A DNA stretch of 55,225 nucleotides, the filler included, from Catajapyx aquilonaris (taxonomy: Eukaryota): the NCBI GenBank assembly GCA_000934665.2. It is 2 parts of 2 records of this genome, joined end to end, with 100 filler letters (N's around TTAATTAATTAA, not from the genome) between each part and the next. Parts side by side here need not be neighbours in the genome. Positions count along the whole stretch, not along the records: positions 1 to 27,681 come from JYFJ02005062.1; 1 more part is not named here. One strand, 5' to 3'. Shown one piece after another: positions 1-55,225 of the stretch. The notes beneath the pieces were generated by a model. That model had not been told where the DNA came from, ran no database searches, and saw only the letters and a program-made list of their open reading frames with translations. The position numbers and the translations under genes are program-made. How positions within the stretch are numbered: position 1 is the stretch's first letter; each line of letters opens with the position of its first letter.

Positions 1-19
1 ACAGCTCTAAATTTGCCAC

Positions 20-700
20 AACCATAGCTACATTAGCTATTAATATAGAGAGCTATAATAACAGGATAAAGGACAGTTATTTCCTCTAATCATGATTTTA
101 TTAGCTATGACCATAACCATAATATTAGCTACAACCATAACAGGATAAAGTACAGCTTTGAATACTTGCCATCACCATAGACACAATATTAGCTGAACCA
201 TACTATTAGCTATAACCATAACACTAATATTAGCTATCACCACCAGATGATAAAGAACAGTTCTAAACATTTGCCATAACCATAACCATATTTTCAATAC
301 CGGTAAACATAATCATGATGTTATTACCTATAACCATATTATATATTACCATATTAGCTATAACCATAACCACCATATTAGCTACAACCATAAGAGGAGA
401 GAGGATACTTAATATCACCATAACAATAACCACAATATTAGTTGTAACATAACAGAACAAAGGAGAGCTCTAAAAATTTTCCATATCAACCATACGTTCA
501 ATAACCATAACCGTGATGTTATTAGCTACAACCATAACCATAATATTAGCTACAGCCATAAACAAAATATTAGCTATAACTGTAACAGGCCTATTAAATA
601 TTTGCCATATAAACCACATAACCATATTTGCAATAACCATAACTACAATATTAGCTATAACCATAATATTTGCAATATTAGCTACATTGCCAACAATGAA
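20..700. repeat. Degenerate low-complexity tandem repeat (ACCATA / ATATTAGCTA units), probably intronic
   Basis: Recurrent accataac/atattagcta words; accounts for the M/V/I/A/N-rich ORFs 263..460, 470..664 and 513..704. Confidence 0.8.
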
Positions 701-742
701 CTAACTATACGTGATTAGTAGAGTTCAACAGTGGTCACTTAC

Positions 743-791
743 CTAGAATGACCGTAGTAGCCAACAGCACGGTCCAGATGAGTTTCTTCAT
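743..791 (-). CDS. First coding exon (signal peptide MKKLIWTVLLATTVIL-) of a secreted/membrane protein gene continuing off the left edge of the window
   Basis: GCACC-ATG start context at 791; basic N-terminus plus hydrophobic stretch; 49-bp phase-1 exon ending at a perfect G|GTAAGT donor (742-737). No further exon recognised. Confidence 0.6.
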
Positions 792-1531
792 GGTGCTATT
801 ATACCTTGGTGACAAATTATTGATTGTTTCTACCAGCAACCTGTTGCTGGAGCAGTAATAACGTCTGGTGTCTGGACGTGTACTGGCAGCAATCACGACA
901 CAATGCGGTTTTCCTTTCGCGGAAAAAGCATCCCGTCATCTCGTCTTGAAGGGCAAATTAAGGAGAGCCAACGCCTTACATCATTTTCAAGAAAATTATG
1001 TTGGCAACCTTGTTGGGGCAGCACTTATATTGTCAACTGTTATTACTAAAAAATTGTAAGGCCCTACCCAAAAAATCTTTTTGGTGGGTTCTTATTGGAG
1101 GACTAATTGTCACCTTGACGTGTGGTGTGCGGTATGACAAAAGTGCATTGTTTATATTCAAGGACAGTAGGAAAAAAGCCGCAAACTTCCGTGGTTATGA
1201 CGTCATAATAATTACTTTAATTAAATTTTACGCCACCCAAATTTATTATCAGAAACTTGCGTACAACAATAAAACCAACAAGTCGCAAAACAATAAATAT
1301 GGCTCACGGTTTTGCGAGTACGGTTCGTTCCTTTTAGTCTCAGTCTCAGTTGGGGGAGGTCAAGGGTCACACATTGTTGAATGAGTCCCGTATTTCCAAC
1401 CCTAATGTCCATTCTATCCTATGGAATGGAGAGAATGATTAGGTTGAAAATATATCGTTCTTAGGAAAAAAGCCGTATCTGCTCAGATACGGCTTTTTTC
1501 CCGAAGAACCCGGATAGTTCTTGCGACACTT

Positions 1532-4500
1532 TCACATGGGCGAAGGAGGTAATGGTGGGTAGTGAAACTCTCGTCGTTGAGGCGGTACCGTTATACCGTT
1601 GATACAAACAGCGGTTGGACACGAAATGTCCGAAGTGTCCAGCTTGCCCTGGATAGACCTGGGTGGACTTAGAGGCATCTTCTTGTGTCCTCTCGGAGGC
1701 GGTATGGGCGTCCTGGCTCTTGGTACGTCGTGGGTGTCGGTACCGGACGAGGCACTTCGTATGAGGTGCTTGAGGTAGTCGCGACCTTTGGTGAAGAAGC
1801 AGAGGAAGGTGCCCAGCAGTAGGATGGCGAACATGAGTGTCCCAAGACAGATGATGACCGGTACGTAGGCTCTGGTGGAAGTATGCTGGTCTTCGTCAAC
1901 ATCCAGGTCATGTGGAGGTCGAAGGTCGTGGTCTGGTATCTCGTTGTCTTCGTCCGATATGTCGTTGAACTCGGTGTCGTCAGATGCACCGTCTTTGTCC
2001 ACTATCATCACGTCTGCACATGCCCTGAATTCTTCTTGTGGACCGCAACCAACAGCACCCGTACCTGCAATACCAACATCCGTAGTGACCAATGAACACG
2101 AAGACATCGATGTAACGTACCGTTCTCGCATGTTCCCCAGTTGTTTCCGGCGATGTACTTCCACTGGAACACACACTGCGAGCATGTAAGACCATGCGGT
2201 AAACGCAGCTTGACCTCGTACACCTTGTTCTCCTCTCCAGGGTACACCATTGGTCCTGACCCGTCCGCTTGTTCCAGAAGGTACTTGTCCAGGCAGGACT
2301 GGCGGGCCACTCTCTTGAAGTTGTTGTTGGGACATACCCGGAACTCGAAGTGACCTCGGTGGTTGGCTGTCAGCTCAACTTTGACCCTGATGGCTGCCTC
2401 GGACCGGTACTTCCGGACAATGATGCCGTTGGAGTACTTGCCACCAGCTTCGTTGGGTCTGGGCTGGAAATGAGCGAAAATTGATTTAAAAGATTTAAAC
2501 GATTTAAATGAGTTAAAATATTTACAAGATTTAAACGAGTTAAAAGATTTACCAGATTTTAACGAGTCAAAAGATTTACCAGATTTAAGCGATTTAAAAG
2601 ATTTAAAAGATTTAAAATATTTAAAAGATTTAAAAGATTTAAAAGATTTAGAAGATTTGACCGATTTGAACGATTTAAAAGGTTTAACCGACTTAAAAGA
2701 TTTTAATGATTCGCCCAAGATTTAAAAGATTTGTGGGATTTATAGCGGATTTAAGCTATTCATAGTGGATTTGGAGTGATTTAGAGATGATTCAAATGAT
2801 TTAAGGAGGGTATACTGTATTTATGGAGGGTACTGTAAGTTATTTAGCTGATTGGGGGGGGGGGGGCTTTAACGATAAAAAGGTATCACGACAACTGGCT
2901 GCTTGTCATTTGGCTGCGGGTCATTTGGATGCTGCCTTTTAGTTGCTGATTAAATTGGCCTCACCAAATGTCGCGGCAGCCAAATGACCGGCAGCCAAAA
3001 GTCGTAGATTCGATTTAAAAATTAATTGCCGATTTAAGTGATTTATCAATGTCTTACATCAGATTCAAATGATTTTCAATGGTTCAAAACTGTTAAAATT
3101 TATTTGGATTTAAATGATTTATCAAGTAGCCCATTTAAAAGATTTGGGCTTAATGGCGAGTCATCATGGATTTAATATGATTTATGGATGATTAACATGA
3201 TTTATCATAAGTTCACAGCTGATTCAAATGATTCATTGAGGATATAAGTAATTTATAGCTGATTAGATGGGATTTGCTACTGATTTAAAACGATCAAAAT
3301 GATTAATTGCCGATTTAAGTGATTTAGAGCCGATTCTAGTGATTCATCGATGATTTTTAACGGATTCAAGTGATTTATCAATGGATTTCGGCTGATTCAA
3401 ATGATTATTTTTATCAATGATTAAAGCTATTTAAATGATTTAAGGAGGATTTAAGTGATTTATATGGATTTAGTAATGATTTAAGATGATATCAGCTAGA
3501 TTTGTCATGTACGAGCTACATGATTTACAATGATTCGAATTTTTAAAAAACTGATCAGCTATGCACAGGTACAGTACATTCAACTGTCCTTTTTTCCAGC
3601 ACATTCACCAGGTCTTCCAACCATGACCGTATTCTCCCAATAAATCCATTGTTGACAGGGCAATCACAGCGTGAGAAATCAGGTCTTGCCCTACTTTTAT
3701 ATGACCATGGTCGCGCGCATTGGGTGACAAAAATTGGGCGCACAATAATAATAATGAGAATACCGATTGTTCACTTGCTGACGAACGAATAGTGTCAAGA
3801 ACGACGGACACGCTTGATGTCAACCATCTTTATGACCTGAGAACAGGCTTGGGTCACTGTCCCCATGTTTTGTCGCGTATGTTTTATGACAGGATACTAG
3901 GACCTGTGTATTGTTTCGCTCTGGTGCAACCGTAGAACCGGTTGTATCAGTCCCAGTGTTTTAAACTGGCGAGTTTGACTGTTGCGACAACATTGTTGGC
4001 TGACCGAGCCATTCTATTGGCTGCAGCTGTGATCAACACTGTTGCCACATCGCTGCTTTCATTAACCAGCTAATTATTAGCCTCAATCATAATAATTTTA
4101 AACATTAAAACTAGGAAAACGCTCGCTCTTTTCTAGGCATACGGCCTGGGGTACCTATTCGGCGCACCATATCGCCGGGGAATGGACAGTTTCCCCGGCA
4201 ACCCAACAGGAGTTGTTTACACCCCCATTGCGCATGAGTAGAACGCGGGCCAATGGGGAGGTGGCGGTAACAATATGCGGAGGACCAATCAGTGGGCTCG
4301 GCCAACTCCCGCAAGGATTTTAAAATAATTATAGATATGTAATGTTTTATACATTTTAAAAATATATAAAAATAAAAATGCATACCTGTGTCTGGTCCCA
4401 CGCATCACCGCAGATCCCACATTTCCCCCCATTGTTAACCCATTGTCTGGTGAATCCTCCACAGTACAACTCATGGTCGTTGTAGTTCGGGGGCGTACTG

Positions 4501-5120
4501 AACCCATACCTGTCATATAGAAATAGAAAAAAAAGTAGAGACGGAAATGTAACTATTATTAGCTGGCGCAACCTCATAAGAAACGCTACGCTGCTCTTTT
4601 TAACTTTTTAGTAATTAGCTACCAAGTTCTTAAAAGCGAATTAGGCAAAAGATTAAGGAGGTCAGTGTATCAAATCTTTGTCGGAGAGGTATGGCCAAAG
4701 GCGTTTGTTTTCTATGCGTGTAGTCACGGAAAGTAGTCTGGGCGTGAACTACTTTTCCTGGTGTAAAAAAATAAAAAAAAACTAAAAAGGCGGAGGTTGC
4801 GGTCATACACGTGTGTCACTGACCGAGGACGTCACCCTCTGTACGGTTGAACAATTCGCGACGAGATTCGCGATATGCAAATAGGGAAGTGCGATTAGCT
4901 ATAATTTACGTCATATGACGTATGCAAAAAAAATTCGCATACGTTACCTGTAATTTTTTGAAAATAATATGACGTGAAGTGATCCTTGAGGTCACCAGGA
5001 CATAAAAGTGACTCACCTCCACATGGTAGACCTAGAAGGTGGTTCTATCAGCCTCCCATGGCCACTGACCAAACTGACCAGTCCAGCAACCACTAGCAGG
5101 ACTGTTGTTGACCCCAGCAT
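1532..5120 (-). CDS. AA15-family lytic polysaccharide monooxygenase (chitin-binding type-4 domain) with C-terminal TM helix and Pro-rich tail, ~367 aa
   Basis: Exons 5120-5017, 4509-4386, 2463-2121, 2064-1532; all GT-AG and in phase, 1104 nt total. Signal peptide MLGSTTVLLVVAGLVSLVSG is followed by mature N-terminal His (HGRLIEPPSRSTMWR). Also NYNDHELYCGG, GKCGICGD, ELTANHRGHFEF (second His), CSQCVFQWKYIAGNNWG and GCGPQEEFRACADV, which are typical AA15 motifs. Confidence 0.93.
2480..3540. repeat. Degenerate ~9-bp GATTTAAAA-type tandem repeat in LPMO intron 2
   Basis: Many gattta/gatttaaaa copies, most regular at 2483-2730; produces the spurious KSF-repeat N-terminus of ORF 2008..2718. Confidence 0.8.
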
Positions 5121-6739
5121 CTTTTTTTGCTATTACTGATTTCCTTACTATGGTTGCTGCATCTCCACCCTAGAATAAATAGAGAGGAAATTGTGATATT
5201 GACGCATCGCTGGGCATTTCGGGTAATACATGGTCCTATTTGGGGATGGTACCGGTTCAACTCTAGCGGAATAAATGGGTTAAGGAAAGGGAAATAATAA
5301 TAATTGAGGATCTAATCTGGTTCTATATTTTTACATACCGGTCTTAACAATGAGGCCTGCTTCCCTTCATTGTGTTTTTGAATAGGGCTCAGTCGAAATT
5401 GGGGTGATTGTGACCTTACTTGTCTGGGGAACTACTAATAGTAACCTAGTTACAAGGGTGCGTCCATTGGTGTGTAGTATCCTATTTATGGTATAGGACA
5501 GTAGTTGTAATTTGTTAGTTACACGTTAGTTTAATAGCAAGAAAAATAATTCAGGCACATCTCCAGGCTAATTATGTCAAGTCGAATAATTTTCATGGTT
5601 ACAATAGTTACAACTTAAAATAAGCAGCTTAACTTAACATCGTTAGTTACTTGACACTTCAAAGTACTGCACAGTACAATTTATAGCAATTTCTTGATCT
5701 ATTATCTATTAGTTTTATGGCTTAAACTTTGAGAACAACTGGGCCACGTGGATCTGTCCCAAATATGGCTTCCCATCAAGTCCATTCTTGCTGAGGATGG
5801 TACTGCACACATTCCATTCTCTTTTTTAACTTTCATCATTGCTCCTTTTTATAACCGCACGAAATTAGAGTAACGGAGACTGTGAAAGGGAAATATGTAC
5901 AAGGGCTAAAGGTCTCTGAAGATGAGACAAAGTGAAAGCCTCAACATTGTCCGTGGTCACAGGAGGAGGAGGAGGAAAGAATTTTTCGTATGGAAAAAAA
6001 ATAAGAGAGAGTGAGGATTTCCTTATGGAGAACTTACAGATTCATGCAGAGGGTACTCCCAAACAGAAATCGTCATTACACGCTGTTGTAGTCACAGTAA
6101 AGAAGAAAATATATGCATGCGAAATTAGTCCTAGTTTTCCCTTCCTGTCATAGGAGTGGCACTTTTCTGCATGTTTGTTTGGGTAATAATGACCTGCTTG
6201 GTAAGCATTGAACAGCCAAAATTAATGTACACTAGTTACACAATAGTGCGTTTTAAAAATAGAAACACTACTGACACTATCATGACAATCATAAACGTGA
6301 ACCGCGTAGACGAAAATCAGCGAAATTTTCGCCAGATGTTGAAAGCGTATATTAATAGTAGCAATAATGAAGTGCAAGCAGGTGAGAATGAGCGCTCGAG
6401 ACTTTCCCCTGAGAATCAACAATGAGGCAACAGGTTTTTTTGGGCTATCAGTTTCCCAATGAGTATTCGAATTGAAAAGTAACGGTCCGAATCGGCGAGG
6501 TTAAATCAACGGTATAATACGTGTGAAGTCTCATGAAAACCTGATGAGTTAACAAGTTGGCTGTAATTTGTGAGCCAAAATGAACGGTGCAAAATCGTGC
6601 AAAATATTGTCTAACAACTTAGTTATATACTCAGTAAGTAGTTACATAGCTGGATATTTAGTCCTAATGAGCCAGAAAGCCAGGATTTTCTGTCTGTATA
6701 GGCCTACTGTTTCTTTTGTATTTACTTGTTATGCTTGTT

Positions 6740-7176
6740 GGGGTTAGCCGCTTTGGTGTACACCATGGTACTCCTAGGTCTCGTCAGGTACTTTACTCTT
6801 TGGTACTCCTTGGTACTCCTTGAATTTGATAGCCTACTCCTTGGTACTCCATAATTTGGTGGCCTACCCCTTGGTATACTCCTTGAATTTGGTGGCCTAC
6901 TCCTTGGTACCCCTTGAATTTGGTGGCCAACTCCTTGGTACCCTTTGAATTTGGTGGCCTACTCCTTGGTACTCCTTGAATTTGGTGGCCAACTCCTTGG
7001 TACCCCTTGAATTTGGTAGCCTACTCCTTGGTACTCCTTGAATTTGGTGGCCTACTCCTTGGTACTCCTTGAATTTGGTGGCCTACTCCTTGGTACCCCT
7101 TGAATTTGGTGGCCTACTCCTTGAATTTGGTACTCCAGTGTACTGTACACTTTACAGTCGAGTGGTTAACCCTTTG
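6740..7176 (+). mobile_element. MITE with an internally expanded 31-bp minisatellite (same family as 10227-10336)
   Basis: Ends GGGGTTAGCCGCT...AGTGGTTAACCCTTTG are imperfect TIRs; flanks GCTTGTT (6733-6739) and GCTTGTT (7177-7183); about 9-10 copies of CTACTCCTTGGTACTCCTTGAATTTGGTGGC inside. Confidence 0.7.
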
Positions 7177-9530
7177 GCTTGTTCAATAATTAATTATTGG
7201 TTGTTAACTAACCGGCCGTATGTATTTTAACTGCCACCGCCATTGTTGGACCCCAACCACGTGGTCATCACCAAAAATCGGTTATAAACTCACCTACTGC
7301 CCACTCAAGTCCAGACCGGCTCCATATGGACTGGCCCTCTCCAAGCAGCAGCACAAGGACAAATAAGCAAAAGAACAGAAAGAAAGTCCTAACTTGGGAA
7401 AGGGGATCACGCACACACGAATGCAGGAACAATGAGTAAACCTCTGTTGCAATATCCTACCGGAAGACTATAGTGAAAGAAAAAAAATCTACGAAGGCTA
7501 ACTAGCTTATGTGTGGTCTAGTCCACTGCTCCGACTGAACTGCATATCTTTTGAGGTGTGCACCATTGCTTCGGGGAGTAGGAGGGAGGTGGGTTTGGAA
7601 TAACGGGATAGGATAGGTGAAAACCTTGGCCTTCTTCTTCAGGTGTCTAAACCCCCTGGAGGGCAGGATGGGAAAAACATCTTGGAATATTTTTGGGGGA
7701 GGTCCTAAGAAGGTTGTTGCACCGTGGTTTATTGACAATACAATTGTGGCAAAACCATGATAACTATAGGCAATGTTGAGCATGAACATATTCACTAGGC
7801 AATGTGTTATGAACATAATTATTGAGTGGTATGAACTGTTCATACCACTCAATGAATAATTGAACAAAATTATTCATTGAGTGGTATGAACATATTCATA
7901 ATTGATAATGAATATTGCATGAATTGTCAGTATGTCAGAATTTAAATAGTTACGTAATTATTGGCTAATCAGACTTCCAGCTCCATTTATTCGACCTGGA
8001 AAGTTAACCTAGCGAACAACTAAATGGCGGCTGATAGTTTGACCCACTATTGGGCATCGGGTCTGGCCTGCTGGCCCCTTAAATCAAGAGGTTGGTGTGC
8101 GTAAATCTACATAACCGTAGGGGAACATACGTGAAAGTGCATGACCTACACTTTTCCTTTAGTTTAAATTTTTTTTTGAGGGAAATAAATATTAGGATGG
8201 GCATACCTTCCGTGCGGATTTTGCTCAACATGGCGGTCAGAAAGTGTTCACTATACACTATTATAGAGGATGTTATCAGTAAAAATCACGCGATATACTT
8301 ACTTCCTTATGTGCGTTACAATTTTTTTAAAGACAAAAAGGGCAATAACTGTTTTGTTGAGAGAAATTTTGTCGTGAAAGTGACATCTTTGCTGTGTTTT
8401 TGAGTGCATCATATTCTTAAAGTGGTAGGTTTTTCGTGGCGAAACTATCACGGATAGTGAGATAAGATTTTTTTTTTTGTTTGAGACAAAATGTGGTATG
8501 TGGTTCCGGTGTAAGTTTACGGAAATCCAGTAGCCTGTGGCTGAACTTGAGGTATTTCCAGTTGGATAATATCGCACCTGATGACGTTTCTTCTTCTATA
8601 CACATTGTTGTAAAATTTCCCCCCAGCTTCTCATTAATTAATTAATCACGCGTTAACAGCAACGATTAATTAGCGAAAACCCAGCTTGTTTACTCTTCCA
8701 GATCGTGCTGACACACATCAGCCATCAACAAACAATAAAACCGACCTATCCACCACCTGTTGAATAGAGAGTCCAAACTATCACCTTGAATCACATTGAC
8801 TTAGAAAGCCGGAAAGAAAAACAAAAATCATATGGACCCCGTTCTTTTCTATTCAACCCACGTCTTTTACAACAATACAAAAAAAAAAATTGGTCGAACT
8901 CTGTTGAACTTGTTGAAGATGATTTTACAAGCCACCGGAAAATCCGGTTCGATACAAATTTTTCTTTGCGAAATCAACCTACATATGTATCACGCTCAAT
9001 AGCTACTGGCATGGCAATATATTTTGGAAGGACACTGCGTGATAAGTCAAAATTTTCTGGATGTGAAAGTTTCCACGGTGAAGACCCTATAGAAAAAGAA
9101 GTTCCCTTGGGGGATTCGAATTTGCTACGCCACTGTTGGAATGCACCCTTTTATCATGCGAATTCAGGCGTGAAATTGTGCAAAAAAAATACTCGCAATT
9201 TGGTTCAAATCCTTGTCTGTTATTCCGGGATGTTCCCTCATTTTTATAGCTAGGAAGACAATGGCGATTGCTCTATTGCAAAAAAAATAAGGATGTTCCT
9301 TTTTGCGAAACTGGGCCACCTTGTAATGTGAAGAAAATATAGTTCGTTATCAAGATTGTTTGTTGTAGGATTATGCAACAGTTAGAGGTCAGCCTCGCAG
9401 TGCATAGACCTTTATGTTGAGGTTGGATAAATAAATAAATAATTAATAAGTAATTATTGAGAAAAGAAATAGGCTTGGAAATAGGTAACAAGTTAATAAG
9501 AAAATAGAGAAGTACGGTAAATAAATCGTT

Positions 9531-10000
9531 GAATAAATATGAATTAATTTCGATAAATAAATACCTGAATAAATATGAATTAATTTCGATAAACAAATAA
9601 GAATTAATTTCGATAAACAAATATGAATTAATTTCGATCACTAACTGTAAGTACCTGAATAAATATGAATTAACTTCGATAAACAAATCTGAATTAACTT
9701 CGATAAATCCCTGAATAAATATGAATTAATTTCGATGAACAAATCTGAATTAATTTCGATAAATACCTGAATTAATATGAATTAATTTCGATAAACAAAT
9801 ATGAATTAATTTCGATAAACAAATATGAATTAATTTCGATAAATAAATACCCGAATAAATATGAATTAATTTCGATAAACAAATATGAATTAATTTCGAT
9901 AAATAAATACCCGAATAAATATGAATTAATTTCGATAAACAAATATGAATTAATTTCGATAAATAAATACCTGAATAAATATGAATTAATTTCGATAAAT
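9531..10000. repeat. AT-rich minisatellite, 24/36-bp units (AAATATGAATTAATTTCGATAAAC)
   Basis: Clear tandem copies; source of the FIEINSYL-repeat ORFs. Confidence 0.9.
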
Positions 10001-10226
10001 AAAAATATCAAAATTAAATAAAATAATTTTAATAAGTAAAGCAAAATAATTTTAATAAATAAAACAAAATAATTGTAATAAATAAAAATAAATATTGTTC
10101 ATAGATAAAAATAAAATTTTATCAATGCATATATAAATAATTTTAATAAATGGATATAACATGTAACTCATTTTAATACATAAAAATTGCAACAAAAATT
10201 ACGTATTAAAAATCATTAACCAAAAT

Positions 10227-10336
10227 CAAGGGGGTACTCACTTGACTGTAAAGTGTACACCTGGTACCAAATTCAAGGAGTACCGAAGAGTACCACTGCA
10301 GGTGTACACCGGAGTACCGAAGTGATTACCCCCTTG
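10227..10336 (-). mobile_element. 110-bp MITE with 8-bp TSD (hAT- or P-type)
   Basis: TIRs CAAGGGGGTACTCACTT / AAGTGATTACCCCCTTG; perfect 8-bp duplication ACCAAAAT at 10219-10226 and 10337-10344. Confidence 0.85.
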
Positions 10337-11738
10337 ACCAAAATAAACAGATGAACACAAATAAGCAGGCTATTAATTAAAATAGAAAATATAAATTACA
10401 AACAAAATTTTTAACCTCAATTGGTACTTTGTGCACATTTACAATCCATGAAATCAAATGTATCTCTTACACAATTATTTTTGCAAAAAGGTTATATTTT
10501 TGCAAAAAGGTTGTGTGTCGTACCAGGCGACATTCGTCACGACATTATCAGTGCGTATATATACATGTGTAGTAATTCACTTGCAAAATTTCCTGCATCT
10601 ATGACGTACTGCACACCTGTTGCGTTAGAAAGCAACTATGGACTCAACAATGTGCAACAAAAAAATTGGTAGCCATTGAGAGAATCGAGTGTAGGAGCAT
10701 ATCAGGAGAAAATTCGTCAGGCTTTACATGAGGTATACCAAAATAGCCGTGTCCTTCGAGGTTTCCTGCATTTTACACAGTGATTCATGCCTTTACATGC
10801 TCGCACAAGCCTGTACACGATGTGTGCAAATTCACATTTGAAAAGGTCGTTCCCACGATTGTCGTGACTCACTGGTCAATATACCGAAGCTAGCAATTTT
10901 CCGATTGAGGCCAATATGTTTCGCAAATAAATTTTGCGGATTTTTTTTGTGGAAAATCAAAACGGAATATATTAGTGTTCATTAATAGTTTATTTAAGGC
11001 CCCATTCATGTAATATTAAGCTAAATATTATATTGCGCCGAGTGCTTCATGCTATACATTGTTGCAAAATTTTCACCACATCTTCTTAAGGAATTTTTAA
11101 GCAGGGCACGAAATGTCTCAAAAACCTTGATGTGAATTCGGCGTGCAGATAAAGACTAACTGTACATTTTTGCACGACCCATATACATTCGCACAAGACA
11201 GTTTTACAGTACTTCAAAATGCTCATCATTTCGCCATAATTGTGTAATGCATGGCGAACTGTACTGGATTTAACTGTTGTGGACATGAAGAATTTTTCAA
11301 GTCAGTTTGATCCTACATGAATTGTCAAAATGTATACTAACATTACATGCAACCTGTAGTAACACTTATTGAATTGTTTACTTTGATAGGTCTCGTACCC
11401 TACTCCTACGAGTTCGTTAACCCATATTATAAACATGGTTGTGTGTGCACATATACTCACACTCGTCAGCTCTTTGAGATGAGGACCGCACTTCAGCGTG
11501 TTACTACTAGTACTAATGCGGCCTGAAAAGCATGGTCATGGTTCGCTGGCAGACTGGAACCAGAGGGACGTGAGACTTGGCCTGGCATGACGTTGCACTC
11601 AAATAAAGGGTAATCTGGGTTGAAGATTTGGTATTCAGAAGAGCGAATTTTTCACATCACTGGAAGTTTATTGGATCGTAATTAGAGTATAAATTTTTTA
11701 CAAGTATACTATTTTAGCAGTGCATCGGCTTTAAAAAG

Positions 11739-12484
11739 TTAGTAGCCGTAGGATTGCTTCTGCTCATACTTGGGCTGCTCGTAGCCGTAAGACTGCTTCC
11801 CTTCGTATTTGGGCTGCTCGTACTTCTGCTCGTAGCCATAGGACTGCTGCTCGTACTTTGGCTGCTCGTACTTCATCTCGTATTTGGGCTGCTCGTAGCC
11901 GTACGACTGCTTCTGCTGGTAGCCATAGGACTGCTTCTGCTCATACTTGGGCTGCTCGTATCCGTAGGATTTCTCTTCGTATTTGGGCTGCTCGTAGCCG
12001 TAGGATTTCTCTTCGTACTTGGGCTGCTCGTATCCGTAGGATTTCTCCTCGTACTTGGGCTGCTCGTACTTCTGCTCGTAGCCGTAGGACTGCTTCTGCT
12101 CATACTTTGGCTGCTCGTAACCGTAGGATTTCTCTTCGTATTTGGGCTGCTCGTACTTCTGCTCATACTTTGGCTGCTCGTAGCCGTAGGACTGCTTCTG
12201 CTCGTAACCATAGCTCTTCTGCTCGTACTTGGACTGCTCGTAGCCGTAGCTCTTCTGCTCGTAACCATATGACTGTTTCGGCTGGTAGTAGCTCTGCTTG
12301 GCTTCGTACCCGTAGGACTTGGGAGCCGCCTTCTCGTAGACGGCCATCCCATACTCAGCAGCCGAAGTGACAGCGACCAGCGCCAAGAAGATGGACAGCA
12401 TCTGTAGGAAAGAAACAATGAGCGTAAACCATACAATATTCAAGCAACACGTACTGTACAACAAACCCTTACTGCATAAGCCAT
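11739..12484 (-). CDS. Secreted Tyr/Glu/Lys/Gln-rich repeat protein A (~224 aa; structural/cuticle/adhesive-like)
   Basis: Exon 1 12484-12473 (MAYA, GTAAGG donor); exon 2 12401-11739 after TTCCTACAG. Signal peptide, then SYGYEQPKYE(E/Q/M)K repeats. TATAAAA at 12574-12568; AATAAA at 11672-11667. Confidence 0.88.
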
Positions 12485-12567
12485 AGCTACAGTTCTTCTA
12501 AACTTCCAGTGATATGGTCCGGTATGGCTAGTGGGATGGAGAGGGCGCATAGGGAGAGGCACCCCGC

Positions 12568-12645
12568 TTTTATAGTCGCCAGCAGCCCCCTGATTGGATC
12601 CTGCCCCAGTGAGTGTACAGGTGAGCCTTGTCACGTGATATGAGG
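12568..12645 (-). promoter_or_regulatory. Promoter of repeat-protein gene A: TATA, CCAAT, E-box
   Basis: TATAAAA, CCAATCAG ~20 bp upstream and TCACGTGA; same order as in paralogs B and C. Confidence 0.65.
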
Positions 12646-12691
12646 AGAGATAGACATAATATGTTCTGTCTATGGCGTGGTTGCCAACAAG

Positions 12692-12781
12692 CCTTCGGTA
12701 GCTCAGTTGGTAGAGCGGTGGACTGTAGTTGGCTCGAAAGCAGTTATCCATAGGTCACTGGTTCAAATCCGGTCCGAAGGA
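12692..12781 (+). tRNA. tRNA-Tyr-GTA: tRNA-Tyr(GTA), 17-nt intron
   Basis: CCTTCGGTAGCTCAGTTGGTAGAGCGGTGGACTGTAG [TTGGCTCGAAAGCAGTT] ATCCATAGGTCACTGGTTCAAATCCGGTCCGAAGGA; all stems pair; T-run Pol III terminator follows. Confidence 0.96.
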
Positions 12782-13259
12782 GTTTTTTTTTGTCGTTAAC
12801 AAAGTGTATCATTGTTTTTGCAAATCATGCAATATGACTTGTTACAACTGAACAATCTCCAACTCATGGCTATTTTTTGTTTCAAGCGAGGTTTCAAGAC
12901 GAATTATAATTCAGCCCCAGCTGCTTGTCGAAGCTTTAGAATGATAGTGCTGATAGTGTCATATTTTTGACACACTGAATATCTCTACTGCTGTTGCGAT
13001 ATTCCGGGAACACTGCCAATACGAAACTGTATGATTCCCCCCATTGCTAAGAGAAAATGAAATTAGGCAAATGCACTTTTCTGCGACAGGAAGTTTATTC
13101 AGAATCAGAATAATCAGTGTACGTTAGGCCTCAGGTCTTTGCGGCTGTTTTTGTACATGTACCGGCACAGAAGACAAATTTAAGAATATAACAGTGATAA
13201 CACAAGTAATGTGGGGTGGTAAGGTGTGACATGTGCAAAGAGTCATTACTGGTCGTTTA

Positions 13260-15108
<1,849 letters not shown>

Positions 15109-16081
15109 TATTCGGAGGATTCTGCACTTTTTCACGTATGGCACTAAATCAGAGGACTCCTTTCTCCTCAATCCTATGGGGCGTACTGCTTAAATAGTGA
15201 CATTGGTGACCATAGTACGCAGATAAAACATCCATGGGCCGAGGGCAAAGACTTGCATTATCGGAAGAGATGTTGGTGGCTTGATCTCGCCCCACTTAAT
15301 GACCTGCATCAGGAGATGCAAAGTGTTCCTATATGGTTGGGGCGAAAAGTGGTCACATTCGCCTGACTACCAAAATGGAACACCATGTACAAAGTACGGG
15401 AGTCGCGTGTGGTCATTGGGGTTATTTGATTTCATCAGAGGGAGCAATGTACCATCTCATAGAATGTGCCAAATGTAATATAGGGCAGTAATATTAATTC
15501 AGTATGCTTAGTTATAACACAGGTCAAGTCTTGTTCTGCAGATTATGGTTTGGCGAAAATCAGCAATTATTGAAACTTAAAATCATGACAGGAGACGCAA
15601 GAACAATTATTTTGAATTTCCAACTGGCGATTGCAACATTTTAGATCCCACTTGTTCATCAGGTTATATTTTCATAAACCTTTTGGATACACAGGCTCAA
15701 AATAATGTGAAGCCATGAAACGCTGTTATTTTGGACACATTTCCTGTATTAATGACTGTCATTACAAAATTAGTCACATTACTTCAAGAATGTATTAACA
15801 TTTTTGCACCTTTAGTCATGATTTAAACTTTGCAAAATTGTAATACAAACACTTAATCTCTAGAAGAGATTAAATTGGCCATCTGTCGTCTACCGAAAAT
15901 TATGGCGGTCAATGAAAATTGAGATTCTTCCACTTAACTGGCCAGAAGAGTTCACACTGAAAAGTAGATGGGCAAAAGGAATGTAGAACAGATTTTGGTC
16001 ACTGGAAGTTTATTGTATGGTTCAATGTTGAAAATGCTTATTTACAAGTTTTTAGCCATATTTGCTCTACAAAAGGAGGCA

Positions 16082-16898
16082 TTAGTAGCCATACGACTGT
16101 TTAGTCTCGTAGCCGTAGGACTGCTTCTGCTCATACTTGGGCTGCTCGTAGCCATAGGACTGCTTCATCTCGTACTTGGGCTGCTCGTACCCGTAGCTCT
16201 TCTGCTCGTATCCATACGACTGCTTCTCTTCGTATTTTGGCTCTTCGTACTTCTGCTCGTATCCATAGGACTGCTTCTCGTACTTGGGCTGCTCGTATCC
16301 GTAGGACTGCTTCTCGTACTTGGGCTGCTCGTATCCGTATGATTTCTCTTCGTACTTGGGCTGCTCGTATCCGTAGGACTGCTTCATCTCGTACTTCTGC
16401 TCATACTTGGGCTGCTCGTAGCTGTAGCTCTTCTGTTCGTATTTAGGCTGCTCGTAACCATAGCTCTGCTCATACTTTGGGTGCTCGTAGTCATACGACG
16501 ACTGCTTCATCTCGTACTTGGGCTGCTCGTATCCGTAAGACTGCTTCTCTTCGTGTTTGGGCTGCTCGTACTTCTGCTCGTATCCGTAGGATTTCTCTTC
16601 GTACTTTGGCTGCTCGTAACCGTAGGACTGCTTCATCTGGTAACCATAGCTCTTCTGCTCGTACTTTGGCTGCTCGTAACCATACTGCTTCGGCTGGTAG
16701 TAGCCCTGCTTTGCTTCGTACCCATAGGACTTCGGAGCCGCCTTCTCGTAGACGGCCATCCCATACTCAGCAGCGGAAGTGACAGCGACCAGCACCAAGA
16801 AGATGGACAGCGTCTGAAAGGGAGCACAAAACAGCAGTTAATAAACCGACGATTCCCAAACACATTCTCGTCATAACAATACTGACTCCGCAAGACAT
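16082..16898 (-). CDS. Secreted Tyr/Glu/Lys/Gln-rich repeat protein B (~247 aa)
   Basis: Exon 1 16898-16887 (MSCG, GTCAGT donor); exon 2 16813-16082 after CTTTCAG. N-terminus nearly identical to A (AAEYGMAVYEKAAPKSYGYEAKQ). TATAAAA 16988-16982; AATAAA 16014-16009. Confidence 0.88.
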
Positions 16899-16981
16899 GT
16901 CTACACTCTTGTACTTCCAGTGACTTGTTAGGAGTAAAACAATGTACGAGCAAAGAGGAGGAAGAGGGAAGGACACTTGGC

Positions 16982-17056
16982 TTTTATATTGGTCAGCAGC
17001 TCTCTGATTGGATGTTGACTCAATATGCAAACTAATTGTAGCACGTGACTTGAGGT
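16982..17056 (-). promoter_or_regulatory. Promoter of repeat-protein gene B: TATA, CCAAT, octamer-like, E-box
   Basis: ttttata, ctgattgg, atgcaaac and cacgtgacttgagg, colinear with A and C. Confidence 0.65.
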
Positions 17057-17635
17057 GACAGGATATGGTTTCTTTCATATAAAAAGACATTGCCCATCGC
17101 CTCAGGTCATGACCTTCGAATCGTTATCATTTAGCTGACAATTCAGCATATACAGTAATGCAGCTTTAAATTATGTTTATTGCTTAACAAGCAGTTACTG
17201 ATGTAATAACAGACGAGTAAATATTGTTGTTATTTGTTGCCTAACAATATTAACATTGTAGTAGAATGAGAATCAACACACAGGATGTTCCTGTACTTTA
17301 TCAACTTTTTATTGCGGTAAGCTGCTTGTTTTCAGCAGTTATTTTTGAGTTGTTACTATTAGTGGGCATCAAAATAATGTAATAGATACTATAGGCCGAA
17401 TAGAATTCAATTGCAATGTACCTATTGGGAACGGCCCATTGCAACAATATAATTGGGATCTAACAACTTCAAAGCCCATTTTGACATGCGTGAAAATCCA
17501 TGCAAATAGTTTTTAGCTGCTAACACATATTATAACCATTAAAATTATCTGCATTAAAAATCTGCTAAAAAGATGGAAAAAGTATGGTAGTTTTGTTTCA
17601 TCTAATTAAGGATGGAAACAAATTAAAAGACCAAG

Positions 17636-17726
17636 TCCTTCGGACCGGATTTGAACCAGTGACCTATGGATGTCTGCTGTTAGATCCAACTACAGTCCAC
17701 CGCTCTACCAACTGAGCTACCGAAGG
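17636..17726 (-). tRNA. tRNA-Tyr-GTA: tRNA-Tyr(GTA), 18-nt intron
   Basis: Mature sequence identical to the 12692 copy; intron TTGGATCTAACAGCAGAC; T-run downstream. Confidence 0.96.
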
Positions 17727-18099
17727 CTTACTTGAGAAGGGTCCTTTCATGGACAAGGTTAACATCAACGTCAAGAATGCAAATAGTGGCAGTTGCATGA
17801 TACGGGTGTGAATATTGGCAAATGCCCAGAACTATCTTTGTAGACATTCAATAAAAGGAGATAAACCAGGAGGCTATCTATATTGGCTTTCAAATTAATA
17901 ACCAAAATATTAGATATAGAAAAATTTGACGCGATTTCAATTTTCGCAGCAAAGTATCCTCCAAATGATCGTCTGGTCATCTGCATGTATTGGATAAATT
18001 ATAAATAAATTGCCAACAAAACATTATAAAATTCCACTGAATAGAGACATTCGAATGTGAGACTGAAACTATGGTAAACATTTCATTTAAAAAAATAAC

Positions 18100-18189
18100 T
18101 CCGTTGGACCGGATTTGAACCAGTGACCTATGGATGCCTGCTTTCCAACCAACTACAGTCCACTGCTCTACCAACTGAGCTACCGAAGG
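18100..18189 (-). tRNA. tRNA-Tyr-GTA: tRNA-Tyr(GTA), 17-nt intron, two acceptor-stem mismatches (probable pseudogene or weak copy)
   Basis: 3' acceptor strand reads CCAACGGA instead of CCGAAGGA (pairs 3:70 and 5:68 broken), plus G26A; intron TTGGTTGGAAAGCAGGC; A/B boxes and terminator intact. Confidence 0.85.
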
Positions 18190-19114
18190 CTTGTTGATGA
18201 ACACTTCTCATTTTTACTCACACTAAAGGGTCAGAGATTACAATACATATTTTGTACTGTAATAAAATTCAAGTCATTTCAAAAGGCAATTATCGTAAAT
18301 AGTAGTAGACTGATTAAGGACATCAGATAAATTAAGGATATTACAGTATATCAGCAAAAGCTAGCTAAAATACTGCATTCTATTGGGAGGTGGAATATAC
18401 CAGGGTATACCAAATTCGTGGGTCGTTTTTTATAACTAAAATCGCCCGATAGTAGTTATTTTTCTGAAATTTGTTGTGCCCCGATCTAGAAGGTTACCCA
18501 TGACTACCAGGTGGTCGCATATAGCAGTTGCTATAAAATGGGACACCTGGTTTTAGGAGCACAACCTGCTACAAAAAACTAATATTTGGCGATACCAGTG
18601 ACAAAAACAAACCACACATTTTGGAACAATTAACCAGTTTACACCTAGCTAAATTGTTTTTCAATCAACTTTCAAATGGAATCAGAAAAATGGTCGCAAT
18701 ATACAACTGTAGTATTTAAATACGCTCTAGGTCAATGAGCACTTGTCTCCTTTTCCTTTACTAGAAAAATGACCGAGGTACTTAATGCAGATTAAATTTT
18801 TTTATTTGCACCTTTAAATTTAATTTATTCAATCCTACCTGGTAATTTATTCCGGGTTTTGCATATGCCCCACTAATCCTAGATATTAAAAGTAGGGAAA
18901 TCATTGTAATTTTTTTTTTTGCCAACTGAAAAGGGCTAAGTGTGAGGCCATTGTTGCAGCACTTTGGCATTATATGCCTCGGTTAATGAGTTTGATCAAG
19001 TTGCAGGCCACTGCCTTGAAGCGACTAGGGTGTTTTGGGTGCTAGATTGAAGTACTGTATTTTAAATCATGGATGCACTGGTTTTATTTTGGCTAGCAAG
19101 TACAAAAGTGGATT

Positions 19115-19971
19115 TCAGTAACCATATTTTGGTTGCTCGTAGCCATAGGACTGCTTCTCGTATTTGGGCTGCTCGTAGCCGTAGGACTGCTTCTCGTATT
19201 TGGGCTGCTCGTAGCCGTAGGATTTCTCTTCGTATTTGGGCTGCTCGTAGCCGTAGGATTTCTCTTCGTATTTGGGCTGCTCGTAGCCGTAGGATTTCTC
19301 TTCGTATTTGGGCTGCTCGTAGCCGTAGGACTGCTTCATCTCGTACTTGGGCTGCTCGTAGCCGTAGGATTTCTCTTCGTACTTGGGCTGCTCGTACCCG
19401 TAGGATTTCTCTTCGTACTTGGGCTGCTCGTACCCGTAGGATTTCTCTTCGTACTTGGGCTGCTCGTACCCGTAGGACTGCTTCATCTCGTACTTGGGCT
19501 GCTCGTAGCCGTAGGATTTCTCTTCGTACTTGGGCTGCTCGTACCCGTAGGATTTCTCTTCGTACTTGGGCTGCTCGTACCCGTAGGATTTCTCTTCGTA
19601 CTTGGGCTGCTCGTACCCGTAGGACTGCTTCATCTCGTACTTGGGCTGCTCATAGCCGTAGGATTTCTCTTCGTACTTGGGCTTCTCGTACCCGTAGCTC
19701 TTCTGATCATAGCCGTAGGACTGCTTCTCGTACTTGGGCTGCTCGTATTTTTGCTCGTAGCCGTAGGACTGCTTCATCTGGTATTTGGGTTGTTCGTAAC
19801 CGTAGGACTTGGGAGCTTCCTTTCCATACACCGCCACGCCGTAGTCAGCCGCTGCTGAGAAGGCGACCAGCGCCAAGAAGATGGTCAGCACCTGCAGAAA
19901 ATACCACAGAATATTAGTAAATCATCCTAAACACATCACTTCTTACTACACGAACTTACAGAGTACATCAT
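19115..19971 (-). CDS. Secreted Tyr/Glu/Lys/Gln-rich repeat protein C (~262 aa)
   Basis: Exon 1 19971-19960 (MMYS, GTAAGT donor); exon 2 19891-19115 after TTTCTGCAG. Highly regular SYGYEQPKYEEK / SYGYEQPKYEMKQ units. TATAAAA 20059-20053; AATAAA near 19088-19083. Confidence 0.88.
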
Positions 19972-20052
19972 GATTACTGCAGAGTGTGACAGGGAAGCGT
20001 GCTCTAATTGAGAGTCAAAGTAAAGAGGAAGGAGTTGGCCTCAGACTCCTTC

Positions 20053-20130
20053 TTTTATAGCAAAACAATCGTGTTCTCATTGGATGATCTTCTAATATGC
20101 AAATGAGCAGCATCACATGACTTGAGGCAC
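20053..20130 (-). promoter_or_regulatory. Promoter of repeat-protein gene C: TATA, CCAAT, octamer ATGCAAAT, E-box
   Basis: ttttata, cattgg, atgcaaat and cacatgacttgagg. Confidence 0.65.
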
Positions 20131-21409
20131 AGAAAAATGTGGAGGGTTTTTAAAAAGTCAAATGGGGAAAAAACCAGGTCCTTAGCCTCACCAACATGTT
20201 ATTTTATCTAAAGTCAAACATTAAAAAAATTTTTTACAAATGTTGCTGAACATAATTCGGACAATAACAAAACACACAAAAGAAAAGTAAAATAACACTC
20301 AAACTAAATAAAACGCAAATTAAATCAAAAGATTGAATAAAAATCGGGTAGAACAATTCGGCACACATTTGACTGAATTAATTTTTAGTTATTTGTGCAA
20401 TTATCTCTTATCTCTGATCTATTAACTGATTATTATTTATATTTGAATTATATATTATTAATTACATTTATTTGACAGATTACTGATTATTTATTATTAT
20501 CACGGAATTATTTATAACTAGCTAATTATTTACCACTTATTTAATGTTATAACTAGCTAATTATTTACTACTTATTTAATTTTATAACTAGCTAATTATT
20601 AACATCTCTCGTTATTTATGATTTATTGCTAGCTTTTTATTATTTTATTCCTAATTATTTCGCGACATCTTGCATATGATTGCATATGATTGGCTACAGA
20701 GGTCACTTCCGGTGCAATTAAATCTTGCTGAGTAATTTTATATCATTAAATCAGCATTAACAGGACACTCTTACAGTAATGAGGAGATATTAGCTCACCT
20801 TTTTATTCCCATAGAAAGTGACCTGTTTTTTTGTTGTACTTTCAAGACGACATTTTTTTCGTGCAAATTTGATGGAGCGAAAAAATATCCAGTAATATTA
20901 CGAAACTATAGGAACGTGATTAGCACATTTGCCATCTCATCCGATTGGTAGTAGTAATATTCATGTGGACATGACTTCCGCGTCTTGGTCCACTGAAGGT
21001 GACATCGACCGTGGTTGACATTTGTTTCACTTTCAATGTAATTATTAAAGAAGCACAATCATGTCCGGTTGTAAAGTACAGTAGGCTACATGTGACTTTG
21101 ATCCTTAATGGTTTTTTTTTATTGCCTTTAATTGATCTCACGGTCCGAATATTTAAGGCTGTAAAAATACCTTGGTAATCGTGGGACACATAATTATATT
21201 GCACATGCAACAGTCTGATAATTGTCTTGCTAATTACAATGTTCACATGATCACATGATCAGACTCAAAATAAAAAAGGGGGGAAAAACTGTTCGAGTTT
21301 TAAATTTATTTTTTTTTTAAACCGCTAATGTCATTGAGTGGCTTATAAATATTAATAAATACGAAATAATAAGTAGCTATACCAATAACTTAGCAATTCA
21401 TCGTTCACG

Positions 21410-21730
21410 CCAATGCAATGAATTAACACCAATTAATTTTAATAAAATCAATTAAGAGAACTACGGTAACCCAAATTAAGTATTATTAACAAATAATTAA
21501 AATTAACGCCAATTAACCGCAATTAAACCGATTAACGCCAATTAATCATAGTTAAGTATTAGCTACAATATCAATTAAAATAATTAATCACAATTAAATC
21601 AATTAACGCCAATTAACCGTAGTTAAGTATTATCAACAATATCAATTAAAATAAATAATCATAATTAAGTATCATTAACAACAATCAATTAAAATTAACA
21701 CTAATTAACATTGCCAATTTATTACTAATT
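21410..21730. repeat. AT-rich degenerate tandem repeat (AATTAACGCCAATTAA)
   Basis: Several copies of aattaacgccaattaa and ttaagtatt. Confidence 0.7.
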
Positions 21731-22054
21731 AGCCTAATAACATAAGGAACAGATCATTTTTTTTCAAAATTATCATAATATATTAATATATCTGACAATG
21801 GCGAAATGAAGGTTGTGATTATAATCATTAATCTCACATATTTTTTCCAATAATTTATGCAACTATTTGCAACCATTCTGATCATAGTCTGTGTAGGAAG
21901 TAGTATGATTAAATCCATTGATAACCTTCAGTCTGGTTTGATTGAATGAACCAGATTTCACCCTAGGCTCATTGCCAGAACCAGTTTGGTTTTTTTGTCC
22001 ACTGATTAGATTGAAGCATTACATGGAGTAAAAGTTGGAGTAGTAGTCAACAAG

Positions 22055-22144
22055 CCTTCGGTAGCTCAGTTGGTAGAGCGGTGGACTGTAGTTGGTTGGA
22101 TAGCAGGCATCCATAGGTCACTGGTTCAAATCCGGTCCGAAGGA
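22055..22144 (+). tRNA. tRNA-Tyr-GTA: tRNA-Tyr(GTA), 17-nt intron
   Basis: Intact cloverleaf; intron TTGGTTGGATAGCAGGC; T-run terminator follows. Confidence 0.96.
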
Positions 22145-22493
22145 CTATTTTTTCTTATATTTTCCATACTTAGTCAAATGCAGCACTAGGTGCCACCTGG
22201 TGTAGCATAACCGATCCATGTAAAACCCTGAAGAGAATGTACCAATAACTTGTACCTGACCACGGTACCTGACCTACATGCGAAGTGTCTGGTACCATTA
22301 ATGGGCCAGTTCACATCCGGAACAAATTGCATTTGACAACCATGGGAAATTCATGCAATCTGATGACGTCATGCTATTATGTTCTAATCACGCCAAGGAC
22401 TTAAACAAAATTACTGAAGACATGTCATACACATGCTCGTGCAGTACCGGTACATGCTATTTGACCGAATAAGAATATTTGGCAAAAATGAAG

Positions 22494-22584
22494 TCCTTCG
22501 GACCGGATTTGAACCAGTGACCTATGGATGTCTGCTGCTAGATCCAACTACAGTCCACCGCTCTACCAACTGAGCTACCGAAGG
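22494..22584 (-). tRNA. tRNA-Tyr-GTA: tRNA-Tyr(GTA), 18-nt intron
   Basis: Intact cloverleaf; intron TTGGATCTAGCAGCAGAC; T-run downstream. Confidence 0.96.
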
Positions 22585-23345
22585 CGCTTGGTGGGAGAGG
22601 CCTTATGTAAAGTCATATGGCCGCAACTCCTGTACTCGAGAGACGGATTGTAATAATTTTTAAACTAATTTCTTGCTTAATATTTGGATGACCTTGGCGG
22701 TAGTTCACACAAAGGACAAGTGGAGATGATAAGTCTAATTAAGATGAAGTCACTATCTCTTCATCAGTCGGAACAGATTGGCTAATATAATCAGTCATTT
22801 TGAAGTGATAGCTCTCGAGGCATCTTCTCGGCAAGAAATACGCCTATCTTTCCATCAACTATAAAATAGTGCTGACTTCACAAGACTATTGTTGAAAGTT
22901 GTTTTGCACATTGAGACACCAGTGAGCCAGTACCATGTTCTCGTTATGCATAGTCAACTACACAATGTTTATATTATCTGCTATTCTATGTTCGAGTTGG
23001 AGCGGCAACAATGCAATTTCATAGCAGTCATTAGAGCTGCTTACGATGTCAGTGAGTTCAAATCACGTCAGAAATCACAAGCACTGGACGCACAATTATT
23101 CGCTGCTATGCACTCGACTCTCCCGCAAGAAAAAACGCATTAAACACCTGGCCGTTCATCATGGGGCTGCACATGAACATCTAAACACAATAGAACAGAC
23201 AATAAAAATTCACTCAACAATATGAGAGGTACAATTCAGAATGTCACTTTTATTCCAAGTAGTAAAAGGTGGAAAACAATTAGCTAGCAGCAAATGGAAC
23301 GTCACAATAGTGTTTTAAATAAATGTTGCATGTCGCCACAATAGT

Positions 23346-25045
23346 TTATGGTGGTGTCAAAATGTGTCCATTCATGTCCATTGTGGACAGGTCGTGGACA
23401 ACCACCGCCTTCTGCCAGCCACAGGAATACAGCTTGTTGTTGAGTGGGCTCCACGCCAGTCCTCGTACAAAGTCTGGATGACTTTCATTCTCGTATCTGA
23501 AACAATACGCACATAATATCGGAATTAATCCATCGAAATCTCCATTTAAAAATAAGCTCAATGAAACTCACATGATGGAAGGCTCGGGAGACGACCAACT
23601 GACAACTCGGATGCAATTTTCATCGCCGCAGACAGCCATTATTCCTGGGCTGGAAATAACAAATGACATGATTACATACAGTACAACATGGAATTGTCGC
23701 ATAAATTCATTTCAAGCCTTGAAAACTATGCTTAGAAGGTGCTGGTTTCAATGATATCAATTTTACTATCTACTGAAGTGGGGGTGCGTCTTACATGCCG
23801 TCAAATGCGGTAGTCGTGAGCAAATTTTTATCAGGCAAGTGAACAATTGTCATCAAAGTCCATTTATAATGCTAATGATCACAGTATGATGCAGCATTGT
23901 TTAAAAAAATATGAAGTATCAAACCAATGTGGAGCGAAGGTGAGCCTGTGTATTGGTCGTTCCAAAACATTGACCCATCCAGAGGGTGTTCTCTCGGAAC
24001 GTGCATCCAGCATGAGTGCCTCTCCGGACTGGAGACCAACTCCAACTGCCCAATCACTAGACGGCTGCCATGAGACACATGAAGGTGGATTGGACTGCGA
24101 GGTATGGATAGCTTTAGCCGGTTTCCCCATACGGGTGTCCCACATCAGCACAAGTCCATCGGGAGAGCAGGAGACAAAGATTGCTTCTTCCGTGGAACTT
24201 GCGGACACACTGGTCACCATCTGGGAGTGGGCTGGGAAGTACGATTTCTCCGCCACCATCGAATCCACATTCCAAACCTTGATGCTGCGGATAGGAAGTG
24301 TAAGTCGAATTCTAACGATGCCCTAAAGTACGAACAAGCCGTAACGTACGAACTCACCACATGTCAAGACCGGAAGTGATGACCTTCTTTCTTCCAGCCG
24401 CAGCTGAAACACTCATGACCGCATCGTCATGCTCACACTTGCTGAAAACGGTCTTGAAATGGTGGGACTCCCCACCTGGATTCTCGCTCGGCACCACCTC
24501 CACCACCTCGACCAACCCCGAGTCCTGAACCACCACCATTTTCTGAAAAAACAAGGTTGCAATTACAAACCGTAAGCAATTACAATGCGGGGCTGGTTAC
24601 ATGATCATCCAGAAAGAGTCCGTCGCACACTCCGCCCTCGCATTCGACCCCGGTGAGACTCAAGCTGGCATCCGGTGCGTCCTTTGCATCCTGGTAGTAC
24701 CAAATGGCTCCAGTCCAATACCGGCCGTACATATGCGACGCACCCAGCAGGAGATGTCCATCTGTGAATCGACATGTAATTAATGTACCGTACTTGTAAT
24801 TGAGTCGCCAACGTACCCTTGTTGAACGCAAGCAAGTCCAAGTCCGTCTGAGCTCGTTGAGTAGCGTATGATGAGCAGCATGCCCTGTACTCTTCTGCAA
24901 GCCTGTTTGGATCCGCATGCTGGTGGTGGTGGTGGTCCACTACCAGCGGAGGAGGTATTGCGCTCCAGGCAGGGTGGGTCGGAGGTGGTATCATCATCAT
25001 CGAAGGTGGTAGCGGCGGAGGATGCGAGTCCGGCTCACCCATCAT
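23346..25045 (-). CDS. WDR77: Methylosome protein 50 / WD-repeat protein 77 (PRMT5 cofactor), ~387 aa
   Basis: Exons 25045-24817, 24761-24601, 24542-24358, 24284-23925, 23649-23572, 23496-23346; all GT-AG and in phase, 1164 nt. DGHLLLGASHMYGRYWTGAIW, DSGLVEV, EHDDAVMSVS, IKVWN, FVSCSPDGLVLMWDTR and HPDFVRGLAWSP match MEP50 motifs as recalled. Confidence 0.9.
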
Positions 25046-25133
25046 GCTCTCGTCTACTCTGAATCTCAGAAAGAAAGAAGAAGTGAAGAGAAAGAAGCGT
25101 GGGAAAGAAAAAGGCCGGAAAATTTACACAAAG

Positions 25134-25218
25134 GAGGCCGCCATCTTGAAAAGTGAGTCAGTTGGAGAAATGGACGCTAGAGGCGCGGCGAACCGTCTGT
25201 TCAGCGCTATCTAGTGGC
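25134..25218 (-). promoter_or_regulatory. WDR77 TATA-less promoter with YY1/Pho-type and CTCF-like motifs
   Basis: GCCGCCATCTTG (~25137-25148) matches YY1 CCGCCATNTT; GCGCTATCTAGTGG (25204-25217) resembles the CTCF core. Confidence 0.45.
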
Positions 25219-25350
25219 GTAAACCATAAGTAGATTGTTCATTTAATTTAATTACTTTAAAGCCAATTTAACTGCATATGTGCAGCAGAGTGTGTAAACA
25301 TATGTAAGCTTTTGTACTAGTCGGTTAAAGGAGTATCTTACCAGACCAGA

Positions 25351-25420
25351 CCTCGACAACAAAACGTGATTCTCCCCTGACCCGGTCGGGTCAGGGGAGA
25401 ATCACGTTTTGTTGTGGAGG
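25351..25420. repeat. Near-perfect 70-bp palindrome
   Basis: CCTCGACAACAAAACGTGATTCTCCCCTGACCCG-GT-CGGGTCAGGGGAGAATCACGTTTTGTTGTGGAGG; 34-bp arms with one mismatch. Confidence 0.9.
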
Positions 25421-26428
25421 ATAATATAATTGTACGTATTTTATGATTTTGATAACACCGATTGATAGTCACCGATTGCAAAATGTAACGGAAACTGGAG
25501 CAGGATAGAGATTAACACAAGGATAGGAGTTGAGCTGATGAGTGATAACGGGAAATAGATAAATGAATTTAAGTATGAACTACCGGCAGAAAATTCCCCG
25601 CTGTATTTGTTAGGGCATAGTTCAATAGGAAAAGTACAGTACCGCCGGTACATCAGGTGTAGGAACGATGTGTTTATTCATGAATGACTAACAGTTGTAT
25701 TCACACGGTGATTGATAAATAAAAGTTAAATATTTGCAACAATTGCGGTAAATGAGACACCAAATATCATTTAATTAAAAAAAAATGATACGCAAAAAAT
25801 TCCTGTGTTCGGACTTATATCTCAATCCGGAAGGTAAGTGTGCCATGTTTTAGTACTCTCAGTAGTTTGAAAGTGGGTTAGGTAGCCGTGACATACAATA
25901 CCAACAAACTTTCTGCTTTAGAGCCAATATATTGCAAGATTTACTGTTTATCATCATTTACCTAACCCTAATGCTAGTCTACCATTTTTCGTAAATTAAA
26001 ATAAACAAATCAGACACGTTTTCAACACAAGTTCAAATGACAGACTTTCATTTATTCAAAATGCAAAACGGTATTGTCTGTGGTCATTTCCACAAAATGT
26101 TTCAACCTTATTGCTTACGTTGATCTAAATGCTTGCAAAAATTTTAGTAAATTTTTCCTTTAATTTGCAACACCTTGTACTCTTATCTGTACTTCCAGGT
26201 GTTAACTTTTGATACCTTACGCAACCTATATGTTACACCACTGCCCAAGATCACCTCCTGATTGGCCCATATTATTGAGGCTTTCATCAACCTAGTGATT
26301 ATCTATTATCAATGTGTGGGGGGAAGGCGATATAAAGGAGGATTTCGTGGGCGTTTTGACCTAGTCCAGGAAGTCGTGGGTGGCCTGCATATTGTTAGAA
26401 GACGAGGGATCTAAGGACAGCATCAACA

Positions 26429-27681
26429 ATGGCGTGGACTAGTCGCTGCGCCCTTTTCATTTTACTTTGTTGGACTGGTAACTACTGTACTTTTACTATG
26501 AACTACAGTCCTTTAAGCGAAAGAACGATCTGACGTCACACCAGCCTTGTTTTCTGCGCATGCGCAGTAGTATGCTGGCAGAGGACATGATTGGAGGGAA
26601 AGCCCTGGGGGAGGCGGGGCTGAACATGACGTCAGATCATTCTTTGGTTTAACGAACGGTATAAGGGCCTGTTGTAGTACTTACAACACCACTCAGCATA
26701 TCACTTTGGTTTAATTGTCGTTAGCAGTGTAACAAGAGGAATAGTTTTTGATATGCTGATTGTGAGTTGGGTGCTTCTTGCACATTGTTGGCAACAATAT
26801 TCATCTAGAGCTAAAAATGATTTTCAGTCTAATGACTTGAAATTGCACCATGGATGATGCGTAGTTCGGTTTTATTGGTATTATACGTCTGCTACTGATA
26901 GTGCAGATGGCACACATTAGTTGCATAACAGGGTATGGGTCAAGAGGCGTCCCTATCTGTGAAATGAAATCTATGTGCGCAGTGAGTTTCAAAGTCAGAG
27001 GTATTACGCGTGCATTTAAGGTGTCACTGATAAGCTTACTTGCAGAAAATTTATAGCTTATGGTATCGTCATGATTGATATCGCCTTTTCTTCGCGGATA
27101 ATATAGGATTTGTTTGCTTTCTTGGCAGAATCCGCCACATCGTTGACTTCGACTACAACATCGACTACCACGGCAGCCCCAACCACAACTGCTCCTATAC
27201 CTTTGCATGTGGTTGCCTACAGCAAAGATTATTGGGTGCAACCTGGTGAAAGTACTGCTTACCTATACATGCATGTAGATCAGAACATCAAGGAGGGCCA
27301 GGAATGCAAATATTGGAATCCAGAAGGCACAGACGTAACAGACAGAGCCTATGCTTACAACTCTTCGAATGGATGGTGTGCACATTCGTTTGAGGTTGGG
27401 GATTCGTTTGCCGAAAACGACACCGGCATATGGACTATTGAACTGTCAGCCCATGGTTACGGGGCTATCAACGTGTCTGTAGAAGTAGGAGTTTTGAGTA
27501 AGTTCAAATGCTGTGGGTAATTATCTAGTAAAGAAACACTAATCATCTGATGTTTCTTTTTTTCTTTTTCTTTTTCTTGAAAACACGTTTTGTGTAATCC
27601 TGTATCGCATTTATTGATATTGTTACATTTCATTTCAGAATCAGGTCCAATAAACATGTATCCGGTGGATATCGTAGGACA
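26429..27681 (+). CDS. Secreted/cell-surface protein, 5' part only: signal peptide, Thr-rich stalk, possible Ig-like beta-sandwich; truncated by gap
   Basis: TATAAA at 26331. Exon 1 26429-26477 (MAWTSRCALFILLCWT), exon 2 27129-27497, exon 3 from 27639 to the gap. All introns phase 1, GT-AG, frame continuous. Confidence 0.75.
26506..26659. mobile_element. Tc1/mariner-type MITE in intron 1
   Basis: Imperfect ~33-bp TIRs (CAGTCCTTTAAGCGAAAGAACGATCTGACGTCA / TGACGTCAGATCATTCTTTGGTTTAACGAACGG), TA on both sides. Confidence 0.7.
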
Positions 27682-27781
27682 NNNNNNNNNNNNNNNNNNN
27701 NNNNNNNNNNNNNNNNNNNNNNNNNTTAATTAATTAANNNNNNNNNNNNNNNNNNNNNNNNNNNNNNNNNNNNNNNNNNNN
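27682..27781. other. Artificial 100-bp contig spacer
   Basis: Exactly 44 N + TTAATTAATTAA (stop codons in all six frames) + 44 N. Confidence 0.97.
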
Positions 27782-28172
27782 TGCCGGACAGAGCCAGCAG
27801 GGGAAGCGGAGGCCTTGACGTCACCCCTACTACTGCAACGCTGGCAACCTGACTCGACCATCAACAGGACAGCCCTGTTAAACTATGGGGTTTCCTCCTC
27901 TGCAATCAACAGTGGAGAACTGTATGCAGTACCAGTACCTGATGACCAGCGCCTTCCTGCCAACCTGCCTTACACTGCTGTACTTTTTGGACCCTGTGTA
28001 TTTTGGATCTCGGAAGCAGCCTACTAGTGGTTTGCAGTTACGTGACGTGTCGCAGTTGGACCTTGAACTGAACATTGGCTTGACATGGACTAGAGGGGTT
28101 CTGTTTCACTACGTGATCCGTTTTAATCTTCCTTTTTTCTCTCATATTATATGTCGTTCTTTATCGGGGAGG

Positions 28173-28551
28173 TGTGTGGCCGTACCGGTTTTTGCTAGGT
28201 CAAACGTTCTATAGTTTCACTGCATCCCGAAACTGCCTTGCATCACTTACGTCACTGTATGTATTTTATTACCCCATTAGAGTCATTCCATACTATCTGC
28301 CTACTCATGTCATGTGACTTTTCATTCGCTCCCTCCCATCATGCATTGTGCTTGACTATAAGAAGGAGTGAGCTGTTTCACTCGAGGCCTTTGCCCGGGA
28401 GAATATCCTGGGGACTGGTCAGGCCACTTGTTTGGTCGACATCTCCCATCCCTGACCTTTTTCCTTTTCCCCTCACACACTCACCTTGACGAAGAATAAA
28501 CTGTACTTGATTGTCTACCCACTGGCTTTTATGTTCACCCAACCGGTGACA
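28173..28551 (+). mobile_element. Probable LTR (3' LTR of an LTR retrotransposon fragment)
   Basis: Purine tract GGGGAGG (28166-28172) then TG...; internal TATAAG (~28355) and AATAAA (28495); ends ...ACCGGTGACA. No second LTR or pol ORF seen. Confidence 0.4.
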
Positions 28552-29165
28552 ATGGTATTAATGACTCAGTAGTCGTTGTTATTGCATTTGAAGTACCGTA
28601 TGGGGTATGGCACAGCAGTGTGTATTGTTACTGGCCACACTAACTTCTACACTCAATTCATTATCATTACATCGTAGCAGGCTACAATGCTGCATTATGC
28701 ACAGCATGCTACTTTCTATTCTATACACAGGTCAGTATGGTATCACACCAAGTAAGATACTACCCTTTGAAAGAATATGACGACTACATGAATCTCACTC
28801 AAATTATGTGATCACAGGAAACGTCTCGTTAACAATAATAGCACTCTGCCTGTGCGATAGTAACTACAGGCCGTTATTATCGCTGCGAGTTATACATTGT
28901 TAATATTGCAGGGAGTCCTTGCGTCCATTGTGACGTAAGTAGGAAACTCATGTTATACTACTTTTAGTGGGGCAGCCTGGTGGTCTATCTATTTGGAATA
29001 CCGCATAAAAGTATCCACATGCCACACCTGACGGTTATCTTGCTATACAATAATAATATTGTAACGAACATTACAATACACGTACACACAGCTTCTCTTT
29101 CATGCTACACACTTGACACATTTCAACAATGAAACCACTGCTCCATGGTTAAGTGGGCTCTATAT

Positions 29166-29289
29166 CCTTCTGAGACCCGATGTCCAATATATTGGACATC
29201 AGCAAAAAAAAAAAAGTGTCAACTGAAATTGACGCCAATTTTTTTTTTTGTGCTGATGTCCAATATATTGGACATCGGGTCTCAGGAGG
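29166..29289. mobile_element. 124-bp palindromic MITE flanked by ATAT
   Basis: ~39-bp near-perfect TIRs CCTTCTGAGACCCGATGTCCAATATATTGGACATCAGCA; A-run pairs with T-run internally; ATAT on both sides. Confidence 0.8.
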
Positions 29290-29295
29290 ATATGC

Positions 29296-29363
29296 ACAGT
29301 CGATCCGACTCCGACTCATCAGACTCCGACTCCGCCCTCCGACTCGGAGGCATCGGACACCCT
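29296..29363 (-). mobile_element. hAT-like terminus fragment with GGAGTC subterminal repeats
   Basis: Minus strand CAGGGTGTCCGA...GGAGTCGGAGTC; partner end not found. Confidence 0.4.
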
Positions 29364-30306
29364 GTTCAGACAGAGGTACTGTCTGAAGATTTCAACGACC
29401 TTCGTTATTGAAACCGTGGTTGCAACCAGCCAATGTCGATGGCAGGCAAGTCCGGACCAATGATCGAATGAATCTGCTGCAGCGCACCCACTGTTGCACA
29501 TCCACCGATACAGCGCAATGTTGGGAAATATTTCACCCCTTCGCACTTGAATCACACGTATGAAAACAAATCGCATCCGGTGTATATACGGAGGATTAAA
29601 ACCAAGCATTACAACTTCGGCCTTAATTTTCCGACCGTACGCCGCCGCGAGAAAAACAACGAGAAAAACAACAACTCAATTTGACACTGGCTCTGCATGG
29701 TGCTTCAAGCCTCATTATTTCATGACCTGCTGTCGCTGATGGGGTTCCGATCCATTAATGGTTCTAAGCTGTATGTATAATAATAAATATTCAAGTGTAC
29801 GGTATCAGAAACAGCCTTGCCAATAACCAAGCCAACGACCACATCTAACGTGGTTCTTGTGAATATACACTCGTGTCTAAGTCCGACTTTAGCCCAGCCA
29901 ACTGTCACCTTTGCTTTTTCCAATAAACATTCGTTTCTAGTGCGTTGCAAGTGAGCCATTTTCATATCCCCTCAGGCTCACTTTGTGCCACTCTCATTCA
30001 CTCATTCTCGTCAAGGGGTGCGCCAAAAGGTGTGCTGCACTGTTTTTGTTCATTATTCATGATCAGTAAATATTATAACACGATTGTATATAATTATACG
30101 TATAAGATTCTAAAACGGAAGATTGAAAGCGCAACAAGCGGCACATTGGAAACATGTGACACAGCATACCTCGATCTGAATACTGCCCAGAACTATCTCT
30201 AGATATGATTATTATACTCTTAGTAAACAGATATAGCAGAGAGCCAAGCTATGTATACCGTACTGAAGTAATTATACCGGTATCATATAGCGTAGAGCGA
30301 GCTTAA

Positions 30307-30560
30307 AGGGACACTCCACTCAAAATACAAGTTGTGTTCTAAAGATCGGGCAAAAAATCCTGATTCCGAGGATATAAGCATCTTTCCTGAGAGATGAACG
30401 GTAAGGCCAGGGCGAGCCGTCAGCGTTCGGAAATTCGAATCTGGCGCAAAAGAGCAGCGCCTCTTCCGGGTCTGGTCAGAAACTGTAAGGACTCTCAGCC
30501 ATCTTTGGTGTGGTATATTTTTTCAAAGATGGCGGAATCCGACAGTACGCGTGCAGGTCC
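30307..30560 (+). mobile_element. Possible Kolobok-type DNA transposon left end
   Basis: TTAA followed by AGGGACACT..., resembling Kolobok termini; no right end or transposase found. Confidence 0.3.
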
Positions 30561-33500
30561 GAGTCAGCTTCTTGACGGTAAGGCGGCTGTTGCTGAGAGA
30601 GACGTACCAAGCAGGGCTTCCCAGCCAAAGTCCGCACGGCCTCCTCCCGTACCAATTATTTGAGTATTATACGTACGATGACGAAGAAGTGGCCAGTTAT
30701 CGAGCAGGCGGGGACTATCATGGCACTCTGTCATATGTGATGAGCTCAATGGCCATCACGTCCGAGGAGAAGGAGGAGGCCGATTTCCATCAAGTGGTTG
30801 GTAGGTGACTTGCCGTCTGCAACTGATCTTGCCACTATTATAGTATTGCCGAGTAATTCTGTCAGGAACTGATAACAGGGCCGGCAAATCATCGGCCGAA
30901 GATCAATCCTCACGGCTGATCCGGCTCCAGCTCCATATGTCGCCACACTCCGAGAAGACCTTCGCTAACAAATGACAATGATACTGCTCCACTGGCCCGA
31001 TATAGTTTTATTAATTGGTGACTCTTAAGAATAGTCACATTATAACGGATTTGATGGTGTCCCAGGAACCATCAATCAGACTTCGATCCAAAATCTAGTA
31101 AAATATTATCCTCTCCGCAATCTGACTGTCCATATGTTTCGGATTTATGCGAAACTTCTGCACTGACCTCTACTGGTGGAATTCCGGTAAAACATAATAT
31201 CCCCGGAATGCTACACGTGCTTACGCCTTCAGAAGAGAAGTGGTCAAATTTCACACATACGGCGCGGAGGTGTGCACAGAAATGCATCACCTATAACTCT
31301 CCATTTCTCAAAATGCAAAAATGTCACCTCAATTGGCACCCAAATTGCCCATATTAATTATCTATTATAATCCATGCCATATATCACAAGAGCACCTGAT
31401 ACGAGGACTCTAACTATAGGCACCAACCAACAATACTATTCCTGATGATCATCAGTAATAATTATACGTGTCAAAGATAAACCTCTTTAAGTTTCCCACC
31501 ACTGAGCTTAAGAAGTGATAAGGAGCCAGCTTCGGATTTTACATGGACGCATAATATGCAAGGCCCAAGATAACTATACCCTGAAGCTCAATAACACAGA
31601 GGATAGTTGGCTATCTTAATAATATCTTTAAAGTGCTTTGTTATTAATAAGCAACAATAAGATGTCTCCCACCTTGAATATGGCTGGGCAATATTATTTA
31701 TGCTCTTGGCATCACAGTAGATATTTCTGCTGTATAGTGTAGATAATTATACTACTGTATAACCAGTAGTATTACTAATTACAGATTCTAAACACTCTTA
31801 TCCATTGTGTACACACTTACTGACACATTGCTAGCCTTTCACAGATAATGAACTTGTAATTATCATTCCATGCGCCGACAACGACTTTAATAGGGACAGT
31901 TGTGACTCAGCCCATGAGGGCCCTTCACCATCTTCATCATCCTGTCCCCATATTATTTTATTATCACACCAATACCGGTACGCCCGCAACTGTGTGAATT
32001 TCTACTCTGCCTCCTACATGGAAGAAGATGATGAGCCAGAAGTAAGACTGTCACCTTCGCACCACCAAAGAGTATATATGACCGCTTTTCGACGCTGGAC
32101 ACAGGCCATCGGCTATGGCCCATCGCGACTCTCCTCCAACGCAACAAAAAGAAGATGACACATTATGCGCCAGTGTTAACAACAATAATACGGGTTGGCA
32201 AAGAATGGCCTCACCAGGTTAGGGATTACACCTTCCTTCGGAGATCCTTTGTCGCACAAATTTTACAGGAATTACGCTGAGATTTTGGCCCACGTTTTCA
32301 TCCAATGGCGCGAGGAAACATAAATGTCACTTGATCATTTTTGCCGCTGATGCAGGTTTCCAGGAAGGAATATTACGACTGAGTAAGGACAATAACTGTT
32401 CATCGGTGAGCAGAAGGGGTCATTCATGAAGCACAGAAAATGCAAAAATGACGGTTCCCGTGCAGAAGTGGATTGTACCAACTCGATACGACGTGTTCAT
32501 TGTAACAATATAGTCTATTAATGGGTGGACAGTAAAATAATTGTGTCTGGCTTCATGCAGCTTATACGAGGTGCTGATGGCCAGAATTCTTATTATCACA
32601 GTCTCCCTTTCCCTTCGTTGTCCTTCAACCTGCGGACCATGGAGCATCTTGATCGCACCAACTACAGAGACTTCATCTAACATTCATGTGATACTCCTCA
32701 TCAGGTAGATGCCCTATCAAATAAGGAAACCCAACCATTCCGATCAACACAACAATGCTTGCTGGTCAACGTGGAATCCAAACAAGCAAAACGAGGGTGG
32801 CCAAACATTTACGCCTTGTTAGAGAGCCAGCGGTATAACCCATAGTAATTATTATCAGGTAGTACCAATAAGTTCGTAACAGCCATCAGAAAAGTGATGA
32901 CACCCCGAGTTTATCTCAAATGGTGAAACATTGTTATTAGACAGTGTTAGTTTCACCTTGCATTTTATGGCTAATTAATATCATCATTACTGATACTAAG
33001 CAGTCACTTCGAAAATATTATCTGGAATGGGCACATGTTTTGTGGCCGTAGAAGAAAGTGTCCTTATAATATAGTTTTCAAAATATGGCTGGTGCAACTG
33101 TTACCCTGATTCTGTTATGAATAAGAACCATTCCACTGGGTAAACACCATATTAATCCTCGCAGTACAAGGTGAATAATGGCTAAAAATGGCCATCGTAC
33201 TTGTAACAACAAATTATTACCAGCAAGGGACAGAACACAATGACAACCCTTCGTAGTACATCCCAAAGGAGTAAACCACGAGACATCCAGATCTCCTTCC
33301 GACGCGACGTCTTGAATGGCCACAAACCTTTCCACATCACCCCCTTCATGATGAGCGATCAGAAGACAGGTGCACTTCGAATGACCTTCCGAACACGACT
33401 CACAAGTCAGTGCAAATGACTGATTCCGAGAAGATTCCAAACAAACTTCCTTCCAGTATGCCATCAATAGCAACACCTTGGAAACCGACAAGTGTTGTTG

Positions 33501-36017
33501 TCAACACAATATTTCACCAACGAACATTTTGAAAGCATTTTTTGGTGACCACTGTTCTCGGGTCGTGGTGTGCGAAATGCTGTAACGCCTTTCATTATGT
33601 ATATGGTTGGGTTGGTGTGGAAATGTAGTACGAGCTCGTACATTTCCACGGGCTCTAACAAGAGCTCGTATGCACTGCTCGTATAACACGGACTCTGAAG
33701 AGACAGAAAAACAAGACATTTTCTTTCTCCATTATACGTAAGGAGGGCATGCATTTCAGGGAAATATTTTGGCTAAAATAATTATGTGTGCAAAAAGTAT
33801 ACCTTTTTGTGACCCCAGGTCGTGCGCTTTCTCTCACAGCACATGAGCACGCTCAAATTGCAATTCAATTCAGGTCGTAATAACCGAAGTTGTTATTCTA
33901 TCTGAAATATCTGGCATGGGAGGGTTTTAGTGTATACAATATCAGTCAAAAAAATATCTGCACAAGAAGAAATAAACCTTCGTACCTCAAGTGATGGCTA
34001 ACTCAACACAACCATTAAGGGATAATAAAGAGAGACAGTCATAAGCTTATACGGAATATGCCTTCAATCACTGCACTTGAGCATGAAGGCAGGAGAAGTT
34101 ACGTCTGACGCTGAAAACGGACGCTTTGTGTAATGGCCATTACACCTCGTTCATAAGTAAGGTAATTATACTCCGCAAGAAAATCATGCCCAGTTATATA
34201 CAGTCCAAGCCTACCAATCCTCTCGGGCCGTCTCAGCTGATGGTGTTTTTGTTCTTCTGGTGAATTTGATACTAAACCAGAACTACCCGTCCAAATGAGG
34301 CAGTCCGCCCTCACCACCATCATTCGATAGAACGTTCGGGTGTCTGATTGCCACACCCACAACATACAGAAGTGAGGCTGACAGCGACCTCTCGATTATA
34401 TCGAATTAATAATTATTATTGCGACCTCCCTATATATGGATGCAGAAACTGACTATATTATGTGAACCATGTTATTATCTTATTTGAGATTAGACGACTT
34501 TGATGGAGATGCTGCTTAACAATATATTGCAGTATTCTTTCTATCCGTGAATTATTATTTTAATCGCCTCTGCTCCAGACACGATGCAACGAGAAAGACT
34601 ATACGAACACCAGCACTGCATGCAGAGAAGGCAAGTGAATGTGCCGTACCATGTCTCTCAGTCATCATAACTTTTGAAAGCCTCCTTGGCGAAGGTCAGA
34701 ATAAAAAGGTCGGGACACAAAGGTAGAGAGGACAACGCAACGCAACGTATGTGAGAAGTTAAGCTGGGAAACATACTTCTCAGGATACTGATTGAGGAGA
34801 GTCCTATATAATATGATTGTGTGTATGGTGTACGCGTGTTATGTGTGGTCAGGAGGACTCTTGCATATCTTATTGGAACTCTGAAAATATTCCGACGGAC
34901 GTGATTGTTAATCACTACTTATTACATTATTAATAACTCCCTTCAGCCACCGCACGTATACTGTATACAGTACGTCACCCTCTTTTCCCCTCTTACATAA
35001 TATAGGCCATGCCCTAATCAACCACTTATTACCATCATCGTGGATGGTTGCACCATTGGGTCACGCATTACATAGTACTTTACAGCGCTACCAAGGGAAA
35101 GATCCACCAGACGTGGTCCATCATCCGCCACTTTCAATGCAGAGGAGGAATAAGAAACTGCTGCTTGCCAGAACTGCAGCCCTTCCGCACACAAACCCAG
35201 TAGTTCCGACTTTTACCATGGGAACACAGCATATACGTGCACTCTTTTCCCCCACATGTGGGTACAGTGGGCTACACTACCCGCAACATCGATAACGCAC
35301 GTCTGTTAAGCCGACTGAATATTATTTCCGCTCATGATTGTGATACATATACTTTTTCACGGAACGGGACAAATTACGGAACCACATTTTTATTTCGTAA
35401 CTTGGAGAAAACATGTTTCAGAGGTATCTTTATCGATCAAAAACATTCTTCAAACTTCTCGAAGGCAGGGTGCAAATTATTGCAACAGTAACAAAGATTC
35501 CAGTGGATCAGTGTGAATCATGTAAAATACGCGTATTATTGTAATGCGATACTACTTCACACTTAATTTTATAAATCGTACAATATAATCCTGGATGCCA
35601 ATTATTTTAGAGCATCGCCCAATCGAAAGCCGTGATATTATTTTAAGGTTGCATCCTACTTTCTTGGGGAACGATTATATGTGAAAGAAAACTGCCAGCA
35701 TCAACGATCAACATGAACTCATACTAATATAGTCGACCTCGTGGATAAATCTCATTCCATCTGGTGTGCGTGGTGCAAGTTATAGTGGTCAGATTCAGCA
35801 TATTGTAATCTTCGCAATGGCAGGACTTCCTTGACATTTAACGCAATGTCATATTTCCAATCATTTCGGTAATTATGTTAAACACGACAGGTAACCTATA
35901 GGGGTAAGTTACCTCTGCTGACCCGAGTTAAAAAAGTATCCAATCAGATGGCAGTGGCATCAGTCCAGCTTTGGAGTGATGACCCATCCTCCTCCTATAC
36001 TCGTACCCTTTGAAGCA

Positions 36018-36258
36018 ACAATCTGGGCCGCATTATCTTCTCGTGATTGTGTTATTGGCAGCTTCAGGTTAATTGCCATTATCAGTAATACATTCTCCTG
36101 CTCCCCACCCCCGCCGCGCGGCTCATACTACCCCAGCCCATATCGATCATAACAAAACGACTTTATATGGTCCCTTTTTCAGAAGGGAATCGAAGAGTGG
36201 CACCCAGTCGAAGATATCCCGACAAAATACATAACAAACCCAGCAGTCAGACCACACT
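36018..36258 (+). repeat. Diverged dispersed repeat, copy 1 (copy 2 at 43385-43625)
   Basis: Shared blocks TTCTCGTGATTGTGTTATTG, GCAGCTTCAGGTT, CACCCCCGCCGCGCGGCTCATACTACC, TAACAAAACGACTTT and ATAACAAACCCAG in the same order. Confidence 0.85.
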
Positions 36259-36786
36259 TCGGTTTATAACTTGCCGCAAAAAGTGGTACAATAGTTGTAT
36301 GAATTCGTGCTCCAGTTACGTCCAGACGTTCAGTATACATATTATAAGATTACTTCATCAGTCGCAGGAAGAGGATTTCGGAGCACACCTTATCGACGTC
36401 TACAGAAGGCCCCAAATATTGACCCCCTCCCCTGCCAAGAGGAAATTATGAGAATATACGGTCAGAACATCGATGAGACTATAGCCAGTATGTAACTATA
36501 TAGTCTATACGTACTTCGAACAAGTACGACAGCACGATGCCACCGCCTTTCCTTCAATCTGACCTCCGGGTCACAGGCAGTACATAGTTAGTAAGATTCG
36601 CCAGGCTGATCTATTTATTGCAACTTATTCACATGTGAGACAAGTAAAAACTGAAAAAAACCATTTACCAGATTCTATCTCTAATCTGTTACTTTATACA
36701 CAACAGAATAATATTGTTCCTGCTGTGGAAAAAGACCGACAAGTTAGCTGACTATGCAACAAAAAGGCAGACTTGGTGTTGTTGTC

Positions 36787-36787
<1 letters not shown>

Positions 36788-36857
<70 letters not shown>
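36788..36857. repeat. (TAT)n microsatellite
   Basis: Pure trinucleotide run. Confidence 0.97.
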
Positions 36858-36858
<1 letters not shown>

Positions 36859-39800
36859 CTATAATAGAGACGTGCACGGTGTTCTCCTGTAGCTTACAGA
36901 AGAACGGTACGCTATAGGTGTATCTAGTGCTCATTGTATACGTAGGTGAGCTTATTGTCTTTGTTTTGCAATATAGGCCTACTTTACACGAACTATGTTA
37001 TTATTGCCCCTTGCTGGTTATGAAAGTTCATATTTTGTTGTCAGTTGCTGATATAAAGAATTTGATGCAAAACCTATTGTAATAAGTAGCCTATAATTAT
37101 ATGAGGCGCACTCATATCTCGACAACTTCCGAGAATGGCGGAGAGAACATTGCACCAGTTCGAAGCGGTTGGGTGGCAGCGACCTCCGCATCGTTTTTAC
37201 CATTGATGCGTACTACAGTCATTATTACAAAAACTTAGTAAGAGTAAGATAGCTGAGTGTTTTACTGGGAATAGACGAAGACAGAGAACATACATACATT
37301 CAAATGACACAAACGTAAAGAGCAGTGTGCCATGAGTTGACCCCATTGGTCATGAAGACGCGATCAAACTGGCGCATGGCCCATGACGTAGTACGTGATG
37401 GTACGATACAAGGCAAGTCAAGTGTTTCGCAGATTATTAATTCTGATCTGCGTACACAGCGAAGAAGTGCGAGTGTGCTGGACCGGGCCACAGTCCATCC
37501 TGACCTGGCCAATTTGAGTGCTGCCGGCAGTATTATAGCAATGTGGAACCCCCAGACAGCTCGTGCTCCGACCAGCCGCTCCCATTTTGTTCTTAGGACA
37601 CCATCCGAAAGCCACGTAGAAGGAGCGTATTTTGAACACAGCCCTGTACAATCCCCGTCCTGACTTCACACTGCTGATATTGTTTTATTCCACCTGTAAG
37701 AGGCTGATGGGAGTGGAAAGTGAGTGGGTACTTCGCATGCAGCCGGATGTGCTTCTGGGGCAAGGGGGTGATTCTCAAAGACGATCCTTTCGCACGACAA
37801 GATATTACCATGTTCCTCTAATAATTTATTGCTTTAAAAATACACCAAGCGAATATAAAGCACGACTGATCACTTACAACTCGCCTCGGCATGATTATAT
37901 AGGCATGTGACTCATCATGATCAGCAGATTATAACATTGCCTGCTGTTGTTCCAACATTACTTCTGGTCCCGTCCTTGTCAACGACGCTCTACACACACC
38001 ATAATGCGAATATCTACTAGCAATATACACTATATACGTACAGTCTTTCTGGGTGCAGCAGCGCCCATCTGACCCCCATGACCCACCCAAACCAGCCAAG
38101 ACCTGCTGTACGCATTAATTATTTAGCAGGGGGACCAACACTCCGGGAAGCAAAACCCAGCACAAAAGGCTCGAGTTTGTCGTGTGTGGAGTTCAGTCTA
38201 TTTCCGTCAGAAATTTTACTCTTGAACCCATAATTACTTTATGGAAGATCTTAACTATACGTACCTTGGTGAAATTAAAGATCAAAATGGGAGCAACCTT
38301 TGCAACCCCAAATTATGATCAAAATCCAAGTGTGATTCTGATGTTGTCAAAACACTTCGCTGCGTATCTCACTCTACTGTGAGAGGCAGTGGACGTACCA
38401 TACACTATGAGTGCTGATGCACTGAATGCCAAGTGCAAACGTGTATCCAATAAGCAAAAGCCGAAGACATAAACAGCAAGTAGTTACATAGCAGAAGTAC
38501 TGCATAAAATGGAGGGTGCAAGAAGCTTCATTATTCACAGACTATACCATAATAATTATATCTGCAAAGGGATTATACCTTGAACAAACTGGGGTCAGTG
38601 GAGTCACTTGCAGCTGACTCAAGTAGTAGTACCTATAGGGAACATCACATTAACAATACACTGAGTGTCTGTCACCATTTATCATAAAAATAGGTACCGG
38701 TACCAAATCATTAACCATTGCATCCCTTGACTTCACAAGTATACAAGGAGTCAAAAGATGGTATACGTATATTCCAGCACGGGATTCAGGCTTGCGACGC
38801 GACATACCGGAAGACAAGTAGGTGGAATAGTGCACTCAGTAATAATAATGTGCTACATGTTTACGTGCAGTTACACCACAAGAACCGCATTGTTCTTGAA
38901 GGAAAACAGGGAGTAAGTCACCAGAAAGACCTCAATACAATTCAGCTGATGAAGCTGGCCCAAATCAGACGTCAGTCACGTCACATCAGGACAGCTTCCT
39001 TCGTCTCAATAGCCACTGCCACCTGCTGCAAGTACTTATATCACATGACGTCCAAAGCTGTGGTCAGACATATAATTATGCTGTCACAGGACAGACCAGA
39101 GACAATGTACAGAAAGGCGTAGTAGCCACACTAACTTACTATTCATTACTTTTTCTGACAAGTGCAGTATTTTTTCAATGGCGTTCAAAAATATATTATC
39201 ACAACCAGATATTGTAATCGACTACCGGTTACCTTGTCAGCAGTTTCTTTTGAAAGCAATACCAGGGAGCATATACTGGCAATACGTTACGCGGAGCATG
39301 ATGGACTAATAGTCACTTTGACAGTGCTCGTTTAGGTTGTTGTGAAAACATGGGCCATTTTAATAGACCATTCAACAAAAATTGCTCCGCAATAAAATTG
39401 TTTGTGTGTTAAATTAATGATTGAAGTATAATTATTGTGTTCTAGACTGGAAGCAGTCCATTGTCTTTGTTGAACGGCAAATGTAGCACTTTAACATTAA
39501 AATCCTTTCTTATTTCAATTACGTATTATTGTATAGGCCAGTCTGGCAGGTAACCACAATAAACTACGGGACGCTCCTATTTTTCTACTCATAGTTTTCT
39601 GCAATCTACTATTTCACTATTGGCTTTTAGTTTGCCGAGATAATGGTGATTATGTGAAAGCAAAAAGTATTCTACATACATCTTGCCAGAGTCGACTTCA
39701 TCGTCGCTCGCGACGTCGCCAGGCTGTGGCTAGTGCTGGCTAAAAATTCAACGCCAATCCACCACACACTATTATTTTAATGTAACCATCTTCGAGCTAA

Positions 39801-41230
39801 ACGTATATCATTGCACCAAGAGTATGCGGGGTATACAAATTCATGAGGACAGCTTCAGGGTAATGCACTCTTTGAAATGGCAGGACCTCCTTTACGTTTT
39901 ACCACATTTTATATGATTGATGCCACTCTTCCAGTAATAATTATTAGGTTTAAATATCTGGCCGTATTATCCTCCGTTTATTACTCGTTTGACTTTTATT
40001 TGAACATCAGGCGTTCAGGAGTGAATGAAAGACTGATTACACAGGCAGCAGAATGAGTCAGTATTTGTTGTTGTTGTTGTTGTTGTTATCAATGCACAAA
40101 TGATTAAGGGATATCTGCTGTCACTGATTACAAAAAATTACCCATACAGAGGTGTAGAAATTTAAGAATATTGTTGAGTCATAATAATTATTACCTAATA
40201 ATGAAATACAGCACCACAAGGTATTTGTCACTCCTATAGTTAGGTGTAATTCCTCTGCAGAAAGTGCAGGGGGGGGGGGGTTATTTCTGAGAGGGACTTG
40301 TGCAGTCAACCGGTCTTAGTTACTTGGATTCTGCCAGAGGAGTATACTGGAGGCCACTCCTCGACTGGCCAGGGAAGCCCAAGAAATGCCTATAAAGCCA
40401 GCCTCTTATTCCCACATGCAGACGCCACTAGCCAGAAAAATGTCGATACCCTTGCCGACAGTAGATTGTTACTCCATGGATCTCATTTCCAGCAGCGACA
40501 CCCATACCATGGCATATACCATACTCATACCCATACCAGTGGTTAGTCCCATCCAAATGTGTCGGGATGAGTGCAAACATACCCACTGTCTCTTCAGTGC
40601 AAAAACTATTTTCCAAAATTCCTCCCTGCCTTCCCTTGCTGGAAATGGCTGCACAAATGAAAATAGAGTCCTGCACATTACGCCTGTGGAACACCTGCAT
40701 GGACAGGTACCAGCAGCGCAAGAGAACAACAAAATGCAAACACCCTGAGACTCGCCTGATACGTACTTAATGAGACGAGTGCATACCCCAACCTTAACCT
40801 TAACCATGCAGTATAGAACCACTCTCGTCTTCTGCCCCACCCAATCATGAACGTGGTCACATAATATTATTCTTATGCGTGAATGGCTGGCAGGTAAAAG
40901 TGCACCCTGCCAGGTAATCACACATACCGGTATGGTATAACTTTAGTCCTCGGTGAGTACACTCCAGATATAACACGCAGGTGAAACAAGTGTGACGCTC
41001 CGTGAGTCTCAGGCGGTGATATATGACCGTACAACGGGGCAGAATGATTAGGCTATCTTTCCATAGAAGACGTGCCTCCGGGTAGTATAGGCAGCAGGTA
41101 AGGGCGACTCGTACCTGCATGTTTGCCAGATGAGGTACAGTAGGCGTAAGCACAGGTTTTATACGAGCTCGCGAGAGCACACATTGACTGGGTTTTCGGT
41201 TGTCTCATTCTCATTCCACGCAATACTATA

Positions 41231-41841
41231 CGAGGGCAGTACCAAAATGATTTAAGTTACACTTTATTTATTTATTTTTGCCACAAATACAGGGCCCTTG
41301 CAGGTCGGCAGATAGTCACACATTATCGATGGAACCTTCCTGGAGCCGAATACATAATTACGAGTCATGGGTATATATGTCAACCTCTTCGGGCCCTCCA
41401 GGAAACACTCTTTGGTGTGTGCGGAGCACCCACTACCAGACAACTGCTTCCTGTTCAACAATGCCCTCGAAATGGCGTCGGCGAAGAGCTTTTTTCATGG
41501 ACCCGAACAGGTGAAAGTCACTGGGGCCATATCGGGGGAGTTCGGCGGATGTGGAAGCACTCAAGCCCGGATCCATGAAAAAAGAAAACCTTCGCCGACG
41601 CCATTTTGAGGGAATTGTTGACAGTAGTTGTTTATTGCAAGCAGTTGCCCGGGAGTGAGTGCACCGAACTACCAAAAAGTGGTTCTTGATGGAGGTCCCG
41701 GAGAGGTTGACATACCTATTATGCCAGTGCAATTGGCTCCAGGAGGGTTCTATTGATATTAATATGTGCCTATCTGCCGACCGGCATGGGTCCTGTATCT
41801 GTGGGGAAAAAAATGTGTGAATCATTTTGATACGACCCTCG
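41231..41841. mobile_element. Non-autonomous mariner-derived foldback element made of two transposase 3' ends
   Basis: TA-flanked TIRs CGAGGGCAGTACCAAAATGATT / AATCATTTTGATACGACCCTCG. Minus strand encodes ...PSDFHLFGSMKKALRRRHF (mariner YSPDLAPxDF region); plus strand repeats GSMKKENLRRRHFEGIV. Arms ~270 bp. Confidence 0.85.
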
Positions 41842-42288
41842 TATGTACGAAACCTTAGACCAGGAAACACGTCGACAGCACGACCTTCAAGCGTCGTGTC
41901 GTGTGCCAGACCACGACAGTGTGTCCCATAAAATGAGTATCCCTGAACCAATCACCCGCTGCGACGAAAAACCGAAGAGAACGATTTCCAAAGTCCGCAC
42001 CGGGAAACTGATACATTCTGGGAGATTATCTATTTATGAAGCGAACCAGAAAAGTGCAACCGGTGTTAACTAATGGGCTGCATGTGTACTACCTTCGGTT
42101 TCCCTATAATTCATTTAGCTCTTCCTTTCGGCGTCATTATTTTGCAGTACAACAATAGGCCCTGTCCATCTTGTTGCACGAATATGAATTGTAATAGGGA
42201 GCACCCACAACATAATATCATGGCATCAGACTCTTCCATCAAAGTGATTTACAACGTCTCACTAAACAGTCTCGTAAAGAAACGTAAC

Positions 42289-42356
42289 ACCACCACCACC
42301 ACCACCACCACCACCACTACTACCATCATCATCATCATCATCATCATCATCATTAT
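42289..42356. repeat. Compound (ACC)n(ATC)n microsatellite
   Basis: Seen directly. Confidence 0.95.
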
Positions 42357-43136
42357 TCATGATTATTCAAAATGTTCTGTCTAAACAGCTCACACTTTTT
42401 TTGTCCTCTGTGGTCCTTTCCTGACCACCACAAAGTAATGGCTCCCTCACACTTTGACTACCGGTACCATCATTCAATAATCTGTACGACCATCCTAAAA
42501 TTTCCAAACTCTTCAATCGCCGAAATTCGGACTGGTTTTGACCGAAAACACAAGAAACTCACGACGAACCAAGTAAGCGAAGGCATATATAGAGCCCCGA
42601 CAAAGGGTGTGACGAAGCTTGGACTATGTATCCGGAAAGAAAAAGGCAAAGGAAAAAGATACGACCTCACCTATATACGTATATGTATATACAAGCGTTT
42701 GTGTGATCGATGCTCCCGAGCGAGAGCAACAGGAGGAACTGGTGTCCGAACACATGTGGGAAAGAAGTGTAATCCGTCGATACTTGTGTAAACACACAAT
42801 GCACTAATCACAATAATTATAATTGCCGCCATCAGGTGATCCCGAGCATGACGAATCGAGTATGAGGAGTCGAATTTGACGGAGGAATATGCCGTGAGTG
42901 AAATGGAAGAAAAATGAAAAATGAATGGCTATCCTGCCTCACCCATTCCCGTGTTGTCTCCAGGGAATACGCCGATGCGATGGTCAGCCTAGCCCGAACA
43001 GGTCGGCATTCTTTTGTATCCCCCCCATTTCTGCGAGTATCTGACCACTATCCAGATGGTCTTGTGAGGATATGCGAGGACCTCCTCGTTATCCGCTGGC
43101 ACCCCAATATTTTGGGAAAAGTCGTGATGTATATGA

Positions 43137-43219
<83 letters not shown>
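43137..43219. repeat. (TAT)n microsatellite
   Basis: Pure trinucleotide run. Confidence 0.97.
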
Positions 43220-43384
43220 GGCTCAAGTGCCCAGGCCGGCCTTGGTCCCTGTCATCTCATGAGCAAATCTCAATAGTGAGAACTTGCAAGAATAAAGGGG
43301 TAACAGGGCAGGGGGACAAGCGGGGACAAGTTTTGCTCACCTCTTCGAGTCATAGATGACATCGTACCATGGATTGCAGAAGCG

Positions 43385-43625
43385 ACAATCTGCGCCGCAT
43401 TCAATTCTCGTGATTGTGTTATTGCTGCAGCTTCAGGTTGACGATCGGTAATATTTTTATTCTCCTCCCCATCACCCCCGCCGCGCGGCTCATACTACCA
43501 CAGCTCCAAGAGCTCTTGCCACATCAGCTTCACCAATCCTAACAAAACGACTTTGAGATGGTCCCTTATCAGGAAGGGAACAGTAACATCAACTCGAATA
43601 ACAAACCCAGTCGGCAGACCACTCT
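43385..43625 (+). repeat. Diverged dispersed repeat, copy 2 (copy 1 at 36018-36258)
   Basis: See copy 1. Confidence 0.85.
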
Positions 43626-46600
43626 TAACTGGCCCGATTCACAAAAGATACGAGACAGATTGAAAAGAATTTGTGAGCCATTCCATCGTATACGCCCAGG
43701 ATACTACGCACGTGCTTTGTCGAGGAGGGAAGAATATTAAGCGTACACATAATCTACGTACCCCACTTACCACCTCGTATATCGACATAGGACTATTATT
43801 ATTGCTACCATAGGATCATGACTAATGATTATTATCGGGGCTGTTGATGGACCAGAATTATTAGTGGGAACGATGACGTCCAACTTTATTTATGCACCGA
43901 ACATCCACGAAGAATTAAAGAAACACACTAGACGTCCAGAGAACGTCCAATCTCAACCACTCTTGCAGGACCTCATCAGAACGCTGACCACCGCCCAATC
44001 CAGGAAGGTCATAACATCGATGAAACAAGGCGCAGTACGTACTTCCAGCCAGGCTGACTATATGACGACATTGTCCCGTCAAATCTTTCTCCGGGTCGCA
44101 GGCAGTAAGATTGTTGTTGTTGTTATAAATATTATGTTCGTTTCTTGTACACGTACCAATCAATATGCCGTGAAATCGGGCTAATATAACAAAGTTTCAC
44201 ATCGGTGCGGCGTTTCTTTCAAACAGTGCAATAAGCCCGATGCCACTAAAGGTGCATCTTATCACTACTTGCGCATAACGGTACAGTTCAGTCACTTGTA
44301 CGGAGGATGGATCTGACTCTGGCTCTCTGTCACGTAATGGAGCAACCAAACACCAATATGGCTAACTGCGAATATACGTATACAGTACACCTCAGTGCAA
44401 CATCTGCTCGCATCTCTTTGCACAGCGTTACCCGCACATCGATTGGAAGTGATTGGGTCCGCATCCTCGGAAGTGTAGTAGTTACACCATATCTCTCAGA
44501 GTCTGTATATCATCCAATGACAAACTGGAGCTATTCTTCTCATTTTTTTGTTGACATAATTATAGGATCCCTATGAAACCCATTACAAAATTATGCACCG
44601 CGCCTATACTACGATATCGCATGCTGACTTCGCAATGACTATAGATAGGAGTAATCAGAAGTGTCCTGACTTACACGGGCTAGCTTGCAAACGACCGCGA
44701 CTCAGGACGTACAGTACACTGTGCACAGTATCACACGTAACTGTCCAGTGAGGTTGGCTGCAAGTGTTGTCTCTGAATTCCTTTCAGTCTGCGTTGGATG
44801 TTTTGTGCGTCTTTTATCCTTATCAATGAAACGGCTTCTCTATAGAATAAATCCAGCATATTAGTCTGGACGTTGGACAATTTATGTCAATTATCGTGCA
44901 TTTTTTCATGGTCATCTTAACAAGTGTTTACAACACACATCATACAGAGCAGATGACTGACCCCAGCATGCAGCTTACATCAACTAGCAACCTCGTTCCG
45001 TGATTAGAAATGCTTTCCTTCGTTCCGATTGGGAAACGCGACTTAGTTGAGGTATACGTATATGCAATTCGCAATATATAGATAGAGCCTGCATGGCATT
45101 TCAGCGCGGCTGCAGGTCTTAATCGGTATTGGGTATATGGTCCCAGGAACACGTGACCCAAACGGTTTGCTTGCATCTAAGAAATGCAGGGTCGATGTGA
45201 ATAATTTTGATCCTTAACATCCGGACTAAATGGATCCCGAGTGGAATGAAGAAGAGAATCCCCGCGGTAAATTAGTCACTTGGGGAAACGGTATATCATT
45301 AAATGTATTCGACCAGTGACGCTGGATCACAAGGCGTGTTGGCATCACTCATGCCCGCGGGCGAATAAAATCAAGACGGCATGTTGTGTAATATGAATAA
45401 GAGTGTGCGGTGAAATACACCCTCCCGCGAACACACAAACTTCTACACTTGTACACGTGAAGACAATCATATCAAAACTTGTCCAAGTTTTACATTTATT
45501 AACTATATGTATCATCGTTATCTTCATCGAACGTTGACATCGAAGAGAACAGGGACATTCGTCATGATGACTTCCACTTTAAATTATAATGCTCCGTGGC
45601 CACTTTCTGTAGCACTCTCTCTATATACAGTATGTGACCACAGCATGTGACATGAGTGAAAGGTATATAGGCCTATACCCTGCATCAGCCGAGTCAACGA
45701 TGCGTTCGTGATGCTATGCCGCAGGCACGACGCAGTGCATTCTTTTAGAGGCCTGTTGTCACAAGTCTTCTTTATTCGTGATTCGCCTTACTTGACACAT
45801 ATTACCAGAAGCAGGAGCGTGACCTTTCATGACCGTCCTGCTAGCCTCCTCTTTGGAATCACACTTGTACAGTACCACTTCCTTCCCTACATCAGTAATT
45901 CATGACTGTATCACAAAGCGATGTAACAAAGAGTCTTCCCTGCAACTCCGCAGACTCCATACAGATCAAAGCGAACTATAGTGACGGAGAGACCAGCAGG
46001 TGATGGGTTATTGTATATAGCAGATGACGGTCAACACCAACATTATCATTGCATCATGCTCCTACATCACACGAATAATACGGTACAAATTGACAGCATC
46101 AGTTGAAGGGAGAGGTGCGGCTGATGAGTGAATAACTGTGTGTTGTCATCCCATTTGTATATAAGAGTTATCAGTGAGATATACCACTCTTCGGAAAGGC
46201 CGTTCAACCGGATATCCAATAACGTAATTAATGTACGTACCGGTACCACATAGGAATACCACGTGTTAAATTTCACGTAAGTTGAGGTTGCTCAGGCGAG
46301 AGTGTCTGTAAAATTCTCACAAATGCAGAAGTGAGATAAAGTTTTTAATGCATCGTTCAGCACATGCTCCAGGCCCATTCGATACACTTCCCTCTATATA
46401 ACTCATTAAGAGCTCTATTCTAACGGAATCACAAAGTATACTTTGTGTTCCGTTAGAATCATTTAGTGCACGACGAGCCTTGAAAAGGGGATGGGTTTAT
46501 TCCAGGCTACATACTACTCAGTGGATGGGAAGAAGGAAAAACTTTGTGGTCTTACTGCGGATAAATTATAGAAAATTCCCTAATGACTCATAAACAATGA

Positions 46601-48439
46601 GCATGGTACCATCATCACCTCCTCCTCAGTCCCAATAATAATAATAATAAGGACTTATCCGAATAAGGCCTGATTGCACCAGTTCGTGGCATGCATCACG
46701 ACGACTCATTTCATCAGAATATCCGGTGCTTTTTGTGGCTATTTTCATAAGAAAGGTTCTGAATATTACAGTTGTCATCGCCCAGAGTCTGCGTGCAGCT
46801 TCCTTCACGTTTGGTGACGTAGACCTAATACTTGTTGTCAGAGATTATTGCATTCATGTTTGAGTTCAAGGATCTATCCCTTCCCGCCAAAACAGCGCTG
46901 ATGATGCGCAGTTTCCTTACCCCGCAGTTCGCCGTTTTCAACTTCCCTTCCGCCGCCATGATGGTTGTAAAAATACTTCTGCCCACATTTTCCGCTGCGT
47001 CAACTCTCCTACCATACCAGGATAGACAGACACCACGACATTATTTTGTAATGCTCTCTCTTTGGCACACTACATTCGTCGCGATACCTGCTACAGGGGC
47101 TCTGAGGCGCATACATCCTGCACATGCACTTTGCACCTTTGTTTCCACCCAGCGCACTAGTCGACTTCACGTGCAAAATTTCATGTTCATGAAGCTCCTC
47201 GACAGTATAAGTACTGCATAAACAGTGCAACCTGTCAGGAAGAATGTTACAGCATACACACTAGCATCATCGCTTATTTAGGTCGCACAACTTTTACAGA
47301 TTAGGCTACGACGATTAGTCACCTGAACTTCCTGACTATTTTTTCGAAGGATGTAGCCTACTGCACATTCTGTATGTAGGCCTGTCTAATGTCTATATTG
47401 TACATAATATCGACACTCTGTGCCATGACTTCATTATTAACGCTTTGTTTAATATTATTATTATCATCATCGTCATCATCGTCGACATCGTCGTCGTCGT
47501 AGTCATTTAAAAAGTGCGTATCTCTTTACATTACCTGTGCACCTAGAGCCAATAAACGATAAAAATTAATAGTGGGCGAGTAATTCCGGGAAAATATTCA
47601 AATATACGCCCTGCATGCGTGCATATTGAAAACGACTGTGTTCTTCTTTTAAGCCGTTCAAAAAAAAAAGGCTGCGTTCTATTTAGGCCTATTCATTGGA
47701 GTCATCGGTGCTATTAAAGCCGGCTAATGATTTGGGCAGCACAGAAAAAAAACACCTTCTACGCCTACGGCAGCATAAATGTGCCGACGAGAGGAAGGGA
47801 AGGCATCGAACAACACAGCAGAAAATAATATGCGAGTCATATCAAAGGCAGGGGAAAAGTATATACCCACCAGTTGAGTGGCTTCTCATCCTCAGGACTC
47901 CCATCATCCCTGTTATAACGACGTGTTTTATGATCTCTGATACATTCGATGTTGCCGAAAGACACTAATGTCTCACTCTACGTGACCCAGGTAAGTGGAG
48001 ACGGGTATATATGAACATCCAAATCACCACAAGGCCATTCGAGTGGAAATAAATGTAGGCTGTAGGCTGAATCAAAATAATAAATAATTGCTCCAAAGCC
48101 ACTGTTAAAGTGAAGAAGCACCATTATTCAGAGACTATATATATAAGCAAAGACTTGTCTCGGCAATACTGCACACATTATGCCCTACCAACCGTAAACC
48201 TATGAAATCGCTAGCCAATAACATGAGGCGCACTCAAATTAGTAATACCTTAAGGAAAACATCCCATTAGCACTCTATTATTACACTGCACGTCGGTCAC
48301 CATTTGTCGTAAGAACTTGTGATGAAACGAGAGTCACGACGAACATCATCCGAAGGGTGTTAGCTGCTGCCAGGCGAAGGGAGATGTTATCTGTCACAAC
48401 ACAGGATTGCCACGCAAGATTCCAGTGAGACTGATGAGG

Positions 48440-48714
48440 CAGTGTTGTATACCCACAGTTGTCCAACAAGAACACTGCATTATGAGGAAGGGAATCTCGA
48501 GGAGACCCAGCAACGCAACGGTGGAAAGATGTCCACCACGGGAGCGGGGAGTATAAAGACTTGTGACTCATCAGCATCAAGGACATCTGCAAGAATCTCC
48601 ATTACACCCACAAGCAAAGAATCCTCATGACGCAGGTCAATGAGGATCAATCTGAGAGGATTACATTACTACGTATGAAGCAGGATCATGTTGGCGCAGG
48701 GAAATACCGACAAC

Positions 48715-48799
<85 letters not shown>
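48440..48799 (+). mobile_element. Possible RTE-clade LINE 3' remnant ending in a (TAT)n tail (48715-48799)
   Basis: Frameshifted ...RRP...RWKDV, similar to the RTE C-terminal GRPxxRWxD motif, ~170 bp before the microsatellite. The microsatellite is certain; the LINE call is tentative. Confidence 0.35.
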
Positions 48800-51700
48800 G
48801 AGATGGTTGCTGCTATTATTGCAGAATGACTAAATGCACTGGCCGCACGTTGAAAAGAACATTAGCTGATCTGGCAATAAACGACTACAACTTGATCTGC
48901 AGACGACTATATTCTCCTGCGACTCAAACAATCAACAGTGACATGTAGAGCTGCAGCATATACCGTTTAGACCTAATAACTGAGCGCGGAAGCATCCGTA
49001 CAAGAACCCGTACTTAATTTCCAGCAAGCCCTATATAGATCAAAATGATATCAAATACAGTATTTTACCAGAGTCTGCAGCCATTGCTCAACACCCCAAA
49101 AAAAACAGCTTGCTTTTGGTGGTGCTCCTCATCGGCATGACTGTCGTTGACTTAAAACCAGTTGGCGTAAGCACTATAAGCAGGCTATATGATATTATAG
49201 TAAGCCACAGGTGCAATATAATGGCGGCCTCAAGTGGCCGCTCAACGCCTCTGGGAATAATAAACAGGGCTCATGAAGGAGAAACCTTGTCCACAGCAGC
49301 AATGTTATCTCGTCCTAGTGATCTCTGAATCACCAATCACCCAACACGAATTGAATTGGGAAGACAGCATGGAAGAAAGGTGGTTGGTGGCATCCTTACA
49401 TCGCATCCGCCCAGAAGAGCGTTTGCTGATGGGTTTGGCCTCAATTGGAAGGAATATGGAACCATTTCCCAAATTCCAGTGCACAAGAACAAGAATCAGT
49501 TGACCACCCAATATGTCCGATCCGATTCGTCCACCTGACCTGGCACAATAAGCCGACATTGAAGCATCCAACACATTCATCATCTCGTATTACTCCAGAC
49601 AGTATTTTCTGGACAAACTGCGATGTGATGTACTACACTTAGGCCTATGCCATTTACAGCAACCTCATATTTTGACGTACCGTAATAATAAGAATCTCAA
49701 GATATATATACTTTGGCAGCTTGGCACGACCCTTGACCTCTCTCCGACCTCACATTTTGTGTCACACTTTTTCCGCATGCTTCCCTAGAGGGAAGTTCCC
49801 AACTCTGATCAAACGAAGCTACACGAATGTGAGCTGAAACACACATTTCAGAACACGACACAGGGAGTTATACAACAATCCACTGTCCTCTCTATTCGCA
49901 TAATTATATGCGATGAACTTTTTCGTTTCAGTATACTAAAGCCTTTTGCTTCGCATTACTTGGAACGATAAGCCTTATTGACTTATATAGATTATTATTA
50001 TTTCAGTCCGCCATGAACTTGAACCAGTGGTATAAAACACCAGCGTTTGCTGAGGACAGACAGATTTTGATGAGGAAAAGTATCTATAGCTGGCTAAGCA
50101 ACATGATTTTTATCTGCAGCCAAACCCAGCAATGCTGTATACTATTGCTCCTAAGCGGTAATAATATTGTCCACACGGTTGTCTCGCAACGATGCCTGTT
50201 GAAATCGACCTGAAAGAAACACTGTATAGAGTCACCACATCAGACAGCAATAACTCGTATAGTTGAAGGTGCACGAGGCCCTAAATGAAGCTCTGAACAT
50301 AATATTCAGAGTGTTCCGCCCTGATGAGCACAGATGGTCCAGTTTTCCATACCAAAATGAAGGCCGCCAAAGGCGAAATATAGAGCATAATACCTTAATA
50401 TATAGAGCCGCTCCAGATTTAACCGTCATGCGACTAACTAAAAACTCAGCCGTCAAATCAGACAACCGTCTCACCACAAGTCCACAACCTGGGCGAAGAT
50501 TTTGACTAAACTCCCATTCTGCCGCGACATCTCTTGTGAGATTTACCGAAACATTTTAATGTGCATAGGTCTACCCTAATATATTGCGGAAGTCGGAGCC
50601 GAAATGGACTGCAAAGTCATATCTGATGATACACTAATGTGTAACACCACCATTACTCGTATTAAATACAGGCCATAATAACTTTCATTTCTTCATGTTA
50701 TATCTGTATGTTCAGAACACTATAATAAGGCAGGATTTTATAAAAAGCCGTCCACCTGTAACAGGCTAATCACTCAAGCTAGAGCCTTATATGTGACAAT
50801 GTATGCAAACAATATTTCAAATGCCGAGTGAAAAATACTTTTATAGGATTTTATTCGCATTTAATATCAAACAAAATTGCTGCAATATTTTTCTTTACTT
50901 GTTACTTCATGATAATTATTAAGTTATACATATAGAAACTCGACTGTCTTGTGAGGTTGGCAAACGCCTCTGATTTCCACTGCCTGAGTTGGTGTAATGT
51001 GATGTACTGTATTACCTCACTTAACGCGGCCTGCCGGTGTATAGTCGAGGTCGACCAGCTTTTAGAAATGTACGATCTTGTGATGGCTATACCGCCATGC
51101 CCGTCTAAGCGAAGTACATGCCGGTATATAAGGCGAGGTTTTCTTAAGCACAGCATCATCGCAATCTATGTGAAAATTATTACTACTCAAATGTATGCAT
51201 TACACCATTTTCTACGATGTGGATACAGCCCATGACACTTCTATTGCCTGACACGTTGCATGCTGAGATCGTTCGTTAAGTTCTCTCATGGCAACATTTT
51301 CAATTAAAAGCAGTGCAAGGCTGCAAGAAGGGAAGCATGACTATACCAGGATATTTCATACACTATTGGGATACATTGGAGTTTGTTATCTGAGTAATGA
51401 GACTTCTCAGACAAATTGATACCACTACATAAAGAGATCCTCTGATTGTCAACGAGATCTGCGACCAGCGAACTATTGAGCAAAAGGAAGGACTGAAGGA
51501 ATTGATCCTTGGTAATGCTTATAGGGTAGTTCCCCTCCCAGAGCTGGCTTAATATGGGATTGGTCACACTCTGTGCCTTGTGAAGAACTTGCATCGTTTC
51601 ACAGCCCTGTAGGCCTGTACTCGAACATTTTTCACTGTAACATTATTTTAGAACAGTACCATAATTGATTATGCATTCTAAAAAAATTAAGACAAGAATC

Positions 51701-52452
51701 AAAATTATGGAAATCTATACCTCGGTTATTACAGCATGCCGGCCACCCCCCCCCCCCCCGGNCGGGTTATACCGGCATGCCGCTTTAAGTGAGGTAATGC
51801 GGTATATGATTTGTATGTATTTTTGTAAATGTGTATAGGTGTATGTGTATTTTGACTCTTTTGCAAGCATATACGTACTGTATAATATTTTCTGGTGCCC
51901 TCACCTCAAAGACATCAAACTGTCACCAAAAGACTTTTACGACAGTGTTAAAATATGTCGGGGTGCGGGCAAACATTTCTAATGTCTCCGGTGCAAAAAC
52001 AATACATTTATCGCAAAGCTTGGCAGTTGTCATACCCAGCTGAAGCCAAAAAATTATACCTTTTTGGCCTGTCAGGTTGGCAAATGCCTCTAAAATGTGT
52101 CTGCGTTGGGTGTTTAATTTTCATTCACCCTTACAGCAATGAAAGGCCTCATTTAGACAAATCTCTTGGGCGGAAATCTCTTCTTAATTAACTGAACACT
52201 AAGTCAGTATAGCTAACATTGAAATACCTTGGTATAGGAATTTCATCATCATCATCATCGTCGTCATCATCTATGCAGTGTCAATAGCATCATCGAATCA
52301 TGGAGGAGGGCGATATTTAAAATAAATCCAGACACTATACGAGTCTTCAACCGTGGACGCTGCTGGAGTTAAAGAAGCAGGCTAAAACCAAACGACGATC
52401 TGACCGTCGTCGTTTCTTACATTGTTGCTTTTTGTTGAGCACTACTGTTTAC

Positions 52453-53198
52453 CAGTGATGGGGAGTATCTAGATACCAAAATGAGTATCTCTTACCTCAT
52501 CTATATCATCTAACCATAATATATCATTGTATCTAGCGACTTTACGTGTAGAGTATCTATACGTGGCATCACCAGATATACTTTTCCAGATACTTTTTAG
52601 GGGGTTTTCCTGATGGAAACATGATCCCCCTACACAGAAATAATAATGAAGTGTTGTATGCATATTGATATTGCATAGTGGTGCTGGTGCCATGGTGGTA
52701 AACTGGTAATGTCAAAAGTTTGTGTGCCTGTCAGCTGTGACTCGGTGCCAGAAGCTAAGCCACCGGGAGCGCTTCGAGCGCTAGCAGTGCTCACAGACGG
52801 TCCAAAGGTTCAATTTTTCGTTACCAAACAGAATATTAAAAACATACCGTAGTGAAATTATTGATAGCACTCAATAGCAGTACGTAGACTGTCGAATAGC
52901 TTATTATACTACAGTACCAAACTAATTAACTATAATGTTTCAATCCACAGTGAACCAGAGTACGTAAAATGTTATTGAGGATGACAAATAAGTCAAAAAT
53001 ATATATTCGCACGCGCCTGCGAGTCGGTATATCGCATATGGAGTTGCATGGACAGTATCTGAAAATATAGCATCTTACCTACTATCTAGATACAATGTCG
53101 AACGAGTATCTTGTACAGCATATCTACAGATGGAAATATTTCCAAGTAAATATCTTATCCAGATATACTTTTTGAAAGTATCTTCCCCATCGTCACTG
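52453..53198. mobile_element. hAT-type non-autonomous element (746 bp)
   Basis: Termini CAGTGATGGGGA... / ...TCCCCATCGTCACTG; 8-bp TSD CTGTTTAC / CTGTTCAC (7/8); many GTATCT/AGATAC subterminal repeats at both ends. Confidence 0.8.
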
Positions 53199-54261
53199 CT
53201 GTTCACTCATATTGTTCTGTGAGGGTAATACTATTTCCATTGGAAACCTTGATGACGTCAGATCGCCGTTGCAATGCTGTGGACTAATTCCCTCTTTGGA
53301 TTAGATTTCAATATGCTTGACTCAAGCACATTGAAATCCAATCCAAAGAGTGGCGACGTCATCTCCGTTTTCATGATGAAAGTAGAGATGACTCCGCCAC
53401 TCTTTTTACCTGCCGAACAACATGTCATGGTCGAGAAAGCATAATGGAGTGATGGCCTTTGTTTTTTAGGCCTAAGATATAACCGTCTTGTTCGTTCAAA
53501 GGTAGAGGATGGACAGCTGCCATGCAGCTGTAACTCATATATTACTGGGGGCAAATGTGTCATGTATATTTAAAAAAAAACACACACACATTTATTCGAG
53601 TTGCTGGAATAATTATAAGCATGCAGGAACATGTGGTGGACACCAACCACAGAGTCTTCTCTCGACGCGCAACGGAGTGACATGGTTCCTGTGAGAAGGT
53701 CAGCTCGCCCAGACCCTAGCTGACCAGTGACTATTTTATATTCCTGGTGGCAAGGGCCACTGTACCACCACCACCACCCCCATCAACTATAATAAGAGGA
53801 GGAATGCATATACTGCCACTCAAGAATAATTAGACTATTCTCCGCTTGCCTCGAGTGATGATCAGTCATCCAGCACGGAAAATGCCAGCCCATCACAAAT
53901 AGTAACAAACGCGACAAAGTCCCAAGACAAAGTCCTACATCATCAGCTCTCAAGACTAACGATGCCGTGTGTATAGTCTACACAATCATAAAACACGAAT
54001 CGTTGACATGTGACACAAGTAAACGTCCCAAAGGCGAACCAGAACTGCAGAAAAAGCCGAGTCCAGCCAAGAACACACCCTTATTATAATAATTCAACGA
54101 TCGAATTCACATGAAACATGTACCAATACAACACTCCAAAACGGATCAAACAGTACCTCCTTGGTAACCATAACAGACAATGTATCAGGATGGGCAACGG
54201 TCAGGGGGCGCTATACATTGCCAGTCCAATTTCAGCTTGCCACCTAACCTTGGTAAATTAA

Positions 54262-54262
<1 letters not shown>

Positions 54263-54319
<57 letters not shown>

Positions 54320-54349
54320 TTTATTATTTTTATTATTTTTATTATTATT
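54263..54349. repeat. (TAT)n microsatellite, imperfect 3' part
   Basis: Seen directly. Confidence 0.95.
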
Positions 54350-55225
54350 GTGCAGTTACAGTGTCAGAGATACGACGACCCTGCCGTTAAGGCCCTGCGT
54401 CACTGCATCCAGTTACAATGGAATATACGTCGAAAATTTAAGCGAACTTGATGAGATTAGATCTAACGGGGCGCACCATTTAGCAAACACCGCAGCAGGG
54501 GCACGTAGCTTGAAAATTTTGCCGCAGGTTCAACCATTATTGTAACGTCGATATGAAAGTAATGATGAAAATCAAAGCCCGCATTGCGCCCGTCATGAAT
54601 TGTTGGTTCGTTGCTCGAAACAATTATTACTAACAAGAGCAATCGGCAGGATTGGGTTTTACCCTGTGCTTATTATTATTTTCCACAGTAAAATGTCAAC
54701 ACGCGACATTCTGAGACCATTTTTTGATTTCCATGTCTGCCATTGTTGTCTGTCACCCAGTGGAGCATCACTGACGAAAGTGATTAAAAAGACAGGCAAT
54801 CCCGACATGTATAGTGTCAGCTTTACCTCGACTGGGTTCAAGGCCACCGCAACATACCACAACAATCCAGAAGCCCCCTTTTTGCTGTGACTCGTCCTCC
54901 TCCAGAGGATCCGATTCTGGATTTGGAGAGAGGGACCCATATATGAATAAGAAACCGTGCGTCCGACCCACACAAGACCAAGTGACCATCCAAACGGCAT
55001 TCATTCCAAACAAACCTTTCCAATAACCATCACATCAAAACAGCGCTGTCTTGGCAACCAACACAAACAAACGCAGGGTTGCCCAACACAATACCCAAGC
55101 TGCTCGTCATAACAACATACTGGGGAACATTTGACACGTCTAAAGAAGAAACATTCAAATCTGCTGACTTGATATACCGCTACTGCAGAACAAGCGGAAT
55201 GAATTTATTCGTCACTAGCAGGATA

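What the first reader, a model, noticed from the sequence alone, without database searches (positions are those of the whole stretch)
11739..22584. Tyrosine supply-and-demand cluster: three ~25%-Tyr secreted protein genes interleaved with five tRNA-Tyr genes
Seen: within 11 kb there are three paralogous genes whose 12-aa repeat has 3 Tyr (mostly TAC codons), and five tRNA-Tyr(GTA) genes. No other intact tRNA isotype occurs in the 55-kb window. Each protein gene has tRNA-Tyr on its 5' side: A ~120 bp beyond its TATA, B ~0.65 and ~1.1 kb, C ~2.0 and ~2.4 kb. Established: tissues that mass-produce compositionally biased proteins adapt their tRNA pools (Bombyx silk-gland tRNA-Ala/Gly), but I know of no case where the cognate tRNA genes sit among the client genes. 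Inference: a eukaryotic operon-like module in which opening the locus for Pol II also switches on extra Pol III tRNA-Tyr copies. Caveat: one chance adjacency followed by tandem co-duplication would give the same map, although four of five copies remain identical in mature sequence while introns and flanks diverged.
Basis: partly seen in the sequence, partly recalled or inferred. Interest (0 to 1): 0.9.

Follow-up and report, generated by a model that had tools for sequence, protein, structure and literature searches.

The report
Tyrosine tRNA genes among tyrosine-rich genes
Three neighbouring genes for secreted proteins that are almost one-quarter tyrosine lie mixed with five tyrosine-tRNA genes in an arthropod-like genome, a real and eye-catching match whose meaning (accident copied by duplication, or a built-in supply of the needed tRNA) could not be settled here.

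Summary
Rfam finds five intron-bearing tRNA-Tyr(GTA) genes and no other tRNA-like match in 55 kb, even at E<=1. Three two-exon paralogs on the minus strand encode signal-peptide proteins with 22.6-23.3% Tyr and 138 TAC against 27 TAT codons. The stated distances are correct. Corrections:
- One tRNA (18100-18189) has two acceptor-stem mismatches and is probably impaired.
- The introns are not all diverged: they form two 94%-identical pairs, while the flanks sit at shuffle level.

The protein genes are real and old (dN/dS about 0.08, dS 0.6-1.3). The tRNAs form one local family that looks homogenised independently of the protein genes.

The operon-like reading could not be tested:
- No genome is held.
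- No true homologues or syntenic loci were found.

Best reading (0.5): one founder adjacency, then local co-amplification and concerted evolution. A selected supply-and-demand coupling remains open (about 0.25). It has functional but not positional precedent in the Arabidopsis Ser/Tyr tRNA cluster and the Bombyx silk gland (PMC12308677). Mouse data found no neighbour effect (PMC4216921).

The parts
11739..12401 (-). Gene A, exon 2 (signal peptide remainder plus Tyr-rich repeats, stop included)
   Evidence: ORF and translation. Tyr is 22.7%, TAC:TAT 41:9. An AG acceptor precedes 12401.
12473..12484 (-). Gene A, inferred exon 1 coding part (4 codons, ATG...GCA, then a GT donor); intron 12402-12472
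   Evidence: Read directly. The same 4-codon, phase-0 first exon occurs in all three paralogs. No RNA evidence.
12567..12574 (-). Gene A TATAAAAG box, preceded by a CCAAT box and a CACGTG motif
   Evidence: the promoter core aligns among A, B and C.
12692..12781 (+). T1, tRNA-Tyr(GTA), 17-nt intron, divergent from gene A, 117 bp from its TATA box
   Evidence: Rfam 60.8 bits. ARAGORN i(38,17) and a T9 run 2 nt downstream.
13260..14905 (-). Unrelated fibrinogen-C-domain gene lying between gene A/T1 and gene B (upper limit approximate)
   Evidence: Pfam PF00147, E 1.3e-38, on 13260-13742. Further FBG-like and coiled-coil-like open frames reach about 14905.
16082..16813 (-). Gene B, exon 2
   Evidence: Tyr is 22.6%, TAC:TAT 42:13.
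16887..16898 (-). Gene B, inferred exon 1 coding part (4 codons); intron 16814-16886
   Evidence: Read; aligned. No RNA evidence.
16981..16988 (-). Gene B TATAAAAG box
17636..17726 (-). T2, tRNA-Tyr(GTA), 18-nt intron (type a)
   Evidence: Rfam 60.7 bits. The intron differs from T5's by 1 of 18.
18100..18189 (-). T3, tRNA-Tyr-like, 17-nt intron (type b), three substitutions in the mature part, two acceptor-stem mismatches; probably impaired
   Evidence: Rfam 51.3 bits with two non-standard pairs marked. Sequence. Missed by ARAGORN.
19115..19891 (-). Gene C, exon 2
   Evidence: Tyr is 23.3%, TAC:TAT 55:5.
19960..19971 (-). Gene C, inferred exon 1 coding part (4 codons); intron 19892-19959
   Evidence: Read; aligned. 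No RNA evidence.
20052..20059 (-). Gene C TATAAAAG box
22055..22144 (+). T4, tRNA-Tyr(GTA), 17-nt intron (type b, 1 of 17 different from T3), opposite orientation to T3
   Evidence: Rfam 60.8 bits.
22494..22584 (-). T5, tRNA-Tyr(GTA), 18-nt intron (type a)
   Evidence: Rfam 60.7 bits.

Best explanation
The locus is a lineage-specific tandem family of three genes for secreted, low-complexity, roughly 23%-Tyr structural proteins. They are probably a cross-linkable extracellular matrix of cuticle or eggshell type; that function is inferred from composition only. The family sits inside a local family of five intron-bearing tRNA-Tyr genes descended from one founder copy. Most likely one tRNA-Tyr gene once happened to lie next to the ancestral Tyr-rich gene. 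Both kinds of gene then multiplied within the same roughly 11 kb by local duplication. Since then the tRNA copies have been kept alike by purifying selection and short-tract exchange (concerted evolution), except for one copy that is decaying. On this reading the tRNAs are ordinary Pol III genes that add to the general tRNA-Tyr pool, and no dedicated co-regulation with the protein genes is needed. Shown: the anatomy, the age and constraint of the protein genes, and the independent homogenisation of the tRNAs. Inferred: the founder adjacency, the order of events and the protein's function.
For: (1) All five tRNAs share short proximal flanks. The 5' flanks of T1, T3 and T4 end in CAACAAG. T3 and T4 share about 30 bp of 5' flank, and T2 and T4 share about 42 bp of 3' flank. 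They are therefore one local family, not five independent arrivals.
(2) A type-a plus type-b intron pair lies upstream of gene B (T2, T3) and again upstream of gene C (T5, T4). This is the pattern expected if a unit holding a gene and two tRNAs was copied.
(3) The protein genes are old duplicates under purifying selection. By NG86, dN/dS is 0.050/0.61 for A-B, 0.072/0.91 for A-C and 0.093/1.32 for B-C. Unalignable intergenic DNA is therefore expected.
(4) The intron pairs are 94% identical, while the +-100 bp flanks score 0.47-0.64 against a shuffle baseline of about 0.55. The tRNAs have thus been homogenised or re-copied on their own. This matches the published behaviour of animal tRNA genes: local tandem proliferation, concerted evolution, rapid turnover and escape to pseudogenes (PMC4981973, passages read). 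T3 looks like such an escapee.
(5) An unrelated fibrinogen-domain gene sits inside the cluster and T4 is inverted relative to T3. The arrangement is untidy rather than a regular designed unit.
(6) In mouse tissues no consistent co-localisation effect was found between tRNA gene use and neighbouring protein-coding gene expression (PMC4216921).
Against: The isotype match is striking. Proteins with about 23% Tyr are rare, and 5 of 5 tRNA genes and 3 of 3 such genes in 55 kb share the same 11 kb.

I cannot compute the chance of the founder adjacency without the genome. With assumed figures (a few tRNA-Tyr loci, tens of Tyr-rich loci, a genome of 10^8-10^9 bases) it would be well under 1% for this amino acid. 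It is larger once all 20 amino acids and the many windows scanned are allowed for. This is my inference, not a tool result.

Four mature tRNAs stayed identical over a time in which synonymous sites nearly saturated, so these copies are used.

The gene tree ((A,B),C) disagrees with the tRNA intron pairing, which links the B and C units. Plain co-duplication therefore needs added gene conversion.

T1 sits 117 bp from a strong TATA/CCAAT promoter, so the two must share chromatin state.

A functional precedent exists for specialised tRNA-Tyr genes that support a Tyr-rich secreted repeat protein (PMC12308677).
Confidence: 0.5

Rival explanations
1. Supply-and-demand module. The tRNA-Tyr copies lie in the same chromatin domain as the Tyr-rich genes. 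When the locus opens in the secretory tissue, Pol III transcribes them as well, raising tRNA-Tyr just where about 50-60 Tyr codons per message must be read. Selection keeps the linkage.
For: The isotype match and co-extensive boundaries. Strong TAC preference, 138:27, matching the GTA anticodon. T1 is divergent from gene A with 117 bp between the tRNA start and the TATA box, next to the conserved CACGTG/CCAAT/TATA core. Four intact copies have complete Pol III terminators and identical mature sequences despite old, saturated surroundings. Precedents for specialised clustered tRNA genes serving biased secreted repeat proteins are the Arabidopsis SYY Ser/Tyr cluster, whose deletion altered accumulation of an extensin reporter, and the Bombyx silk-gland tRNA-Ala genes (PMC12308677; abstract, Discussion and passages read). 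That paper also cites yeast work in which Pol II activity at tRNA genes favours Pol III transcription.
Against: There are no expression data of any kind and no comparative data. The number and location of the genome's other tRNA-Tyr genes are unknown. In neither precedent, as far as I read, do the tRNA genes sit among the client genes. The mouse study found no neighbour effect (PMC4216921). T2-T5 lie 0.65-2.4 kb from the promoters, one copy is decaying, and an unrelated gene interrupts the cluster. Mature tRNA is diffusible and long-lived, so linkage is not needed for supply.
Confidence: 0.25
2. Dosage co-amplification without co-regulation. The tRNAs are constitutive, possibly the genome's main tRNA-Tyr source. 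Duplications that copied a Tyr-rich gene together with a tRNA-Tyr were favoured, because more client protein raises the organism-wide need for tRNA-Tyr.
For: The same map evidence as above. The repeated type-a/type-b tRNA pair beside genes B and C. tRNA gene copy number tracks codon frequency across genomes, as stated in the introduction of PMC12308677.
Against: It cannot be told apart from neutral co-duplication with the data in hand. The tRNA copies appear homogenised independently of the gene units.
Confidence: 0.15
3. Isotype-blind architectural role. The tRNA genes act through TFIIIC/TFIIIB binding as nucleosome-free boundary or insulator elements between tandem paralogs, or their near-identical sequences served as substrates for unequal recombination that built the array. 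That they are Tyr is incidental.
For: tRNA genes lie between every pair of neighbouring units. The mosaic flank relationships (T4's 5' flank resembles T3's, its 3' flank resembles T2's) suggest exchanges between copies. Insulator activity of tRNA genes is established knowledge that I recall, and is only touched on in the listing.
Against: It does not explain the isotype match. The copies are in mixed orientation. The roughly 90-bp homology is short. No flank homology marks recombination junctions.
Confidence: 0.08

Closest known systems
Arabidopsis thaliana SYY cluster (tandem tRNA-Ser/tRNA-Tyr genes on chromosome 1) and extensins (Hummel et al. 2025, PMC12308677)
   Same: Both have clustered, locally amplified tRNA-Tyr genes and a proposed role in feeding translation of secreted tandem-repeat structural proteins that are rich in Tyr and cross-linked through Tyr.
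   Different: In Arabidopsis the cluster is a large regular tRNA-only array in heterochromatin and is not described as interleaved with the client genes. Its tissue-specific expression and a deletion phenotype were shown. Here there are five irregularly placed copies physically among the client genes, and nothing is known about expression.
[quoted passage not shown] 1988 and others, seen only as cited in PMC12308677)
   Same: An animal secretory tissue, a compositionally extreme repeat protein, and tightly clustered cognate tRNA genes.
   Different: The silk-gland tRNA-Ala is a sequence variant with tissue-specific transcription (recalled). The genes are not reported to lie among the fibroin genes. 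Here the mature sequences look canonical, and no variant status can be judged without the genome.
Ordinary homotypic tRNA gene clusters of animals evolving by tandem duplication and concerted evolution (Velandia-Huerto et al. 2016, PMC4981973)
   Same: Local proliferation, identical mature sequences, strand switches within clusters, variable introns, and occasional decaying copies.
   Different: Those clusters have no reported relation to the amino-acid composition of neighbouring genes.
Arthropod low-complexity Tyr-rich secreted proteins (cuticle-type; the same genome's Tyr/Gly-rich peptide cluster in note e1-7594945)
   Same: Signal peptide, short Tyr-centred repeats, tandem paralogs and no globular domain.
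   Different: No Pfam family matches. Only composition-level look-alikes were found. The language-model neighbours (arthropod 'pupal cuticle protein' and 'keratin-like' clusters) score 0.77-0.79, below the level at which such a hit means anything.

Membership tests
Eukaryotic nuclear tRNA-Tyr(GUA) genes | Cloverleaf that scores above the Rfam RF00005 gathering score (29 bits) | tested here: met
   5 of 5 score 51.3-60.8 bits. T3 has two non-standard acceptor pairs.
Eukaryotic nuclear tRNA-Tyr(GUA) genes | GTA anticodon at 34-36 and a short intron one base 3' of the anticodon | tested here: met
   ARAGORN reports the gta anticodon in the 4 of 5 it calls, and i(38,17) for T1 and T4. By sequence, introns of 17-18 nt split 37-nt and 36-nt exons in all five.
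Eukaryotic nuclear tRNA-Tyr(GUA) genes | Pol III terminator (T run) close downstream | tested here: met
   A run of 4-9 T starts 2-8 nt after each of the five.
Specialised tRNA gene clusters serving a biased secretory proteome (Arabidopsis SYY, Bombyx silk-gland tRNA-Ala) | Clustered, locally amplified tRNA genes of one or two isotypes | tested here: met
   Five tRNA-Tyr lie within 9.9 kb, and no other tRNA occurs in 55 kb.
Specialised tRNA gene clusters serving a biased secretory proteome (Arabidopsis SYY, Bombyx silk-gland tRNA-Ala) | Client protein strongly enriched in the cognate residue | tested here: met
   22.6-23.3% Tyr, 84% of it as TAC.
Specialised tRNA gene clusters serving a biased secretory proteome (Arabidopsis SYY, Bombyx silk-gland tRNA-Ala) | Tissue- or stage-specific transcription of the clustered copies, matching the client | not testable with these tools
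Specialised tRNA gene clusters serving a biased secretory proteome (Arabidopsis SYY, Bombyx silk-gland tRNA-Ala) | Clustered copies distinguishable from dispersed housekeeping copies, and making up a defined share of the isotype's genes | not testable with these tools
   No genome is held for the window.
   T1 and gene A are divergent, with 117 bp between the tRNA start and the TATA box. The other four tRNAs lie 0.65-2.4 kb away. There are no expression data.
Chitin-binding (R&R) cuticular proteins | Pfam chitin-binding domain | tested here: not met
   0 Pfam families at E<=0.01 for all three proteins.

The most novel reading that the evidence does not exclude
A physically coupled translation-supply module in an animal. 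Cognate tRNA-Tyr genes are kept among the genes for about-23%-Tyr secreted proteins and share their chromatin domain (one shares a 117-bp divergent spacer with a client promoter). Activating the locus would then raise both the Tyr-hungry messages and the tRNA that reads them. I did not find such an arrangement described in four full-text searches.
Probability: 0.25. Interest if true: 0.85.

Novelty: new variant of a known kind. Interest (0 to 1): 0.5.

Why it matters
Whether multicopy tRNA genes are individually regulated to meet the needs of particular cell types is an open question. The best cases are the Bombyx silk gland and the Arabidopsis root cap, and both involve tRNA clusters that lie apart from their client genes. 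Here the cognate tRNA genes sit among the clients, and each copy carries its own intron tag. Intron-specific pre-tRNA reads, Pol III occupancy and small deletions could therefore test local coupling of Pol II and Pol III output directly. If the link is only historical, the locus still shows clearly how tRNA genes evolve in concert inside an old, diverging gene array.

Tried and rejected
- Whole-genome tRNA count: no genome is held for this window.
- Sequencing-run search: 7 runs were listed. The holders of half or more of the words are DNA runs of one coded organism.
- Protein homologues. The word-indexed search gave 1 hit among 5576 candidates, a coiled-coil protein with a PKYEE tail, i.e. 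low complexity only. The full HMMER scan of 1.84 billion representatives gave 23 hits at E<=0.001 and none at 1e-30. I read 11 of the 23, and all 11 were compositional look-alikes (mucin-like repeats, short secreted SYGY/KPSY proteins) without the conserved N-terminus. The window's own genes do not appear there, so absence of orthologues is not shown.
- Metagenome scan with the three-protein alignment gave 7 loci. Five are short contigs with other Tyr-rich PKYE modular proteins, and L006 is a bacterial DnaA-like gene with a low-complexity linker. ARAGORN found 0 tRNAs in 7 of 7 loci, but the contigs are too short, or unrelated, to count as a synteny test.
- Earlier notes of this scan: nothing near the locus, nothing by sequence for T2 or gene B, nothing in relatives, and no eukaryotic note of cognate tRNA/client interleaving.
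- Papers: no paper holds the repeat motifs. Searches for cognate-tRNA/client adjacency found nothing. A search for crustacean tRNA cluster surveys returned mostly mitochondrial-genome papers and some nuclear genome-assembly reports, none on tRNA gene clusters.
- I had recalled that Schmitt et al. 2014 linked tRNA gene changes to neighbouring genes. The text says the opposite, so I use it as evidence against.
- Extended co-duplicated flanks: none was detectable even with 7-base words.
Full report
**What is there**

Rfam at gathering threshold finds five tRNA genes in the 55225-base window, all tRNA-Tyr with a GTA anticodon:

| tRNA | Coordinates | Strand | Bits |
|---|---|---|---|
| T1 | 12692-12781 | + | 60.8 |
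| T2 | 17636-17726 | - | 60.7 |
| T3 | 18100-18189 | - | 51.3 |
| T4 | 22055-22144 | + | 60.8 |
| T5 | 22494-22584 | - | 60.7 |

- A permissive scan of the whole window at E<=1 adds no further tRNA-like match.
- ARAGORN finds 4 of the 5, missing T3. With its intron option it reports a 17-nt intron at position 38 for T1 and T4.
- By sequence, all five have a 37-nt first exon, a 17- or 18-nt intron and a 36-nt second exon. Each has a run of 4-9 T starting 2-8 nt downstream, i.e. a Pol III terminator.
- Four mature sequences are identical. T3 has three substitutions, two of which break acceptor-stem pairs, so it is probably impaired.

**The protein genes**

Three paralogs lie on the minus strand. 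Each has a CCAAT box and a TATAAAAG box, a four-codon first exon ending at a GT donor, an intron of about 70 nt, and a second exon that completes a signal peptide and then runs through SYGYEQPKYE(E/Q/M)K-type repeats. Second-exon products:

| Gene | Exon 2 | Tyr | TAC:TAT |
|---|---|---|---|
| A | 11739-12401 | 22.7% | 41:9 |
| B | 16082-16813 | 22.6% | 42:13 |
| C | 19115-19891 | 23.3% | 55:5 |

- Together that is 138 TAC against 27 TAT.
- The exon-1 models rest on the sequence alone; I have no RNA evidence.
- A protein-guided codon comparison gives dN/dS of 0.050/0.61 (A-B), 0.072/0.91 (A-C) and 0.093/1.32 (B-C). These are real coding genes under purifying selection, and the duplications are old. 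Aligning repeats tends to understate dS.
- No Pfam family matches any of the three.
- A six-frame scan for Tyr-rich open stretches finds only these three genes, apart from frames over microsatellite or AT-rich repeats and three short open frames with 8-9 Tyr in their best 50 residues, which I did not examine.

**How the pieces are related**

- Self-comparison of 10.5-24 kb shows no homology between the units outside the coding repeats, a short promoter core and the tRNAs themselves, even with 7-base words. With dS of 0.6-1.3, that is expected for old duplicates.
- The tRNAs share only short proximal flanks. The 5' flanks of T1, T3 and T4 end in the same heptamer. T3 and T4 share about 30 bp upstream, and T2 and T4 share about 42 bp downstream. 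All five therefore descend from one founder, and their flank relationships are mosaic.
- The introns fall into two near-identical pairs: T2/T5 differ at 1 of 18 positions and T3/T4 at 1 of 17. T1 is apart, at 4 of 17 from T3. Global identity of the +-100 bp flanks is 0.47-0.64, against about 0.55 for shuffled sequence.
- One type-a and one type-b tRNA thus lie upstream of gene B, and again upstream of gene C. That fits a copied unit of gene plus two tRNAs.
- The introns are far more alike than synonymous sites of B and C, and the a and b types differ from each other by a third. So the similarity within pairs is not due to constraint on the intron. It points to short-tract exchange or re-copying of the tRNA genes alone.
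- The gene tree ((A,B),C), taken from dS, N-termini and 3' UTRs, does not match the tRNA pairing, which points the same way.
- This is how animal tRNA genes are reported to evolve: tandem proliferation, concerted evolution, fast turnover and escape to pseudogenes (PMC4981973, passages).

**Surroundings**

A fibrinogen-C-domain gene (Pfam E 1.3e-38) lies between gene A/T1 and gene B. An LPMO_10-like exon lies at 2008-2721. The cluster is fully inside the window. The 11.7 kb before it and the 32.6 kb after it hold neither tRNAs nor Tyr-rich genes. Earlier notes of this scan describe the genome as arthropod, crustacean-like.

**What could not be tested**

- No genome is held, so the share of tRNA-Tyr genes lying here is unknown.
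- No RNA run was listed.
- Sequence searches gave only compositional look-alikes, and the window's own genes are not in those libraries.
- The metagenome scan returned short contigs with other Tyr-rich modular proteins and one bacterial gene, none with a tRNA.
- Synteny, copy share and expression, the three tests that would decide the matter, therefore remain open.

**Weighing the readings**

The five tRNAs count as about one independent adjacency. The chance of that adjacency cannot be computed here. My rough figure, with assumed numbers, is well under 1% for tyrosine alone. It rises once all amino acids and the very many windows scanned are allowed for. This is inference, not a tool result.

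For a functional link:
- The isotype match, the TAC bias, the long-term maintenance of four identical copies, and T1's place 117 bp from a strong promoter.
- A real precedent: in Arabidopsis a clustered set of tRNA-Tyr/Ser genes is switched on in root-cap cells, and its deletion altered accumulation of a Ser/Tyr/Pro-rich extensin reporter. The authors draw the parallel with Bombyx silk-gland tRNA genes (PMC12308677; abstract, Discussion and passages).

Against it:
- In neither precedent, as far as I read, are the tRNA genes placed among the clients.
- Mature tRNA diffuses, so linkage is not needed for supply.
- The layout here is irregular, with an unrelated gene inside and one decaying copy.
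- The mouse developmental study found no consistent relation between changes in tRNA gene use and neighbouring protein-coding genes (PMC4216921, passages).

I therefore put founder adjacency plus local co-amplification and concerted evolution at 0.5. A co-regulated supply module gets 0.25, selected dosage co-amplification without co-regulation 0.15, and an isotype-blind architectural or recombinational role 0.08.

**Novelty**

Homotypic tRNA clusters and lineage-specific low-complexity secreted gene families are both ordinary. What my four full-text searches did not find is cognate tRNA genes interleaved with extreme-composition client genes. These searches cover open-access papers and preprints only. 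The repeat motifs occur in no paper searched. I rate the locus a new variant of a known kind, of moderate interest. It is a clean, cheaply testable candidate, not a demonstrated mechanism.

Noticed in passing
window 18100-18189 (-): T3 carries three substitutions relative to the other four tRNA-Tyr copies, and two of them break acceptor-stem pairs. It scores 51.3 bits against about 60.8 and is missed by ARAGORN. It looks like a copy that has escaped concerted evolution.
   Followed up: partly
window 13260-14905 (-): A fibrinogen-C-domain gene (PF00147, E 1.3e-38) lies inside the cluster between gene A/T1 and gene B. It has a Thr/Pro/Ser-rich 18-bp-repeat exon and a coiled-coil-like exon.
   Followed up: partly
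window 2008-2721 (-): An open frame with an LPMO_10-like (copper monooxygenase-type) domain. It is preceded in the same frame by a 9-bp tandem repeat (27.6 copies, 2483-2732) that encodes FKS-type triplets.
   Followed up: no
L002 365-370, 809-814 and 1229-1234; also L001: These metagenome contigs encode other Tyr-rich modules (DDYGYG..., PKYEAPKYE...) in one continuous frame. The frame is broken by an in-frame stop after each '...EPW' and resumes at 'G(N/Q)DMWG'; the first two stops, which I read, are TAA. This could be a reassigned or read-through stop, a GTAAG splice donor, or a polycistronic layout.
   Followed up: no
window 6804-7123 and 9518-10151: A 31-bp tandem repeat (10.3 copies, 91% matches) and an AT-rich satellite-like block with 24/36/60-bp periods lie upstream of the cluster.
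   Followed up: no
window 29169-29285 (+): A sub-threshold Rfam match to a plant microRNA precursor family (RF03839, 52.5 bits against a gathering score of 120, E 2.2e-07). It is probably a hairpin or repeat and not that family.
   Followed up: no
window 12631-12636, 17033-17038 and the aligned site of gene C: A CACGTG (CATGTG in gene C) motif within a conserved CCTCA..TCAYGTG block lies about 55-60 bp upstream of the TATA box in all three promoters. In gene A it is only about 55 bp from the start of T1.
   Followed up: partly
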